Origin: Candidatus Binatia bacterium
Lineage (GTDB): Bacteria > Desulfobacterota > Binatia > HRBIN30
Direction: 5' to 3'
Length of the DNA: 64,000 nt
Assembly: GCA_038245295.1 (NCBI GenBank)
Contig: JBBRSP010000012.1
Location: forward strand, 64,001 to 128,000
In this document: piece after piece, positions 1 through 64,000 of the stretch
Layout of the letters: every line of letters starts with the position of its first letter
Numbering within the stretch: the first letter of the stretch is position 1
Made by a program: the position numbers and the translations under genes
The notes under the pieces: generated by a model
Told to the model about the DNA's origin: nothing
Seen by the model: only the letters and a program-made list of their open reading frames with translations
The model's database searches: none

Positions 1-1
1 G

Positions 2-451
2 TTCGATCTCGTCTGCGCCCTCGACGTGATCGAACATGTCGAAGATGATCGAGGCGTCTTCGCCGAAGTGGTGCGTGTGCTCAAAGACGACGGCGTGCTG
101 ATCTTCTCGGTTCCGGTGCACCCGCACCTGTGGAGCGAAGTCGACGAGTTTGTCGGTCACGTGCGGCGCTACGACCCGGTTGAGCTGTCGGCTCTGCTCT
201 CCAGCAGGGATCTGCACATCGAGAAGAGTGCCGTCTTCGGGATGCAGCCAACCAACCCGCGGTTGGTGAATCTCGGCATGTGGTGGCTCAAGCATCACCG
301 GCGCCTCGCGATGCTCTCCTACAATCGCCTCATTCTGCCGTGGGGAATCTTCTTTCAGAAACCGCTGCGGTGGGTCGAAGACCTGATCGATACGACCGGA
401 GTCGACGAGATCGTCGTCGTGTGCCGGCGTCGCGCCCTTGCACGTCGATGA
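2..451 (+). CDS. Class I SAM-dependent methyltransferase, 5'-truncated by the window edge
   Basis: Frame reads FDLVCALDVIEHVEDD...RVLKDDGVLIFSVP...DEFVGHVRRY, typical of Methyltransf_11/23 C-terminal halves. Confidence 0.8.
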   Translation, partial: FDLVCALDVIEHVEDDRGVFAEVVRVLKDDGVLIFSVPVHPHLWSEVDEFVGHVRRYDPVELSALLSSRDLHIEKSAVFGMQPTNPRLVNLGMWWLKHHRRLAMLSYNRLILPWGIFFQKPLRWVEDLIDTTGVDEIVVVCRRRALARR

Positions 452-477
452 GCCCGCCGCCTATGGGGTCGGGCTCG

Positions 478-2670
478 ATGATTTCTATTGAAAAGCGGTT
501 GGCCGAGGAGCTTTCGGCGAACGAGTGGCAAATCGAAGCCGCGATCGCCCTACTCGACGGTGGCGCTACGGTACCGTTCATCGCGCGCTACCGCAAAGAA
601 GCGACGGGTGGTCTCGACGACGTGCAACTGCGGGCCCTCGAGCAGCGCCTGACCTACCTGCGCGAGTTGGAGGCGCGCCGCGCCACGGTCCTCGAAAGTA
701 TCCGAGCCCAGGGAGCCCTGACACCCGAGCTCGAACAAGCGATCCTGGCGGCGGATACACGCACACGCCTCGAAGATCTCTACCTGCCATTCCGCCCAAA
801 ACGCCGCACCAAGGCACAGATCGCCCGCGAGGCCGGTCTCGAGCCGCTGGCGCGTGCCATCTTCGAAGATCCGAGCCAGCCGCCGGCGCGGCGCGCCGCG
901 GCCTTCGTTGACGCGAGCAAAGAGGTCCCCGATGTCGACAGTGCTCTCGATGGCGCGCGCCATATCTTGATCGAGCATTTCAGCGAGGAGCCGAACCTGC
1001 TCGGTCGCCTGCGCCAGCATCTGTGGGAGCGCGGTGAGCTGAGCGCCAAAGTCGCCAAGGGTAAGGAAACGCAAGGCGCCAAGTTTGCCGACTACTTCGC
1101 GTTTACCGAGGCCATCAAGAAGGTCCCGTCGCATCGGGCCCTGGCGTTGTTTCGCGGCGAGACCGAAGACGTGCTGCGCCTGGCGCTGACACTTCCAGAA
1201 GATGAGCGCCGCGGCGCCAACGAGCCGCTGATCGGTGAAACGATGATCGCCGGCCATTTCGGAATTCGCGATCGCGGTCGCCCGGCCGACACCTGGCTGA
1301 AAGAAAGTGTAAGCCTTGCCTGGAAGACCAAACTGCAACCGCAGATCCAGCGTGATCTGACCGCAACCCTGCGCCAACAGGCCGAGGAAGAGGCCATTCG
1401 TGTCTTCAGCCGCAATCTGCGCGACCTCCTACTGGCGGCACCGGCGGGCTCGTGCGCGACGCTCGGCCTCGATCCGGGAATCCGCACCGGCGTCAAGGTG
1501 GCCGTCGTCGACGGGACCGGCAAGGTGCTCGCCACCGCGACGATTTATCCGCACGCACCGCGCAACGACTGGGAAGGCGCCCTGCACACCCTAAGCAATT
1601 TGACGCAATGCTACCGGGCGGCCCTGATCGCTATCGGCAACGGCACGGCTTCACGCGAGACCGACAAGTTGGCGGGCGAGCTACTGCGACGCCACCCCGA
1701 CCTCGACTGTCGCAAAGCCATGGTCAGCGAGGCCGGCGCCTCGGTGTACTCCGCCTCAGAGCTGGCATCACAGGAATTGCCGGAGCTCGACGTATCGCTA
1801 CGCGGCGCCGTATCGATCGCACGACGGTTGCAGGATCCGCTCGCCGAGTTGGTCAAGATCGACCCCCAATCAATCGGCGTTGGCCAGTATCAGCACGACG
1901 TCAATCAAGCCGACCTGGCCCGCGCCCTCACAGCGGTCGTCGAGGACTGCGTCAATGCCGTTGGTGTAGACGTCAACACAGCCTCGGTTCCCTTGCTGGC
2001 GCGCGTTTCCGGTTTGCACGCCGGCCTGGCCGCCAATATCGTCGCCTATCGCGATGCCAACGGCGCCTTTGCCGACCGCCGCCAACTCAAGAAAGTACCG
2101 CGTCTCGGCGCCCGCGCCTTTGAACAGGCCGCCGGCTTTCTGCGCATCTCGGGCGGTAGTAACCCACTCGACGCGTCGGCCGTGCACCCGGAGGCCTATC
2201 CGGTCGTCGAACGTCTGCTGGCCCGTCACAAACGCAGCTTGCAGCAGACGATCGGCGACGATGCCTTCCTACGCAGCCTCGTTCCCGCCGAGCTTGCCGA
2301 CGCGACATTCGGCGAGCCGACGGTGCGCGACATCCTGGCGGAGCTCGAGAAGCCCGGACGTGATCCGCGCCCGCAGTTCAAGACGGCGACCTTCCGCGAA
2401 GGCATTGACCGCCTGGAAGATCTCCAACCAGGCATTGTCCTCGAGGGCGTCGTCAGCAACGTCACCAACTTTGGCGCCTTCGTCGACGTCGGCGTCCACC
2501 AGGACGGTCTGGTCCACATCTCCGCACTCGCAAACCGCTTCGTGCGCGACCCACACGAGGTGGTGAAGGCCGGCGATGTCGTGCGTGTAAAGGTACTCAG
2601 CATCGATCTGCCACGTCGGCGCATCGCCCTGACCATGCGCCTCGACGATGCTGCGGGGGCGCCGATATGA
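478..2670 (+). CDS. tex: Tex-family RNA-binding transcription accessory protein
   Basis: GATVPFIARYRKEATGGLD, LGLDPGIRTGVKVA, IGVGQYQHD, C-terminal S1 domain (VTNFGAFVDVGVHQDGLVHIS); start placed at ATG 478 (448 also possible). Confidence 0.95.
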   Translation: MISIEKRLAEELSANEWQIEAAIALLDGGATVPFIARYRKEATGGLDDVQLRALEQRLTYLRELEARRATVLESIRAQGALTPELEQAILAADTRTRLEDLYLPFRPKRRTKAQIAREAGLEPLARAIFEDPSQPPARRAAAFVDASKEVPDVDSALDGARHILIEHFSEEPNLLGRLRQHLWERGELSAKVAKGKETQGAKFADYFAFTEAIKKVPSHRALALFRGETEDVLRLALTLPEDERRGANEPLIGETMIAGHFGIRDRGRPADTWLKESVSLAWKTKLQPQIQRDLTATLRQQAEEEAIRVFSRNLRDLLLAAPAGSCATLGLDPGIRTGVKVAVVDGTGKVLATATIYPHAPRNDWEGALHTLSNLTQCYRAALIAIGNGTASRETDKLAGELLRRHPDLDCRKAMVSEAGASVYSASELASQELPELDVSLRGAVSIARRLQDPLAELVKIDPQSIGVGQYQHDVNQADLARALTAVVEDCVNAVGVDVNTASVPLLARVSGLHAGLAANIVAYRDANGAFADRRQLKKVPRLGARAFEQAAGFLRISGGSNPLDASAVHPEAYPVVERLLARHKRSLQQTIGDDAFLRSLVPAELADATFGEPTVRDILAELEKPGRDPRPQFKTATFREGIDRLEDLQPGIVLEGVVSNVTNFGAFVDVGVHQDGLVHISALANRFVRDPHEVVKAGDVVRVKVLSIDLPRRRIALTMRLDDAAGAPI

Positions 2671-2781
2671 GCGACGTCACTCTCGAGTGCGATCCCTGAC
2701 CTCAGGCGCCCGGTCATACCCTCCCCTGTCGAATAGGGATACGTGCTTGCCGCTTCGGCAATCATTGCGTAGAAGGCGGCA

Positions 2782-3996
2782 ATGATACGGAATCGGATTG
2801 TGGTTTGGGGTCGTGCGCTGGTGGTCCTGGCGCTGCTGGTTACAGCAGCGCAGGCCGAGCCGTATCTAGCGGTGCGCGAGGGCATGAAGTGCAGCGGTTG
2901 CCACACCAACATGAGCGGCGGCGGCAAACGCACCGAGCTCGTCGGCATCCACGCCCGCGAACTGCTGCACTACCCGACCTTCCTCGGCAAGTTTTCGAAC
3001 CCCAGCGAATACTTCAGCGGCGATCTCAATCAGTTCGTTGGGCTCGGCAGCGACTTGCGTGTCAGCGACACCCTGTTGTTTCAGGACAAGGGCGTCAACG
3101 GACGCGTCGACAACAACAAGGTCTTCCGTGGCCGCCTCGAGAGCAACAATATCGACGTCACCCAATTCGTCCTCTACGGCGAAGTGCGGCTGATTCCGGA
3201 CACTCTGTCCCTGTACATCGATCAGCGCTTTCAGCCGACCACCGACAATCGCGAAGCCTTCGGCATGTTGAAGGGTGTTCTGCCGTGGAACGGCTTCGTC
3301 AAGGTCGGGCGCATGTTCCTGCCCTACGGGCTGCAACTCCAAGACGATAACGCCTTCATCCGTGGCGGCTATCTGGGCTCGGCCAACACCGGATTCAATT
3401 TCAACTTGCAGGAAGCGGCGGGCGAGATCGGTTTCGAACCCGGACCGTGCAGCTTCATGCTGGCGGTCAGCGACGGGTCGAGCGGTGACCGCGACGTGCG
3501 CGTCACCGGCACGGCTTCGACCCTGTTCGACGAACTCCCCGTGGTGCGCAATGTCTTACTCGGAACGTCGTTCTCGCGTATCGGCCCCAGCGGCTCGGAG
3601 ACGACCGTGTTCGGCTTCTTCGCCGGCACCAACATCGAGCGACTGTCGGTCCTCGCCGAGGCCGACTTCCGCAGCGACAAGACGCCGGACACTCAGGGCC
3701 GCAACGTCGGGCGCTTCATCACGTACGTCGAGGCCGACTACCTGCTGTTCGACTGGCTCAACGTGAAGTCAGCCGTCGACTATGCCGACGATGACGGACA
3801 GCTGACACGTGCGGTCAACGGGCAACAAGTTGTCGCCGTGAGTCACGACTCAGAAAGCCGCGTGAGTGTGGGACTCGAACCCTTCCTCAACCGCTACTTT
3901 CAGCCGCGCATCTTCTACCGCATCGGCAATGGCGTGAAGTCGCAGCCGACCCACAACCAGAACACCCTGATGTTCGAAGCCCACATGTTCTTCTGA
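2782..3996 (+). CDS. Secreted outer-membrane beta-barrel with N-terminal CxxCH heme site (cytochrome-porin fusion candidate)
   Basis: Signal peptide ending AQA; EPYLAVREGMKCSGCH; beta-strand-like pattern; C-terminal aromatic (FEAHMFF). Confidence 0.65.
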   Translation: MIRNRIVVWGRALVVLALLVTAAQAEPYLAVREGMKCSGCHTNMSGGGKRTELVGIHARELLHYPTFLGKFSNPSEYFSGDLNQFVGLGSDLRVSDTLLFQDKGVNGRVDNNKVFRGRLESNNIDVTQFVLYGEVRLIPDTLSLYIDQRFQPTTDNREAFGMLKGVLPWNGFVKVGRMFLPYGLQLQDDNAFIRGGYLGSANTGFNFNLQEAAGEIGFEPGPCSFMLAVSDGSSGDRDVRVTGTASTLFDELPVVRNVLLGTSFSRIGPSGSETTVFGFFAGTNIERLSVLAEADFRSDKTPDTQGRNVGRFITYVEADYLLFDWLNVKSAVDYADDDGQLTRAVNGQQVVAVSHDSESRVSVGLEPFLNRYFQPRIFYRIGNGVKSQPTHNQNTLMFEAHMFF

Positions 3997-4063
3997 CCAG
4001 CACCGCGGCGGTCCTTGGCGCGTCGATGATCGCTCACGGAGCGGTGAGCGTGATTGTTGTGGT

Positions 4064-4192
4064 GTGATCGACGGCCTGTGGGCTCTAGCCTTCGAAAATG
4101 GTGCCGCGGCCGAAGCGGCAAACGCGATCTATTTCACCGCCGGCCCGAGCGGCGAGGGAAACGGGTTGTTCGGAATGCTGCAACCGAAATAG
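4064..4192 (+). pseudogene. Orphan C-terminal fragment of a TIGR03118-like protein
   Basis: Hand translation VIDGLWALAFENGAAAEAANAIYFTAGPSGEGNGLFGMLQPK* resembles the IDGLW...LYFTAGP...GLFG terminus of that family; no upstream body. Confidence 0.6.
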
Positions 4193-4319
4193 TCGTGTGT
4201 CCGACCGCCCCTAAGCGGCCACTCGGGCGTCGCGCGAAGCCGCGCTCTCCGAGCGCGGCTTCGCGTCGCCTGAGGCACACGCTTGCCCGCGCACTTCTTT
4301 GGTGCGATCGATCTAGGCG

Positions 4320-4508
4320 ATGAGCAAGACGCCAAACGAAACAGAGGCGGCACCGGCAGCGACCGGCGGCACACACCATGATCACGGCCCCGGCTGCGAT
4401 CACGACCACGAGGCAGCCGCACCGTTCGTCCGCGAGGTTCCCAAAGTGGGACGCAACGACGCTTGCCCTTGCGGCAGCGGCAAGAAGTTCAAAAAATGCT
4501 GTGGTTAG
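4320..4508 (+). CDS. Small SEC-C metal-binding motif protein with a His-rich segment
   Basis: [21 protein letters not shown] at C-terminus; [12 protein letters not shown] upstream. Confidence 0.9.
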
Positions 4509-4548
4509 GTCCTAGCCGCGCACGGACAAGCCAGCGCTAGGGTCGCGT

Positions 4549-5022
4549 TCAATGGGGCGATCGGCGACCCGCTCGCCTCGTACTCCAAATGCCAACGGCT
4601 CCCAGCAGGCCGATCAGAACTCCGAAACCAGAACGCGACACGGTCGGCGCATGGGCCACACAGGCCGCACTCGTGGCGCAGTCAGGATCGGCGCAGTCGA
4701 TGAGCATATCGCCATCGTTGTCCCGACCGTCGCTACAGGCACCGGCGCCGGCGTTCGCTTCGTTCGACGTCACCTCGCAATGCGTGCCGCTGAATCCGGT
4801 GTTGCAAGCGCAATTGCCGGAATCACAAAATCCGCTTTCGGGCAGAACGTTGCAGTCGGCATTCTCGGCAGTGCAGCCGCAATCGGTATTGAGCATACAG
4901 TTCACCGGCAATGCGACGGAACGATCGTTGCCCATCAGCAGCAACACCGCGGCCGCGATCACCACAGCCGCCGCAATCCTCCAGATCCGCCCAACCGGGG
5001 ATGACTTGTCTGCACCACGCAT
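4549..5022 (-). CDS. Secreted Cys-rich protein (EGF-like plus CSDGRDNDGD..IDCADPDC repeat) with IPTL-CTERM-like anchor
   Basis: Hydrophobic N-terminus; CDSGNCACNTGFSGTHCE; C-terminal APTVS + TM helix + RRAGRR. Confidence 0.7.
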   Translation of the reverse strand: MRGADKSSPVGRIWRIAAAVVIAAAVLLLMGNDRSVALPVNCMLNTDCGCTAENADCNVLPESGFCDSGNCACNTGFSGTHCEVTSNEANAGAGACSDGRDNDGDMLIDCADPDCATSAACVAHAPTVSRSGFGVLIGLLGAVGIWSTRRAGRRSPH

Positions 5023-5176
5023 CGTTCTCAACCTTTCGTCCTGACCGGCGACCGCCCAAGGCGACGCCACGCGAACCGCCTTAACACGAACCCAAAGCCA
5101 AGTGAAACCTAAAACTGGGAAACCCGGGGTTCGCCGCACGTCGTCGATCGTCGCCCGGAAGAGCCGCGCCGACAAC

Positions 5177-7648
5177 TCACGGATTGGGCCAAACGATGCT
5201 CCAGGTGATGACACGCTCCTGGCCGAGGCCGCCGCGGTCATCAAGCTTCTTGAACTGCCGCGCGTAACGCCCATCGAGAAAGGTCAGCCCCGTATACGTC
5301 GAGCGCAGCAACACGGGTGGAGCAATCAGGATGCGGTGATTAGGTAGATCGATGAGAACAGCCAGTTGGTCATCGAGCCCGGCCTCACCACGAATCTCGG
5401 TCATCGCCTCGCTACCCGCGATGAGTGTCGTCGCCATGCCTTGCTCGCCGCTATCGCCGTTGCTGCTGTGCCAGTGCAGACGTCCTTCGCCCGGAGCCGC
5501 GCGGCGATACGTGAACCGTTCAACGTGTTTTCCCACCATTTGCAAATTGAGCGGGCAAACGACGGCGTCGTCCGGGCTCGCCGCCTGACACTCAACCCAA
5601 CTCCTGGTGCGATACCCTGGTGTGGGTCCGGCCGTTTCGCCTGGCGTCGCGATCGCCCCCAACGCGCGCCAGCCCGGCATGCCCACCATGGCACTCGAGA
5701 GCACGAGAAACCCCGGCGGTGGTGCGCAATGGGTTGCCTCGAGGATGGCGGCGGTCTGACGTTGGGACAGGCCCGCAGCCTGGAGCTGCTGCGTTGCCGC
5801 GACACGATCCAGCGTAATAATCGTCCCGACCAGACGAGCCGCCACCTCCTCGGTCCAACCGGCTAGCCGCAGCTTCCCGAAAGCACCGCTTTGCTTGCCG
5901 GCCCGGGGTGTTAAATCCGAGCCGCAATCGAGCATGCGCAACAGACCGATGGAGACTTTCTCGTCATCCGTGAATAGAGCCCGCGCCAGCCAATAGGGCA
6001 CATGGGTCGGGAGCGTCCCGCCATCCACCGTCGTACGCCGCTCGGCGACATACTCGGCCCAGTAGCCGTTGGGCCACCAGGTCGTGACGATCGCTGTCGT
6101 CGGTGTCACCGCACGGATATGTTCGAGAGTATCCCACCAGGCGTCATTCATGTTCGGGGCGTACTGCGCCGCGGCGCGATACCCGTCTCGAACCGGCACC
6201 GCCACCAACAGCGCGACGGCAGCAACGCCGGCAAGACCGCTGCCACTCTTGGCTTGCAGCCAGTCGGCGGCGCGGCCGGCCGTGACGGCGCAGGCCACGC
6301 CGATCGGCGGCAGCAACAGGACAACAAAGCGCAAGCCGTCGAGCGACAACGCAAACGCCGCCAGGAACCACGGTACAAAGAGAAAAGCCGCAGCATGATC
6401 GGGCTCAGGCGACTCGTCCGACAGCGACAGTACCAATCCCACCACAAGCGGCAATGCCAGCAGAGCCACCGCCGCCGCCCGTCCCGGCGTCGGGCGGAGC
6501 AGCAGGCACACCAATACTACTGTGCCACCCATCAACACGGCGTAGTGTCGACGCCTCCAGTCACGGCGCGGCAGAACCAGGAACAGCAGGCCGATCCACG
6601 CCACCAGCAACTGCGGCATGCCGGAGAGTGTCGCGGCGATCGTTGGGGCGCTCGCCGCCGACAGCTCGCCGACCGTGGAGAACGCCGAAGGGAACGTGTC
6701 CGAGTTGGCGCTCAGCGGACGAACAACAATCGCCTCGACGGTGCTGGCCACCAGCTGTGCTGCCGTGCTGGGGGCCAAGAGAAAGGCGCCGAGCGGTGCA
6801 CAGGCGAGCGCGGCGCAGGTCAACGCCGCCGCCGTGCCGTGGCCGCGAAGCGCGGTCACCTCCTTGCGCCGGCGGACAAGCAGCGCCGTGATCAATTGGC
6901 CTGCCGCCGCGACGCAAGCAAACACGTAGGAGAATACCCAGCCGTCCCAGGTCAAGGCATGCATACCGACCACCGCGAGCGCCGCCAGAGCGGCGGCAAC
7001 CGTCAGGGTGCGACGCGTCGTTTGCAAGGCGACCAGGACACCCCACGCAAGGAACAATGGCAGGACGACATTCCACACGTCATTGTCACTGCCGATGCTA
7101 CGCCCCAGGAAGAGCGGATTCAGCGCGATCAACAATGCCGCCACGACGGCGCCGGCCAGGCCACCGACGCGCCAGCCCAGGGCAAAGGCCGGCACCACGC
7201 CGAGCACACCCATCACCACCGGCACCAAGGCGGCACTGGCCGGCAGAGGGTAATTCGGGCGCCACCAGGTCATCAGGCGATGCATCCACGCGATGCTGTG
7301 GACGTGCAGCGAGTGCTGGTAGTTCATCGCACCGCCGAGCGGTGCCTGAGTCAACTCATTGCGACACACGCCGTCGACGAAGCGGTCGCAGATGATGCCG
7401 TGATCGAGGAGGTTGTGCGCCTGACGCAGCCAGGCGTAGCTGTCATAGTCGCCGAGATAGACATGTTGCCTGCCGTCGGAGCCCGTGTAGGTCAATTGCT
7501 CCTGGCTTCGCGCCTCGATCCCGGGCCGCAACAGCGGCAGGGTACGCACGCCGCCGACCACAACCATCAATAGAACCAAGACAAGGGGCGCCGTCGCGCT
7601 ACGGTGCACCCGAGCTATGTCGGCAGGCGAGTCGGAATCGGTGCGCAC
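5177..7648 (-). CDS. STT3/AglB/PglB-like oligosaccharyltransferase (GT66)
   Basis: Many TM helices; GDYDSYAWLR, SDNDVWN, STVGEL, TWWPNGYW followed by VDGGT; start approximate (GTG 7648 or 7609). Confidence 0.8.
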   Translation of the reverse strand: MRTDSDSPADIARVHRSATAPLVLVLLMVVVGGVRTLPLLRPGIEARSQEQLTYTGSDGRQHVYLGDYDSYAWLRQAHNLLDHGIICDRFVDGVCRNELTQAPLGGAMNYQHSLHVHSIAWMHRLMTWWRPNYPLPASAALVPVVMGVLGVVPAFALGWRVGGLAGAVVAALLIALNPLFLGRSIGSDNDVWNVVLPLFLAWGVLVALQTTRRTLTVAAALAALAVVGMHALTWDGWVFSYVFACVAAAGQLITALLVRRRKEVTALRGHGTAAALTCAALACAPLGAFLLAPSTAAQLVASTVEAIVVRPLSANSDTFPSAFSTVGELSAASAPTIAATLSGMPQLLVAWIGLLFLVLPRRDWRRRHYAVLMGGTVVLVCLLLRPTPGRAAAVALLALPLVVGLVLSLSDESPEPDHAAAFLFVPWFLAAFALSLDGLRFVVLLLPPIGVACAVTAGRAADWLQAKSGSGLAGVAAVALLVAVPVRDGYRAAAQYAPNMNDAWWDTLEHIRAVTPTTAIVTTWWPNGYWAEYVAERRTTVDGGTLPTHVPYWLARALFTDDEKVSIGLLRMLDCGSDLTPRAGKQSGAFGKLRLAGWTEEVAARLVGTIITLDRVAATQQLQAAGLSQRQTAAILEATHCAPPPGFLVLSSAMVGMPGWRALGAIATPGETAGPTPGYRTRSWVECQAASPDDAVVCPLNLQMVGKHVERFTYRRAAPGEGRLHWHSSNGDSGEQGMATTLIAGSEAMTEIRGEAGLDDQLAVLIDLPNHRILIAPPVLLRSTYTGLTFLDGRYARQFKKLDDRGGLGQERVITWSIVWPNP

Positions 7649-7749
7649 GGATACGGCTATAGACCCGACGGGCGAAGAGCGGCAATCGGCAGTGAGATTG
7701 AACGGACCCGGCGTTGCGGCAGAATCGCCGCGCGGAGTAGACTGAAGCA

Positions 7750-9402
7750 ATGCTGTCGATCGACGAGATTCGAGCCATCCCACTGTTTTCAACGCTGGCC
7801 GATTGCGAGCTGGAGCGGCTGGCGAACACCTCCGCCGACATGCATCTCGCGGCTGGAGAGTTCGCGGTTCCCGAAGGCGGCGAGCGCGCCCTGTTCGCCG
7901 TCCTTGCCGGCAAGATCGAGGTCGTCAAGGCGGTAGAAGGTATCCAGCGCACGCTGGGGTGGCGCCTGCCGGGCACCATCTTCGGCGAGGTTCCGATCAC
8001 CCTCGGAACGCCATTCCCGGGTGGCTATCGCGCCGCCGAGCCGTCGCGCGTTCTGCGCGTCGAGGTCCAACACTATTACGCCGTCGCCGCGGCGGCACCG
8101 GAGATTTCGCTGAAGCTCAGTGCGCTGGCGCGCGATCGCATCGGTGGTCTTCAGGGCATTGCCGCCGAACGGCCAAAGCCGCGTGTCGTCGTGCTCGGCC
8201 ACCGCTGGGACACCGAATGCGGCGACCTGCGACGCTTTCTGGCGCGCAACCAGGTTACCTACGAGTGGGTAACTCCCGATTCCCCCGACCTGAAGAAATG
8301 CTGGGCAGGCGACTGTCCGCCCCAGAGCGATGCGCCGGTGCTGCAATTCGCCGACGGCACGGTGATCACCCGGCCGTGCACCCGGGATCTGGCCGAGCGC
8401 CTCGGACTGCAGACCCGGCCCAGCCTTCCCGAGTACGACACCGTGATCATCGGCGGCGGTCCAGCGGGGCTTGCCGCAGCCGTGTACGGCGCGTCCGAGG
8501 GCTTGCGCACCTTGGTCATCGAACGCGAGGCACCCGGCGGCCAGGCCGGAACGTCGTCACGGATCGAGAACTATCTCGGTTTCCCCAGCGGCGTATCCGG
8601 TGACGAGCTCGCCAGTCGCGCCTTACAGCAAGCAAAACGGCTTGGTGCGGAGATTGTCGTCACACGCTCGGTCGCACGTATCGATCCGACGACGCGCGAG
8701 GTCTTTCTCGATGGTGATGACGTGGTTCACGCCAGAACGATCATCCTCGCCAGCGGCGTGACCTGGCGCCGCCTGGCCATCGACGGTTTCGACAAGTTCA
8801 TCGGCAAGGGCATCTACTACGGTTCGGCGCGCAGCGAAGCGAGCGCCACACACGGACTGGACGTATACTTGATCGGCGCCGGCAATTCGGCCGGTCAGGC
8901 GGCACTCTATTTCGCCAATCACGCCCGCCGCGTGACCCTCGTCGTGCGCGGCGATTCGCTGGAGAAGAGCATGTCGCACTACCTCATCGAGCAGTTGCGC
9001 GGTCGATCAGACATCGCCCTGCAACTACGATCGGAAGTGAAAGCGGTATACGGCGACACCCACCTGACGGCGATCGACATCCTGGATCGTACTACCGGAG
9101 AGACGAGCCGACACGACTGCGGTGGGCTTTTCGTGTTCATCGGAGCCGACGCCGAGACCAGCTGGCTGCCGAGCGAGATTGCACGCGACGCCCTCGGCTA
9201 CATCCCGACGGGCGATGACGTGGTCAAAGCCGGCCGCTGGTCCTACGACCGCGACCCGTACCTTCTCGAATCAAGTGTCCCCGGCATCTTCGCCTGCGGC
9301 GATGTAAGACTGAGCCCGATCAAACGCGTCGCTGCCGCGGTGGGTGAGGGCAGCATGGCGATTGCGTTCGTCCATCAATACCTTCGCAGTCCTGCGTCGT
9401 AG
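7750..9402 (+). CDS. cNMP-binding domain fused to thioredoxin-reductase-like FAD oxidoreductase
   Basis: N-terminal IPLFSTL...GTIFGEVP; IIGGGPAGLAAA; GGQAGTSSRIENYLGFP; IGAGNSAGQAA; GIFACGDVR. Confidence 0.9.
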   Translation: MLSIDEIRAIPLFSTLADCELERLANTSADMHLAAGEFAVPEGGERALFAVLAGKIEVVKAVEGIQRTLGWRLPGTIFGEVPITLGTPFPGGYRAAEPSRVLRVEVQHYYAVAAAAPEISLKLSALARDRIGGLQGIAAERPKPRVVVLGHRWDTECGDLRRFLARNQVTYEWVTPDSPDLKKCWAGDCPPQSDAPVLQFADGTVITRPCTRDLAERLGLQTRPSLPEYDTVIIGGGPAGLAAAVYGASEGLRTLVIEREAPGGQAGTSSRIENYLGFPSGVSGDELASRALQQAKRLGAEIVVTRSVARIDPTTREVFLDGDDVVHARTIILASGVTWRRLAIDGFDKFIGKGIYYGSARSEASATHGLDVYLIGAGNSAGQAALYFANHARRVTLVVRGDSLEKSMSHYLIEQLRGRSDIALQLRSEVKAVYGDTHLTAIDILDRTTGETSRHDCGGLFVFIGADAETSWLPSEIARDALGYIPTGDDVVKAGRWSYDRDPYLLESSVPGIFACGDVRLSPIKRVAAAVGEGSMAIAFVHQYLRSPAS

Positions 9403-9440
9403 AGCTTCGACAACCCGCGCGAGACGTTGACGAAGCCAAC

Positions 9441-10952
9441 CTACGGCTGTTGGATCGGACAGCCGTCCTGTACCCGTTCCACGGCGGCAAGCAGCTCGTC
9501 GATTGTTACCGCCGCATCGCCATTGCGATCCATGGGAGTACAGCGTGAAAGAGGGCTGACTTCGAGTGCGATCGCAACGCCGAGGACCAGCTCATCAATC
9601 GTTACGGCGTCGTCGCCATTGCAGTCTCCGAGACACGGTGGCTGATAGAGAGACTTCAGACGCTGCGTGCCTGCCGCCGTTCCATCCGTCACCCATAGGT
9701 CGAGCGGTTCGGAATTCCCTTCGCCGGTGGTGATGAAGGCAAGCGGACCAACTGGGGTAACGAATGACCGGCTTGGCAAATCAACCAACTTGACGGTCCC
9801 GGCTGGAGTGCCATCGGTGTGCCAGACCGAGAAGGCTGTATATTGAGCAACGGCGTACACCCCGTATCCAGCCGTCGGCGATAGGGATGGCACTGGAAAG
9901 AAGGCAGAGCTTTGCTGCTGCCTGATCTCGGCGAGAGACTCGCCGGCCCCGAAGACGTCTCCCACTTGCAAATCGAAGAGGCCGTCAGCCTGGTAACTGA
10001 GGCCGATGATCCGGTCGCCGTCGAGCACCGTCTGCGCAGCCCACGGTAGTGAGGCCATCACCGTACCTTCCGGGGTCCCATCGGTTCGGATCAGCCCTGG
10101 CATGAAGCCAACCGAGACGAAGGCGTAGTGGGCCGTGTGGAAGCGGAAGGTCTCGGCAAAGCTTGGGAGATCGAGCAGAGGAGAAGCCCCCGGCGGGGCA
10201 GAGGTCACCTGCCATAATTGCGGCTGCTGCGTACCACCCTTCACCAGGAACCAGAGGCGACCGTCGATCAGCAGCACATCCCCGGTGATCCCTCCGGTAA
10301 GTCCCAAGCCGCTGGGATTCGCGTCGACGAAGAGGTGCGTACCGTCTTCCGTTCCATCGGTCACCCACAACTCGCGGTCTGGAGCGGGGCTACTGGCAGC
10401 GAAGTACACGACATCTCCGACCACCGTGAGTGATCCCGGGATGGAGTCGATGCGGCCCGGGTTAATGTCCTTGACCAAGCGGGTGCCATCGGCCGTCCCA
10501 TCACTCACCCACAATTCCAACCCGGATTGGGGCGTTGCCAATTGGAACGCAACGAAGCCCGGCGCCGCGACCATTGCTCCCCGCACGCTTGTGCCGCGTA
10601 GCGATTGGGTGCCCAGGATGGACGCCACGAAGACCGTGCCCGCCGATGTCAGATTTGTCTTCCACAGCTCGACGCCCTCGCCACCGGGTAACTGCGCCGG
10701 GATGAGCAGGTAACAGTCCGGCCCCCGAACGGCGGTCAGGAGCACCCCTGGACCGCTGATCTCGGCAAAGCTCTCGGTACCCACAACCGTGCCGTCGCTG
10801 CGCCAAAGAGTCATACGACCTGCATCCGCGACGATGGCCAACAACTGGTTCCCGATGGCCACCGTCGCCGCAACGCCCGCCGCGGATGCTCTGCCCATGC
10901 CCGCTACAAACATCGCCAAGGCTGACACCAAAATCATCAAGATCCGAGACAC
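9441..10952 (-). CDS. Secreted ELWxxDGT-repeat protein with C-terminal dockerin-like domain
   Basis: ELWVSDGTADGT, ELWVTDGTEDGT, DLWVTDGTAAGT; C-terminal CLGDCNGDDAVTIDEL...DRNGDAAVTIDEL; GTG 10952 preceded by GGAGG. Confidence 0.85.
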   Translation of the reverse strand: MSRILMILVSALAMFVAGMGRASAAGVAATVAIGNQLLAIVADAGRMTLWRSDGTVVGTESFAEISGPGVLLTAVRGPDCYLLIPAQLPGGEGVELWKTNLTSAGTVFVASILGTQSLRGTSVRGAMVAAPGFVAFQLATPQSGLELWVSDGTADGTRLVKDINPGRIDSIPGSLTVVGDVVYFAASSPAPDRELWVTDGTEDGTHLFVDANPSGLGLTGGITGDVLLIDGRLWFLVKGGTQQPQLWQVTSAPPGASPLLDLPSFAETFRFHTAHYAFVSVGFMPGLIRTDGTPEGTVMASLPWAAQTVLDGDRIIGLSYQADGLFDLQVGDVFGAGESLAEIRQQQSSAFFPVPSLSPTAGYGVYAVAQYTAFSVWHTDGTPAGTVKLVDLPSRSFVTPVGPLAFITTGEGNSEPLDLWVTDGTAAGTQRLKSLYQPPCLGDCNGDDAVTIDELVLGVAIALEVSPLSRCTPMDRNGDAAVTIDELLAAVERVQDGCPIQQP

Positions 10953-11060
10953 GGCCCCTCCCCCTAAAAAACACTGCGTCCAAGGAACGTCTCCCCAATG
11001 GCGGACGATCTGACACACGGCAATCGTCGCTGTCAAAGGCTCTGGTGATTGTCGCGACCA

Positions 11061-11276
11061 GGTAGTGGGTCCATTTGAAAACCGAGGCAGTGAGGGATTC
11101 GTCATTCCTGCGAAAGAGACTGTCGATTTTCTCTGATTCATCGCTTGAGACTGCGCGAACACCCCGTCATACCGGCGAAAGCCGGTATCTCCCCATCATT
11201 GCCTTCCGCTCGAGGAGATCCCGGCTTTCGCCGGGATGACGTTGCCTACCCTTGGGAATCAAACGGACCCACTACC
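11061..11276. mobile_element. MITE-like non-autonomous element with ~27-bp terminal inverted repeats
   Basis: ggtagtgggtccatttgaaaaccgagg (11061-11087) vs reverse complement of 11250-11276 ggtagtgggtccgtttgattcccaagg; no transposase. Confidence 0.65.
11165..11241. repeat. REP-like double hairpin (GTCAT.CCGGCGAAAGCCGG...CCGGCTTTCGCCGGGATGAC)
   Basis: cgtcataccggcgaaagccggtatctcc ... ggagatcccggctttcgccgggatgacg; partial third copy gtcattcctgcgaaag at 11101. Confidence 0.8.
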
Positions 11277-11327
11277 CGTGACCATGTGGGCTCGCCAAAA
11301 CGCTGTCGGCATGACAAATTCCCGCGC

Positions 11328-11741
11328 ATGCCTGACTACAGTTTGTTCGGCGACGAACACGTCGCCAAGTACGAAGCGACCGGCGGTAAGGTCGGTCACG
11401 ATTGGAACGACACGAGCTGCCTGATCCTGCACACGCGTGGCCGCAAAAGCGCCACGCTACGCAAGTTCGCGCTCATCTACGGGCGCGATGGCGAGGATTA
11501 CGTACTCATCGCCTCAAAGGGCGGCGCACCCGACAACCCTGGTTGGTACAAGAATCTCGTTGCCCATCCCGACGTCGAGATCCAGGTGTGGGACAAAGTG
11601 ATTCCCGTCACCGCCCGCACCGGCACGGCGGCCGACAAGCAACGCGTCTGGCCGGCGATGGCTAAGCAGTGGCCGGGGTACGATGAGTACCAGCGGAACA
11701 CGAAGCGGGACATTCCCGTCGTCTTGTTGCGGCCGCGCTGA
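11328..11741 (+). CDS. Deazaflavin (F420H2)-dependent nitroreductase family (Ddn-like)
   Basis: LILHTRGRKS, VLIASKGGAPDNPGWYKNLVAHPDV, YDEYQRNTKRDIPVVLL. Confidence 0.9.
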   Translation: MPDYSLFGDEHVAKYEATGGKVGHDWNDTSCLILHTRGRKSATLRKFALIYGRDGEDYVLIASKGGAPDNPGWYKNLVAHPDVEIQVWDKVIPVTARTGTAADKQRVWPAMAKQWPGYDEYQRNTKRDIPVVLLRPR

Positions 11742-11899
11742 GCAAGGGCGCGACGGCGCTGACCAGGAGAGAGTCCATGGAGCGAAAGACGCAGCTGTCG
11801 ATCGAAGACGGCCGTGGACGAAGAGCTGCGGCTAGAGGCTGACGACTAAGTCCACACCCCAAATATCCAACAGAAATTCTACGATTCGCACTTGCCACA

Positions 11900-11920
11900 A
11901 AGCGAAAATTAGGCGAAAAC
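11900..11920 (+). promoter_or_regulatory. Candidate DNA-damage operator: direct repeat GCGAAAA with 11-bp period just upstream of imuA
   Basis: aaGCGAAAAttagGCGAAAAc ending 8 bp before the GTG start. Confidence 0.4.
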
Positions 11921-11927
11921 TGCCGCT

Positions 11928-12728
11928 GTGCTGGTCTCCACCTCCAACCAAGCACTGGCGGCAGACCACCCTCCTGCCGCCGGCGAGACGCGCCCCTTGC
12001 AGCGGGCGCGTCTCGCCGCCCTCCCCTTACCCGGGCGGATTCATTTTGGCCTGACCACTCCGGAGCCGCTGCGTCGTTTATCGACGGGGCATACCGAGCT
12101 CGACGCGTTGCTCGCCGGTGGTGTGCCGCGCGGACGCATCAGTGAAATTCTCGGCTCGGCTTCTTCGGGGAAGACTACCGTGTTGTTGTCGTGTCTGGCG
12201 GCGGCGACGCGGCGGCAGGAAGTCGTAGCGTATGTCGATATCGCCAATGCCTTGAGTCCGGAGTCGGCGGCGCGGGCCGGCACCGATCTACGGCGTTTCC
12301 TGTGGGTGCGGCCGCCACACATCAAAGCCGGCTTCAAATGTGCCGAGTTATTGCTGCAAGCCGGCGGCTTTACCCTGGTGGCGCTTGATCTCGGCAACCA
12401 TCCGCCACAACGTCTGGCCGCCAATATCTGGCCGCGGCTACTGCACGGTGCCGAGCAATCTCAAACCGCCTTTATTGTTCTCGCCCGTGCGTGTGCGGCC
12501 GGCAGCTTTGCGGTGTTGAGTTTGCGTTTGCGGCCACAGCGGCCGCGTTGGTTGAACGGCGCCTGGCCATTGTTCGATGGCCTCGACAGTCGGGCGGTTC
12601 TGGAGCGCAACAAGCTGGGGATTCCCGGGGAGGGTTCGGTGGCGTTGCGGATGGGGCCTATGGGACAGATGGGACTTGAGGGGCGGATGGATGCGGAGGG
12701 ATCTGATCTTTTTTGTGCGGGCACGTGA
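11928..12728 (+). CDS. imuA: RecA-like ImuA protein
   Basis: LSTGHTELDALLAGGVPRGRISEILGSASSGKTT; DLRRFLWVRP; directly upstream of imuB. Confidence 0.85.
   Translation: MLVSTSNQALAADHPPAAGETRPLQRARLAALPLPGRIHFGLTTPEPLRRLSTGHTELDALLAGGVPRGRISEILGSASSGKTTVLLSCLAAATRRQEVVAYVDIANALSPESAARAGTDLRRFLWVRPPHIKAGFKCAELLLQAGGFTLVALDLGNHPPQRLAANIWPRLLHGAEQSQTAFIVLARACAAGSFAVLSLRLRPQRPRWLNGAWPLFDGLDSRAVLERNKLGIPGEGSVALRMGPMGQMGLEGRMDAEGSDLFCAGT
12651..12690 (+). repeat. 9-bp periodic tract (atgggaNNN) in frame in the imuA 3' end
   Basis: atggggcct atgggacag atgggactt gaggggcgg atgg encodes MGPMGQMGLEGRM. Confidence 0.55.
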
Positions 12729-14240
12729 GTGCGGCTCGCTTGTCTCTATGTTCCGCAATTTCCTTTGGCGGCGCTGCTGCGCAGTTCTCCGGAGCTCCGC
12801 GGCGAAGCCGTCGTCGTGGTCGAGCAGATTGCGCCGCGTGGCCGTATTGTTGCTGTCTCGGAAGCGGCCGAGCGGCGTGGCATTCGTTACGGCTCGAGTC
12901 TGGCGCAGGCGCATGGGATCGACGCCGAGGTGCAGGCGCGTGTCGTCTCGGTCGACACCATCGCCGCAGCCCAGGCTGCCCTGTGTGATGCCGCGGCTTC
13001 GTTCACGCCACGCCTCGAAGACGCCACCGAAGGTCTGGTCTATCTCGATCTGAGCGGACTAGGCGCGCTCTTCGAATCGGAGTTGCAACTAGCCCATGCA
13101 CTGTCGCGGCGCGCCTGGCAGCTTGGGTTGGAAGCCCAGGTTGGGGTCGGCAATTCCAAGAATGCGGCGCTGCTGGCGGCACGCCATGGCGGCGGCGTGC
13201 GGGTGATCCCGCCGCAAGAGGAATGGAGCTTCCTGGCGCCGGTGGCGATCAGCGCCCTCGAACCGAATCCGACGTTGGCGGCAACACTGCAGCGCTGGGG
13301 TATCCGCACGGTGGGCGATCTGGTGTCGCTGCCGGTGCAACAGATCGGCGCGCGCCTGGGTCCGGAAGGCACCGCCCTGTGGCATCGCGCTCGTGGGGAT
13401 GAGGATCGTCCGCTGGTGGCGCGCACCCTGCCGCTGCACTTCGAAGAAGGACAAGATCTCGACTATGGCATCGACAATCTGGAGCCGCTGCTGTTCGTGG
13501 CGCGCGGCCTGTTGGATCGACTGATCACACGCCTGGCGTTGCGCGGACTCATCTGTGGCGACTTGCGTTTGTCGTTACGTCTGGCCACACGCGGGCGTGA
13601 CGACCGCACCGTCACCATCGCCGCGCCGAGTAATGATCTCAAAGCCCTGCTGGCGTTGCTGCGCCTGCACCTCGAAAGCCATCCACCGGCCGCCGCAATC
13701 GAAGGCATCCGCCTGACGGCCCTGCCCGAACGCCTACGCGCTTCCCAACTCGATCTCTTTCTCCCACCCGGCCCGGCACCGGCCAAACTCGCCGTGACCC
13801 TGGCCCGCCTGTCGGCCCTGTGCGGCAGCGAACACGTCCGCGCCCCGGCCCTGGCCGACTCGTATCGACCGGATGCGTATCAGGTGGAGGAGTTCAGGGT
13901 CCAGGAGCAACAAGCGGTTGCGCGGTTAGGCGGTTACGCGGTCAAGGGAGCAACAACTCGCATAACCGCCAACCGCCTGGCTTTAGCTCTACGCGCCCTC
14001 CGACCGCCGCACGAGATCGAAGTATTCTGCAATCGCGACCGCCCCGACTTCGTGCGCGGGCCCCACTTTGCCGGACGTGTCGTGCAAGCCGCCGGCCCAT
14101 GGCGTGTGCACGGCGAGTGGTGGAGCGAAGGTGCCTACCTGCGCGACTACTACGATGCCTCGCTGAGCGACGGTGGGGTGTATCGCCTCTACTACGACGT
14201 GACGACACGCCGTTGGTTCGCGGATGCGCAGTACGACTGA
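12729..14240 (+). CDS. imuB: ImuB, inactive Y-family polymerase homolog
   Basis: MRLACLYVPQFPL, VYLDLSG, clamp-binding QLDLF, C-terminal AGPWRVHGEWW...RDYY. Confidence 0.9.
   Translation: MRLACLYVPQFPLAALLRSSPELRGEAVVVVEQIAPRGRIVAVSEAAERRGIRYGSSLAQAHGIDAEVQARVVSVDTIAAAQAALCDAAASFTPRLEDATEGLVYLDLSGLGALFESELQLAHALSRRAWQLGLEAQVGVGNSKNAALLAARHGGGVRVIPPQEEWSFLAPVAISALEPNPTLAATLQRWGIRTVGDLVSLPVQQIGARLGPEGTALWHRARGDEDRPLVARTLPLHFEEGQDLDYGIDNLEPLLFVARGLLDRLITRLALRGLICGDLRLSLRLATRGRDDRTVTIAAPSNDLKALLALLRLHLESHPPAAAIEGIRLTALPERLRASQLDLFLPPGPAPAKLAVTLARLSALCGSEHVRAPALADSYRPDAYQVEEFRVQEQQAVARLGGYAVKGATTRITANRLALALRALRPPHEIEVFCNRDRPDFVRGPHFAGRVVQAAGPWRVHGEWWSEGAYLRDYYDASLSDGGVYRLYYDVTTRRWFADAQYD
13914..13981. 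repeat. GCGGTTAC-type 8-mer array plus inverted AACCGCC arm, in frame within imuB
   Basis: gcggttgc gcggttag gcggttac gcggtcaa ... taaccgccaaccgcctggc. Confidence 0.75.
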
Positions 14241-14250
14241 AAAAGATTTC

Positions 14251-14275
14251 ACCGCAGAGGCGCAGAGCCGCCGAG
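14251..14275 (+). repeat. Left inverted repeat flanking the GxxExxY gene
   Basis: accgcagaggcgcagagccgccgag; 23/25 match to the reverse complement of 14701-14725. Confidence 0.85.
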
Positions 14276-14307
14276 CGAGAGACCGCAGAATTTGAAAGAG
14301 TACAACA

Positions 14308-14727
14308 GTGAAACGGGATCCTTTGACGAATTCAATCATCGGTGCAGCGATTGAAGTGCATCGGATCATGGGTCCCGGTCTCCTCGAAAGCATTTACGAG
14401 GATTGCCTGGCCTACGAACTGTCGCAACGTGGCCTTAGCTTCGAACGACAATACCCCCTCGTCATCACCTACAAAGGTCATCCAGTGGGAGCAAATTTGA
14501 AAATTGATCTTTGGGTCGAGAGGCGAGTAGTCGTTGAATTGAAGTCGCTGGCAACGTTGTTACCCGTCCATGAGGCGCAACTACTCACCTATCTCCGATT
14601 GAGTGGTTCTCCCGTCGGATTGCTCGTCAACTTCAACGTCCTCCTTCTCCGAGACTGCATCAAACGCATGGTTCATCACTACCAGACCCCTCATTCCGAT
14701 CTCGGTGCCTCTGCGCCTCTGCGGTAA
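14308..14727 (+). CDS. GxxExxY protein (PD-(D/E)XK nuclease superfamily)
   Basis: IIGAAIEVHRIMGPGLLESIYE; IDLWVERRVVVELK; HEAQLLTYLRLS...GLLVNF. Confidence 0.95.
   Translation: MKRDPLTNSIIGAAIEVHRIMGPGLLESIYEDCLAYELSQRGLSFERQYPLVITYKGHPVGANLKIDLWVERRVVVELKSLATLLPVHEAQLLTYLRLSGSPVGLLVNFNVLLLRDCIKRMVHHYQTPHSDLGASAPLR
14701..14725 (-). repeat. Right inverted repeat flanking the GxxExxY gene
   Basis: ctcggtgcctctgcgcctctgcggt, directly followed by the TAATG stop/start overlap with dnaE2. Confidence 0.85.
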
Positions 14728-17700
14728 TGAAATTCATCGAGCTCCACACGCGCAGCGCGTTCAGTTTCCTCGAAGGCGCTTCCCTCCCCGAGGGTCTCGT
14801 TGGGCGCGCCGCCGAGCTCGGCTACCCGGCGCTGGCCCTCAGCGACCGCGACGGCCTGTACAGCGCTCCACGTTTTCATCAAGCCGCCAAGAAGGCCGGT
14901 GTGCGGGCGATCATCGGGTGTGAGGTTACGCTGGTGGATTCTCATCCCAGCCTAGCCGCCAACCGCCTTGTCCTGCTGGCTTCCAACCGCAAAGGCTACC
15001 AAAACCTCAGCCGCCTGATCACGCAGACCAAGCTGCGCGCCGCCAAGGGCGCCTCGTCGGCGACCTGGAATGATCTGGAAGAGCACAGTGAAGGGCTCAT
15101 CTGTATTACCGGGGATCCATTGGACCACGCGGTTACGCGGCTACGCGGTTACGCGGTTCACGAAGAGGTGGATCGCCTAACCGCCTACCGCCTACCTATA
15201 TTGGATCGCCTACGTTCCCTCTTCCCCAACCGCCTCTACATCGAGTTGCAACGTCACCTTGATCCCGAGGAGGAGCGGCGCAATCGTTTCCTCATCGATG
15301 TCGCGACGCACTATGGCTTGCCGTTGGTGGCGACCAACGATGTGCGTCACGCCTTGCCGCAAGGCCGGCGATTGCTCGACATCCTCACATGCATTCGCGG
15401 CAAAACCACACTCGACGCCGCCGGGCGCTTGTTGCTCAACAATGCCGAGCGTCATTTGAAGTCGCCGGCTGAGATGGTGCGGCTGTTTCGCGATCGCCCC
15501 GACGCCATCACCAACACCCTGCGCATCGCCGAGCAATGCGAGTTCACACTCGCTGATCTCGGCTATCGTTTCCCCGACTATCCCTTGCCCGCCGGCGAGA
15601 CGCCGATGGGTCATCTGCGTGAGCTCACCGATGCCGGAGCACGCGGACGTTACGGCACGTTGAACACGCGGGTGAAGCGGCAACTCGAGCATGAGCTCAA
15701 CATCATCGGCAAGCTCAACCTGGCCGGCTACTTCCTGATCGTCTGGGACATCGTCGAGTTTTGCCGGCGCCACGGCATCCTGGCGCAGGGACGCGGCTCC
15801 GCTGCCAACTCGGCGGTTTGTTATTCGCTCGGCATCACCGCCGTCGATCCAATCGGCATGGAGCTTTTGTTTGAGCGTTTTCTTTCCGAAGAGCGCGGCG
15901 AGTGGCCGGATATCGACATCGATCTACCAAGCGGCGATCAACGCGAACGCGTCATTCAGTACGTCTACCAGCGTTACGGCGAACGCGGCGCGGCGATGAC
16001 CGCCAACGTCATCACCTACCGCACGCGCAGCGCCGTGCGGGAGGTCGGCAAGACCCTCGGTTTCTCGTTGGAGCAAGTCGACAAACTCTCGAAGCTGCTG
16101 CGGCGCTTCGAGTTCCGCGACAGCGACGACGATCTCGCCGTGCAGTTGCGCGAAGGCGGCGTCGACCCCCAGGCGCCACGTGTGCAGTTGCTGGTCGACA
16201 TGGTGCAGCAGATCCAGAACCTGCCGCGCCATCTCGGCCAACACTCCGGCGGCATGGTGATCGCGGCGGGGCGGCTCGACGCCGTGGTGCCGCTGGAGCC
16301 GGCGTCGATGCCCGGGCGTGTCGTCGTGCAATGGGACAAAGACGACTGCGCCGACCTCGGCATCATCAAGGTCGATCTGCTCGGCCTCGGCATGATGGCC
16401 GTGTTGGAAGAAACCATCCCGCTGATTCGTGAGCACGAAGGAGCCGACATCGACCTGGCGCATCTACCGGCCAACGATCCGAAGACCTACTCGATGCTGC
16501 AGCAGGCCGACACCATCGGCGTGTTTCAGGTCGAAAGTCGGGCTCAGATGGCGACCCTGCCGCGCATGAAGCCGACGTGTTTCTACGATCTCGTCGTCGA
16601 GGTAGCGATCATCCGACCAGGCCCGATCGTCGGCCAGATGGTGCATCCCTATCTCAATCGTCGCAACGGCCGCGAAGCGGTAACCTATGCCCATCCCGAC
16701 CTCGAGCCGATCCTCAAGCGCACTCTCGGTGTGCCGCTCTTCCAGGAGCAACTGTTGCGCATGGCCATGGTGTTGGCCGGCTTCACCGGCGGCGAAGCCG
16801 AGGAGTTGCGCCGCGCCATGGGTTTCAAACGTTCAACGGAGCGTATGCAGCAGATCGAAGAGCGACTGCGCAGCGGGATGTCCAAGCGCGGCATCAGCGG
16901 CGAGGCGCAAGATGAGATCGTGCGCGGCATCACCTCGTTTGCACTCTACGGGTTCCCCGAGAGTCACGCCGCCAGCTTCGCCTTGCTGGCCTATGCCTCG
17001 GCGTATCTGCGCGCGCACCACCACGCCGCCTTCGTGTGCGCCATGCTCAACAACTGGCCCATGGGTTTCTACCATCCCGCGACTTTGGTGAAGGATGCGC
17101 AGCGGCACGGCGTGCGGGTGCTGCCGATCGATGTGATGCGCTCGGGGTGGAAATGCGGCTTGGAAAAGACACCACGGCGGCACGGAGACACGAAGGAGTT
17201 GGCCGTTCGTTTGGGGCTACGTTACGTCACTGGCCTGCGTGAGGACACGGCCAGGCGCATCGAGCGTGAGCGTGCCGGGGCGACATTTTGTTCGCTGCCC
17301 GACGTCGTTCATCGCTGCGACCTGCGTGACGACGAAGCCCAGACCTTGGCGCATCTCGGCGCCTTTGCCTCGCTGGGTCCGGCACGTCGTGAGGCCTTGT
17401 GGCAAGTCACCGCCATCCCACGAGAACCGTTGTTCCGCGGGACAACCTCCGCGCCTCCGCGTCTCCGCGGCGAAGAATCCCCGTTGCCTGAGATGTCCGC
17501 CCTGGACCGCACCTTGGCCGACTACAAAGCCAGTGGACTCACGGTGGGCTCACACATCGTCAAGCATCAACGGGAAGAACTCAACGCCGCCGGCGTTCTG
17601 CGCTCTGTCGATCTCAAGAACGCACGCGACGGGCGCTGGGTAAAGATCGCCGGCCTGGTCATCGTGCGCCAACGGCCGGGGACAGCGAAGGGCATGTGCT

Positions 17701-18035
17701 TCATCACGCTAGAAGACGAAACCGGCACAAGCAACGCGGCGGTGATGCCGAACGTGTTTCAAAGGTATCGCGCCACGATTCACACCGCGGCCATGCTGCT
17801 GATCGAAGGACCGCTGCAACAAAAGGATGGAGTCACACATGTGCTGGCACAGCGTCTGAGCGAGATTCATTTGCCACAACAACAGATCGCCCAGCGCGGC
17901 ATGGGTTATCGCATGCGCACCACGCCTCAGGACAATGAGCCAGCTCTGCAACCCCTCGACCCCCAACGCCCAACCTCCGACCCGGCGGCTCCTGTGGCCG
18001 CTTTCATCCCGCCCAAGTCGCACGACTTCCGCTGA
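14727..18035 (+). CDS. dnaE2: Error-prone DNA polymerase DnaE2 (ImuC)
   Basis: PHP domain (ELHTRSAFSFLEGAS), QGRGSAANS, WPDIDID, FPESHAASFA, OB fold (VRQRPGTAKG), C-terminal SHDFR resembling the DnaE2 SRDF motif. Confidence 0.95.
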   Translation: MKFIELHTRSAFSFLEGASLPEGLVGRAAELGYPALALSDRDGLYSAPRFHQAAKKAGVRAIIGCEVTLVDSHPSLAANRLVLLASNRKGYQNLSRLITQTKLRAAKGASSATWNDLEEHSEGLICITGDPLDHAVTRLRGYAVHEEVDRLTAYRLPILDRLRSLFPNRLYIELQRHLDPEEERRNRFLIDVATHYGLPLVATNDVRHALPQGRRLLDILTCIRGKTTLDAAGRLLLNNAERHLKSPAEMVRLFRDRPDAITNTLRIAEQCEFTLADLGYRFPDYPLPAGETPMGHLRELTDAGARGRYGTLNTRVKRQLEHELNIIGKLNLAGYFLIVWDIVEFCRRHGILAQGRGSAANSAVCYSLGITAVDPIGMELLFERFLSEERGEWPDIDIDLPSGDQRERVIQYVYQRYGERGAAMTANVITYRTRSAVREVGKTLGFSLEQVDKLSKLLRRFEFRDSDDDLAVQLREGGVDPQAPRVQLLVDMVQQIQNLPRHLGQHSGGMVIAAGRLDAVVPLEPASMPGRVVVQWDKDDCADLGIIKVDLLGLGMMAVLEETIPLIREHEGADIDLAHLPANDPKTYSMLQQADTIGVFQVESRAQMATLPRMKPTCFYDLVVEVAIIRPGPIVGQMVHPYLNRRNGREAVTYAHPDLEPILKRTLGVPLFQEQLLRMAMVLAGFTGGEAEELRRAMGFKRSTERMQQIEERLRSGMSKRGISGEAQDEIVRGITSFALYGFPESHAASFALLAYASAYLRAHHHAAFVCAMLNNWPMGFYHPATLVKDAQRHGVRVLPIDVMRSGWKCGLEKTPRRHGDTKELAVRLGLRYVTGLREDTARRIERERAGATFCSLPDVVHRCDLRDDEAQTLAHLGAFASLGPARREALWQVTAIPREPLFRGTTSAPPRLRGEESPLPEMSALDRTLADYKASGLTVGSHIVKHQREELNAAGVLRSVDLKNARDGRWVKIAGLVIVRQRPGTAKGMCFITLEDETGTSNAAVMPNVFQRYRATIHTAAMLLIEGPLQQKDGVTHVLAQRLSEIHLPQQQIAQRGMGYRMRTTPQDNEPALQPLDPQRPTSDPAAPVAAFIPPKSHDFR
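15127..15196. repeat. ACGCGGTT x4 plus inverted CCGCCTA arm, in frame within the dnaE2 PHP domain
   Basis: acgcggtt acgcggct acgcggtt acgcggtt ... cgcctaaccgcctaccgcctacc; related half-site gcctagccgccaaccgcct at 14950-14968. Confidence 0.75.
17170..17195 (+). repeat. GxxExxY-IR-like 9-bp-period arm in frame in dnaE2
   Basis: caccacggcggcacggagacacgaag (encodes TPRRHGDTK). Confidence 0.6.
17447..17474 (-). repeat. GxxExxY-IR-like arm, opposite orientation, in frame in dnaE2
   Basis: ctccgcgcctccgcgtctccgcggcgaa (encodes SAPPRLRGE), same pattern as ctctgcgcctctgcggt at the right IR. Confidence 0.65.
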
Positions 18036-18275
18036 GCGGCCTGACAAAATGCCCAATCCCGGATCGCGCCGCTGCCCGGCGTCGGCGCGCGAGACTGGCC
18101 TCAACCGTATCTTGCGGCGCTTGACCGCAGCAATTGGATCATGGCAACGCTGCCATGCATGGGGGAGGGGGGCGCTTCTGAAACCACTGGGTGAGGGTTC
18201 AGTCATTGTCGTCATTATTGGCTACACAAGCGCATTGGGACCGGCGATCCAGCGGCAACCCGCCGAGGCAGGCTC

Positions 18276-18812
18276 GTGATCGTCGATAGAAAGCTTTCAC
18301 GAGATGAGATCGAGGGGGTGTGGACCATCGACCGCAGCGAAGTGATCGATGGCATCTATTCTCTCGTCGACGGAGCCCTATTCCTCAACCGCGTTCACCA
18401 CGAGGTCAAAGGCTGGCCGCCCGGCGAAGCCGAGAAGTATACGCCCATTCTGCAATCCTGCCTTGATCAAGGCGGCTGGGACTACGGTCTATTTGACGAC
18501 GCTACCCTGATCTCCGTGGTCGTCTTGGCGGGTCGCTTCATGGGCACGGATTCAGATCAACTCCAACTCGAGTTTCTGCATGTCAGCAACCGCTACCGGC
18601 ACCGGGGGCTCGGCCAACAACTCTTCGCGCTGGCCGCGGGCGAAGCGCGCAAGCGCGGTGCGAAGAGTCTCTACATCTCCGCCACTCCGTCCGAGCGCAC
18701 AATCAACTTCTATTTGCGCCTCGGATGTGTGCTCACACCGCAGCCCGACCCGGAGTTGTTCGAATTGGAGCCGGACGACATCCACCTTGAATATCAACTT
18801 GCGGTGGATTGA
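18276..18812 (+). CDS. GNAT family N-acetyltransferase
   Basis: LHVSNRYRHRGLGQQLF; LYISATPSERTINFYLRLG. Confidence 0.85.
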   Translation: MIVDRKLSRDEIEGVWTIDRSEVIDGIYSLVDGALFLNRVHHEVKGWPPGEAEKYTPILQSCLDQGGWDYGLFDDATLISVVVLAGRFMGTDSDQLQLEFLHVSNRYRHRGLGQQLFALAAGEARKRGAKSLYISATPSERTINFYLRLGCVLTPQPDPELFELEPDDIHLEYQLAVD

Positions 18813-18872
18813 CGGACAGACATGCCATGGTCCTTGACGGAAGCTATAAGGTAGGTCCATTGTAAGTCCGTC

Positions 18873-19121
18873 ATGAAGACACGACTCGTTCGTATCGGGA
18901 ACTCGCGCGGCGTGCGACTTCCAAAGCCGCTCATCGAACAGGCCGGCTTTACCGATGAAGTGGAGCTACAGCTGCGCGGGAACACAATCGTCATCGTGGC
19001 GAGCCCGGGGCCGCGCAGCGGGTGGGCCGAGGCTGCCCAGAAGCTACATGCCGAAGGCGGCGACCAATTGCTTGATCCACCGGCACCGACCCATTTCGAT
19101 GAAACCGATTGGAAATGGTAG
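18873..19121 (+). CDS. mazE: AbrB/MazE-family antitoxin
   Basis: MKTRLVRIGNSRGVRLPKPL; overlaps toxin start. Confidence 0.85.
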   Translation: MKTRLVRIGNSRGVRLPKPLIEQAGFTDEVELQLRGNTIVIVASPGPRSGWAEAAQKLHAEGGDQLLDPPAPTHFDETDWKW

Positions 19122-19450
19122 CCAAACGGACACCGCGGCGCGGCGAGGTATTTCTGGTAGCGCTTGATCCGACGCGCGGCAGCGAGATTCGTAAGACCCG
19201 CCCCTGCATCGTCGTGTCACCCGATGAGTTGAACGATTTTCTTCGCACAGTAGTTATTGTTCCACTCACAACGGCTGGACCGAAGTATCCGTTTCGCGTG
19301 CCGTGTCGTTTCGCAGGCAAGAGCGGCGACGTCGTCGTTGATCAAGCGCGCACGGTAGATCGCGAGCGCCTGGTGCGAAACCTCGGACGCTTGTCGCCAC
19401 CGACACTCGGACAAGTCCTTGCGACCCTTCAAGAGATGTTCGCGGCTTGA
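19115..19450 (+). CDS. mazF: PemK/MazF-family endoribonuclease toxin
   Basis: RGEVFLVALDPTRGSEIRKTRPCIVVSPDELN; DQARTVDRERL. Confidence 0.9.
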   Translation: MVAKRTPRRGEVFLVALDPTRGSEIRKTRPCIVVSPDELNDFLRTVVIVPLTTAGPKYPFRVPCRFAGKSGDVVVDQARTVDRERLVRNLGRLSPPTLGQVLATLQEMFAA

Positions 19451-19486
19451 ACATTTCGGGGACGGACGCATGCGCTCCCTTGTCGC

Positions 19487-20896
19487 TCACCCCTGAAAGC
19501 GCGCCGGATCGCTCCCGAGTGGCACCGGCGGCAAATCCCAGCACGGCGGCGTCTCACTCATGTGCAGCACCGGCCCGAGCCTGGTCAGCTTGCCCCAGGC
19601 CGTCTCCATTTCCATCTGATGGCGCCGCACTGCCGCGAAGTCGATACCGCTGGGTGAGGCGTCCAGCGCGACACGCGGCAATGACTCGATCCAAATGGCC
19701 GTGCGCGCGAGCGAAACACGAACATGCCAGCTGCCACCTTCGACGGCCCGCCTAGCAAGGGCTCGCATCACACCCAAGGCGCCGAGATAACCAGTGGTGT
19801 AGTCGAGCGCCGCAGCGGGAATGATCGACGCCGACTCTGTGCCGCCATGTTCATGAGCGAGGCCTGATACGGTCTGCGCCAATTGCTCCCATCCCGGGCG
19901 ATCGGCCCACGGTCCCGTATGACCGTAACAATTGATCGACACCACGATGACACCGGGGTGCCGTGTGGCGAGATCCTCCGGACCGAAGCCGCGCTGCGCC
20001 AGCGAGCCGCCTCGATAGCTCTGCGAGAACACGTCGGCCTGGCTCACCAGCACCCGCAGACGCTCGACATCCTCGCGGGCATCGAGGTCGAGGAAGCACG
20101 AACGTTTGCCGATGTTCGTATCGATGACGAACGGCTCGATCGACGGCAGGTGCGGACTGCGCACGTGCAACACCTCGGCGCCGTGTTCCGCCAGGGTACG
20201 GGCACAGGTTGGGCCAGCCAGGACACGAGTTACGTCGAGCACGCGCACGCCACTCAACGGACGGGCACCCAACGCATCAGCCCCCGGCCCGGGCACCGGC
20301 GTCGGTTCGGCTTCACCGATACGGATCAACTCGACAACCGGCACCCGCCCCGACGCCACGCCCTGAGGATGACGACGCCACTCCTCCGCCGCACGCAGCC
20401 GCGCGCCGCAGAGCCGACGCGCCGCGAGTGTGTCCTCGAGCTCGGCCGCATCGCGCCGCAACACCGCGGCCGTAATTGCACCGGCGTCTTCGGTGCAGTC
20501 GAGAACCTCGAGGGTTCCACGGTGCAGATGTGGAAAGCCGCCATGCAGGTGGACCCAACCACCGTCACGCGTGCGGTACAGACCAACGGTCGCGGGCGCG
20601 AGGCGATCGAGGCTCAGCCCCGACGCGCGCTGCCAAGCAAACGACAACAGCGCGGCCACAGTGGCTCGAACGTCCACGCTGATCTGTTGCGTAGAGCCGC
20701 CACGCGCCAGCCATAGGTCGTTGCTACTGACACCAACCGCAAGCAATGCCGCCGCCGCTGCTTCGCCAATCCTAAACGGCGTCGGCAATACCGGATCGCG
20801 CCCTTCACAAGCCAGGCGCGGGAGCGCGCCGGCATCCGCATCCCTGCCGGCAGCGCCAAGCAATGCGTCGCAAAATTTGACGACATCACCCTTCAT
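19487..20896 (-). CDS. CaiB/BaiF family III CoA-transferase
   Basis: PLSGVRVLDVTRVLAGPTCARTLAEHGAEV; GKRSCFLDL; YGHTGPWADRPG. Confidence 0.9.
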   Translation of the reverse strand: MKGDVVKFCDALLGAAGRDADAGALPRLACEGRDPVLPTPFRIGEAAAAALLAVGVSSNDLWLARGGSTQQISVDVRATVAALLSFAWQRASGLSLDRLAPATVGLYRTRDGGWVHLHGGFPHLHRGTLEVLDCTEDAGAITAAVLRRDAAELEDTLAARRLCGARLRAAEEWRRHPQGVASGRVPVVELIRIGEAEPTPVPGPGADALGARPLSGVRVLDVTRVLAGPTCARTLAEHGAEVLHVRSPHLPSIEPFVIDTNIGKRSCFLDLDAREDVERLRVLVSQADVFSQSYRGGSLAQRGFGPEDLATRHPGVIVVSINCYGHTGPWADRPGWEQLAQTVSGLAHEHGGTESASIIPAAALDYTTGYLGALGVMRALARRAVEGGSWHVRVSLARTAIWIESLPRVALDASPSGIDFAAVRRHQMEMETAWGKLTRLGPVLHMSETPPCWDLPPVPLGSDPARFQG

Positions 20897-21017
20897 ATCC
20901 GCCGAATCACCCACGCGAAGGTCGTATCGCGTCGGCGCAATACCAACAACCAGGGAACGACGACATCCTGACCACGGAGACTCTGGATAGACTCACGCAG
21001 AAGTGTGGCCCGGTAAG

Positions 21018-21158
21018 GCAACCGCGAGTGACGACGCGGAACGGCTGTACGAGCGTCAGGGCTTGGTGCGTGTCGGGGTAATCCCTGGGTATGCACTGTT
21101 GCCGCAAGGCGGCCGCTGCGACACGACAGTGTACTATCGCCAGCTGGCCTCAATCTGA
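21018..21158 (+). pseudogene. C-terminal remnant of a GNAT acetyltransferase
   Basis: Hand translation ATASDDAERLYERQGLVRVGVIPGYALLPQGGRCDTTVYYRQLASI*; no N-terminal part visible. Confidence 0.65.
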
Positions 21159-21285
21159 CGATAGCTCGAACGCCGAGACGTGGGGACGCGGAGCAAGAGT
21201 CCGGATTCACAGCTGCGTCCGAGCACAGGCCCTCGCGACGAACCCCTTGCAGGAGGAAGCAACACGGCGCAAAGAACCAACGATC

Positions 21286-21804
21286 ATGGATGACGTTGTT
21301 GCACTCGCTCTGGTCGCCGCCGTGGTCATAGCGACGGCAGGCATGTGCTGGCTGGCGTGGCGCTCTGGCCGCAGGGCTCGCACCAACATCCTCGCCGCTT
21401 CTGAGCGGTTCATGCAACGTCTCACGTCGCCCGACCTCGATGCCCTCGAGCGACACGTCGGACACGCTCTCCCCGCGAGTTTCCGCGCCCTTTATAACGA
21501 TCATAAGCTGATCATGAGTGACGACCTACTCGTTGGCATCGCCAATCCAATCGAAGACGACAGCGAATGCTTCGTCGCCTGGTTCTATCCGGGCGACATG
21601 GAAAATCTGGATCGGGCCTCGCCGGAATCCGACGGACTGTTCCCCTTCGCCAATAACGGCTCCGGCGATCAATTCCTCGTCGCTCTGTCGCAGGTGGATC
21701 CAGAGGTCATCTATCACTCGCACCAAAGCGGCGAGCGTCGAGGGCTCGGCGTCACCTTGTCGGCATTCCTGGCCGCACCACGGCGGACGGCTCCTGACGC
21801 GTGA
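21286..21804 (+). CDS. SMI1/KNR4 (SUKH)-like protein with N-terminal membrane anchor
   Basis: DLDALERHVGHALPASFRALY; LFPFANNGSGDQF; VIYHSH. Confidence 0.7.
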   Translation: MDDVVALALVAAVVIATAGMCWLAWRSGRRARTNILAASERFMQRLTSPDLDALERHVGHALPASFRALYNDHKLIMSDDLLVGIANPIEDDSECFVAWFYPGDMENLDRASPESDGLFPFANNGSGDQFLVALSQVDPEVIYHSHQSGERRGLGVTLSAFLAAPRRTAPDA

Positions 21805-21857
21805 CTTGAAATCTCGAACTAGTCTTTGGTCGAGCTTCGTAGGAGATAGGAGGAGTG

Positions 21858-22907
21858 ATGACAGCGCGCCTGCGTCTAATCTTTGTCTTCGCGATATGCT
21901 CTGTCGCGCATCTCGGAAGCGGCGCGTCCGCAGCACCGGCGGCGCCATCGTTCACAGTCCGCTCGATCGCGCTCCCCGGCGCCCCGCCGGAAGGTGTGCT
22001 CATGGACTATCTCGCCTACGATCGAAACCGCCATCGAGTGTGGGTCCCGGCCGGCAATACGGGCAGTGTCGATGTCATCGATGCCGCCAAAGAGACCGTT
22101 ACGCGAATCGAAGGCTTTCACACCGCCGAGATTGAACGAGGCGGCAAGAAACGGATCGTCGGGCCGAGCTCGGCGACCGTCGGTGATAGCGTGGTGTATG
22201 TCGGCAATCGCGGCGACTCCAGCATCTGCGCCGTCGATGCGGACTCGCTGCGGCTGAGCGCTTGCGTCAAGCTCGACTCTTCGCCGGACGGCCTGGCGTA
22301 TGTCGCCTCGACACACGAGGTCTGGGTGACCATGCCACGCGACAAGTCGATTGGCGTGCTCGACACCTCTGTCGCCACCGCTCTGACATGGAAAACCAAG
22401 ATCAGTCTACCCGGCCAGCCCGAAGGCTTCGCCGTCGACGACGCACGCGGGCTCTTCTACACCAACCTTGAGGACGGTGATCGAACGCTGACGATCGATA
22501 TCAAAAGTCGCAAGGTCACAAGAACCTGGGAATCCGGCTGCGGCGAAGGTGGTCCGAAGGGTCTGGCGTTGGATCATGGGCTCGACTTCTTGTTGGTCGC
22601 CTGCCCCGACCGAGTCGAGGTGCTCGACGCCGGGCACGACGGCAAACGCCTTTCGAGTATCGAAGTCGGTGAAGGCGTCGACAACATCGACTACATCGAG
22701 CAACGTCACGAGCTATACGCGGCCGCCGCCGGCGCCGCCAAGCTGACCATCGTGCATCTCGCCCCGGAGGGTGGGCTGACGGCGATTGCCACGGTGGCCA
22801 CCGTGGCGGGAGCAAGGAACTCCGTGGCAACGGACGAAGGCACCGCCTACTTGACGGATGCGGCGGGTGGCAAGATTCTCATCGTCGCACCCGTCGTGTC
22901 GCCCTGA
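21858..22907 (+). CDS. Secreted YncE-like beta-propeller protein
   Basis: Signal peptide; MDYLAYD, GSVDVIDA, PDGLAY, PEGFAVD, PKGLALD repeats. Confidence 0.75.
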   Translation: MTARLRLIFVFAICSVAHLGSGASAAPAAPSFTVRSIALPGAPPEGVLMDYLAYDRNRHRVWVPAGNTGSVDVIDAAKETVTRIEGFHTAEIERGGKKRIVGPSSATVGDSVVYVGNRGDSSICAVDADSLRLSACVKLDSSPDGLAYVASTHEVWVTMPRDKSIGVLDTSVATALTWKTKISLPGQPEGFAVDDARGLFYTNLEDGDRTLTIDIKSRKVTRTWESGCGEGGPKGLALDHGLDFLLVACPDRVEVLDAGHDGKRLSSIEVGEGVDNIDYIEQRHELYAAAAGAAKLTIVHLAPEGGLTAIATVATVAGARNSVATDEGTAYLTDAAGGKILIVAPVVSP

Positions 22908-22993
22908 AAAAGGGGACAGGACCCGTTGTTTCCGTAACGCTTCACCAACATTTACAGGGGTCGATGAGCCAATTTACGGGGACAGGACCCCTT
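22907..22993 (+). repeat. Two GGGGACAGGACCC REP-like units
   Basis: aaaaaggggacaggacccgtt (22907) and cggggacaggacccctt (22977). Confidence 0.65.
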
Positions 22994-23010
22994 AGGAGGA
23001 CGGCGTCGCG

Positions 23011-23469
23011 ATGACGGACGAGATGCAGCGGGTAGTCGAACGGCAACGACTGGGGTTCGTCGCGACGGTCGGCGCCGATGGAACGCCCAATCTGTCACCC
23101 AAAGGCACCCTCTGCGTTCTCGACGACGAGCACCTGATGTTTGCCGACATCCGATCGCCGGGCACGGTGGCCAACCTGCGCATCAACCCGGCCATCGAGG
23201 TGAATGTCGTCGATCAGTTTGTGCGCAAGGGCTACCGCTTCAAGGGGCGCGCCGAGGTGATTGAAGAGGGGCCGGAGTTCAAGCGACTACTCGCTATCTT
23301 CGTGCAGCGTGGCGTCTTCGATGCACCACGCCGCATTCGGGCGATCGTCGTGCTCTGCGTCGAGCAGGTTCGTCCGCTGATCTCACCGGGCTACGACCGC
23401 GACACCAACGAGGAGTCGGTGCGGGCGCATTGGCGGCGCTATTTCCTCGGCGAAGGCAGGGAGCATTGA
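23011..23469 (+). CDS. Pyridoxamine 5'-phosphate oxidase-like FMN-binding protein
   Basis: FVATVGADGTPNLSPKGT; TVANLRINP; GYRFKGRA; AGGAGG RBS. Confidence 0.85.
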   Translation: MTDEMQRVVERQRLGFVATVGADGTPNLSPKGTLCVLDDEHLMFADIRSPGTVANLRINPAIEVNVVDQFVRKGYRFKGRAEVIEEGPEFKRLLAIFVQRGVFDAPRRIRAIVVLCVEQVRPLISPGYDRDTNEESVRAHWRRYFLGEGREH

Positions 23470-23513
23470 GGCCGAAGACCACAACGGATGGGGAAAGATA
23501 CCATTGAGGAGAG

Positions 23514-23695
23514 ATGACGTTCGAAGGAATGAGCGCCGACGAGGCGCGTGCGTTTGCGGGCATGCGTCGATTCCGGTGGGCGACCAACGCATCGAGGTGG
23601 ATGGAGTCTGCAGCGTGCAACTACGCGATGGGCTCATCTATGCCAACCAGGTCTTCTTCGATCGCGCCGAGTTGCTGCGCGCGCTGCCTTTCTAG
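23514..23695 (+). pseudogene. SnoaL/NTF2-like gene with an apparent internal deletion and frameshift
   Basis: RBS + MTFEGMSADEARAFA in one frame joined to IPVGDQRIEVDGVCSVQLRDGLIYANQVFFDRAELL in another. Confidence 0.55.
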
Positions 23696-23701
23696 AGCCA
23701 G

Positions 23702-24244
23702 ATGTCGGCGGAGACACTGCAAGTCGTCCCCTACGATCGCCGCTGGCCGGAACAATTCGAGGCCGAGCGACGGCGACTCGCAACCGCGCTCGGTGCCATC
23801 GCGGTTCGCATTGATCACAACGGGTCGACTTCGGTGCCTGGCCTCGCCGCCAAGCCGATCATCGATATCCAGATCTCGGTGACACAGGTGCAGGCGTTGG
23901 AAACCTTCGCCACGCCGTTGCGGCAACTTGGCTACACCCATGTGCCGCACCCCGACGACGCGTTCTGCCCTTTCTTTCACCGGCCGGCGACATGGCCGCA
24001 CACGCATCACGTCCACGTCGCCGAACGCGGCGGTAGCGAAGAACGACGCACTCTGGCCTTCCGTGATTACTTGCGTATCCATCCAAAAGCGCGGCATGAG
24101 TATGCTGCGCTCAAGCTAAATCTGGCGCCGCAGTTCAGTGCCACGACATTCGGCGAGCGCCAGGCGTACGCCGATGCGAAGACCGGGCTCATCGAGCAGT
24201 TCATCGCGCGGGCACTCGAGGAAGGATTACCGCATGATCTCTAG
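23702..24244 (+). CDS. GrpB-family (UPF0157) nucleotidyltransferase-fold protein
   Basis: YDRRWPEQFE; IDHNGSTSVPGLAAKPIIDI; LAFRDYLR; YADAK. Confidence 0.9.
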   Translation: MSAETLQVVPYDRRWPEQFEAERRRLATALGAIAVRIDHNGSTSVPGLAAKPIIDIQISVTQVQALETFATPLRQLGYTHVPHPDDAFCPFFHRPATWPHTHHVHVAERGGSEERRTLAFRDYLRIHPKARHEYAALKLNLAPQFSATTFGERQAYADAKTGLIEQFIARALEEGLPHDL

Positions 24245-24701
24245 GAAGCGGACCTGGTCATTTGGCCCGCCGCTGCTCTTCGCCCTGTTGGCCGGCTGCG
24301 GCGCGACTCGGCCGAGCACACTCGGCTTGCGCGAGGGGCGCTTGGCGCCCTGCCCCGCGTCGCCAAACTGCGTCGCCAGCGACGCCGCGGATGCCACCCA
24401 TTCGATCGCGCCGTTTGCTCCGACAATCTCGGCGGGCGACGCTTGGCGCATCGCCCACAACGCCGTCGCCAGTCTGTCGCGCACTACGATCATCAACGAC
24501 ACCGGCAGTTATCTACATGCCGAGTGCACAAGCCCCATCCTCGGATTCGTCGACGACCTCGAGTTGGCATTGGACGGCAGCGGCAACATCATCGCGGTGC
24601 GCTCGGCGTCGCGCGTCGGCTACAGCGACTTGGGCGTCAACCGCACGCGGGTCGAGACGCTACGGCGCACCCTCGCCGACCAGGGCTTGTTCTCGCGATG
24701 A
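24234..24701 (+). CDS. DUF1499 lipoprotein
   Basis: Lipobox LAGC; LAPCPASPNCV; GFVDDLE; RSASRVGYSDLGVNRTR. Confidence 0.9.
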   Translation: MISRKRTWSFGPPLLFALLAGCGATRPSTLGLREGRLAPCPASPNCVASDAADATHSIAPFAPTISAGDAWRIAHNAVASLSRTTIINDTGSYLHAECTSPILGFVDDLELALDGSGNIIAVRSASRVGYSDLGVNRTRVETLRRTLADQGLFSR

Positions 24702-25087
24702 GCGGCAACATGACTTACCGCGGCTCTTGCCACTGCGGCCGCGTCCGCTTCGAGGTGGATCTCGACCTGGACCACGTGCGCTCGTGTGACTGCTCGATCT
24801 GCCGGCGACGCGGCGCGCTGATTCATCGGGTCGAGGCCGACCAATTGCGCATGCTCACACCGCTTGCGGACCTGACGCTCTATCAGTGGCACACTCGCAC
24901 GGCGGAGGATTACTTCTGCCCGACTTGCGGCATTTTGCCGTTTCGGCGACCGCGCCACCGGACTGTGAAAGAAATCACCGGGGGTGTGGCTGACTTTTCC
25001 GGGTGGGGGATCAATGTACGATGCTTGGAGGGCGTCGACATTGAAGCCATCCCAGTAAAGCGCGTGTACGCGAGCCAGCTCGACTAG
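24698..25087 (+). CDS. GFA/CENP-V family Zn protein
   Basis: GSCHCGRVRF; CDCSICRRRG; FCPTCGI; INVRCL. Confidence 0.9.
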   Translation: MSGNMTYRGSCHCGRVRFEVDLDLDHVRSCDCSICRRRGALIHRVEADQLRMLTPLADLTLYQWHTRTAEDYFCPTCGILPFRRPRHRTVKEITGGVADFSGWGINVRCLEGVDIEAIPVKRVYASQLD

Positions 25088-25322
25088 CTGGGCCGACATG
25101 GGCCACGGGAAGTCCGGACCACTCCCTGCGCCTACCGACGAAAAACCCTTTTGTTTTCAGGGGGCATCCATCGAAATCTCCGAAAAACGTTGAGTTTGGG
25201 TACGTAGGGTAAGTCATCTCGGTCGTCGGGAGGCGATCCTGGGGCTTCCTGGTGCGTTGCAGCGCCCGCCATTCGCCGGGGATTTTCGATATTATCCGAC
25301 CCGCTGGCTGCACCCGAACTCT

Positions 25323-25342
25323 AAAAAGGGGCCTGTCCCCTT
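25323..25342 (-). repeat. Inverted copy of the GGGGACAGG REP-like unit
   Basis: aaaaaggggcctgtcccctt; reverse complement aaggggacaggccccttttt. Confidence 0.65.
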
Positions 25343-25374
25343 AAAAGCTCGTTCCCTCCTTTCGCCACACGAAC

Positions 25375-26580
25375 CTAACGCATCTCGGGCGGCGTCTGCT
25401 CCAGAATCACTCCCTCCGCAACCAGCGTCGTCACCGTGCGCGGCGCGATACGCGCGATGTTGGCGCGGACCCAGTTGAACCAACCGGAGATGACCGAAGG
25501 CTGCTGGCCGAGGCGTTCGAACGCCAGGTTCACAACATTGATCGTCGGCTCACCGGTGCCGCGTGTCTCGCCGGCAACTTCACGGAACTCCGACACGGTC
25601 GGCCCCGGTTCCAACACGAGCACATCAACCCCGGTACCGCGTAGTTCGGCCCACACGGCTTCGCCGAAGAGTAGATCAAACGCCTTGCTGGCAGCGTAGA
25701 TCGCATGACGTGGTAGCGGTTGGCGGCCGGCAACCGACCCGAGAACCACCATGGCGCCGCGGGCCCGCTGACGCATGCCAGGCAGCAGGCGACTCGCCAG
25801 GACGACGGGGGCAACGCAGTTCACCTGAACCATGTCCCGCAACCGTGCCGTCTCCTGCAGGTCGAAGCGCCCGGCGTAGCCGAAGCCCGCGTTGTTGATG
25901 AAGACATCGATCGACAGGTCGCCGATCCCATTCATCAAGACATCACAACCGGCCGGGTCGGCAAGATCGGCGGCCACCACACGCGTCGCCACCTGGTACT
26001 GCTTCTCGAGCTCGCCCGCCAAGGTGCGCAGACGATCCTCACGACGTGCCGTCAGGACAACCGACATGCCCTCACGAGCGAGAGCGCGCGCGAACTCCTC
26101 GCCAATACCGGCGGAGGCACCGGTGACCAGCGCCCACTCGCCGTAACGCTCACCCATCGGAGCACGCTTCTTCCCAAAACTTTCGCGCGCATTCCACAGA
26201 CCCAGTGTGAGGGCGCCGAATGGAATGAGCGACAACAATCCGACCACCCAGCCGCGCAAGCCGCCGACGTAGACGATATTCCACACCAGCATCCCGAACG
26301 TCACCTGCGCCGCGTAAAGCGCCGCCCACGGATACATCCAACGGCTCATGCGCCAGAAGCCATACGCCCCCGCGGTATAAATCGCCCAGTGCAACGGCTC
26401 GGTGAGCTTGGCACCCCAGCCGCGTAGGAGCAGTCCAAACCACGCCTCCTGATCGACAGCCACCGGTTTGATGAACAAGTCATAGGGCATGTGGATGAAC
26501 GTCATGTAGGCACAGAAGATCATCAACAGATTCATCCACCACGGTCGTTGCCGCAGTCGTTCGCGTAGCCAGTCGTCCAT
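25375..26580 (-). CDS. SDR oxidoreductase with an N-terminal ~4-TM domain
   Basis: TGASAGIG, NNAGFG, YAASK; ~130-aa hydrophobic N-terminus. Confidence 0.9.
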   Translation of the reverse strand: MDDWLRERLRQRPWWMNLLMIFCAYMTFIHMPYDLFIKPVAVDQEAWFGLLLRGWGAKLTEPLHWAIYTAGAYGFWRMSRWMYPWAALYAAQVTFGMLVWNIVYVGGLRGWVVGLLSLIPFGALTLGLWNARESFGKKRAPMGERYGEWALVTGASAGIGEEFARALAREGMSVVLTARREDRLRTLAGELEKQYQVATRVVAADLADPAGCDVLMNGIGDLSIDVFINNAGFGYAGRFDLQETARLRDMVQVNCVAPVVLASRLLPGMRQRARGAMVVLGSVAGRQPLPRHAIYAASKAFDLLFGEAVWAELRGTGVDVLVLEPGPTVSEFREVAGETRGTGEPTINVVNLAFERLGQQPSVISGWFNWVRANIARIAPRTVTTLVAEGVILEQTPPEMR

Positions 26581-26682
26581 GGAAGAACCTCCTCTACAAG
26601 TTCATCAGGTTTCGCAAACGGTATCCTTCCATGTGCAGCGACGCGGGGGAAGGCGCCTCGGTTGGTTCCAGCTTGGGCGGCG

Positions 26683-26735
26683 TGAGGGCACACCGACTCC
26701 GTTCTCACGGCCCCGACGGAGTCGGGCTGCCCTCA
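26683..26735. repeat. Imperfect inverted repeat (REP-like hairpin)
   Basis: tgagggcacaccgactccgt ... acggagtcgggctgccctca. Confidence 0.55.
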
Positions 26736-26765
26736 GCCCACGGGCTTTGGTAGGACTCATCGGCT

Positions 26766-29747
26766 GTGAGTCGTATCGTCCCAAACTACTTCGCTCCCAT
26801 CCGCGACGCGGCGCGCCGCCGTTGGGATCAACTCGAGGCCGACCCGGGGCTCGCTGGCCCGTGGTGGCAGTTGTTGCGACAGGTCGAAAGCCCGGCGCAC
26901 GTGCTCTCGGAGTTGTTGCAGAACGCTGACGATGCCGGCGCCGACGCCGCCACGGCGCGCGTCGACAACGGCTACTTCGAATTCGAACACAACGGCCACG
27001 ACTTCAGCGCCGAAGAGCTACGCTCGCTGTGTGAGTTCGGCAACTCGAGCAAGAAGAGCCTGCTCACCGTCGGCTTTCGCGGCGTCGGCTTCCGCTCCCT
27101 GTTCTCTCTCGGAGCCACCATCGAGGTGCTGACGCCGACCCTGACGATCCGCTTCGAGCGCCGCCGATTCACCGAACCGATCTGGCTCGACGACGCCAAC
27201 CCGACGTCTCAGACGCACATCCGTGTCCACCTCGATTCCGCCGCAACACACGCCGCCATCGCCGCTTCCCTCGCGCGCTGGCGTCAAACCGCCCTGCCCT
27301 TGCTGTTCTTCAACAACCTGAGGCGTCTGCGCCTCGACGCCAAGGAGCTCGCCATCGAAACGCAACAGCCGGGCCCATGCACCGGCGCTTCGATGGTTCG
27401 GCTGAGCGGCCAGCAGGATGACGTGTTGGTGTTGCGCTCGCCGGCAGAGGATTTCCCACTCGAGTGCCTGGAGGAGATTCGCCAGGAACGCGGCGCCTTC
27501 GATCTGCAACTTCCGCCCTGCGATGTGGTCGTCGTCTTCCACGGTGATGAGACCGGCCGTCTCTTCGTCGTCCTACCCACCGATGCGGTGTGGGACCTCG
27601 AGTTCTCCTGCCACGCACCGTTCCTGCAGGATCCGGCGCGAATGAAGATCAAAGATCCTACTTTGTCGCCGACCAACCGCTGGCTGCTCGAACGTGCCGG
27701 ACGCCTGCTTGGCGACACTCTCTCCACATGGTTGCATCGTACTGACCTGCCGCTGCGGCGCCGCGCCCAGGCCTATGGGGTCGTGCCGACACACCGCGAC
27801 ACACGTCCGGAAACCATCGGTGACGCGGCGGCGTTGATTGTGCGCCAGGCGTTTGGTCAGACGATCGAGTCGGCCGACGTGTTGCTCACCCACGACGGCA
27901 CCCTGACGCGTAAGGGCAAGGCTGTGAGCCTACCGTCGGTTGTCCTCGAGACGTGGGATGCCGATGTGGCGACGCGGCTCTTCGACCCGGCGCAACGTAC
28001 GCCCCTCTATCCCGAGATCGGCCGGCAAGCGCTGGCGCGCCTTGCCGACTGGGATCTCGTTGCCAGCATCGACGAGGCACAAGTGATCCGTCGCCTCAGC
28101 GAGCCGAACGGTCGCGTGCCGGCACCAAAGCCGGTCGAACGGCTACTGAGGCTGTGGCTGGCCTTGGCGCGGCGGGCGCAACACGACTGGAGCAGCCAGT
28201 CGGCCTGGACCAATGCGGCGATCGTGCCAGTCGTCGGCAGTCAGACCCTGGTGCGTGCACGGGATATCCTCGCCGACACACAACGCCCCCCCGAAATTTC
28301 CGAGGCGGAATGGAAGATGCTCACCAAGGCATTGCGCCCGCTCGACGGTCAATGGCGCAAGATCGTCGACGCCTTGCAGGAGGATCACGCGGCGGCGACG
28401 CGCAACATCGAACGTTTGGCGCGTCTGCGTCTGACGCGTGAAGACCACGGGCGATTGCAGTGGGCGCTCAACCTCAGCGGATTGACACAACCGCTCGCCA
28501 TCGCCCAACTCGTCGACAAAGCCTGCGCCACGGCCTTCACGCCGGAGAAGCCGGATACCGATGTCGCCATCTCTCTCACCGCCATGGTTGCCCGACTTGG
28601 CCTGCCGGCACCACACAGCCTGCGCTTCCGCTGCGCCGGCGGAATGTGGCGTGCCGCCACCCCGGGTCAGTCGGGCAAGGCCGATCTGCTGCTATCCGTC
28701 GACGCGGTCGCCGATCTGCGCCACCTGCTACCGCGTCACTGGTACGACGAACATGTAGTAGACACCCGGTACGAAGAAGCGTTCGCCAAGTCTGAGCGCG
28801 GCGTCTGGCGACAGTGGGCCCTCGATCCACAACGCGGCGGGCTGGCCAGTTTTCCGCTTCCGGAGGCTCAAACGCCAACCTTCTGGCGCGTGGAGGAGTT
28901 GGAAGACTTCTGCCGCGCGCGTGGCGGCCATCGCCCGACAACGGTGCCGTTTGCCAACAGCTACTTCGGCGTGCACGACTGGGATTGGAATCTCGATCTC
29001 ACCAACTTCTGGCGCGAACGTGGCGCGCAGGAGCCCGCCCTCTGGCAACACATCGCCGGCGCCATCGATCGATCGTGGTCGCCGAGTTGGGAAGAAAAAC
29101 TTGGTGCCGTCGCCTTCCAGTCCGGTCGCTTCCGTGAGCAGGCGTTATCGACGGGACGCCTGCGGGCCGGGTGGATCGAGCGATTGCAACAGGCGGGCAC
29201 TATGCCGCAACGATACCGGGACAACCGCCTTCCCACTGCTTCGGCGGAGGTCGACGGCAATGTACCCAGACTGTATCGCGTTGTTTTGCCGGTCCACGGA
29301 ATTGAGCGAGCCGCCGAAATCTACGCGCTGCTGTTGCAGATGCCGGGCCAGCGAGTTGCGCCGGATCGCCACGACTTCGACTGCGGTGGCACCATCCTCA
29401 GCTGCGTGGACAGCAACGCGGGTGGCGACGTCGGACAGCCAGGCGAGCGGGCGCGCCTGCAGGCGTCCGTCGCGATTGCGGTTACCGATCTCGACTCCGT
29501 CCACGAGCGGGCGCAACGTTCAGGGTGCCAGATCGGTGACGGTGGGGTTGTAAGCGCAGCGTCGGGAGAACGATTGTTGTGGGTGGCCGATCCTTTCGGC
29601 AACCGCATTGGTTTCGTAGATGACGCGTCGGTATTGCTCGGCCGCGACCCGGCACACGACAGCGTCGGGGCGACGCGCGACGGCAGCAAGCTGAGCAAAC
29701 ACACCGCGACCAATCGGGTGCGCGCCGATGCGGCGCGGCGCAGCTGA
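26766..29747 (+). CDS. Sacsin-like GHKL ATPase protein with C-terminal VOC/glyoxalase domain
   Basis: ELLQNADDA, HNGHDFS, GFRGVGFRSLF; C-terminal LYRVVLPV..IERAAEIY...VTDLDSVHERA...GERLLWVADPFGN. Confidence 0.75.
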   Translation: MSRIVPNYFAPIRDAARRRWDQLEADPGLAGPWWQLLRQVESPAHVLSELLQNADDAGADAATARVDNGYFEFEHNGHDFSAEELRSLCEFGNSSKKSLLTVGFRGVGFRSLFSLGATIEVLTPTLTIRFERRRFTEPIWLDDANPTSQTHIRVHLDSAATHAAIAASLARWRQTALPLLFFNNLRRLRLDAKELAIETQQPGPCTGASMVRLSGQQDDVLVLRSPAEDFPLECLEEIRQERGAFDLQLPPCDVVVVFHGDETGRLFVVLPTDAVWDLEFSCHAPFLQDPARMKIKDPTLSPTNRWLLERAGRLLGDTLSTWLHRTDLPLRRRAQAYGVVPTHRDTRPETIGDAAALIVRQAFGQTIESADVLLTHDGTLTRKGKAVSLPSVVLETWDADVATRLFDPAQRTPLYPEIGRQALARLADWDLVASIDEAQVIRRLSEPNGRVPAPKPVERLLRLWLALARRAQHDWSSQSAWTNAAIVPVVGSQTLVRARDILADTQRPPEISEAEWKMLTKALRPLDGQWRKIVDALQEDHAAATRNIERLARLRLTREDHGRLQWALNLSGLTQPLAIAQLVDKACATAFTPEKPDTDVAISLTAMVARLGLPAPHSLRFRCAGGMWRAATPGQSGKADLLLSVDAVADLRHLLPRHWYDEHVVDTRYEEAFAKSERGVWRQWALDPQRGGLASFPLPEAQTPTFWRVEELEDFCRARGGHRPTTVPFANSYFGVHDWDWNLDLTNFWRERGAQEPALWQHIAGAIDRSWSPSWEEKLGAVAFQSGRFREQALSTGRLRAGWIERLQQAGTMPQRYRDNRLPTASAEVDGNVPRLYRVVLPVHGIERAAEIYALLLQMPGQRVAPDRHDFDCGGTILSCVDSNAGGDVGQPGERARLQASVAIAVTDLDSVHERAQRSGCQIGDGGVVSAASGERLLWVADPFGNRIGFVDDASVLLGRDPAHDSVGATRDGSKLSKHTATNRVRADAARRS

Positions 29748-29766
29748 AGAACACCGTCCGGTCGTT

Positions 29767-30969
29767 TCACGTCGAGAGAAACGCGCGCCGCTCCTCGGCC
29801 CACGATAGCTCGTCGGGCTGGGTCAAAGCGTCGAGATCACCTGGCTCGGCTTGTGCATCGTCGACCCAAGACCGCAGAAGCTCGCTGCCGTTGATCAGGT
29901 CGATGGCGAGTCGCTCCTGCTCGTACTCGTAGGGGAAGTCGCGCCATAGATCGTAGTCGGGGCGCAATCGGCGCAGGGCTTTGAATGCCAGAGCCATGAC
30001 GCGCCAGGGGCGAAACAGATCATGGTCGTAGACGGGATCTTCGACGTGGATCTGAACACCGGCGCATAGCTTGCCGACATGTTTGTGAAATGTCGGCTCG
30101 AACCAGCACGGGCGCAGCACGCAACCGCGCAGCCACTCAGGAGCGAGAGCCTGCATCGTCTCCAACAACACGTTCGCATCGAGATCGGGAGCGCCGAACA
30201 ACTCCAGCGGCCGTGTCGTCCCGCGCCCTTCCGAAAGGGTCGTTCCCTCCAACATGACCGTGCCGGCATAACAGCGCGCCATCGAAAGGTTCGGGGCGTT
30301 CGGGCTCGGGTTGACCCAGGAACGATCGCCGATTGGCCAGCCAAATCCAGGAGCGGCGGCGGGCTGCCATTCCTGCATGGCAACGACATTCAACTCGAGG
30401 TCGAGATGCAGCACATGCACAAACCAGCGCGACAGCTCGCCGAGCGTCAGGCCATGGCGCATCGGCAGAGCACCGGCGCCGACGAAGCTCTCCCAGCCGG
30501 GACGCAAACGCAGCCCTTCGATCGGCCGTCCGGCAGGATTGGGCCGGTCGAGAACCCACACCGCTTTATTCGACATTGCCGCCGCCTCGAGAACGTAGCG
30601 CAGAGTCGTGATGAACGTGTAGATGCGGCACCCGACATCCTGCAGATCGACAAGCAACAGGTCGAAATGATCGAGCATCGCGGCCGTCGGGCGGCGTGTC
30701 GCGCCGTAAAGGCTGAAGACGGGGATACCGTGACGTGGATCAACGAAGTCACTCGACTCGACCATGTTGTCCTGCTTGTCGCCGCGCAGGCCATGTTGCG
30801 GGCCGAAGGCGGCGGTCAGTTGCATGTCGCCAAGAGCTGCGACTGCATCGAGCGTATGGGTCAGGTTGCGCGTCACCGACGCCGGGTGGGCAAGTAGCGC
30901 AACACGCCGATCGGCCAGCGGATGGCGTAATGCCGGCTCTTCGAGGAAACGATCGATGCCAAATTTCAT
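29767..30969 (-). CDS. namZ: NamZ-family exo-beta-N-acetylmuramidase (DUF1343)
   Basis: FGPQHG, SLYG, DLQDVGCRIYTF, LDRPNP, RHGLTLGEL, PSPNAP, SEGRGTTRP. Confidence 0.9.
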   Translation of the reverse strand: MKFGIDRFLEEPALRHPLADRRVALLAHPASVTRNLTHTLDAVAALGDMQLTAAFGPQHGLRGDKQDNMVESSDFVDPRHGIPVFSLYGATRRPTAAMLDHFDLLLVDLQDVGCRIYTFITTLRYVLEAAAMSNKAVWVLDRPNPAGRPIEGLRLRPGWESFVGAGALPMRHGLTLGELSRWFVHVLHLDLELNVVAMQEWQPAAAPGFGWPIGDRSWVNPSPNAPNLSMARCYAGTVMLEGTTLSEGRGTTRPLELFGAPDLDANVLLETMQALAPEWLRGCVLRPCWFEPTFHKHVGKLCAGVQIHVEDPVYDHDLFRPWRVMALAFKALRRLRPDYDLWRDFPYEYEQERLAIDLINGSELLRSWVDDAQAEPGDLDALTQPDELSWAEERRAFLST

Positions 30970-30997
30970 CCGCGAGGTCTCATGCGCGGTGCTGCTA

Positions 30998-31555
30998 TCA
31001 CGCCGGATTCGGCGCCTCCAGCAGGACGGCGAAAGCGTCGTGATGATGGAAGTCGGGTTTGCCAGGCGGATGTCGCAATGCCCAATACGACAGAGACGCA
31101 TCCGCCGCTTCGACGACGGCAGCCGCCGCGACACGCAGCACGCTCGTGGGATGCAGCGGCGACAGCGCGTCGAGCGACACGATCGCCTCCAACGACAGGT
31201 AATGAGGCTGCTGTTGCACAGCCAGTCGTGGCGCCGCTTGGGCCGCCATCTCGAAACCGTCTCGATAGGCGGAGAATGAGAACGCCGCCCAGTCGCCGGA
31301 GGGTGAAAAGTTGAATTCGTGGTACGCGGCGCTGCCGTCGAGCGCGACGAACGCCTCGAAGCACGTATGCTCCCAAAGCCCAAGAACGATCCATGGCGAC
31401 GTCGCCGCGGGGATGAGCAGGCGGTTCAATGGTGCATCGAGAGAATAGGTGAAGACCAGGGTCGAATCCTTACGCTCGACGCCGACGTTGATCGCACACG
31501 GGACACTCGCAGGAGTTGCCGGGTGAAGGGATAAAGGAAGACGCGGTGACCTCAT
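30998..31555 (-). CDS. DOMON-like domain protein
   Basis: GLWEHTCFEAF; YHEFNFSPSGDWA; SYWALRHPPGKPDFH. Confidence 0.8.
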   Translation of the reverse strand: MRSPRLPLSLHPATPASVPCAINVGVERKDSTLVFTYSLDAPLNRLLIPAATSPWIVLGLWEHTCFEAFVALDGSAAYHEFNFSPSGDWAAFSFSAYRDGFEMAAQAAPRLAVQQQPHYLSLEAIVSLDALSPLHPTSVLRVAAAAVVEAADASLSYWALRHPPGKPDFHHHDAFAVLLEAPNPA

Positions 31556-31713
31556 GCGCCGGAGTTTCTGCTTGCATCTCGACGCCAACGCAAGCCCATT
31601 CCGGGGAACGTGCCGACGAGCGTGCGAAACGGGCGCCGCGTTGATCCTGAATATCATGTCCATCCCTGTTAATTGGCGTCTTTCACGACGAATTCGATCA
31701 GGAGGCCCGCTCA

Positions 31714-32178
31714 ATGATTGCCATGGAACCAATCGGTCGAGTGAGAACACAGCGCGCCGCTGCCGAGGATGACTTCTGGGGCGGCGTCGAATCAACCATC
31801 GTCCTTGACGACAGCTTCACAGACGAGGCGCTACTTGGCATCGAAGAGTTCTCGCATGCCGAGATCCTCTTCTGCTTCGATCAGGTGCCCGACAACAAGA
31901 TCGTGCGCGACGCCCGTCACCCGCGCAACAACCCCGACTGGCCGCGGGTCGGCATTTTCGCCCAGCGCGGCAAGAATCGCCCGAATCGGATCGGTAGTAC
32001 GATTGTCCGCGTCCTCGGCCGCGAAGGCCGGGCTCTGCGTGTGGCCGAGCTCGACGCCATCGACAACACGCCGATCCTCGACATCAAGCCGGTTATGCGG
32101 GAGTTTTTGCCGAGTCAGGCGGTTCGCCAGCCAGCATGGTCGACCGAGCTGATGCGGCAGTATTGGACGACAACCTGA
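31714..32178 (+). CDS. TsaA/TrmO-like SAM-binding protein
   Basis: PIGRV; LLGIEEFSH; GIFAQRGKNRPNRIG; LDAIDNTPILDIKP. Confidence 0.85.
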   Translation: MIAMEPIGRVRTQRAAAEDDFWGGVESTIVLDDSFTDEALLGIEEFSHAEILFCFDQVPDNKIVRDARHPRNNPDWPRVGIFAQRGKNRPNRIGSTIVRVLGREGRALRVAELDAIDNTPILDIKPVMREFLPSQAVRQPAWSTELMRQYWTTT

Positions 32179-32362
32179 ACATCCCCCCGGACCGGTGCAG
32201 CGAATGCGTCGAAAGTGAGCAACATATTTCTTGACAATGTCCCTCTAGCTCTCTTAGTGTCGCCCACACTGACGACGGGTGCGCGAGCAGCGGTTTAGCG
32301 AGCGGCAGTTGCGCGTCGTGACGCTCTATTTTCATGGTAGAGGGGGTCGGAAAGTGAGAGTT

Positions 32363-35230
32363 ATGAACGGACGAATTGCCCTAAGAATGCTTGCGGTAGT
32401 TGGGATATTAGGCCTTGGCACCTCGCCCCAAACCGCCGCCGCCCAGTGTACTACAAATGTTCCGTTCAACACCTGCATTCCAGGTGGCGGCTCGAAGAAG
32501 ACCGACTGCAACTTCGAGTGGATCATGTCTCCAGCCCCGCCGTTGACCGGCAAGGGCATGCCAAAAAACAAGTACGTCTGTTACGAAGGCGACCTGCGTT
32601 GCGACATCGACGGGACGCCCGATAACAACAGCTGCACCGTTGCCGCCAACTTCTGTATCAATAACGAAGACTCGCGCTTCCCCGACTGCCTGGTGACGGC
32701 CATCGACGCCTTCCAGGTCAAGAAGCCGAGCTCCACCAGCCTTGATCCGGTTGATAACACCAACCTCCTTGCGCTTGAGTCTGCCGCCGGTGGCGGCGGA
32801 ATGGGCGTGTCGATCTTGCGGCAGAATCTGCCGTTCGCGTCTGGTGCGCGCAACTTGAATCACAACATGTGCACCGGCACGGTGCCGATTTTGGTGCCCC
32901 TCAAGGTTACCCCAACGGGCAAGCGTCTGACTGGACGACGGTCGCTGAAGATCCAGGTGACGGCCGGCACCGGTTTTATTGATACCGACTCCGTGAAGAT
33001 TCAATGTAAGCCCAGCACCTGCGGCAACGGGATCACGGAAGTGGATCACGAAGCCTGCGACGACGGCAACCGTATCAATGGAGACGGCTGCGATCAGGGT
33101 TGTCAAATCGAGGTCGGCCCGCCGACACCTACAGCGACGCGCACCTCGACCAACGTGGCGACGCCGACGCGAACGCCGACGGCGACACAGAGCGGTAGCC
33201 CGACCAACACGTTGCCGCCGACGGCAACGTTCACGAAGACCAACACCGCGACAATCACGCCGACGCCGACGCGCACGCAGACCGCGACGCGCACCGAAAC
33301 GCCGACCCGCACCGAAACCAACACACGCACTCCAACCATCACCGCAACTCCGTCGCGCACCAACACGCCAACGCAGACGCCGACGATCACGATCACGCCA
33401 ACACCGACATCCACACGTACCAATACTCCGTCGGTGACGCCGACGTTCACACCGACGCTGGCGCCGGACGTGTTCATCGATTCGCCGACTCACGGATCAT
33501 TCTCGACCCTGGCAATTCAAACCGTAGATGGACACGTCACCAACCCGGTGCCGGGCAACATCCTGCTGGTGAATGGAACCCAGGTAAACATCGAGCCGGA
33601 CAACACCTTCTCCTTCAACCTGCCGTTGAGCGCCTCGGCGATCTTCAACCCAGTTGTCGCCGAATTGCAGGTACCGGCGACGGGCTTCAAGGTCCGCGAG
33701 CGCCGCGTCGTCATCCGCGGTCAGTCGGTCGCCGACGGCGCCGTCTCAACCAGCGCGATCGCCTTGCGCATCAACGATACGGGCTTCGACAAACTCGAAC
33801 CGGTGGTGGCAGCCTTGGCGGGCGGCTCGCTGAATCCGCAATCCTTGCTGCCCGCCGGATCGTTCCTGGGAGACTTCTCGGTGCCAATCCTGGGTACCGC
33901 CCACGCGTACGTCGACACGTACCCGCCGGATGGTTCGAGCCAAGGCGGCGTCAGCCTTCAATCCTTCAGCGTGAACGTTGACGCGCAAGCCGGCTTTACC
34001 CAGGTCGACGTCACCTTGAACGGCCTCGAAGCCAACCTTGATTTAACCGGCTCGATAACTTGCGGTCTGCGGGTCAACGCGAGCACCGTTACCATTCGTG
34101 GCAACTACGACATGATTCCGCTGGCCAGCGATCCGGAGAAGCTGGACGTGAACCAGATCAGCGATGTCACGTTGCTCTGGGGCGCGGGACAACCGACCCA
34201 CAGCTGGACCTACGGTATCTGCAACACCTTGTCGTTCCTCGTGGATGCCCTTGTCGATGTCGACGGGCAAGTGAAGAGCCAGCTCGCAAGTGCCCTCAAG
34301 GATCCGGACGGTGCCGGCCCGCAGGACGCGCCAATCGCCGGCGCTCTCCAGGGCGCACTCGGAGGCTTGGCCCTGGGTAGCTCCATCAGTGCAGGCCTCG
34401 GTGTCAACCTGTACATGCCGTTTACCCAGGTCGACGCGGACGTCAACGGCGACTCGTTCGAAATCGGCGTCAGCGCGACCTCGCCAATACATCCGGTTGG
34501 TGCACCCGATTTTACCAGGTCGCTGGTGATCGCCCCTGAACCGTTCCCCGCCTACGGGGCGAATACACCCGGCGGCCGACCGGGGACCGATGTAACCAGC
34601 ACCCCGTACCACCTTGCCCTCGGGTTGTCGGCGACGTCGTTCAATCAGCTCCTGAAATCGTTGACCGAGAAGGGGATTCTGAACATCACCCTGACGGAGA
34701 TCGCCCTGGGCGGCGGATCGCCGATCACAGTCACCTCCGACGTTTTGGGAGTGTTCATTCCGGAGTTCTTCGATCTGCCGGCGGCAACACCACTGAAGAT
34801 CGATATCATCCCAACCGTTTCACCAATCGTAACCGGCTTGCCTGGCCCGGCTGGCGAGCTGGAAGAACTGAAGTTGTCGCAGCTGTTGATCAACATCAGC
34901 GCGGCGGATGGATCGGTCCTGTACTTGAGCGTCGCGGTCGATGTCCGCACCGGCATCAACTTCTCTTACTCCCAGGCCACCAACGCGTTGGCGATCTTGC
35001 TGGGTGCCGTCAACTCCAATGACATCACCACGGTCATTCTCGAGAACGGTATCCACACAGACGAATCGAACCTGCAAGGCGTTGTGCCACTGCTGGTGCA
35101 GCAGTTCCTGCCGAGTCTCACGGGCGGGTTGGGGAGCATCCCGCTGCCTGCGCTCTTTGGGTTGAGCCCGGGCAACGCCCGCGTCAACAAGCAGGGGACG
35201 TTTATGTCGATCTATCTGGACTTCGTTTGA
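32363..35230 (+). CDS. Large secreted protein: Cys-rich N-terminus, myxococcal Cys repeat, PT-rich linker, Ig-like segment, possible LBP/BPI-like C-terminal domain
   Basis: Signal peptide; [31 protein letters not shown]; ~115-aa T/P tract; [12 protein letters not shown]...[10 protein letters not shown]. Confidence 0.7.
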
Positions 35231-35260
35231 CCTGAAAGCGAAGTCGGACGGTCCCAAAAG

Positions 35261-35296
35261 AACGGCGGGCGCTGCGAAGCGCCCGCCGTTTTCATT
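35261..35296. terminator. Intrinsic terminator between convergent genes, probably bidirectional
   Basis: aacggcgggcgct-gcga-agcgcccgccgtt followed by ttcattt; A-run on the left side. Confidence 0.8.
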
Positions 35297-35318
35297 TCTG
35301 GATAGCGTTGGAACCCGC

Positions 35319-36197
35319 TCAGCTAGCTTCAGAGCTAGAGGCGACAACGGCACTGGGCTCGGTCTCCAAGTCAATCTGGACTTCCAGTGCGGAGGTGACA
35401 CCGCTGGTGCGATAGCTGCCGTCGATCGGTGTCGCGGCGCTGGGTATTGCCGCGGCTGCCACGGCAATATGGTCGTCCGCAATGGCCAAGCCGGTCACCG
35501 GATCGAAGCCGCGCCAACCGGCGCCGGGTAAGAAGATCTCACTCCACGCATGCAGATATCGTGCGTCCGTCTCGGCGCGCGGTCGCTGGTAGCCGCTGAC
35601 GAAACGTGCCGCGAGGCCGACGAAGCGACAAGCCTCGTTGAACAAGACGGCAACATCGCGGCAGGCACCGCTTCGCTTAAGGAGCGTCGTCTCGGGTGAT
35701 TGCGGGGCTCCTTCGATGCGCAGCGTAGGATCGATGGTTTCCGCCAGTCGTCGCGCCAGCATGGTGAGAAACGTTACCGTGCGACCACCCGCCTCGGTAA
35801 AGACCGAGCGCGCCAGCTGATCGACGACTTCCGACTCTTGTTGACGGAATCGATATGGGGCCAGGGCGCGCGCCAAAGGCTCGATGGGATAGAGCGGCAG
35901 CATTGTGGCCCACGGCGCCAGCACGAAATCGAACGGATTCTGGCGTGTCGTCTCGGCGCTGAACTGGGCAATCACGGTCAAGGAATCGGTCCATCCATCG
36001 AAGCCGGCTTCGACAACGGTGTTCCCCTCGAGATCGAGACATTCCGACCAAGAATAAGGTCGAGGGTGAACCCGCAGGCGAAAGTCCCTGACCCGGATGG
36101 TCCCGTCGCTACGCGGTCGAAAGCGCAGGGTGTGCCGGTCGAGCTGAACCGGGGAGGAGTAGCGGTAACGGCTGGTGTGCTGGACTTGGAATAGCAT
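35319..36197 (-). CDS. Transglutaminase family protein
   Basis: HTSRYRY; GACRDVA; ARFVSGY; LHAWSE; GWRGFDP. Confidence 0.9.
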   Translation of the reverse strand: MLFQVQHTSRYRYSSPVQLDRHTLRFRPRSDGTIRVRDFRLRVHPRPYSWSECLDLEGNTVVEAGFDGWTDSLTVIAQFSAETTRQNPFDFVLAPWATMLPLYPIEPLARALAPYRFRQQESEVVDQLARSVFTEAGGRTVTFLTMLARRLAETIDPTLRIEGAPQSPETTLLKRSGACRDVAVLFNEACRFVGLAARFVSGYQRPRAETDARYLHAWSEIFLPGAGWRGFDPVTGLAIADDHIAVAAAAIPSAATPIDGSYRTSGVTSALEVQIDLETEPSAVVASSSEAS

Positions 36198-36198
36198 C

Positions 36199-36951
36199 TC
36201 AAGAACTAGCCGGGATCCGTGGCTTGACCTTCAGGCGGCTGAGCAGGGGGGCGGTCCAGTCCGACGAAAGCTCGCCGACCGAGCGTCTCAATCGTTCCTG
36301 CCACCACGCCGAGATCTCGGCGAGGTCCGACTTCTGGTAGCTGTGCCGCACGAGCTCGAAAGAGTCACGCGCGCACAGGACGACTTCGAGGGGGAAGTCG
36401 ACGTCAGCGGCACTGATGCGCGTCGAATCAAACGCCAAGCAGCCCACTTTCAGCGCAAAGGCCATCGGATCTTCGTATTTCAACGTTCGATCCAGCACCG
36501 GCTTGCCGTAGCCGGGAGCGCCGATGATCTGATACGGCGTGCCGGCACCGACCTCAACCCAATTGGCCTGCGGATACACCATGTACAACTTGTGTTCGCG
36601 GTCGCGGTCAAACTGCCCACCGACAAGGGCATGAAAAGAAAATGACAGGCCGCTTTCTTCGAGCGCGGCTCGATCCTCCTCCGCGACACGCCTGACCTGA
36701 GCAGCCAACGCGTTCACGCCTTTGAACAGCCGATCGAACGATCCACCGCTCTCGTCGATGACTTCCTCGAAGTACGTCAGAGCCTTGTCTCGCACCGAGC
36801 GCAGGCCCGACGTCATGATGAACATCGCTTGCCTATCCGCCACGTGCGTGTAGATCTTGCTCGCCGTAATGCACTCACTGCCGCTGGTGATCAGGCTGTC
36901 CGCCATCGCCACCAATCCGTCTTCCACCTTGATGCCCAGACAAAACGTCAT
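36199..36951 (-). CDS. Anbu proteasome-type Ntn hydrolase
   Basis: N-terminal M-T-FCLG; LYMVYPQANW; YGKPVLDR; FDSTRIS; operon context. Confidence 0.85.
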   Translation of the reverse strand: MTFCLGIKVEDGLVAMADSLITSGSECITASKIYTHVADRQAMFIMTSGLRSVRDKALTYFEEVIDESGGSFDRLFKGVNALAAQVRRVAEEDRAALEESGLSFSFHALVGGQFDRDREHKLYMVYPQANWVEVGAGTPYQIIGAPGYGKPVLDRTLKYEDPMAFALKVGCLAFDSTRISAADVDFPLEVVLCARDSFELVRHSYQKSDLAEISAWWQERLRRSVGELSSDWTAPLLSRLKVKPRIPASS

Positions 36952-37943
36952 TGTTGAGATCCCGCCTCGAATGCTTGGCCGCTCATGGAGGTTACGCCCG
37001 GCACAATCGAGAAGAATGTCTCTTGAATGGCGCCGCCCAGGAGATTGAGTCGCGTCTGAAGGTCGTCGAGATACCCGTGTACGCCGCGCTGCAGAATGCC
37101 CCCGGCGTCGGTAAACGCCAACTCGGCCCGCAGTTGACCGAGTCGCTGCTCGGCCAGGTTGCAGAACGTTCCGCTCGAAGTCCCGGAAATCGCGTGCAGC
37201 GATTCATCCGCCGCAATCAGACAGAACTGCACCGACCGCGGAAACTCACGGTCGAGCAGAAGGAAGCGGACGATGCGGTCTGGCTCGACCCGACCATAAC
37301 GCTGCCGATACATCTGCAATCCACTGGCGGAATTTAGAACCGCCGCCCACTGGATGTCGTCGAGGGGTGTGCCCACGTAGGTGCCTTCGGGCAAGAGGGC
37401 GAGAAATTTGACGTCGAGGATCCGCGTCGTCTTGTCGGCGCGCTCCAGCTTCCGCCCCACCCGGCAGAAGTGCCAGGCCTCGCCGTGCGACATTGTCGAG
37501 TCGGCAATGCCGACGAACAGGTGACTGGCACGGCGCACCCGTTCGAAGAATTCGTGTGAGGCGGCCGGGCGACCGGCCCGCGCCGCATCCTGCACCAGGA
37601 GATAGAAGGTATTCAGTTGCTCCCACATCTCCGTGCTGATGACATCGCGCACCATGCGCGCGTTTTCGCGAGCAGCGCTGATACACGACAGGATGGCGTT
37701 GGGATATCGCGTGTCGAAGGCGAGGAATTCGATGACGTTCTTGGCGGTGGCGGATGGATACCGTTCGTAGAAATATTCCCGGTCGCCGGTCGTATTGACC
37801 AACGCCTCCCACTGCACACGAATCGCATCGGGCGGCAAATCGGGAATCAACTGACGATTCACTTCCACGAAGCGAGCTACGTTCTCGGCCCGCTCGATGT
37901 AGCGACTCATCCAATGAATGGAATCAGCAACGCGACTCAGCAT
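36948..37943 (-). CDS. Alpha-E domain protein
   Basis: MLSRVADSIHWMSRYIERAENVAR; ARENAR; GRKLERAD; FPRS. Confidence 0.95.
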   Translation of the reverse strand: MLSRVADSIHWMSRYIERAENVARFVEVNRQLIPDLPPDAIRVQWEALVNTTGDREYFYERYPSATAKNVIEFLAFDTRYPNAILSCISAARENARMVRDVISTEMWEQLNTFYLLVQDAARAGRPAASHEFFERVRRASHLFVGIADSTMSHGEAWHFCRVGRKLERADKTTRILDVKFLALLPEGTYVGTPLDDIQWAAVLNSASGLQMYRQRYGRVEPDRIVRFLLLDREFPRSVQFCLIAADESLHAISGTSSGTFCNLAEQRLGQLRAELAFTDAGGILQRGVHGYLDDLQTRLNLLGGAIQETFFSIVPGVTSMSGQAFEAGSQQ

Positions 37944-37949
37944 AAACGA

Positions 37950-39455
37950 TCACAGCTCTCCGGCTGCCCCCACTTCCTCCGGTTCGGTGGCCGTGGTGGC
38001 CGTCTCAACCCGCGGTCCGACAACCCAGGTATCCTTGCTGCCACCACCCTGCGACGAGTTCACGACCAGCGACCCTTTACGCAGCGCCACACGAGTCAAT
38101 CCTCCGGGCAAGACGTAGATATCGCGTCCATACAGCACGAAGGGCCGCAGATCGATGTGACGCCCTTCAAAGTGGTCGTCCACCAACACCGGTGCGCGCG
38201 ACAGACTCAGCGTTGGCTGCGCGATGTAGTTGCGCGGATCGGCGGTGACTCGCGCCGCAAATTCCTCGCGCTCCTTGGCCGTCGAGTGCGGGCCAACCAA
38301 CATGCCATAACCGCCGGATTCATTGGCGGCTTTGACGACAAGGTCCTCGAGGTGCTCCAGCACGTACGAACGATCCATCTCATCAGCGCAGACGTAGGTC
38401 GGAACATTGGGAAGGATGATGTCTTCATCCAGATAGTATTTCACCAGCTTCGGCACGTACGCGTAGACAACCTTGTCGTCGGCAACACCGGTGCCCGGTG
38501 CGTTGACGATGGCGATGCGACCGGCGCGATACACGCTCATCAAGCCAGGGACACCCAGCATCGAATCGGGACGGAATGTCTCCGGATCGATGAAATCGTC
38601 GTCGATGCGGCGGTAGAGCACGTCGACCCGACGCAAGCCCTTGGTGGTGCGCATGCAGACGTACCCGTCGGCAACCACGAGATCGCGACCTTCGACGAGC
38701 TCGACACCCATGTTTTGCGCCAGGAAGGAGTGTTCGAAGTACGCCGAGTTGTACATACCAGGCGTCAGCACGGCGACCGTTGGCACGGAGGCGGTGGGCG
38801 GCGCAACGTACTGCAGCATTTCCAGAAGGCGACTCGGGTAGTCGTCGACGGGGCGGACCTGGTACGCTTCGAATGCCTCCGGGAATGTGCGCTTCATGAT
38901 GTGCCGATTCTCCAGCACATAGGAAACGCCAGACGGACAACGCAGATTGTCTTCCAGCACGTAGATCGTTCCATCGCGATCACGCACCAGATCCGTGCCG
39001 GTAATGTGGCACCACACACCGCGCGGCGGATGCAATCCGACACACGCGGCACGAAAGGATTTCGCAGAGTTCAGAATCTCGGCGGGGATAATCCCGTCCT
39101 TTAGAACGTGTTGATCATGGTACAGATCGTCGATGAACATGTTCAGCGCGCGGACGCGTTGCTTCAACCCGCGCTCGATTCGATCCCAGTCCGCCGAGCT
39201 GACGATGCGCGGAACGATATCAAAGGGAAAAATCCGCTCCTGGCCACCCTCGTCGCCATACACCTTAAACGTAATACCCATCTGCAGCAGGAGCCGCTCG
39301 GCGGCTCGTTGCCGTGAGCGGAGCTCCTCCTCAGAGAACGACTCGAGGCGTTGGAAGAGAAGATCCGCATCAGCGCGCGGGCTGCCCGCCGGCGCTAGAA
39401 GCTCGTCGAAAAACTTGTCTTCATCGTAGGTGTAACGCCAACCGTGCTGCTCCAT
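37950..39455 (-). CDS. Circularly permuted ATP-grasp type 2 protein
   Basis: [52 protein letters not shown]. Confidence 0.95.
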
Positions 39456-39608
39456 GCGTAAAACCTCGAGGCGTTTCTACTGCACCGATCGTGCCCACAC
39501 GTCGAAGACACGAGCACGAACAGCAGAACGACCGCGCACCGATCGTTCACTGCCTAGTGCTTAATCAGGGGCTGCCTGCAAAGGCAGCAACGGTCATAAG
39601 GTCGGACG

Positions 39609-40766
39609 TTAGCCGGCGCGCATCAGGTCGGCGAAGTTACCGCGATAGAATGCGTCGAGCTCGGCCTCGCTGCGTCCCTGCAACGTGTCGCCAAAACGTT
39701 TTAACGGGTTACGTCCGCCCTCGACGTGCGGGTAGTCCGATGAGAACATGAAAATCTCAGGGCCGCAGGTGTCGATCAGCCGGCCGACGTTTTCGGTTGG
39801 ATAGGGCGTGATGCGCACCTGACGACGCACGTATTCGGTGGGCCTCAAACTCAGGCCGCGCATCCGACTTTCGGTACGTCCGAAGGTGTCGACGACGATC
39901 TCCAGACGCTCGAGCCAAGCCGGAACCCAAACCGCGCCGAGCTCGATGACACCCACCATCAAACGCGGGAACTTCTCCAGAACCTGATCGAAGATGAGCG
40001 CCGCGACGGCGATCTCGACCCACTGACTGACGGCCATGTACAACAAGCCGGTAAAATTCTCGCCGCCGCCGTGGAAATCCGTCTGCCCTTCGAAGCCGTT
40101 TTCCTCGAAGCCTTTGGCGATCTTACGCCGCGCCTCGTTCTCGACATGGAACAAGATCGGCACACCCGCTTCTTCAGCGAGAGCGTACATTGGGTGAAGC
40201 GATGGATGGGTGATCGAGTGCGAATCGACGGGCAACGGCGGAATCGTCAGCCCCTTGATACCGTTGTTGACGGCGAAACGCGCTTCCTCAATTGCCCGAT
40301 TGGCATCATCGAGCGGCACAAAGGTGACCGGCAAGAGACGCTTGTCGGCAGCGCAGAACTCCAGCATACCGCGGGTCAGAGCGCGTGTGGCGGCATACTT
40401 CGCCTCGATGTCCGAAGCTCGCTCGCACTGCCCTGGGGCGAACGTCGAGAACACCAGTTGCTGATGATAGCCGAGGAGGTCGAGCGCGCGGCGGCGATCC
40501 TCGGCATGAAACGCGCCGTACGCATCCCAGCTCTTGCGCGTCAGCAGCTCCGCTTCATGAGCCTGTCGTTGTTCCGTGTCGATGCCGGCGCGCGCGCGAC
40601 CGCGCTCAATCATCGCCTCGACGTGCCAACGTGTGCCCGTGCTGCCAAGAGAGAACGGCTTCACTCGATCGCGAAACTGAGGATCACAATACGAGGGAAG
40701 CCAGTCCGGCAGCTCCATGATGTGGGAGTCGGCGTCGAGATACGTGCGGCCTTCGGCGTATGGCAT
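39609..40766 (-). CDS. Amidohydrolase_2 family protein
   Basis: DADSHIME; LEKFPRL; ELGAVWVP; FSSDYPHVEG. Confidence 0.9.
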   Translation of the reverse strand: MPYAEGRTYLDADSHIMELPDWLPSYCDPQFRDRVKPFSLGSTGTRWHVEAMIERGRARAGIDTEQRQAHEAELLTRKSWDAYGAFHAEDRRRALDLLGYHQQLVFSTFAPGQCERASDIEAKYAATRALTRGMLEFCAADKRLLPVTFVPLDDANRAIEEARFAVNNGIKGLTIPPLPVDSHSITHPSLHPMYALAEEAGVPILFHVENEARRKIAKGFEENGFEGQTDFHGGGENFTGLLYMAVSQWVEIAVAALIFDQVLEKFPRLMVGVIELGAVWVPAWLERLEIVVDTFGRTESRMRGLSLRPTEYVRRQVRITPYPTENVGRLIDTCGPEIFMFSSDYPHVEGGRNPLKRFGDTLQGRSEAELDAFYRGNFADLMRAG

Positions 40767-40814
40767 ACCCCCAGGGTTACAGGGTTCCAGGGGCAAGTTG
40801 CAACAATCAACCGC

Positions 40815-41582
40815 TCAGAAGGTGTCGGGACGCAACATCGCGTCGCTGCCACCGTCGACGTAGAGAACGGTTCCGCAGCAGAAGGCTCCCTCTGGGCCGA
40901 GCAAAAACCCGATCGCCGCCGCGATCTGCTCGGGCTTGCCGAAGCTGCCAAGCGGGATGGGGAAACCGCGAATCGCGTCGCCATAACGCGGATCATCGAG
41001 ACCACGTTGGAGAAGCGGGGTTTGCACCGCCCCTGGCGCTACGGCGTTCAATCGAATCGCCGAGCCGGCCCATGCTTGCTGCGTCGCCTGCCGCCGCACC
41101 CAACGCGCCAGGGCAAGCTTGGACCCGGCGTAGACTTGCTGCCCGAACAGGGTCGACGCGAGGGCGCGAGCCTTGTCTTCGTCGTTCTCGAGACAAGCAT
41201 CGACCAGGGGTCCGTCCATTCCAGGAATCGTTGCAGAGTTCGAAGAGACGGCAACGGCCGCCGCGACGGCACCATGCGCCAAGGCCGGTTGCAGCCCACC
41301 GAGCAGCGCGACGGCACCGAAGTAGTTCACCGAAACAATCGCCGCGGCATCGTCGATGTGTGGGCCCAGGCCGGCACACGCCACCAACCCATCGAGCTTA
41401 CCGTCACACAGCGCCGACACGCCACGTACCGCCGCGGCGCGCCCCTCCACGGTGGAGAGATCGGCGTTCACCTCCGCACCGGCAACGTCAACGCCAACGA
41501 CGCGGCACCCGTCCGACTCCAGGTGAGCTCGCGTCGCCGCTCCGATTCCCGATGCACTGCCAGAAATCGCGATCGTACGCAT
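40815..41582 (-). CDS. SDR, 3-alpha-hydroxysteroid dehydrogenase-like
   Basis: SGSASGIG; VNYFG; YAGSK; NAVAPG; YVDGGSDA. Confidence 0.85.
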   Translation of the reverse strand: MRTIAISGSASGIGAATRAHLESDGCRVVGVDVAGAEVNADLSTVEGRAAAVRGVSALCDGKLDGLVACAGLGPHIDDAAAIVSVNYFGAVALLGGLQPALAHGAVAAAVAVSSNSATIPGMDGPLVDACLENDEDKARALASTLFGQQVYAGSKLALARWVRRQATQQAWAGSAIRLNAVAPGAVQTPLLQRGLDDPRYGDAIRGFPIPLGSFGKPEQIAAAIGFLLGPEGAFCCGTVLYVDGGSDAMLRPDTF

Positions 41583-41594
41583 GGTGTCCTCGAG

Positions 41595-43460
41595 TCAGTT
41601 GGCGTCCGTCCAGGGATACTTATCGAACGGGAAGTTGGCGCAGCCAGCCTTGGTATACTGATCGCCGGTAAATCCGCGGTTCCATTGCGCCAAGTCATGA
41701 TAGATCCGACACTTCTCCAGTTGCGAAGCTAGCCGCGAATCCTTGGCGATAGCGTCAATCAGGCCCGCACGGGTCACCGAATCGGCCGACATTCGCACAC
41801 CACCCCCGGCCGCCGTGTCCAAGACGACGAACTTCGGGGCTGTCGGCGCCGTCGGATCCCAGGCTTGCCACTCGGGTAGCTGGCCATCCTGTCCCTTGCC
41901 TGGCGAGCCGGTGCGCGCAAATTGCGCCCAGTACGACATCATCTGCTTCGACAGGGCGAGGCGTCCGGGCTCACTAGCGCTCGAAAACAAGATGTCGCCG
42001 GCACGTCCGAGATCGAAGTGTCCGAAGACGAACGGGATCTCAAGTCCGTGGCCGGCACCAACGAGGACCGATAGGTCTGCGCCCAGCAACGTAGGCTCTT
42101 CGTCCCAGTCGAAGCGATAGGCATAGACGCCCGGCCCCGCCGACGCGGCCATGGTTGTCGCCGGCTCATCGACGCCAGCGGCTTTCCACCACTTGGCCAT
42201 GTACTCGGCAGTAAGGTTGTACATGCGTTCGTCGCGGATGCGCGGCAGGATGCGCAACCCGATCAGGTGGCGCACCCACATCGGATCGGCCTGCATGAAC
42301 AACTTGTTCTCGTCGCGATTGGTGCCGAGAATCACTGGCACGCGGTTGTAACCGTCCGGGGCGGCAAACCGCGACAAGGCTTCCGCCTGCGGCAAGACCG
42401 TACCCTCACGGGTCAGCAGCGGCATGCGGATCATGCCGCTTTGATTCATCGGCGAATACGCCGACAGGACATCGAAGGCACTCTTGCCACGCAAGAGCTT
42501 TTCAATGTCGGCCGGGCGCATGGCTGCCAAGCGCGCCTTCGCCGCCGCTCGGTCGGCAGCGCCATCCTTCATCAAGAAGCGGAGCAGAGCTTCGTTCGAG
42601 CTGTTGGCCTCGCCAGGCGACGAATCATCGACGAGATTCTCGGCGGCAATTGCGTCGTTGAAAAAGAAGCCACCGCTTTCGACGATAGCGCGATGGAACA
42701 AACCTTTCGCTTGCGGCGCGAGGAGCAGAGAATAAACGTTGGTCCCGCCGGCCGATTCGCCGAAGATCGTCACATTGCCCGGATCGCCGCCAAACTCGGC
42801 GATATTGTCACGCACCCATTCCAAGCTCCGGACGAGGTCGAGGGTACCGAAGTTGCCGGATTGGTCGAGCTCCGTGCTGTCAGCATCGCGCAGGGACGCG
42901 TGACGAAACCAGCCGAAGGGTCCGAGTCGATAGTTGGCGCTGACGACGATGACGCGCTGGCTCGCGGCGAGGTTGCCGCCATTGTAGAAACCAGACTCGC
43001 CAATCGTATTGCCCCCACCGTGGATCCACAGCATCACAGGCAAGTGCTGTTGTTTCGGCGGCGCGCCGACGGCGAAGCGCGGCGACCAGATGTTGAGGAA
43101 AAGACAGTCTTCACTGCCAACCGGCGTTCCAGGCTTGGCGGTCGTGACACCGCCGAACTCACTGGCATACTGCACACACGGAGAGCCGAACGACAGCGAT
43201 TCGCGCACGCCAGTCCATGCTGTCGGTGACTGGGGGGCGCGCCAACGCAGCGCGCCGACGGGCGCTTTGGCATAGGGAATCCCAAGCCAGGCATCACTCT
43301 CATAGTCGGCGCGATAGCCTACAACGTCGCCGCTGGTCGTCGTGCGTTTGGTTGACGCTTCGGCTTGCGGCACTGCTTTGCGCTCGGGGCCACAGCCGCT
43401 CATCGCGGCAACCAACATGAGTGCGCTGGCGGCAGTTCGGATTGTTCCGGCTCTTGCCAT
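41595..43460 (-). CDS. Type-B carboxylesterase, probable lipoprotein
   Basis: LGIPYA; SEDCLFLN; WIHGGG; FGESAGG; HGLEIPFVFG; MSGC lipobox. Confidence 0.9.
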   Translation of the reverse strand: MARAGTIRTAASALMLVAAMSGCGPERKAVPQAEASTKRTTTSGDVVGYRADYESDAWLGIPYAKAPVGALRWRAPQSPTAWTGVRESLSFGSPCVQYASEFGGVTTAKPGTPVGSEDCLFLNIWSPRFAVGAPPKQQHLPVMLWIHGGGNTIGESGFYNGGNLAASQRVIVVSANYRLGPFGWFRHASLRDADSTELDQSGNFGTLDLVRSLEWVRDNIAEFGGDPGNVTIFGESAGGTNVYSLLLAPQAKGLFHRAIVESGGFFFNDAIAAENLVDDSSPGEANSSNEALLRFLMKDGAADRAAAKARLAAMRPADIEKLLRGKSAFDVLSAYSPMNQSGMIRMPLLTREGTVLPQAEALSRFAAPDGYNRVPVILGTNRDENKLFMQADPMWVRHLIGLRILPRIRDERMYNLTAEYMAKWWKAAGVDEPATTMAASAGPGVYAYRFDWDEEPTLLGADLSVLVGAGHGLEIPFVFGHFDLGRAGDILFSSASEPGRLALSKQMMSYWAQFARTGSPGKGQDGQLPEWQAWDPTAPTAPKFVVLDTAAGGGVRMSADSVTRAGLIDAIAKDSRLASQLEKCRIYHDLAQWNRGFTGDQYTKAGCANFPFDKYPWTDAN

Positions 43461-43555
43461 CGGCATTCTCCTTCCGATCAAGTGGACCCGGGCGAAAGAC
43501 CATATCCCCGACCGATGCACAACCAAGGCGGTTTCCACCCACGTGGGTTCGCCTT

Positions 43556-43951
43556 CTATGGCGTGATCTGCAATCCGAAGAAAACCTGTGCCACCGCCAG
43601 CAAGAGCCCCACACTCCCAAGCGCCACATGAATGTTGCGACGGTTCAGCGAACTCATCGATCGCGAGCACGCATATGCCGCCCCAAGCACCAGGACGAGG
43701 GCGCTACCAATACGCAGATGCATGCTCGCGGCGAGTTCCAGGTCTGGTCGGAGGGTCCAGACGGAAAGCAGTCCGAAGATCCACGATACAAGGTTGAACC
43801 CGAAGGCAACCGGGGCGATGCGCCTGTGGCGTTGCAGGAGTTCGGCCTTACCGCGCCGCACATTGCGTGAGCGCAGCCCCAGGGAGCCCGCATAAAACAA
43901 CAGGGCGACCGTCGCGGCACCGACGATGGGATGGAGATAACTGAGCGGCAT
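43556..43951 (-). CDS. DUF4079-like 4-TM membrane protein
   Basis: Four hydrophobic helices with spaced His residues. Confidence 0.6.
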   Translation of the reverse strand: MPLSYLHPIVGAATVALLFYAGSLGLRSRNVRRGKAELLQRHRRIAPVAFGFNLVSWIFGLLSVWTLRPDLELAASMHLRIGSALVLVLGAAYACSRSMSSLNRRNIHVALGSVGLLLAVAQVFFGLQITP

Positions 43952-45187
43952 TCAGCGACGCTCGGGATACTCGAAGAGGACTTTCACCGCCGCACTCTTG
44001 CCTTGATCGAAGCAGGTGAGGAAGGCGGCACGATAGTCGTCAAGTGCGAAGCGATGCGTGAGGATTGGGGTCACGTCGATACGATGCGTGCGGATGAATT
44101 CGAAATACCACTCCATCGCGTGCTGTCGCCGGCCTTGCCACTCTTCTACGCCAAAGGCATTCGAGCCGATCAAGGAAATCTCTTTGAAGTAGAGAGGCGT
44201 CCACTCGAAGCGTTTGGGCTTCTCGACACCGGTGACGACAATCTTGCCGCGGCTGCGCGTGACCCGCACGCCCACCTCGATAGACTCCGGCGACCCGACC
44301 GAATCGTAGACGACGTCAACGCCACCGTTCAGCATGGGGCGACCGTACCAGGGTTTGAGAAGCGGCGACTTGGTGAGCTCGCTAACGCGTTGCAGGATCT
44401 GTTCGACGGGCCGCCAGGAAAATACTTCCGCCGCGCCGAACTGTCGTGCCAGCTTTTCCTGATGCGCAAAGCGCGCCACCGCAAACACCCGCACCTGCGG
44501 GAATAACGCGCGCAGGATGGCGATGTTGAGGAGCCCGAGTGTACCGCAGCCATAGACGATGACCGTGCCGGTCGGCGGCGGCGGACTCAGCAATGTTGCG
44601 TGCAGCGAAACGGAAAATGGATCGGCGAGCACCGCTTGTTCGAAGGTGACCTCGTCAGGAATCGGAATACATTGCGCCGCATGAGCCGGCACCATATTGG
44701 CAAAGCCGCCGGTCGCGTCGCTGCTGTTGCCGTGATGAATGCCGGGTGCGATTGCGCCGGCGGTGAAGTTCTCGCATTGGGCGAGATCGCCGCGCTTGCA
44801 CCATTCACACACGGGGTCGATGCCGCGTGGCACGCAGGACAACCAAGGATTCAACACGACCCTTTGGCCACGCCGCGCGCCGGGCACGCCGTCGCCGACC
44901 GCGTCGATGTAGCCGACAACCTCGTGGCCGAGCACCTGGGGGAAGGAAATCAGTGCCGTCATCGGGTTGTCGAAACTGCCGTTGAGGAAGACCTGCTTGT
45001 AATCGCTGCCGCAGAGACCGCACAGCGAGGTCCGGATCGTCACCCAGCCGGGTCGCGGGAAAGGATCGGGTATTTCACGCAAGGAGATTGGCGCCAGGGC
45101 GCTTACGTAGGCACCGGGCCACACGGTCGCGAGCATCTTGGTCGCCACGGTACGGGCCATGTCGTTTTCGAAGACGAGAGCCTTCAT
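43952..45187 (-). CDS. Zn-dependent medium-chain alcohol dehydrogenase
   Basis: GLCGSD; LGHEVVG; C..CEWC..C; GCGTLG. Confidence 0.9.
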   Translation of the reverse strand: MKALVFENDMARTVATKMLATVWPGAYVSALAPISLREIPDPFPRPGWVTIRTSLCGLCGSDYKQVFLNGSFDNPMTALISFPQVLGHEVVGYIDAVGDGVPGARRGQRVVLNPWLSCVPRGIDPVCEWCKRGDLAQCENFTAGAIAPGIHHGNSSDATGGFANMVPAHAAQCIPIPDEVTFEQAVLADPFSVSLHATLLSPPPPTGTVIVYGCGTLGLLNIAILRALFPQVRVFAVARFAHQEKLARQFGAAEVFSWRPVEQILQRVSELTKSPLLKPWYGRPMLNGGVDVVYDSVGSPESIEVGVRVTRSRGKIVVTGVEKPKRFEWTPLYFKEISLIGSNAFGVEEWQGRRQHAMEWYFEFIRTHRIDVTPILTHRFALDDYRAAFLTCFDQGKSAAVKVLFEYPERR

Positions 45188-45256
45188 TGGTTTCTCGGGC
45201 CCATATCACGAGGCTAGCGCAAAAGGTAAGCCTCCGTCTCCCTTAGGCTCAGAGTT

Positions 45257-46450
45257 TCAACCGAGAGCGGCAACCGCGCGGCGCAGGATGACCGTGGCAC
45301 GATCGATCTCGGCCTCGCTGATCACCAGGGGCGGCGCAAGGCGCACGACCGTGTCGCGATGCAGCGTCCAGTTGAGGATCAGCCCTTCCTCATAGCAGCG
45401 CGCGGAAAAGCGTCGCGTTTGTTCTGGTGTTTCAAATTCGATCGCCATGAGCAGCCCACGGCCGCGGACCTCGCGTACGGGTTTGCCGAGCTCGCGACGC
45501 AGACGATCGAGCCAGGCTGCACCAACTTGCGCCGCGCGCGCCGGAAGGTCTTCCGCAAGCAACACATTGAGCCCGGCGAGACCAGCGGCACAACACACCG
45601 GATGACCGCCGAAGGTCGTAACATGCGCCAGGGGTGGATCATGAGACAGCGTCGCCATCACCGAGGAAGTTCCGATGAACGCGCCGAGCGGCATCCCTCC
45701 ACCAAGAGCTTTCGCCAGCACCAGGAGATCAGGAACAACTCCCCAATGCTGGCTTGCAAAGATCTTCCCTGTGCGCCCAAATCCGGTGATCACTTCATCA
45801 TGGATCAGCAGAGCACCGACGGCCGAGCAGCGCCGCCGCAGCGCCGCGTGAAACGTCGGCGACGGAGTACGCACTCCGCCCTCTCCCTGAATGGGCTCGA
45901 TGATGACGGCGGCCACCCCCTCGTCAATCCGCGCCAGGGCTGTCTCGTCATCGAACGGCAAGAACTCCACGCCCGGCAACAGCGGTTCGAACGGTTCGCG
46001 GTAGATTGGGTTTCCGCCTACAGAGAGTGCGCCAAAGGTGTCCCCGTGAAACGAACCCTCGAAGGCGACCAGGCGCGTTCGTCCTGTCGACTTGCGCGCG
46101 GTTTTCAGCGCTCCCTCGACGGCCTCGGCGCCACTATTGGTGAAGTACACCACCGACAGGTCGCCCGGCGCGATCTCGGCAAGGCGGCCGGCGAGAGAAA
46201 CCTGCGGCGCTTGGATCATCTCTCCGTAGACGGAGACGTGCAGATATCTGCTTGCCTGGTCCTGAATCGCGGCCACGACGCGGGGATGTGCATGACCGAG
46301 GTTGGCAACGCCCATCCCTGCCAGCAAATCGATATACTCCCGCCCACTCGCATCGCGAATGATGCATCCACTCGCTTCGGCAACAATGAGACCGAGTGGC
46401 CCGTCAGATGTCTGGCAAACATGGCGTAAAAAGGTCGACCGCAAATCCAT
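45257..46450 (-). CDS. Class III PLP aminotransferase (ArgD-like)
   Basis: NSGAEAVE; FHGDT; EPIQGEGG; DEVITGFGRTG; AKALGGG; TTFGGHP. Confidence 0.9.
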   Translation of the reverse strand: MDLRSTFLRHVCQTSDGPLGLIVAEASGCIIRDASGREYIDLLAGMGVANLGHAHPRVVAAIQDQASRYLHVSVYGEMIQAPQVSLAGRLAEIAPGDLSVVYFTNSGAEAVEGALKTARKSTGRTRLVAFEGSFHGDTFGALSVGGNPIYREPFEPLLPGVEFLPFDDETALARIDEGVAAVIIEPIQGEGGVRTPSPTFHAALRRRCSAVGALLIHDEVITGFGRTGKIFASQHWGVVPDLLVLAKALGGGMPLGAFIGTSSVMATLSHDPPLAHVTTFGGHPVCCAAGLAGLNVLLAEDLPARAAQVGAAWLDRLRRELGKPVREVRGRGLLMAIEFETPEQTRRFSARCYEEGLILNWTLHRDTVVRLAPPLVISEAEIDRATVILRRAVAALG

Positions 46451-46483
46451 ATTCTCCCCTTAGCAGTCCGCTGAAACGGACTG

Positions 46484-47752
46484 TTAGCGCGACGGACGAT
46501 CAACGAGCCAGTCGGATACCCTACGGCGCCCGCCCTGATGCCATTCGAGGCCGGGCAATTGCATCGTACCCAAGGGGCAGATGCGCGGAACGCCGCTGTG
46601 GCGGAGGAGTCGCGTCATGGCTTCCGTTTGCCACTCATCCACGGCAAGACCGGCTGCCTCGAGCAAGCTGCGATGTGGTTGCAACACCTCGGGGAGAACC
46701 CGAAAGTCCGGCACCACTTTCAGGCGCACGGCGCGATACAGGCAAGTGGGCAGAAATGTCGCGTTGGGCTCAACGGTAATCGTCCAATCGGTTGTTCCCA
46801 GACTCTGCACCAACGAGGGCAGCCCGGGCGAGTGTTCGGCCCATTCCGCGTCTTGCCGAAACCGCTGAATCGCCGCGTGATCGGCAAATTCGCGATGGCG
46901 CGGCGGCAACTCACGCGCCCAATACGTTAGGCACTTCGCCAGTTCCTCGAGGAATATCTCGAGTGCCGAACGGTCACCGCCTTCCACGTAGCACAGCTGC
47001 GGTGAGAGGCAGCCGAGTTGATCCCAGAGCGACATATCGTATGCCAACGCATCGGCCGCGCGCAGACGCATCGACGCATCCCGGAGGGTGGGTGCATCGA
47101 TCACCGCAAAGCTGATCTTGTGCCCATGGCCGATGAATTTGCCGCGCACACGCGCCGCGATCTGAGCCAGCGCTGTGTCGGAGCCGAAGGCCGTAACCAC
47201 ATCGGGGCGCGAGAAGGCGACGGCTTCGATATCCTGCTCACCGCCACGCCAATCGGCGACCAGATGGGCCGCCGCCACTTCCGCGTCCACTCGCGCCAAG
47301 GACTCCGCAAATAGATGCGGGAACAATGGATCTCCGGCAGCCGGTTTGATGGCGATGGGGACACCGAGTGCGAGCGCCAGCACCGTGTTGCGCACGCCGA
47401 GCGCCGGCAGATTGCCAGACAAGACGTGCAGCAACATGTTCGGCAGACGATCAGCCGGCGGGCGCTCGCAGCGACCCAGCTCGGCATCGATGACGCCGGC
47501 GATCGCCTCGGCTCGCAGAGGGGCCAGCAGTAGAGGCAGCGCATGCCGCAGCATCGGTTGAGAGAAGCCCGTCGTGTGCGGCAGCTGCCGCAAGGCCTCG
47601 GTCATTTCCACCGAGTGGGCCTCCAGCCACGGCGTTACGGCGCGATCAAGGACGGCGAGTACGTCGGGCAATGAACGTCGGCGCAAGCGTTCGCCGGCGG
47701 TAGCCAGGACGGCAAGACGTTGATCCAAGATCTCCGGGGTCAGCGGTGACAC
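46484..47752 (-). CDS. LuxC-like acyl-CoA reductase
   Basis: HVLSGNLP; AFGSD; GHGHKISFAV; catalytic DQLGCLSPQ; start approximate. Confidence 0.8.
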   Translation of the reverse strand: MSPLTPEILDQRLAVLATAGERLRRRSLPDVLAVLDRAVTPWLEAHSVEMTEALRQLPHTTGFSQPMLRHALPLLLAPLRAEAIAGVIDAELGRCERPPADRLPNMLLHVLSGNLPALGVRNTVLALALGVPIAIKPAAGDPLFPHLFAESLARVDAEVAAAHLVADWRGGEQDIEAVAFSRPDVVTAFGSDTALAQIAARVRGKFIGHGHKISFAVIDAPTLRDASMRLRAADALAYDMSLWDQLGCLSPQLCYVEGGDRSALEIFLEELAKCLTYWARELPPRHREFADHAAIQRFRQDAEWAEHSPGLPSLVQSLGTTDWTITVEPNATFLPTCLYRAVRLKVVPDFRVLPEVLQPHRSLLEAAGLAVDEWQTEAMTRLLRHSGVPRICPLGTMQLPGLEWHQGGRRRVSDWLVDRPSR

Positions 47753-47834
47753 GAAGAGAGAGTATCCGCGGCCGCGGCCGGCCGCCAGTTCCACGGCTTC
47801 CCCCTGCACGGGTCTTTCACTAGAGTACCGGGTC

Positions 47835-48278
47835 ATGAGCTGGAACAATCGCGGACGTTTCGTCTCGCCGTCTGATGCCGAAGAACGACGGCAGCGCCAA
47901 CCCACCAATCTGGCCGAGAAGTACGACATCAGCGATTTCGATCTCTTCTGCGCCTACCATCTCGGCATCACCAAAGAAGGCACGTACCAGTTTCAGAACG
48001 TCCATCAGGTGGCCAAGCAGTTCGGCGTCAATGCCGCCATCATCAAGCAGCTCCTCGCCGATTTCGGCATCGATTCCGACACGATCATCCACAGCGACTT
48101 CGACCTCGCCGGGGCGCAAGTCGACATCATGCTGGCGCCACCGGGAGTCGATTTGTTCGACATTGGGCGTCAATACTATATGGCGTTTCGCAGCGCGCCG
48201 AAGCGCAACCGCAATTGGTTCAAAGAGCTCGAGGAAGCAGCACGCGACAACGAACGGATCTTTGGTCGTAAAGACTGA
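47835..48278 (+). CDS. Hypothetical protein, possible HTH-like segment
   Basis: Protein-like composition fitting exactly between luxE-like and luxC-like genes; NVHQVAKQFGVNAAIIKQLL. Confidence 0.7.
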   Translation: MSWNNRGRFVSPSDAEERRQRQPTNLAEKYDISDFDLFCAYHLGITKEGTYQFQNVHQVAKQFGVNAAIIKQLLADFGIDSDTIIHSDFDLAGAQVDIMLAPPGVDLFDIGRQYYMAFRSAPKRNRNWFKELEEAARDNERIFGRKD

Positions 48279-48290
48279 TCAATCCAAGCC

Positions 48291-49361
48291 TCAGGCGACG
48301 AAGTGGCTTAGTGCCAGCGAGCAGCCGCGCAACTCGGAACCGGTGGCGCGGCCAATGACGTCGAAGCCATACGCGGTTCGACGCCCAATGTCCTCGGTGA
48401 GAACGGCGAGTGCGCTCCCGACGTTGGCCAGATCGATGTGACACAGCAGACCGGACTCGCCTTCCGCAACGTCCTTGAGAGTCTGCGGATCAAGAAACCG
48501 GGTCCGCAGCCAGGCTGGGCCAACTTTGGCGCGATGCGAGAAGCGACCGGCGCAGCGATCAATGAGCACGTTGTCGTAGTACTGCGAGGAGAGCTCGCTC
48601 ATGCCGTATTCGTTGACCACGTAGTAGCCGGGGATGGCGAAGGTCGACCAGATCGCCTGCAGCAAACCATTGCGCGACAGCACTCGTGGTGCACCCTTAG
48701 CGCCGCCCGTGTCCATCAGCCGGCTACTGTGCGGCAGCCGGAACAACAGATCGCGCTCGCGGCAGTAGTCGAAAAACGAGACAAGCCCCGCGGTCGTGGT
48801 GAGGATACACAGAGGCGCGCCATCGCCTTCGCTTTGCCGAAGTCCCTCGACAAATGGTTCGAACTGAAACACCCCTGGCGTTGCACAACACCGCGAAGAC
48901 TCATCGCCGAAGACCTCGATCGCCCAACTCACCATCTGCGCCAAGGAGGACTCGGGCCAGTCGATGCTTCGCGGTACAAGCGACAGGATCCGCATCTGGG
49001 CGACGTCGGGGAACAGGAAGCGGCGCAAACCCGCAACCGACGCGGCACGATACAAGCGCAGATCCGGCATGGCATGTCTGCTGCGCTGATCCGTTCCCTG
49101 TGTCGTACCGCTGCTCAAGAAGATGCGTTCGGGCACGTCGCACGACAACTGTCGTTGCTTGAACGCAGAGACCGGCACGAGTGGAATATCGCGCCAGCCG
49201 CGCACTGTTGCCGGCGTCGAGCCGCGCTGTTCGCAAACCCGCCGATAGAGCTCGATGTATTCAAATTGATGTTGGAAAATCCTCAGAGCGAGCGGTTCGA
49301 AATGCTCCGCCTCCGGGGCCGCTATGAACTCGAGAACGGTGTCGTGGAGAACGTGCGGCAC
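48291..49361 (-). CDS. LuxE-like acyl-protein synthetase
   Basis: IPLVPVSAFK; FLSSGTT; MDTGGAKG; NEYGMSELSSQ; DLAN; TEDIG; GRATGSELRGCS. Confidence 0.85.
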   Translation of the reverse strand: MPHVLHDTVLEFIAAPEAEHFEPLALRIFQHQFEYIELYRRVCEQRGSTPATVRGWRDIPLVPVSAFKQRQLSCDVPERIFLSSGTTQGTDQRSRHAMPDLRLYRAASVAGLRRFLFPDVAQMRILSLVPRSIDWPESSLAQMVSWAIEVFGDESSRCCATPGVFQFEPFVEGLRQSEGDGAPLCILTTTAGLVSFFDYCRERDLLFRLPHSSRLMDTGGAKGAPRVLSRNGLLQAIWSTFAIPGYYVVNEYGMSELSSQYYDNVLIDRCAGRFSHRAKVGPAWLRTRFLDPQTLKDVAEGESGLLCHIDLANVGSALAVLTEDIGRRTAYGFDVIGRATGSELRGCSLALSHFVA

Positions 49362-49363
49362 GT

Positions 49364-49864
49364 TCAGTCCGCTGCCAGGAACGGTCCACCAAGCTGGCGA
49401 AACGCCTCGTACGCCACGATCGAAACGGCATTAGATAGATTCAGACTACGCACGTGCGGGCTCACGATTGGGATGACGTACGTCGCGTCGCCATGGTCGT
49501 CCAACAGGTGGCGGGGCAATCCTTTGGTCTCGCAACCAAACACCAGATAGTCGTTGCATGCGTGACGTGCCTCCGTATAAGGGCGCGTTGTGCGCGCGGA
49601 GTAAAAGAAGCAGCGCGGCTCTGTCTCTTGAGCGCGTAGAAAAGACGACCAATCGTCATGCACCACGACGTCCACCCATGGCCAGTAATCGAGTCCGGCA
49701 CGTTTGAGATAACGATCATCAAGCGAGAAGCCGAGCGGCCGGATGAGGTGCAAGCGACTACGAGTAGCGGCGCAGAGCCGTGCGATACTGCCGGTGTTCT
49801 GTGGGATCTCAGGCGTCACCAGGACGACGTGCAGCGCCGGCGCGGCTTCAATGAACGGCGGCAA
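49364..49864 (-). CDS. trmL: tRNA (cytidine/uridine-34-2'-O)-methyltransferase
   Basis: PEIPQNTGSIARLC; KRAGLDYW; FGCETKGLP; RSLNLSNAV. Confidence 0.95.
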   Translation of the reverse strand: MPPFIEAAPALHVVLVTPEIPQNTGSIARLCAATRSRLHLIRPLGFSLDDRYLKRAGLDYWPWVDVVVHDDWSSFLRAQETEPRCFFYSARTTRPYTEARHACNDYLVFGCETKGLPRHLLDDHGDATYVIPIVSPHVRSLNLSNAVSIVAYEAFRQLGGPFLAAD

Positions 49865-50318
49865 GCGAGACCGTTTCGGCGCCGCAGCGCAATTGGAAGC
49901 CGCCGTCGTGCGATTCCTCGATACGCTCGGCGAGTTGGTTGTGTGCGGCGCGCAAAAAGCGAGCGCGCTCCGTGCCTTGCTTGACGGCGGCGGACAACGA
50001 GCCGTCGGCGGACACGGCTAGACTGTGCGGGTCCAGAGGCTCACGCGAGTCGTCGTTCAGCCGCAGAGTAAAGCTTCCGTCCTGATTCACGTCTACTGCC
50101 GTAACCACGAAGGGAGTGTCCTCGACGTCGACATCCGCATGATAACGTTCGTCGATCCAGATCTCGTACGATGTTTCGCCAGGCTTACGGCGCATATGGC
50201 GGCTAAACAGGAGAGCCAACTTGGTGTGCACTACGGGTTCTTCGTCCGCGTACCAACGGCCATCACACCGGAACGTGATCTTCGAAGTATGAATCGCGTA
50301 GAAGCCGGCACCGGGCAT
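49848..50318 (-). CDS. DUF1285-like protein
   Basis: DGRWY; VDVEDTPFVV; ARFLRAA. Confidence 0.7.
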   Translation of the reverse strand: MPGAGFYAIHTSKITFRCDGRWYADEEPVVHTKLALLFSRHMRRKPGETSYEIWIDERYHADVDVEDTPFVVTAVDVNQDGSFTLRLNDDSREPLDPHSLAVSADGSLSAAVKQGTERARFLRAAHNQLAERIEESHDGGFQLRCGAETVSLAAVH

Positions 50319-50325
50319 GGGAACC

Positions 50326-50772
50326 TCAGCGGTCGTTCGTATCAAGGATGATGGTTACCGGCCCATCATTGATCAGTTCCACGGCCATGTCTGCTCCGAA
50401 CACCCCGGTTTGAGTCGGCACACCGAGATCTTGCGATCGCGTTGCGAAGTAGTCGTATAGTTCTTCCGCGGTATCCGGTCGAGCGGCATGAGAAAACGAC
50501 GGACGCCGCCCGCGGCGCGTGTCCGCGAACAAGGTGAACTGGGACACGATCAACAAGCTGCCGTTCACGTCGCGCACCGACATATCAAACTTCCCGCTCG
50601 CGTTGGAAAAGATCCGCAGAGCCAGGATTTTTTCGAGCAGTTGGTCGGCCTGCGCGGAGGTATCTCCGTTCTCTACGCCGAGAAGGACGAGTAGGCCGGT
50701 GCCAATGTCACCGGCCACCCTTTTACCGACGCGGACCGAGGCACTCGAAACACGTTGCAACACCGCCCGCAT
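50326..50772 (-). CDS. dtd: D-aminoacyl-tRNA deacylase
   Basis: MRAVLQRV; VSQFTL; GRRPSF; NDGPVT. Confidence 0.97.
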   Translation of the reverse strand: MRAVLQRVSSASVRVGKRVAGDIGTGLLVLLGVENGDTSAQADQLLEKILALRIFSNASGKFDMSVRDVNGSLLIVSQFTLFADTRRGRRPSFSHAARPDTAEELYDYFATRSQDLGVPTQTGVFGADMAVELINDGPVTIILDTNDR

Positions 50773-50787
50773 CAGCGTCGGACGGAC

Positions 50788-50961
50788 CTACTCCTCGTCA
50801 TCGTCCTCATCATCGTCATCATCCCAATCGTCATCATCGTCATCGTCATCGCCGTCGAGATCGTCATCGCCGTCGAGATCGTCATCGTCGCCGAAATCGT
50901 CGTCATCTTCGTCCTCGCCATCGTCTTCTTCGCGCTTCTTCAACCACCACGGATGCAGCAT
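50788..50961 (-). CDS. 57-aa hyper-acidic small protein
   Basis: AAAGGAGG RBS before ATG 50961; MLHPWWLKKR followed by an almost pure Asp/Glu tail; co-oriented with neighbours. Confidence 0.65.
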   Translation of the reverse strand: MLHPWWLKKREEDDGEDEDDDDFGDDDDLDGDDDLDGDDDDDDDDWDDDDDEDDDEE

Positions 50962-51033
50962 GGGGACACCCCTCCTTTCCGACTTGAGCGCCAAAGCGAC
51001 TACCGGCAGCATTTCTCAAAGTCAACCGACACA

Positions 51034-51600
51034 TCAGTGATCGATGACCACCCGAGTGCCGACGTCAACAGCGTCGTAGAGTTTGATGATGTCGAGAGTT
51101 TCAAGCGAGATGCAGCCCTCGGTCCAATCCTTGCCGCGGCGGTTGACGTTGTCGTCATACGTGCCGTGGATGCCGACGGCCCCACCGATCCCAGGGGCCT
51201 TGCCTTGGTTGAGGGGCAGCACTCCGTGGCGTTTCGCCCAGCGATAGATCTCCCAATTCTGCTCCGTTGGGTAACTGAGAAGCATGAAGCGCGACCAGCC
51301 GGGGTGAACATACTTCTTGCTGATGTGGTACTCCCCTTCCGGCGTCCGATGGTCCCCCTGATACAATTTGGCGCCGCGCGGCTCTTTGCCGAGGACAATT
51401 GAGTAGACCTGCACAGGTTCGCTTCCCTCGTAGAGGGTCAGCCGTCGTTGCGATTTGCTCACGTGAATCCAGCGTTCGGGTGTGGGCGTCGGAACTGGCG
51501 TTGGTTCGAGACGCGGAGGTGGTGGCGGGGTTTCGAACCAGGCGCAACCGGGCAGAGCCACCAGAGTCACGAACCACAATCGAATCAACCACCACCGCAT
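51034..51600 (-). CDS. L,D-transpeptidase (YkuD) family lipoprotein
   Basis: Lipobox LPGC; GDHRTPEGEY; IHGT...WTEGCI. Confidence 0.9.
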   Translation of the reverse strand: MRWWLIRLWFVTLVALPGCAWFETPPPPPRLEPTPVPTPTPERWIHVSKSQRRLTLYEGSEPVQVYSIVLGKEPRGAKLYQGDHRTPEGEYHISKKYVHPGWSRFMLLSYPTEQNWEIYRWAKRHGVLPLNQGKAPGIGGAVGIHGTYDDNVNRRGKDWTEGCISLETLDIIKLYDAVDVGTRVVIDH

Positions 51601-51725
51601 TGCCAGCCTCCGTCGACGTAATGCGCCGCCGTTCTCATTCCGCAGATTGCGTTCCTTGACAACCCGAGCGAAGCCCAATAGCTAGGCCGCGTCTTAATCA
51701 GTTGATTGAATCGTCAGCTTGATTC

Positions 51726-52370
51726 ATGCGCTCCGCACTCAAGAAAGCCCGCGCGGCACCGACTTCGACCAAGGCCAGAATTCTGGCCACCGCGGAGGAA
51801 GTGTTTGCATCGAAGGGGTTCGACGGTGCGTCGACGCGCGAAATCGCGGCAGCCGCGGCTGTCAACATCTCGAGCCTGCACTATCACTGGGAATCCAAAG
51901 AGACCTTGTACTTTGCCGTCTTCCAGAATGTCTACGACCGCATCGTCGAGGCGTTGCGTGGCACACTCCCGCAGCCGAGCGAGAGTCGTAGCCGGCACGA
52001 AGTAATCGAGCAGGCGATGGGGACTTTATTCGACTACTTCGCCGCCAACCCAACCGTACCCAAACTGCTGCTGCGCCGGCTCATCGAAAACGAATCTGGA
52101 CACGCCGACGTCGAGCAGCAGGTTCTAGCCCCGGCATGGCGAGTTTTCGCCGACTGGATGCGCAGCGCCAGCGATCCGCCTCTCGCCGGCATCGACGCCC
52201 ACCTGTTCATGCTGACGGTCGAGGGGGTCGTGCTTCTGTATCTCGTCGACAGCCATCATTTCCGCACCGTCCTCGGCGGCAGCGTGCACGACACCGCGCT
52301 GCGCCGCCGCGTTCGCAAATACCTCATCGAATTGGTTCCGAAGATCCTGCAACGGAGTCGCACTGCATGA
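51726..52370 (+). CDS. TetR/AcrR family regulator
   Basis: ILATAEEVFASKGFDGASTREIA...SLHYHWESKETL. Confidence 0.92.
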   Translation: MRSALKKARAAPTSTKARILATAEEVFASKGFDGASTREIAAAAAVNISSLHYHWESKETLYFAVFQNVYDRIVEALRGTLPQPSESRSRHEVIEQAMGTLFDYFAANPTVPKLLLRRLIENESGHADVEQQVLAPAWRVFADWMRSASDPPLAGIDAHLFMLTVEGVVLLYLVDSHHFRTVLGGSVHDTALRRRVRKYLIELVPKILQRSRTA

Positions 52371-53377
52371 AAGCTCTGATCACGGCATCGTTTCACCCGG
52401 ATGGCATTGAACGGCTCAAGCGCCACATGGACGTGGAGTACGATGACTGGCGTGCGCAACGACGCATCTATTTTGACGGCCAGCAGTTCGCCGCTCGCAT
52501 CAACGCGTCTGGTGCCGATGTGGTCATCGTCGAAGCGGACCTGGTGCACGACGAAGTCTTGGATAGCTGCCGGCTCAAGATCATTGGCTGCTGTCGTGGA
52601 GATCCGATCAACATCGGTGTGGAGAAAGCTACGGCCCAGGGCATTCCCGTCTTGTTCGCGCCAGCGCGCAATGCCGATGCGGTTGCCGATTTGACGCTCG
52701 GCTTCATGCTGGCTCTGGCACGTCACATCTTCACCGTAAATGACCTGCTGCGACGAGGCGAAATGCGCTTTCAGAGCACCAAAGACTACCTTTCCGCGTA
52801 CGAAACATATGGAGGGTTCGAGCTCGGCGGTGTAACGGTCGGCATCGTCGGATTCGGCGCCATTGGCCGCGGCGTTGCCAAGCGCCTACGCGGTTTCGGA
52901 GCGCGAGTGGTGGCGTACGATCCGCACGTTGCGGCGAACGTCTTTGCTGCATACGAGACGCAGGCGGTCTCCCTGGAGGCGCTGCTCGATGAGGCCAACA
53001 TCCTCACGGTGCATTGCCCCGATATTCCACAGACCCAAGGCCTGATCGGCGCCGCGCAACTGCGCCGACTCCGCCCCGGCGCGCTGGTCCTCAACCTGGC
53101 GAGAGCCGCCATCCTCGATGAGGATGCTCTGTACAACAGTCTTGTCGAAGGACACATCGCCGGCGCGGCACTCGATGTTTTTCGCGAGGAGCCAATTCAA
53201 CCGGAGAACCGGTTTCTCAAGTTGCCGAACGTTCTGGTCGCGCCGCACCTTGGCGGCGCCACACGCGATGTCGTTCGACATCAAACGAATCTGGTGGTCG
53301 ACGGGATCGAGGCATACCTCAGCGGGCGAACACCCCAGCACATCGTCAACCCAGAAGTCCTCGGGCGCCGCGCCTGA
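52367..53377 (+). CDS. D-isomer-specific 2-hydroxyacid dehydrogenase
   Basis: NADAVAD; GIVGFGAIG; NLARA; AALDVF; PHLGGAT. Confidence 0.9.
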   Translation: MKALITASFHPDGIERLKRHMDVEYDDWRAQRRIYFDGQQFAARINASGADVVIVEADLVHDEVLDSCRLKIIGCCRGDPINIGVEKATAQGIPVLFAPARNADAVADLTLGFMLALARHIFTVNDLLRRGEMRFQSTKDYLSAYETYGGFELGGVTVGIVGFGAIGRGVAKRLRGFGARVVAYDPHVAANVFAAYETQAVSLEALLDEANILTVHCPDIPQTQGLIGAAQLRRLRPGALVLNLARAAILDEDALYNSLVEGHIAGAALDVFREEPIQPENRFLKLPNVLVAPHLGGATRDVVRHQTNLVVDGIEAYLSGRTPQHIVNPEVLGRRA

Positions 53378-53386
53378 GACCTAGAT

Positions 53387-54886
53387 ATGGAAGCGTTCGT
53401 CACACTCGATGCCGGCACCGGCGGCGGCAAGTGCCTCATTTTCAACCGTGAAGGGAATGTTCTCGGATCTCATAGCGAGCGATGGTCCTACGAGGTCACG
53501 TCGCCTGACGACATGCCGATGGTCAAGGAGTTCTCCTTCAACGCCGACGAGTTCTGGGGCGTTCTGAGCCGCTGCGTCCGCACCGCCCTCGCGCAGGCAA
53601 GGGTTGCACCGGCGGACGTCGTCGGGGTGAGCGGCACTAGTCAACGTGAGGGTTGTGTATTTCTCAACAGCAACGGCAAGGAGATCTACGCTGGGCCCAA
53701 CATCGATGCGCGCGGATTTCGCGAGGGGCTCGAGATCCTCGGCACCCTCGGGCCACAACGACTCTACGAGATCACCGGCCACTCTGCGCCGTTCATCTTC
53801 CCCATCGCGCGTTATCTATGGTTTCGCGCGCGACAGCCATCAGCCGTCGCACATCTCTTGATGATCAACGATTGGATCACCTGGCGGCTGAGTGGCGAGG
53901 TCGGAGCGGAGCCGTCCAACGCAACCGAGTCGATGTTGTTCGACCTACGTGCGAGAAACTGGTCGGACGAGATTCTCGAAACCTTCGAGATCCCACGGTC
54001 GATTCTGCCACCGGTTCGCAACCCGGGCGAAATGCTCGGCCGTGTCACGGAGGCAGCGGCACGCGACACTGGGTTGCTCGCTGGAACCCCGGTTTTCGTG
54101 GGCGGAGCTGACACACAGTGCGCCATGCTTGGAGCAGGCGCGGTTGACCCGGGGACGACCGCCGCCACGTTGGGCACCACGACGCCGGTGCAGACAGTGG
54201 CTGATCATGCTCATTTTGACCCACAGTCAGTTCTTTGGGCGGGATGCCACGTGATCCCGGACCGGTGGGTCTTGGAGAGTAACGCCGGAGACACGGGCGA
54301 CGCCTACCTCTGGCTGCTTGACGTCGTGAGTGGGGGAGCCGCACGCGGGGAGGCGCTTCTGCTTGGGGAACAGCTGGGTAGTCAGGGGACCGGGGCTCCG
54401 ACCATGGCATTTCTCGGACCATCCGTATTTAACCTCAATCGCATGGCTCTGAACCGCCCCGGCGGAATTCTCTTTCCTTTTCCGACAATGCACATGCGCC
54501 CGAGTCGCGCCGACTTGATCCGCTCGTTCATGGAGAGCGTCGGATTTGCGATTCGTGCCAATGTCGAGCAGATCGGTCGCGTCCTCGCCGCCGGCCCATC
54601 GAATCTTCGGCTGTCGGGAGGCATGACCCGCAGCGCGGTTCTGGTACAAGCGATTTGCGACATCGTCGGCTACCCGGTGCTTGTCTCGCAGCAGCCCGAT
54701 ACCGCGGCCCTCGGTTGCGCTATTCTGATCATGGCGAATGTTGGAGGCGGCGGCCTGGCTGGAGCGATGCGAGCGATGAGCAAAGGAATGGAGCGTGTCC
54801 CCGATATCGAACGACACGCCGCTTATGCAGCGCCCTATGTAAAGTGGTGCGAGTTGTATGAGAAGGCATTCGACCTGGAAATATAG
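53387..54886 (+). CDS. FGGY carbohydrate kinase (LsrK-like)
   Basis: LDAGTGGGK; TSQREG; GGADTQC; SGGMTRS; AALGCA. Confidence 0.9.
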   Translation: MEAFVTLDAGTGGGKCLIFNREGNVLGSHSERWSYEVTSPDDMPMVKEFSFNADEFWGVLSRCVRTALAQARVAPADVVGVSGTSQREGCVFLNSNGKEIYAGPNIDARGFREGLEILGTLGPQRLYEITGHSAPFIFPIARYLWFRARQPSAVAHLLMINDWITWRLSGEVGAEPSNATESMLFDLRARNWSDEILETFEIPRSILPPVRNPGEMLGRVTEAAARDTGLLAGTPVFVGGADTQCAMLGAGAVDPGTTAATLGTTTPVQTVADHAHFDPQSVLWAGCHVIPDRWVLESNAGDTGDAYLWLLDVVSGGAARGEALLLGEQLGSQGTGAPTMAFLGPSVFNLNRMALNRPGGILFPFPTMHMRPSRADLIRSFMESVGFAIRANVEQIGRVLAAGPSNLRLSGGMTRSAVLVQAICDIVGYPVLVSQQPDTAALGCAILIMANVGGGGLAGAMRAMSKGMERVPDIERHAAYAAPYVKWCELYEKAFDLEI

Positions 54887-54901
54887 AAGGAGCGCGATCT
54901 G

Positions 54902-55564
54902 GTGGAACTTCTGCACACTGTTTACGAACCTGCCGGCGAAGGCCCGCATCCGACGGTCATCGCTTTTCACGGTTGGGGCGCCAACGCGATGGACCTTCTG
55001 GGCCTCGCTCCCTATCTCGCAGGCGGTCGTGTCTTGGTGTTGTGTCCGCAGGGACCGGTCACCGTACCGCTTGGTCCCATGGACGGGTACGGTTGGTTCC
55101 CACTAACCATGGGAGGACCACCTGATGCCGGCGCGTTTGCGGACGGTGTCGGCGCGGCGCGGCGATTCATTCGCGAAGCGGTACTACGATATCCGGTTGA
55201 CCAGAAGCATCTGGCGCTTCTCGGATTCAGCCAAGGAGGCGCGATTGCCTACGCCCTCGGTCTGGCCGAACCGGAACACTTTGCCACGATGGTTGCTTTG
55301 AGCACCTGGCTACCGGCAACTCTGGCGGAGGCCTTGCCCGCAGTGCCGCGGCAACACTTGCCGACCCTTGTTCACCATGGAGCGCAGGATGAGGTGATCG
55401 ACGTTGCCCGCGGTCGCGAATCGGTAGAGCTGCTGAGGACGTTGAACGTCCCTGTGACGTATCGAGAGTTCGGGATGGGACACGAGATCAATGCCGACAG
55501 TCTCGCCGACTTCTCGACGTGGCTGCAAAAACACCTATTCTCGTCGCTCATTCTTCCGGCCTGA
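54902..55564 (+). CDS. Phospholipase/carboxylesterase (abhydrolase_2)
   Basis: FHGWGAN; GFSQGG; HGAQDEVI; MGHEI. Confidence 0.9.
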   Translation: MELLHTVYEPAGEGPHPTVIAFHGWGANAMDLLGLAPYLAGGRVLVLCPQGPVTVPLGPMDGYGWFPLTMGGPPDAGAFADGVGAARRFIREAVLRYPVDQKHLALLGFSQGGAIAYALGLAEPEHFATMVALSTWLPATLAEALPAVPRQHLPTLVHHGAQDEVIDVARGRESVELLRTLNVPVTYREFGMGHEINADSLADFSTWLQKHLFSSLILPA

Positions 55565-55588
55565 CGGCAGCAACACCGGCCCACAAGA

Positions 55589-56350
55589 CTACTCCTCTTC
55601 GGGCGGGACCAAGAGTGCTTCGCCGAGCGTCTGGATCAACCAGCGATGAGCATCGCCGAAGCGCTTCTCCCAGCCGGGCGACGAGAGCATCGCGTGTGAA
55701 GCTTCCACGGAGACGAAGTCGGCGCCGATGCCCTGGGCGAGTTGACGTGCAGCGTCGAATGGTGTGAGGCGATCGAGAATTCCAGCAACCACCAGCGCTG
55801 GGGTGTCCTGTCGCACCGGTGCTGGCCAGTTACCTTGGAGCAGGAACTCTACCACTCGTCTTGGCTCTGCAGTCGTCAAACCCGATATGCCGCCATCGAA
55901 AAAGGACGATCCCGCATTGGACGGGGGCACCGAAGGTGCGGCGGTACGGAGGCCAAGCCAAGAGCGCGGGATACGGATCGGCAGCGTTTGCCCGGAAAGC
56001 GACGGAGGTAGGATGGGCGCGATCGCTATCGAAGCGCGCGCCAGTTTGCGGCAACGTAGCGCCAGCCAGCCACCCAGGTCGTGACCGATGAGGATCGGTG
56101 GTGACGGAAATTTCAGGATTAGATGCGTAAGGGCGGACTCGTACGCGTCGAAACCATTCGCCGCGGAGATCGCGGCTGCGCGCGGCAACGTTACGGCATG
56201 ACAGGTCCAACCACGATGAGCGAGGAACCCCATCGCCCGACGCCAAATCGCCGCTGTCGACCACAATCCATGCACCAGGACGAGAGATGCCGTGAACTTG
56301 GCGCTCTGGGCGGCAATTGTGTCAATCTCTAATTCGTCCCCGAATTCCAT
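55589..56350 (-). CDS. Alpha/beta hydrolase fold protein, nucleophile Ser apparently replaced (GHDLGG)
   Basis: LVHGLW; PILIGHDLGG; DRLTP; SHAML. Confidence 0.75.
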   Translation of the reverse strand: MEFGDELEIDTIAAQSAKFTASLVLVHGLWSTAAIWRRAMGFLAHRGWTCHAVTLPRAAAISAANGFDAYESALTHLILKFPSPPILIGHDLGGWLALRCRKLARASIAIAPILPPSLSGQTLPIRIPRSWLGLRTAAPSVPPSNAGSSFFDGGISGLTTAEPRRVVEFLLQGNWPAPVRQDTPALVVAGILDRLTPFDAARQLAQGIGADFVSVEASHAMLSSPGWEKRFGDAHRWLIQTLGEALLVPPEEE

Positions 56351-56366
56351 CTGAGTCGCGCGCCCC

Positions 56367-56402
56367 AAAACAAAGAGGCCATCCAATTGGATGGCCTCTT
56401 TG
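56367..56402 (-). terminator. Intrinsic terminator downstream of the basic microprotein gene
   Basis: Perfect palindrome caaagaggccatccaattggatggcctctttg (56371-56402), T-run after it on the minus strand. Confidence 0.8.
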
Positions 56403-56475
56403 CAGAGCCCGGAGGCCCAAGTCTGAGGGGAGGGAAAAATCTCTGGCCTGTGAATGGCCTCAGTTCGGAACCGGA

Positions 56476-56550
56476 CTACTTCTTCTTCTTCGGAGCGGCC
56501 TTTTTCTTCGCAGGAGCCTTCTTCTTCGCTTTAACCTTTGCAGCTGCCAT
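56476..56550 (-). CDS. 24-aa Lys/Ala/Pro-rich histone-H1-like microprotein (MAAAKVKAKKKAPAKKKAAPKKKK)
   Basis: Hand translation; GGAGG 5 nt before ATG; upstream promoter and downstream terminator; below the ORF-track cut-off. Confidence 0.8.
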   Translation of the reverse strand: MAAAKVKAKKKAPAKKKAAPKKKK

Positions 56551-56656
56551 AGGAACCTCCCTTTAGAATTCGATCAGAGTCTGACTTCAATTCAAACTCC
56601 CTCTCCCTCAGACCGTCTCCACCTCACTCAACCATCCACCACCAGTTTCAGGAGCG

Positions 56657-56686
56657 ACTATAAATGCCCAAGGGCTTCGTTGTCAA
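56657..56686 (-). promoter_or_regulatory. Near-consensus sigma70 promoter driving the microprotein
   Basis: Minus strand TTGACA-N18-TATAGT. Confidence 0.7.
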
Positions 56687-57271
56687 CAGAATAATACCGT
56701 TTCTGAGAACTTTTTTTAAAACGGAAAGAGCCTGCACCCGTTACCTTTTTCGGCACCCTAAAATGTCGTTTCGCGATATGATAGCCGCCGAACAACAGAA
56801 GTGTTCTATGCAACCCTCCACAGGTCGGCGAGATAGTTTTCCACAACCGCACGGTATATCGCAACGCGAGCAAAGGATGGATGAATCATTCAGGGTGAAG
56901 CAGCAAAGTAGCCACGCTTATTGCAGGGCCGGGCTGGGGCGCGCCGTGGAAGGGACCCCATACCCCTGCATACCAGGCGCACGAGCACACGGGGCGCCAT
57001 CCAAATGCCGCCGGCCCAAAAAATCCGGGGATTGTCACAGATGAAAACTATTCATCCCCCTGAGGATGTGATGTGACTTCAAGATCGCGCACGACAAGCG
57101 GCTTCGGAGACGACAGCAGGCGCGCCCTATTGCCCAACGGTGGGCGTTTGATTCGCCCAAGTCGGAAGCGACTCAGCCGGCCCCTCACACGTGACGCAGC
57201 GCATTATGCGAGTGCGTGGCACCAACGCCGCCGAGATTGAGCGGCAACGGCACGCTCATGGGCGGCCTTCT

Positions 57272-58561
<1,290 letters not shown>

Positions 58562-58625
58562 TCACGTTTGCCAACTCTTCGCGCGAATGGCATAAGATCG
58601 CGCTCGGTCAGACTAGGAAATTTGG

Positions 58626-58934
58626 ATGGCGCTTATACAGCCCTTGCCGCGCAAATACAAAGGTCATCGGGTCGCGTTTCTCGCGCTCATGGTGGCGTTC
58701 GGTGCTGTCGCCGTATACGGCGAACACGGCGCCAAGCACCTGGGCAAACTTTGGGACGAGCAAACGTCCCTCGAGCAGCAAGCCTTTCAATTGCAGCAAC
58801 ACAACGAGCTGCTGCGCCAACACATCAGCCGCCTCGAACACGACGACGCATATCTCGAGCGCACGGCACGCGAGCGATATGGCTTGGTACGACCAGATGA
58901 ATTGGTGTACCGCGACACCCCGCCGCATCACTGA
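58626..58934 (+). CDS. ftsB: FtsB/DivIC septum formation initiator
   Basis: TM helix, YGEHG, coiled coil, YLERTARERYGLVRPDE. Confidence 0.85.
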   Translation: MALIQPLPRKYKGHRVAFLALMVAFGAVAVYGEHGAKHLGKLWDEQTSLEQQAFQLQQHNELLRQHISRLEHDDAYLERTARERYGLVRPDELVYRDTPPHH

Positions 58935-58984
58935 AGCAACTACGCTTGCAACTCAGCGCGTCGGCTGACTATCGTTAGCTCAGC

Positions 58985-60103
58985 ATGAGCCCAGAGGATC
59001 GTCTTCGCCAACTACGTAGTGAACTGACGCAAATCTTCCTTGAACGCACCGCCGTCATCGATGGCGCACTCGCGGCGCTGCTGGCGGGACACCACGTGCT
59101 GCTCATCGGTCCACCGGGCAGCGCCAAGTCGATGCTGGCAGACGAGATTTGTAGCCGCATTGAAGGCGCGCAATACTTCCAATGGCTGCTGACAAAGTTC
59201 AGCACGCCCGAGGAGCTTTTCGGGGCAATTTCGCTCCGCTCGCTTGAACAGGACGACTACCGCCGAGTTACGACAAATAAGCTGCCGGAAGCGCACATCG
59301 CCTTTCTGGACGAAATCTTCAAAGCCAACTCGTCCATCCTCAACGCCATTCTGACGCTGATCAATGAGCGTCGCTTCCACAACGGCAGGACCGTCGAGAC
59401 GGTTCCGCTGATTTCGCTTTTTGCCGCAAGCAATGAACTCCCCGATGACGACGAGTTGCAAGCGCTCTTCGATCGCTTCCTCCTGCGCTTCGTCGTCGAA
59501 TACATCCAAGACGATTTTCGATTCCTGAGGATGCTGCAAAAGCGCCCGGCTCAGGAGCGCACGACTCTACGGCTCGAAGACTTGCGACATCTCCAGGCAG
59601 CGGTCGCTGCCGTTTCGATGCCCGACACCTTGCTGCGGTCCATCGCCGATCTGCGCCGCGAGCTGAACCGAAAGAACCTGATCGCCTCGGACCGCCGCTA
59701 CCAACAAGCCATTCCCCTGCTCCAGGCTTATGCGCTATTGAACGGCAGCTCGCAGGTCCGGGAACAAGATCTCGCACTTCTCGAACACGTGCTCTGGCAG
59801 CAGCCAACCGAGCGACCCGACATTCGAACGACCATCCATCAACTGCTGCGCGGCTACGAAGACGAAGCCAAAGCGCTCCTCTACCAATCGCAAGAATTGC
59901 GCGACTATGCTCATCGCCAGTGGGATACTCACGAGCTGCGCAGCCGCGCCGTCGTCGAGGCGCACACGAAAATCCGGCACATCCTGGAGAAGCTGGAGAG
60001 CATCCTCGACTCGGCCCGCGCCCTCGGGCGGCCGACCGACTCGGTCGAAACCGTGAAGGGTGAAATCGAGTCAATCCAACAGCGCATGCTGGAGGAATTG
60101 TGA
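58985..60103 (+). CDS. RavA-like MoxR AAA+ ATPase
   Basis: GPPGSAKS; LLTKFSTPEELFG; FLDEIFKANSSILN; ASNELP; ALFDRF. Confidence 0.9.
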   Translation: MSPEDRLRQLRSELTQIFLERTAVIDGALAALLAGHHVLLIGPPGSAKSMLADEICSRIEGAQYFQWLLTKFSTPEELFGAISLRSLEQDDYRRVTTNKLPEAHIAFLDEIFKANSSILNAILTLINERRFHNGRTVETVPLISLFAASNELPDDDELQALFDRFLLRFVVEYIQDDFRFLRMLQKRPAQERTTLRLEDLRHLQAAVAAVSMPDTLLRSIADLRRELNRKNLIASDRRYQQAIPLLQAYALLNGSSQVREQDLALLEHVLWQQPTERPDIRTTIHQLLRGYEDEAKALLYQSQELRDYAHRQWDTHELRSRAVVEAHTKIRHILEKLESILDSARALGRPTDSVETVKGEIESIQQRMLEEL

Positions 60104-61680
60104 GGCGTAGCCGCCTCAGCGCGCACGAAACGGTCAAGCCGGAGGTAGCCCCCGCGGTACCGAAATGGGGGCACACTTCGATCGAAACCGACTCGTACGA
60201 CAGGCGGATCTTCGAGCGCCTTCGTCAAGAATCGCCATCGCTGCTGGAACTACTCGAGCGCGGCAGCAAGCTGCTGCCGCATTTCGACGAGTTCTTGCTG
60301 GATCTGTTTGCAATCCTGTTCAAACTAAACGTTGTCTTCAACCCGCCAGAAACCGTCGCACCGAGCGCCGCCGTGTATCGACTGTTGCTGGATCATCTTT
60401 GGCGCGCCCCGGCAATCGCATCCTTGCGGCGGCAAACCACACTCGAAGAGGCGCGCGCCGCCCTCGCTCTCCTGCTGTTGGGCGATAGACTACTCGAATT
60501 GTTGCGCAGTGAACGCCTGTTGAGCCGTGGCGAGATGCTCGACTTCTGGGCCTTGAGTCAGCAAGAGACCGACACGCAGGATCGGGCTGACGAGTCGGAG
60601 TCGGCCGACACATTGGCTCAGAACGCTTCGCCCGCCGCCAAGCGGCAGCTGGAGGAATTGCGCAACCGACTACGTCGCGAGGCCGCTACTTCGGCGCAGC
60701 GACTGCAACAACGCGCGATCGACCTCCGTCGCAACGCCGCCGAGAGCGTCGCCCGGCAGACGAATCGACTGGAGCTATTGGCGCATCAGACGCATCAAGC
60801 CATGGAGGAACGACAGTCCGACAGCGAGGCGTGGAACAAGCAGATCGGTCGCAGCGGCACTGACAACGCTGCCCTGCAGCTCGAGCTTGCAAAGAGACTT
60901 GCCGACAACGCCAAACTCCGGAAACTCGCGAGCCTGGTCGGTCATATGCACACCCAGGCGCTTTCCCTGCGGCGGCGCTTGTACGAGCGACAGAATCAAG
61001 AGACCTACGACGTCGGCTGCGGCGCTGAAATCGCCCGCCTCCTGCCGCAAGAGCTCCTGTCGCTCCGACATCCAATTCTCAAACTCGACTTCGCGCGCCG
61101 GTTCGTCGAGTCGACCTTGACGCAGTACAGCCTGCGTGGGATCGACTCGAAAGGCCGCGGCCCACTTGTCGTTTGCCTCGACGCAAGTTCGTCGATGGCC
61201 GGTGACAAAGAGGTCTGGGCCAAGGCAGTGACGCTGACGTTGCTGGACATCGCGCAACGGCAGCGCCGACGCTTTCGCGCCATCTGTTTCGCCGGGACGG
61301 AGACGCCTCTCTACATTCTCGAATCGGATGGTCGCGATCGCTTTGCCATTCCGCAGCACAAGGTGCTGGCACTGGCCGAACATTTCCCTGGCGGCGGCAC
61401 CGACTTCCAGAAGCCGCTAACGGCAGCGGTTGCCTGCCTGCGACAAGTTCCATTCCGCAAAGGTGACATCGTCTTCATCACGGACGGCGAATGCGGTGTG
61501 GATCCAAAATGGCTCGATGCGTTCAGCGCGGCGAAGAAAGAGCTGCAATTCGCCGTATTATCCGTGGTGATCAACGTGGGGGCAAATCAAGTCAACACAC
61601 TACGCCAACTGAGCGACCACATCGTACCGGTAACGGAGCTCACCGGGGAATCGACGCGCGATATCTTCACGCGCACCTGA
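60100..61680 (+). CDS. ViaA-like VWA domain protein
   Basis: RLLPQEL; GPLVVCLDASSSM (MIDAS); GGGTDF; FITDG. Confidence 0.88.
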   Translation: MRRSRLSAHETVKPEVAPAVPKWGHTSIETDSYDRRIFERLRQESPSLLELLERGSKLLPHFDEFLLDLFAILFKLNVVFNPPETVAPSAAVYRLLLDHLWRAPAIASLRRQTTLEEARAALALLLLGDRLLELLRSERLLSRGEMLDFWALSQQETDTQDRADESESADTLAQNASPAAKRQLEELRNRLRREAATSAQRLQQRAIDLRRNAAESVARQTNRLELLAHQTHQAMEERQSDSEAWNKQIGRSGTDNAALQLELAKRLADNAKLRKLASLVGHMHTQALSLRRRLYERQNQETYDVGCGAEIARLLPQELLSLRHPILKLDFARRFVESTLTQYSLRGIDSKGRGPLVVCLDASSSMAGDKEVWAKAVTLTLLDIAQRQRRRFRAICFAGTETPLYILESDGRDRFAIPQHKVLALAEHFPGGGTDFQKPLTAAVACLRQVPFRKGDIVFITDGECGVDPKWLDAFSAAKKELQFAVLSVVINVGANQVNTLRQLSDHIVPVTELTGESTRDIFTRT

Positions 61681-61684
61681 GTGC

Positions 61685-62362
61685 ATGCAAATCTCGGTCA
61701 TCATTCCATGCTTGCATGAAGCGCCGGTGCTCGCGGCGACGCTGGAGTCCATCCGCGTTGGGAATGTCGCGGAGATCATCGTCGTCGACGGAGGCAGCAA
61801 CGACGACAGCATCGCCGTCGCCACGCCACTCGCCGATCGTGTCGTGCAAGCACCGCGTGGTCGGGCGCGACAAATGAATCACGGCGCCGCGCTTGCCAGC
61901 GGGGACATCCTGCTCTTCGTACACGCCGACACGCTGCTACCCTCCGACTTCGCGACCAAGATCGCCTCGGCCATGACCACAGACGACGTCGTCGGAGGTC
62001 GGTTCGATGTGCGACTCGAACCTCCGAGCATACTTCTCTCGCTGACAGCTCTACTGCTCAATTGGCGCTCCCGGTGGTCAAAGATCTCGACGGGTGATCA
62101 GTGTATCTTCGTGCGCCGCAGCGCCTTCGAGCGCCTACAGGGCTTCTCCGAGATCCCGCTCATGGAAGATGTCGACTTCACCAAGCGCCTCAAGCGGATA
62201 GGCCGCATCGCGTGCTTGCGCGACAAGGTCGTAACCTCGTCGCGGCGCTGGCGCGCCAAGGGGACGGTGCGCACCATTCTGCTGATGTGGAGTCTACGCT
62301 TTCTCTATTTCGTCGGAGTTCCGGCCGACCGGCTGGCGCGCGTCTACGCAAACGTGCGTTGA
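61685..62362 (+). CDS. GT2 glycosyltransferase, TIGR04283-like
   Basis: ISVIIP; VDGGSND; GRARQMNHGA; FVHADT; GDQCIF; PLMEDV; TSSRRW. Confidence 0.85.
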   Translation: MQISVIIPCLHEAPVLAATLESIRVGNVAEIIVVDGGSNDDSIAVATPLADRVVQAPRGRARQMNHGAALASGDILLFVHADTLLPSDFATKIASAMTTDDVVGGRFDVRLEPPSILLSLTALLLNWRSRWSKISTGDQCIFVRRSAFERLQGFSEIPLMEDVDFTKRLKRIGRIACLRDKVVTSSRRWRAKGTVRTILLMWSLRFLYFVGVPADRLARVYANVR

Positions 62363-62414
62363 ACCGGTGCGCACAGCAACGACGAGGCCTGAGGCGAAGG
62401 CCATCGGGAAATGA

Positions 62415-63449
62415 CTAAGCGTAAGTGACCGTCTCCGCAGCACGACGCCCGGCACGCGTGACTTCGCCGATCAGGTACGCCGCTTCACGACGGCGCTTCA
62501 TGGTCGCAAGGACCGTGTCGAGATCACGTTCCGCCACCACCATCGCGAGCCCAATGCCCATGTTGAACGTGCGATACATCTCCGCCGTGGCCACCGGCCC
62601 ACTACGCTGCAGCACGTCAAAAATCGCCGGCACCGGCCAACTGCCGCGGCGCACCACGGCGCTGCACCCTTTCGGAAAGGCGCGCGTGAGATTCCCCGTG
62701 ATGCCACCGCCAGTGATGTGAGCCATGCCCTTCACGATGCCGCGAGGTAGGCCTCGTAGCGCTTTGACATAGATGCGGGTTGGACGCAGCAACTCCTCCC
62801 CAAGCGCCACGTCGAAACCGGGGAGTCGCTTACCGAGCGACAGCTTCTGCTTTTCCAGAAGCAGATGGCGCACCAGGGAGAATCCGTTGCTGTGGAGCCC
62901 GGAAGACGGCAGGCCGAGAATTAAGTCGCCCGGTACGATGCGTTTTCCATCGATCACCTGTTGGCGTTCGACAACTCCGACCGTGAAGCCGGCCAGATCA
63001 TACTCCCCGGGCGTAAAGGCTCCCGGATGCTCGGCAGTCTCGCCGCCGATCAACGCACAACCGGCTTGCCGACAGCCTTCGGCAATCCCGTCGAGCACGG
63101 AGGCGAGGACCTTGGGCTGGACGCGATCCGTAACGATATAGTCGAGGAACGCCACGGGCTCGGCGCCGAGCGTCAGGATGTCATTGACGTTCATCGCCAC
63201 GAGGTCGATGCCGACCGTGTCGTGGCGCCGCAGCGCGAAGGCGATTTTAAGCTTGGTGCCAACGCCATCGGTCGCCGTGACGATCAGAGGATTCTTGTAG
63301 CCCTTCGGCACACTGAACAGCGCCCCGAAGCCACCTACCCCTGCCACCACTTCCGGCCGTCGCGTCGTCTTCGCAGCGCGCTTGGCAGCCTCGGTTACTC
63401 GATCTCCGGCGGCGATGCTGACACCGGCCTTTGCGTACGTCACTGTCAT
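62415..63449 (-). CDS. purM: Phosphoribosylformylglycinamidine cyclo-ligase
   Basis: TDGVGTK; GIDLVAMNVND; GGETAE; SSGLHSNG; HITGGG; TFNMGIG. Confidence 0.98.
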   Translation of the reverse strand: MTVTYAKAGVSIAAGDRVTEAAKRAAKTTRRPEVVAGVGGFGALFSVPKGYKNPLIVTATDGVGTKLKIAFALRRHDTVGIDLVAMNVNDILTLGAEPVAFLDYIVTDRVQPKVLASVLDGIAEGCRQAGCALIGGETAEHPGAFTPGEYDLAGFTVGVVERQQVIDGKRIVPGDLILGLPSSGLHSNGFSLVRHLLLEKQKLSLGKRLPGFDVALGEELLRPTRIYVKALRGLPRGIVKGMAHITGGGITGNLTRAFPKGCSAVVRRGSWPVPAIFDVLQRSGPVATAEMYRTFNMGIGLAMVVAERDLDTVLATMKRRREAAYLIGEVTRAGRRAAETVTYA

Positions 63450-63533
63450 CGGTTCTCACTCCAACTTTGAAGCCATGTCGATGCTGCGAACAGCCCCGCC
63501 GACGCCGTACAAGCCCATCGATTCACACACGTA

Positions 63534-64000
63534 CTAATTGGGAACGTGGTTGTCCTCGTCGGCGTATGCCGCACATTTCTCGGGATCGGGCGGCAGCGAA
63601 TAACCCAGCCGACGCGCCGCTTTGAACGTCGTGCACATGACATGATCGCCGATGGTCGGGCTGACGTTGAACAGCGCATTGTCGTTGTCCGGTGCGGCCG
63701 CCGCAACTTGTTCGTAGCCTTCCTGTGGGGCGATCAAGTAACCCAGTTGATCGTTCGCCAAGCCGAACACGAAGTGCTTTTGCGCCTGCACACGGTCGCG
63801 TAGCTCGAAAAAGATCGCCGGATAACCCTCGCCCGGGATTGCCAGGAAGAACAGATCGCCAATTCGCAGCGTCGAGGTGAGGGTGCCGACGTGGAAGGTA
63901 TCACCCTGTGTCTCTACCCATGGGGGCGAACCGTTGCGTCCGACCAGGCCGAGCAGGATGCTCGCATCGAGGAATCGGTTGTTGTAGGTGTCGCGTAGGA
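63534..64000 (-). CDS. 3' end of a larger protein beginning beyond the window (possibly ceramidase-like hydrolase)
   Basis: Open frame through the window end: ...LRIGDLFFLAIPGEGYPAI...FVFGLANDQLGYLI. Confidence 0.55.
   Translation of the reverse strand, partial: LRDTYNNRFLDASILLGLVGRNGSPPWVETQGDTFHVGTLTSTLRIGDLFFLAIPGEGYPAIFFELRDRVQAQKHFVFGLANDQLGYLIAPQEGYEQVAAAAPDNDNALFNVSPTIGDHVMCTTFKAARRLGYSLPPDPEKCAAYADEDNHVPN

Follow-up and report, generated by a model that had tools for sequence, protein, structure and literature searches.

Periodic foldback repeats and their cargo genes in the imuA-imuB-dnaE2 operon of a Candidatus Binatia genome

The mutasome operon and its repeat tracts

The window, a 64-kb stretch (64,000 nucleotides) of contig JBBRSP010000012.1 from a Candidatus Binatia bacterium (GCA_038245295.1), contains imuA, imuB and dnaE2 in that order (Table 1). 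Such a trio is known elsewhere as a LexA-controlled mutagenesis cassette. Between imuB and dnaE2 lies a gene of the GxxExxY family enclosed by inverted arms (14251-14275 and 14701-14725) of 25 nt that are 92% complementary, which bears out an earlier note that had described an inverted-repeat-flanked nuclease gene here. The right arm is read through as part of the GxxExxY frame, whose stop codon shares one base with the dnaE2 ATG.

Table 1 Genes, candidate operator and repeat tracts of the operon
Feature	Coordinates	Strand	Remarks
Candidate operator CGAA-N7-CGAA	11900..11920	+	immediately 5' of imuA start
imuA	11928..12728	+	RecA-like
Single arm, 9-bp ATGGGA family	12651..12675	+	variable ImuA C-terminal tail
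imuB	12729..14240	+	Y-family polymerase homologue
Complete foldback, 8/7-bp period, GCGGTTAC family	13914..13985	+	ImuB loop, ~aa 395-418
GxxExxY wrapper, left arm, 8-bp period	14251..14290	+	begins 10 nt past imuB stop
GxxExxY gene	14308..14727	+	PD-(D/E)XK fold; TIGR04256, 145 bits
GxxExxY wrapper, right arm	14701..14725	+	
dnaE2	14727..18035	+	error-prone polymerase; PRK05672 above cut-off
Orphan right arm, GCGGTTAC family	14950..14968	+	DnaE2 loop 1, aa ~75
Complete foldback, GCGGTTAC family	15127..15196	+	DnaE2 loop 2, aa 134-157
Orphan left arm, GxxExxY-type 8-bp wrapper	17170..17195	+	DnaE2 loop 3, aa 815-823
Orphan right arm, GxxExxY-type 8-bp wrapper	17446..17474	+	HhH-OB linker, aa 907-916
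Weak 7-bp-period tract	17953..17982	+	DnaE2 C-terminal tail; 14.4 bits

Seven periodic tracts of at least 16 bits were found in the window and six of these lie in the operon, four of them in coding DNA. Codon shuffling of the three genes (n = 300) produced no tract in 281 shuffles and one tract in 19, compared to the four in the real sequences. The remaining strong tract (40772-40792) lies between genes. All tracts named in the earlier note were recovered inside coding sequence and in frame, but the arms at 17170 and 17447, to which a 9-bp period had been ascribed, have a measured period of 8. The tracts at 12651 (11.5 bits) and 17173 (13.0 bits) are weak when taken alone and their assignment depends on family membership. 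The tract at 17953-17982 was missing from the earlier list. No Rfam match was found at 11500-18500.

The GCGGTTAC-type tracts had been described as 8-mer hairpins. This description stands for 13914-13985 and 15127-15196, which fold with z scores of -4.8 and -3.7, respectively, but not for 14950, which is a single arm with no folding excess, as are the tracts at 12651, 17170 and 17447. Pairing of 17170 and 17447 in one long-range stem was considered and rejected, since their inverted match is weak (score 9) and each loop is filled in orthologues without regard to the other.

Strong RNA folds are formed by two of the window tracts and by the arms of the cassette, as would suit hairpins that were selected as mRNA structures damping leaky expression of a mutagenic polymerase. 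However, the mRNA strands of 89 hairpins contain 55 G-U and 87 A-C mismatches, folding is stronger for the antisense (template) strand in 42 of 60 hairpins, and four of the six window tracts are unpaired arms. Both strand tests run opposite to the direction expected under selection for mRNA hairpins, making damping very improbable; the proposal that the hairpins tune the mRNA is not supported, no G-U excess having been found on the mRNA strand. Stop codon avoidance was also tried as the cause of the template-strand bias and accounts for only 9 of 80 A-C mismatches. Better folding of the template strand fits a process at the DNA level.

Repeat families, cargo genes and the imuB|dnaE2 junction

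The genome contains 408 tracts, 262 of which are intergenic although 85% of the DNA is coding. The GxxExxY-type wrapper is found at 26 sites, with only two located within genes, both in dnaE2, while the 9-bp ATGGGA family occupies 8 sites (0 in the reversed control) and includes an inverted pair (G000:C14) that encloses a four-helix-bundle (4HB) gene. The repeat families span the genome, are mostly intergenic and wrap cargo genes of these two kinds, GxxExxY (PF13366/TIGR04256) and 4HB (PF05635/TIGR02436); in relatives, such arms accompany the majority of GxxExxY and 4HB copies. Copies that do lie in coding DNA concentrate in imuB and dnaE2.

These data bear on the suggestion that the SOS-induced polymerase itself makes the repeats. 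Slippage by DnaE2/ImuB at their own locus would account for the co-location and is consistent with the expansion of long arrays in some genomes. However, the families occur throughout the genome, lie mostly between genes and are linked to particular cargo genes that they wrap elsewhere. Many intact operons are repeat-free, and a polymerase that can diffuse would not be expected to prefer the gene that encodes it. 4HB is also present in Bacteroides thetaiotaomicron, which is not known to carry dnaE2. We regard slippage as the least probable origin considered here.

The GxxExxY wrapper has terminal inverted repeats in the manner of insertion sequences and MITEs, and no recognised transposase was found with these elements, whose cargo belongs to the two families above. 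Like REPs and REPINs, the tracts are multicopy and mainly intergenic; inspection showed no unpaired GTAG or CGTC tag followed by a 5-13-bp stem, as the arms are periodic, the stems bulged or absent and terminal tags lacking. The three repeat families flank none of the five Y1_Tnp matches of the genome, one of which is accompanied by a single 9-mer of an unrelated kind, and a link to RAYT was set aside. Local spreading in cis was likewise set aside: neighbours within 2 kb belong to the same family in 4 of 25 cases versus 6% between contigs, a slight excess, and in two genomes (G030 and G046) the unit variant of the operon is the variant found genome-wide. No relative of GxxExxY was found among solved structures. 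For comparison of empty sites and target-site duplications, the nearest metagenome relative is 67% identical.

In relatives, the imuB|dnaE2 junction is occupied by either of the two cargo genes. Of the 45 GxxExxY copies counted across 25 genomes, seven are located there, and these are not a single clade (3 changes, p-AU 0.044). At 14 related loci dnaE2 contains a whole 4HB gene out of frame (+1) while its own frame stays open; the nested gene lies in the HhH-OB linker, the site at which the window carries a single arm. Host-frame stops are found at 0 of 282 at-risk positions in the nested 4HB genes versus 55 of 590 in free copies. The nested genes are spread across the DnaE2 tree (7 changes) and themselves form one clade (88/98). 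Site-specific homing of the nested genes was not adopted, as the cargo DNA tree lacks resolution and vertical descent is not rejected (p-AU 0.25, 0.20).

Crowding of tracts in variable loops of ImuB and DnaE2

In repeat-rich genomes, dnaE2 carries 66 tracts and is hit in 20 of 21 genomes, imuB carries 21, and dnaE1 carries 0 (0 of 21), a pairing to be read with 20 of the 21 genomes having been chosen mainly for repeat richness and with the genomes being kin rather than independent. Control genes contain almost no tracts (mfd, 0 in 77.5 kb; uvrA, 1 in 51 kb; double uvrA, 0 in 51 kb; polA, 1 in 55 kb), in support of the operon being a recurrent landing site. Samples that were not selected for repeats gave 0.447 tracts/kb in the operon versus 0.045 and 0.027 outside (78 loci), and 94 tracts in 226.6 kb of dnaE2 versus 4 in 106 kb outside (80 loci). 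Five of the nine strong internal coding tracts of the genome itself are within imuB, dnaE2 and lhr, the last being a second host with tracts at 5 of 16 loci. Elements are located just 5' of dnaE1 in 4 of 19 loci and periodic tracts never inside it; two dnaE1 genes contain inserts that the periodic detector did not register, one of 30 aa and one shorter.

Alignment with orthologues supports the proposal that the tracts are insertions in variable loops and that the operon is a recurrent landing site. Corresponding loops of imuB and dnaE2 carry tracts in this genome as well as among relatives that span two or more phyla, including Acidobacteriota, and unrelated repeat families share the same loops, just as two cargo genes share one junction. 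The four DnaE2 loops vary in length by an SD of 4-11 aa among DnaE2 proteins without a detected tract (n = 16), compared to 0-0.7 for the same loops in DnaE1 (n = 20), and the ImuB foldback loop and ImuA C-terminal tail also vary among orthologues. In a predicted model, the aa ~75 site forms a β-hairpin turn of lower pLDDT, the aa 134-157 loop has a pLDDT of 50-68 and the HhH-OB linker (aa 907-916) one below 50. Loops that appear repeat-free might, however, hold decayed inserts, in which case loop variability may be a consequence rather than a cause.

The inserted peptides, whose translation we infer from open frames, share neither sequence nor length (0 to ~170 aa). This finding, together with the 23 of 45 related dnaE2 genes that have no detected tract and the low-confidence loops in which the predicted model places the sites, makes it improbable that inserts are retained for altering the protein or the mutation rate, although the host genes are DNA-damage genes and such a mutator role was voiced as speculation for REPs in repair genes in 2013 (PMC3733652).

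A candidate operator, the proposed history and related elements

All 34 imuA promoters contain a CGAA-N7-CGAA direct repeat. With a matrix built from 33 relatives, the top four matches in the genome are the imuA, intI, lexA and lhr promoters; its recA has no such box. A box of at least 12 bits precedes 19 of 21 lexA genes, intI has the box in 12 of 22 cases and lhr in this genome and in 5 of 13 relatives. The known GAAC-N7-GAAC box has equal spacing. Judging from sequence, CGAA-N7-CGAA is likely the LexA box of the lineage and the imuA-imuB-dnaE2 set is likely off until DNA is damaged. The locus resembles a LexA-controlled mutasome in gene set, gene order and a conserved operator common to imuA, lexA and intI. 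The motif did not surface in the literature listings on this cassette that we covered.

Such an operator raises the possibility, which we consider doubtful, that the cassettes are coupled to the SOS response, their cargo being expressed on DNA damage from a LexA-repressed operon and inserting or converting arms preferentially in genes then transcribed. Cassettes within the operon lie on the sense strand, with the window GxxExxY stop overlapping the dnaE2 start, and the polyphyletic GxxExxY copies at a single junction, the scatter of nested 4HB genes on the DnaE2 tree, the box at lhr and the better folding of the template strand are all consistent with coupling. By contrast, 20 kb of intI coding sequence contains no tract, which also disposes of the idea that any LexA gene is struck, box and tract coincide in just 2 of 5 tract-bearing lhr loci, the majority of cargo copies lie outside SOS genes, and the nested 4HB genes form a single clade compatible with vertical descent. 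Elements flank lexA at 6 of 20 loci, not clearly above the 4 of 19 for dnaE1; the excess seen at first weakened when the flanks of dnaE1 and mfd were included. Comparably tentative is the wider notion that a widespread non-transposase class of micro-elements (periodic foldback arms plus a GxxExxY or 4HB gene) parasitises the SOS response, lodging in the mutasome, even nested in dnaE2, being expressed on damage and re-seeding arms into the same loops and into other damage-induced genes, thereby remodelling the polymerase.

We favor a reading based on tolerance, in which the tracts are copies or leftover arms of cargo-wrapping inverted repeats of 7-10-bp period and probably selfish passengers that survive inside imuB and dnaE2 because the loops vary in length anyway and the proteins are dispensable and likely LexA-repressed. 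A tolerant loop would be needed since intI, often boxed, is tract-free. What enters a loop or junction would be either a cassette, with its cargo gene between two arms, or a hairpin devoid of cargo; landing would be widespread, with only copies that leave the host frame open persisting and being translated. Cargo would often be lost, leaving a hairpin and later a single arm, and an occupied site could be refilled or converted by the variant current in that genome. The putative mobilising proteins, nuclease-fold GxxExxY and 4HB, may move the arms at the DNA level. Three observations sit uneasily with tolerance as the only factor: the hosts are box-bearing genes, which it does not obviously explain, other long dispensable genes are tract-free, and two unrelated cargo families refill the imuB|dnaE2 junction. 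Should tolerance alone suffice, the result would be a neat, if modest, piece of genome natural history.

The earlier note had put this forward as its strongest candidate for an undescribed system. In part it is not undescribed, as Di Nocera, De Gregorio and Rocco (2013) had reported palindromic REPs, mostly intergenic, that also lie in frame within DnaE2 and within repair genes. In some cases these were the sole coding sequences containing them, and the cause was left open (PMC3733652). Those REPs are GTAG/CGTC-tagged short stems with a RAYT and have uvr genes and polA among their hosts, whereas the present arms have 7-10-bp periods and GxxExxY and 4HB genes, and uvrA, polA and mfd are spared. 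For the element class, listings and abstract openings from the openly available literature yielded no description of wrapper plus cargo, and the passage on GxxExxY that was consulted mentions it incidentally. The unexplained preference of the 2013 REPs becomes measurable here, with defined loops and a paired replicative-polymerase control, and the candidate operator also names the other host, lhr, while candidate mobilising genes sit inside the operon. GxxExxY and 4HB, both common and of unknown function, are thereby placed in a setting where their roles can be tested. The tracts also chart where DnaE2 and ImuB naturally tolerate insertions, and a lineage that has received little study gains a likely LexA box.

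Cyanobacterial STRR are related short-period repeats. The heptameric repeats of Xanthomonas and Nostoc form short-period arrays that are often arranged as inverted pairs converging on each other; they lie chiefly between genes running in the same direction and are depleted from coding DNA (PMC4692102); the portion of that source consulted describes neither cargo genes nor a dnaE2 loop preference, and the periods here are 7 to 10. Rickettsia palindromic elements are, as summarised in a review, units of ~150 bp with a conserved peptide across unrelated genes (PMC10969869). Similar to these, the present inserts are palindromic and in frame within host protein loops; unlike them, many unrelated families, as 20-90-bp tracts encoding unrelated peptides, reuse few loops of one operon, mainly in imuB and dnaE2, and lhr, some with a whole out-of-frame gene.

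A known parallel for the nested 4HB genes of relatives is the 23S rRNA intervening sequence. Its protein is a presumed relative of the DGR protein Avd. It belongs to the same family as 4HB (PF05635/TIGR02436; PDB 2gsc, XCC0516) and is also enclosed by arms, and in relatives, though not in the window, the PF05635 reading frame likewise lies between complementary arms. Neither an rRNA setting nor excision by processing was found: the nested 4HB gene lies in mRNA, in the +1 frame of dnaE2, and avoids stops in the host frame, which stays open. It provides an example of an entire gene nested out of frame within a DNA polymerase gene.

The mutasome operon and its repeat tracts

The operon in the window (G000:C12:64001-128000) consists of imuA, imuB, a GxxExxY gene and the error-prone polymerase gene dnaE2, and all the short-period repeat arrays (tracts) that the earlier note had claimed for it were found in the sequence, none of them breaking frame. 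A purpose-written detector for periods of 7–11 located seven tracts of at least 16 bits in the window; six lie in the operon, four of these in coding sequence, while each of 300 codon shuffles gave at most one. The arms at 17170 and 17447, previously assigned a 9-bp period, have a measured period of 8. Full hairpins, which the earlier note had described more broadly, are formed by the imuB tract and by 15127–15196, whereas the other four tracts are orphan arms. Inverted arms of 25 nt, paired with each other in the predicted fold, bound the GxxExxY gene, whose stop codon overlaps the start of dnaE2.

The proposal that the hairpins tune the mRNA is contradicted by their mismatches and folding. 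Their mismatches comprise 55 G-U and 87 A-C, and the template strand folds better than the mRNA strand in 42 of 60 imuB/dnaE2 hairpins of relatives, with symmetric controls. Stop avoidance accounts for little of this folding bias.

Using our own simple gene caller, we placed 262 of the 408 tracts of the genome under study (G000) between genes, 29 at gene edges and 117 within genes. Much of the intragenic set is due to chance or to protein repeats; in the first 25 of 129 contigs, 90 intragenic tracts were observed versus 33 in shuffled coding DNA. The three families of the earlier note have 8, 14 and 26 sites genome-wide (reversed controls: 0, 3 and 4), with 1, 4 and 2 sites well within genes, the last two both in dnaE2. 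The 8-bp CGCAGAG/CACGGAG type is a wrapper of GxxExxY genes, and the 9-bp type flanks a four-helix-bundle (4HB) gene on both sides. Strong internal coding tracts (at least 20 bits, period other than 9) number nine in G000, three in imuB/dnaE2 and two in the helicase gene lhr.

Tract density across loops, genes and lineages

Comparison of 44 dnaE2 loci out of 60 related genomes revealed that all five tract sites (DnaE2 residues ~70, ~135–160, ~812 and ~905; ImuB ~395) are variable loops, as had been anticipated, and that unrelated 7- and 8-bp families occupy these loops in different genomes. A dnaE2 tract is present in 22/45 loci. In the AlphaFold model the DnaE2 positions correspond to two β-hairpin turns, a helical stretch modelled with low confidence, and the HhH-OB linker. 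Loop lengths vary with an SD of 4–11 residues in DnaE2 proteins without detected tracts (n = 16), compared to 0–0.7 at the matching loops of the replicative DnaE1 (n = 20).

In G000 and 20 relatives, the latter picked mainly as repeat-rich, dnaE2 carries 66 tracts in 72.5 kb and imuB 21 in 30 kb, as against none in 73.5 kb of dnaE1; kinship among genomes inflates these and the other counts given here. In the same genomes no tracts occur in mfd (77.5 kb) or double uvrA (51 kb), one each in uvrA (51 kb) and polA (55 kb), and 11 in 65.6 kb of lhr (5/16 loci, partly overlapping). The clean dnaE1 zero is weakened by two dnaE1 genes with a non-periodic insert near residue 875: that of locus L102 is 30 residues long and resembles another foldback family, and that of L096 is shorter and identically placed.

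Two samples unselected for repeats agree with the repeat-rich set. The first consists of 80 GTDB loci, mostly titled Acidobacteriota (78 counted after two duplicates were dropped; the nearest named relatives are titled Deltaproteobacteria and Candidatus Binataceae). Tract density per kb is 0.447 within the operon, 0.045 on its downstream side and 0.027 on its upstream side, and of 103 DnaE2 tracts 96 map to residues 60–79, 800–839 and 880–919. In the second, 32 of 80 metagenome loci bore tracts, with 94 in 226.6 kb of dnaE2 versus 4 in 106 kb outside. The enrichment is real, well above chance and general over at least two phyla.

Cargo genes at the junction and within dnaE2

At the imuB|dnaE2 junction, a GxxExxY cassette is found in the window, six relatives (plus one partial) and two metagenome loci; in one further relative and seven metagenome loci the place is taken by a 4HB cassette whose arms have a 7-bp period. 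The junction GxxExxY proteins require three changes on the family tree, a single clade being marginally rejected (p-AU 0.044). Separately, a 4HB cassette with 8-bp arms lies directly 5′ of dnaE1 in L097, L102 and L103 (genomes G049, G046 and G039).

The linker matching the window's 17447 arm contains a complete 4HB gene (PF05635/TIGR02436) in the +1 frame in eight relatives and six metagenome loci. The dnaE2 frame is stop-free across it in 14/14 cases, compared to 7/33 other 4HB copies, two of these seven being nested in other long frames. Among 13 nested copies, a near-duplicate having been excluded, T precedes an AA/AG/GA codon at 0/282 positions, versus 55/590 in free copies. This stop avoidance indicates that DnaE2 is translated through the inserts. 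The reading frame of one nested copy is itself interrupted by a stop; of the hosts, one is frameshifted within an expanded right arm and another contains an assembly gap.

The eight nested 4HB proteins of relatives form one clade (88/98) but are scattered on the DnaE2 tree (7 changes versus a shuffled mean of 7.6). The DNA tree of the cargo is poorly resolved and vertical descent is not rejected; a single ancient insertion followed by many losses therefore explains the pattern as well as homing does.

Host genes, the CGAA-N7-CGAA box and mechanism

The direct repeat CGAA-N7-CGAA precedes imuA in 34/34 loci. A matrix built without the window put the promoters of imuA, the integron integrase gene intI, lexA and lhr, in that order, at the top of its G000 ranking; recA and uvrA of that genome lack the box. 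At 12 bits or more it occurs at lexA in 19/21 loci, intI 12/22, lhr 5/13, uvrA 1/16 and polA 0/16. We take it to be the probable LexA box of this lineage, serving a small regulon, and its placement suggests a leaderless imuA mRNA. The main coding hosts of the tracts, the mutasome genes and lhr, are thus box-bearing. This association bears on the main rival explanation, a coupling of the elements to SOS expression, which we consider rather improbable: intI, although box-bearing, has no tracts in 20 kb of coding DNA, and tract-bearing flanks (lexA 6/20, dnaE1 4/19, mfd 2/19) are not clearly more frequent at lexA.

We favor, with some reserve, a tolerance filter acting on selfish foldback elements, the inserts in the operon most likely being passengers. 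Such elements would land widely, directly 5′ of dnaE1 included, persist in coding DNA for normally repressed, dispensable proteins with length-variable loops, and be turned over at filled sites by the variant current in that genome. From their association with the arms, we infer that the cargo proteins may mobilise them.

Repeats in DnaE2 are already in print for another class, since Di Nocera et al. 2013 (PMC3733652), in the portion available, report REPs within DnaE2 and repair genes without settling why they occur there. The present elements fail REP tests, with no tag and no RAYT link, and differ from RPEs (PMC10969869) and heptamer arrays (PMC4692102) as described in the accessible parts of those papers. 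No description of the wrapper-plus-cargo class, the 4HB gene nested in dnaE2 or the box appeared in the literature searched.

As a minor observation, intI lies directly 3′ of dnaE2 on the same strand, without its own box, in L394, L395, L401 and L410 (G046, G037, G040 and G007), as though it closed the mutasome operon.

Coordinates of tracts, boxes and neighboring features (C, contig; L, extracted locus)
Feature	Location	Remark
Box, imuA	window 11900-11920	~8 nt 5′ of imuA start
Box, lexA	G000:C3:172804	
Box, intI	G000:C36:1156	
Box, lhr	G000:C31:34784	
GCGGTTAC-family arm, intI promoter region	L391 (G000:C36:1302-1328)	~150 bp past box
In-frame 7-mer tracts, lhr aa 1024-1050	L105 (G000:C31:37879-37955)	other families at comparable sites in 4 relatives
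In-frame 9-mer-family tract, glycogen debranching enzyme	L104 (G000:C2:237804)	host without box
In-frame 7-mer tract, kinase/cyclase-like protein	L104 (G000:C2:242982)	host without box
Single 8-bp-period tract	window 40772-40792	intergenic, flanked by two minus-strand genes
MazE/MazF-type toxin-antitoxin pair	window 18873-19450	3′ of dnaE2 and GNAT gene; ordinary
4HB out of frame inside Helicase_C/NOV_C protein	L250:587-3316 (-)	
4HB out of frame inside long frame	L234:2-1933 (-)	terminal Y1_Tnp domain

Follow-up and report, generated by a model that had tools for sequence, protein, structure and literature searches.

What does the short interval between an enolase gene and an alpha/beta hydrolase gene encode in this Candidatus Binatia genome, and what might its product do? 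The window, by which we mean the whole 64,000-nt stretch of DNA that was analysed, had been described in an initial annotation as carrying on its minus strand a promoter, a ribosome-binding site, a 24-aa ORF and a terminator, and all four are present in the sequence (Table 1). The -35 and -10 boxes are separated by an 18-nt spacer and match 11 of 12 consensus positions, and the predicted transcription start at approximately 56649 leaves a leader of 99 nt up to the ATG, close to the estimate of about 100 nt given at the outset. The strict consensus TTGACA-N16-18-TANART occurs at two sites in the 6.6 Mb genome, this promoter being one, and of the two it alone is preceded by an upstream A-tract, which we take to resemble an UP element. 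Among the curated relatives a promoter of the form TTGAC-N16-20-TANNNT was found in 41/52 loci. Upstream of the -35 box, at 56687-56721 (minus strand) and in relatives, the A-tract is followed by TTTCCAAAA and then by the near-palindrome AATGG/CCATT; this arrangement is conserved class-wide and may represent an UP element together with a regulator site. The terminator hairpin, described earlier as perfect, is indeed a perfect palindrome of 32 nt with a U-rich tail, and in relatives 9 of 12 pairs of its stem show two-sided changes. It was absent from the output of a simple terminator scan, probably because the perfect stem includes part of the T-run.

Table 1. Features of the transcription unit and its neighbours, in window coordinates
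Feature	Position	Strand	Basis
A-tract / UP-element-like sequence upstream of -35	56699..56721	-	Class-wide conservation; this copy somewhat diverged
-35 box TTGACA	56681..56686	-	Sequence
-10 box TATAGT, then GC-rich discriminator	56657..56662	-	Sequence
Helix P1, 5' strand (G/U-rich transcript 5' end)	56630..56645	-	Covariation, slid controls, folding
Helix P2, 5' strand	56597..56613	-	Single-sequence fold, alignment fold, covariation
Shine-Dalgarno GGAGG	56556..56560	-	SD-like motif ahead of ATG in 52/52 curated loci
ORF, 24-aa Lys/Ala/Pro peptide MAAAKVKAKKKAPAKKKAAPKKKK	56476..56550	-	Translation; conservation in relatives
Helix P1, 3' strand; overlapping GGCC...GGCC can form alternative 4-bp local hairpin H	56443..56459	-	
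Helix P2, 3' strand	56421..56436	-	Single-sequence fold, alignment fold, covariation
Small hairpin P3 before terminator	56405..56418	-	5 pairs, 94.5% of cells paired
Intrinsic terminator: perfect 32-nt palindrome (56402-56371) and U-rich tail	56367..56402	-	Sequence; covariation
Enolase, upstream neighbour (context only)	57272..58558	-	Pfam PF00113/PF03952
Alpha/beta hydrolase, downstream neighbour (context only)	55589..56350	-	Pfam PF12697

The frame and the ribosome-binding site, whose conservation in relatives the initial annotation had put forward as one test of its proposal, are kept throughout: a Shine-Dalgarno motif stands 4-8 nt ahead of an in-frame ATG in 52/52 curated loci, and in every one of them at least three Lys or Arg residues directly precede the stop. 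Over the eight codons of the core KKKAPAKK (49 loci), the Ala and Pro codons use three or four third bases, with two amino-acid changes, and the family favours T- or A-ending Ala and Pro codons (GCT 0.26 vs 0.09, and CCT 0.32 vs 0.08, in the long ORFs of this genome). From this pattern we infer that the peptide is translated. As first noted, half of its residues are lysine (12/24); it has a pI of 11.0, a charge of about +12 and no acidic residue, and of the genome's 266,533 start-to-stop candidates with 12-70 aa its ORF is the richest in Lys. The histone-H1-like makeup claimed for this single copy extends to the 52 curated peptides, the composition of which is strongly basic and dominated by Lys, Ala and Pro (K 53%, A 29%, P 6%, Arg 1.3%, Asp and Glu zero). 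Family lengths, which are set by the number of repeats, span 15-126 aa overall and fall within 21-39 aa in 49/52 curated loci, while the long members (106-126 aa) are built of tandem KKKAAPKKK-like or KKKAT-like repeats and are as large as a free H1-like protein.

Reading of individual loci identified the unit in 69 Ca. Binatia genomes, a total made up of the 52 curated loci, 18 of 19 further regions (with two duplicate genomes) and one extra locus; in those 18 of 19 regions a Lys-rich ORF of 15-126 aa was again accompanied by a Shine-Dalgarno motif and a terminator. A DNA search gave matches in 47/61 genomes, this genome counted, and the ORF was present in 30/30 of the loci retrieved from these matches. 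A class-wide DNA search matched 89/201 genomes, with many matches spanning Lys codons only, and loci were therefore read one by one. Within the order to which this genome belongs, the unit was verified in 43 of the 51 relatives searched, with six lacking a match and two giving weak matches. A pattern combining the ORF end with the 3' motif was run over GTDB genomes and returned 34 matches, of which 26 were true units and eight were chance matches when the loci were read; by title, 14 of the 26 are Ca. Binatia, eight carry general names only and four bear other submitter names. In the phylum outside Binatia, a first loose pattern gave matches at chance level only, and a strict pattern, which also misses class members known to carry the unit, matched 2/291 genomes, one of these being the tail of a 201-aa protein. 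A phage origin was considered and rejected: the pattern SD-ATG-KKKAPAKK gave at least 120 viral-contig matches (L099-L218), mostly N-terminal tails of longer, different proteins, and while some ORFs of 22-44 aa among the viral matches listed are almost wholly basic, none except one 22-aa ORF is a pure Lys/Ala/Pro peptide like the family.

The neighbourhood is partly conserved as well. Within flanks of about 1.5 kb, enolase lies upstream in 13/52 curated loci and an alpha/beta hydrolase lies downstream on the same strand in 33/52, in both cases across several families, and this recurrence points to vertical inheritance of the unit. The same arrangement raises the question of whether the ORF could be a lysine-sensing leader peptide, an attenuator for the downstream gene, as half of its codons specify Lys and a terminator follows, with the hydrolase on the same strand in those 33 loci. 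We consider this extremely unlikely. The downstream gene lies outside the lysine pathway and in family f4 differs or is convergent, so that, in place of the conserved cognate biosynthetic or transport operon that marks an amino-acid attenuator, an alpha/beta hydrolase or other genes are found there; moreover, the stop codon is about 75 nt ahead of the terminator, ORFs of 106-126 aa exist and no conserved antiterminator was seen.

Part of the stretch is present in eleven public RNA runs. In the four runs that were compared, contigs approximately 95-98% like the window lie within 56371-56638 (4/4), ending at 56630-56638, and among the pieces listed none extends beyond the predicted start or the terminator. 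The unit is covered by RNA from close relatives. No close RNA contig covered the flanks of the unit in the same four runs, and this confinement of the contigs argues against DNA carry-over. Over 12 kb around the tmRNA gene, these runs likewise gave long pieces on tmRNA and none on the adjoining genes. The runs were chosen for containing this stretch and the contigs are assembled ones, and they consequently speak for presence rather than for expression level. Taken with the near-consensus promoter and the conservation described above, the RNA contigs over the unit bear out the proposal of a stand-alone gene as a real, conserved coding unit.

Several known RNAs were considered as identities for the transcript and rejected. 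A role as substitute for 6S RNA was dismissed on the ground of co-occurrence: G053 and G106 carry both the unit and a 6S match over cut-off, each on a contig of its own, and family f9 does so with 6S matches that are weaker. In this genome there was no match to RF00013 (6S), against matches in 13/61 class genomes, but the assembly also lacks rpsL and gene absences are therefore weak evidence. A variant of tmRNA or RNase P was set aside, since both a tmRNA and an RNase P-like motif are present at other sites in the genome. As a separate observation, several Binatia families are without any RF00013 hit, and a diverged 6S may have gone unrecognised in the class; a spacer of approximately 430 nt at G000:C30:73400-73840 (L225), between an ftsY-like gene and a gene that flanks 6S in relatives, gave no Rfam 6S match.

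To which known proteins, then, might the peptide be related? No match was found in Pfam, NCBIfam or PDB for short or long members, and none of four short or medium and two long members reached the cut-off of the Hc2/HC2 models (PF07382, NF038052), both negatives being blunted by low-complexity filters. Genome-wide searches with HC2-type profiles gave matches at other loci and none at this one. The 17 distinct family sequences tried had no exact match in a collection of 15 billion proteins, from which very short proteins or these genomes may have been omitted. The ESM Atlas does contain a 112-aa form of the family, the model of which has a pLDDT of 0.38 and a pTM of 0.14, values that refer to this long form and not to the 24-aa peptide; the Atlas clusters nearest to it consist of hypothetical proteins, one with 15% HC2 members, which we regard as a lead only.

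In composition the closest parallels are with the histone-like proteins of other bacteria. Like chlamydial Hc2 (HctB), Hc1 and Bordetella BpH1, the peptide is a low-complexity Lys/Ala/Pro chain of repeat-dependent length. Hc2 is described as consecutive pentamers with two positive residues in a protein of 165-237 aa, Lys-rich repeats account for length variation in both Hc2 and BpH1, and BpH1 is reported to be expressed in exponential growth and dispensable (PMC2848022). In contrast to Hc2, the Binatia family is usually 21-39 aa and 15-126 aa overall, has no acidic residues, and carries Lys in clusters of 3-5 spaced by AP or AA rather than in regular two-charge pentamers. The C-terminal domains of Pseudomonas AlgP and PhaF share the H1-tail-like composition, and peptides of the AlgP KPAA repeat are reported to bind DNA in vitro (PMC9239181). 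In AlgP and PhaF, however, the tail is attached to a folded N-terminal domain, whereas the Binatia ORF is the basic tract alone and has no KPAA repeat. Judged on its sequence, the peptide is best classed as a putative H1-tail-type protein that stands outside the Hc2 and AlgP families. Since it is expected to have no fold, and only charge and spacing are kept over an eight-fold range of length, it would be a non-specific polyanion binder rather than the occupant of a fixed pocket, and by analogy with the proteins above DNA would be its likeliest partner.

Other polyanions could be envisaged in place of DNA, as the observations are compatible with DNA, RNA and polyphosphate alike. AlgP, with its tail of Lys/Ala/Pro repeats, is reported to associate with polyphosphate granules (PMC9239181), and the Binatia peptide might bind polyphosphate or other polyanionic granules in the same manner. 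This appears very improbable, given that the peptide lacks an N-terminal counterpart of the AlgP targeting domain, and that ppk1 was found in 3/5 genomes (incomplete assemblies), this genome not among them, while all five carry the peptide gene.

A stronger contender is RNA. The peptide could be mainly an RNA-binding polycation, that is, an accessory ribosomal protein, a partner of the ribosome surface or of hibernating ribosomes, or an RNA chaperone, its expression being tied to that of the translation machinery. The A-tract and GC-rich discriminator of its promoter are in keeping with this, being features that we take to resemble those of growth-controlled rRNA and ribosomal-protein promoters, and its usual size of 21-39 aa (49/52) matches that of the smallest basic ribosomal proteins. 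Of these, bS22, Thx and eL41 have 20-35 aa, are very basic and Arg-rich, and are of near-fixed length. The Binatia peptide is likewise tiny, very basic and easily overlooked by gene callers, but it is rich in Lys with almost no Arg (1.3%), and matches no family or solved chain in Pfam, NCBIfam or PDB. A repeat-dependent length of anything between 15 and 126 aa is also a poor fit for a fixed ribosomal pocket. On balance we regard the RNA-binding role as rather unlikely, and retain DNA as the preferred partner.

The initial annotation did not consider RNA structure beyond the terminator. Conservation was found to extend from the ORF into both UTRs, which are mutually complementary and are predicted to pair in two long-range helices, P1 and P2, so that the transcript appears to be a structured RNA as well as an mRNA. 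P2 joins the leader to the segment just upstream of P3 and the terminator, and is 11-16 bp long across relatives. In the alignment fold, 10 of its 16 pairs have changes on both sides, and when RNAalifold was run independently on 12 loci belonging to other orders, P2 was obtained again, with two-sided change in 2/11 pairs. Genus g9 has an unrelated perfect 15-bp helix in its place. Energetic comparisons point both ways. In favour, a locus's own 5' and 3' strands average -35.8 kcal/mol, compared with -29.6 for swapped pairs; against, the strongest partner proves to be that of the locus itself in only 5/47 loci for P2 and 2/47 for P1, and the whole-transcript fold is only slightly better than shuffles (z -1.6). 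As shuffle z-scores are weak for both helices, it is covariation that carries the structural claim. On this ground, pairing of the 5' and 3' UTRs through P2, recurring class-wide, is predicted. In family f12 (L079, L082-L086, L088 and L090), 8/8 aligned loci share another 3'-UTR motif, GCUAGGCACGUA, for which no partner strand was found. The transcript had no match in Rfam, where the best scores, 19-20 bits, fell on the terminator end only.

P1, formed by the G/U-rich 5' end of the transcript, is of narrower distribution. Over 27 loci 97% of cells pair, with two two-sided pairs; over 31 loci 92% of cells pair, compared with 28-49% when the partner was slid, and six pairs are two-sided, three of them resting on one poorly aligned row. 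The clean two-sided changes come from about two clades. P1 appears in the minimum-energy fold when P2 is blocked, but its duplex energies are no better than those of shuffled partners (z mostly 0 to -1.8), and it is lost outside the order and in genus g9. Local hairpins occupy the place of the P1 3' strand in family f3 and genus g9, and hairpin H, the alternative that overlaps this strand here, has a single two-sided change among 31 rows. At the start of the leader, its first 30 nt (56620-56649 on the minus strand here) contain at least four GG runs in 46/47 loci, including those where P1 is lost, and two-tier G-quadruplexes or standby ribosome sites are possible at this G-rich start; at least two anti-SD-like sites occur in the first 45 nt of 42/47 leaders against 10/300 random 45-mers, a comparison confounded by G-richness.

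The strands follow one another in the order P1-P2-ORF-P1'-P2', and the two helices therefore cross. In the taxonomic order of this genome, the ORF would thus lie in the loop of a pseudoknot formed by P1 and P2. With each helix making about 1.5 turns, their coexistence would need the 3' end to thread through after release, and alternating folds or intermolecular pairing are equally open, in place of both helices forming at once.

A precedent for this architecture is available in Bacillus subtilis, where hbs encodes the nucleoid protein HU. In the hbs mRNA, the 5' UTR is reported to pair over 14 bp with a stretch that immediately precedes the terminator, and this pairing restricts RNase Y cleavage and hence RNase J1 entry; a compensatory mutation restored the effect of pairing, and the authors state that pairing in trans could not be excluded (PMC5737220). 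The Binatia unit resembles hbs in its strong Shine-Dalgarno sequence, in a 5'-UTR segment predicted to pair just upstream of the terminator (the covarying P2, of comparable length) and in its presumed nucleoid protein, and the genome encodes RNase Y, RNase J and RNase III together with four HU/IHF genes. It differs in protein and phylum, and its mRNA adds the crossing 5'-end helix P1 and an extra 3' hairpin. Controls of a related kind exist elsewhere: chlamydial Hc1 is controlled by the sRNA IhtA (PMC4355289, PMC3469542), and the 5' and 3' UTRs of Staphylococcus aureus icaR pair with each other (PMC3868564). We found no published work on this Binatia gene or RNA in the literature searched, which covered a limited set of journals.

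The extent of this structure could instead mean that the transcript acts chiefly as RNA, in the form of a stable, structured molecule with conserved UTR motifs that bind a protein or mediate intermolecular pairing, and that the peptide serves as its counter-ion or as an autoregulator that shifts the H, P1 and P2 folds. Within the order, conservation of the UTR motifs equals that of the ORF, and two crossing helices with an alternative local hairpin are predicted; the coverage of the unit and of tmRNA by relatives' RNA contigs, with no long piece on flanking genes, is a weak hint in the same direction. Between orders, however, and even within family f1, the UTR sequences turn over although the peptide core is retained, Rfam gave no match, and the hbs precedent explains a long-range helix with no separate RNA function. 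Hfq, a possible binder of AAG repeats, was found in 0/5 genomes, which further counts against the RNA as main product and led us to reject a role as an Hfq sponge. This alternative is therefore a quite doubtful one.

A combination of the two activities can also be imagined, in which a dual-function RNA, either a pseudoknotted clamp or a head-to-tail multimer with P1 and P2 formed between molecules, encodes its own polycation; the peptide would bind the clamp, shift the balance of H, P1 and P2 and thereby adjust its own amount, and the RNA would form a nucleoid-organising condensate with it. Such a device is decidedly speculative and has a slim chance of being right; if it is, no smaller self-contained 'linker-histone' system would be known from bacteria.

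The reading that we favour, with moderate confidence, is that the peptide is an accessory nucleoid polycation of H1-tail type, made from an mRNA with an hbs-like clamp. The near-consensus sigma-70 promoter would give rise to a transcript of about 280 nt, a step for which the promoter is seen directly and transcription is seen in close relatives. The strong Shine-Dalgarno sequence would direct translation of a disordered peptide of approximately +12 charge, as coding-type conservation suggests. The peptide would neutralise and bridge DNA without sequence specificity, aiding nucleoid compaction by HU/IHF with a strength set by repeat number, as its composition and the analogy with BpH1, Hc2 and AlgP lead one to expect. 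P2, and in this taxonomic order also P1, would join the 5' and 3' UTRs, as covariation supports, and the resulting clamp might limit RNase Y entry and 5'-3' decay by RNase J in the manner of B. subtilis hbs mRNA, thereby setting the amount of a peptide whose excess would do harm.

Other charged or repetitive elements were noted in the course of this work. A second stand-alone H1-like ORF, of 66 aa, lies at G000:C4:261400-262500 (L251, minus strand 433-633 as oriented); it has PAKK/KPAA repeats and a WWKRN tail and is the genome's best sub-threshold HC2 hit. The product of locus L091 (G056:C80:16754-19847) is 200 aa long, its Cys/His-rich N-terminal part being followed by an extended tail of KKKAVAKKKAAP repeats, and the gene has its own terminator. 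In the window itself, at 50788-51012 on the minus strand and about 5.5 kb away, a 74-aa ORF ends in a very long Asp/Glu tract, and is in charge the opposite of the Lys-rich peptide. A REP-like repeated palindrome of 26-34 nt occurs in six copies on contigs C7, C10, C12 and C24 of G000.

If confirmed, these findings would mean that Binatia, bacteria of soils and sediments, carry a conserved core gene that is absent from the family libraries searched, in which the H1 tail is pared down to between one and three repeats and which occurs in natural variants of 15-126 aa; this length series makes the minimum length of polycation needed for nucleoid compaction directly testable. Trypsin would by computation cut the peptide into pieces of five residues or fewer, making it invisible to routine proteomics, by which an abundant chromatin component could have been overlooked. 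Its transcript would likewise represent a structured RNA family absent from Rfam and, after hbs, a second independent case in which the mRNA of a likely nucleoid protein is clamped by pairing of its UTRs.
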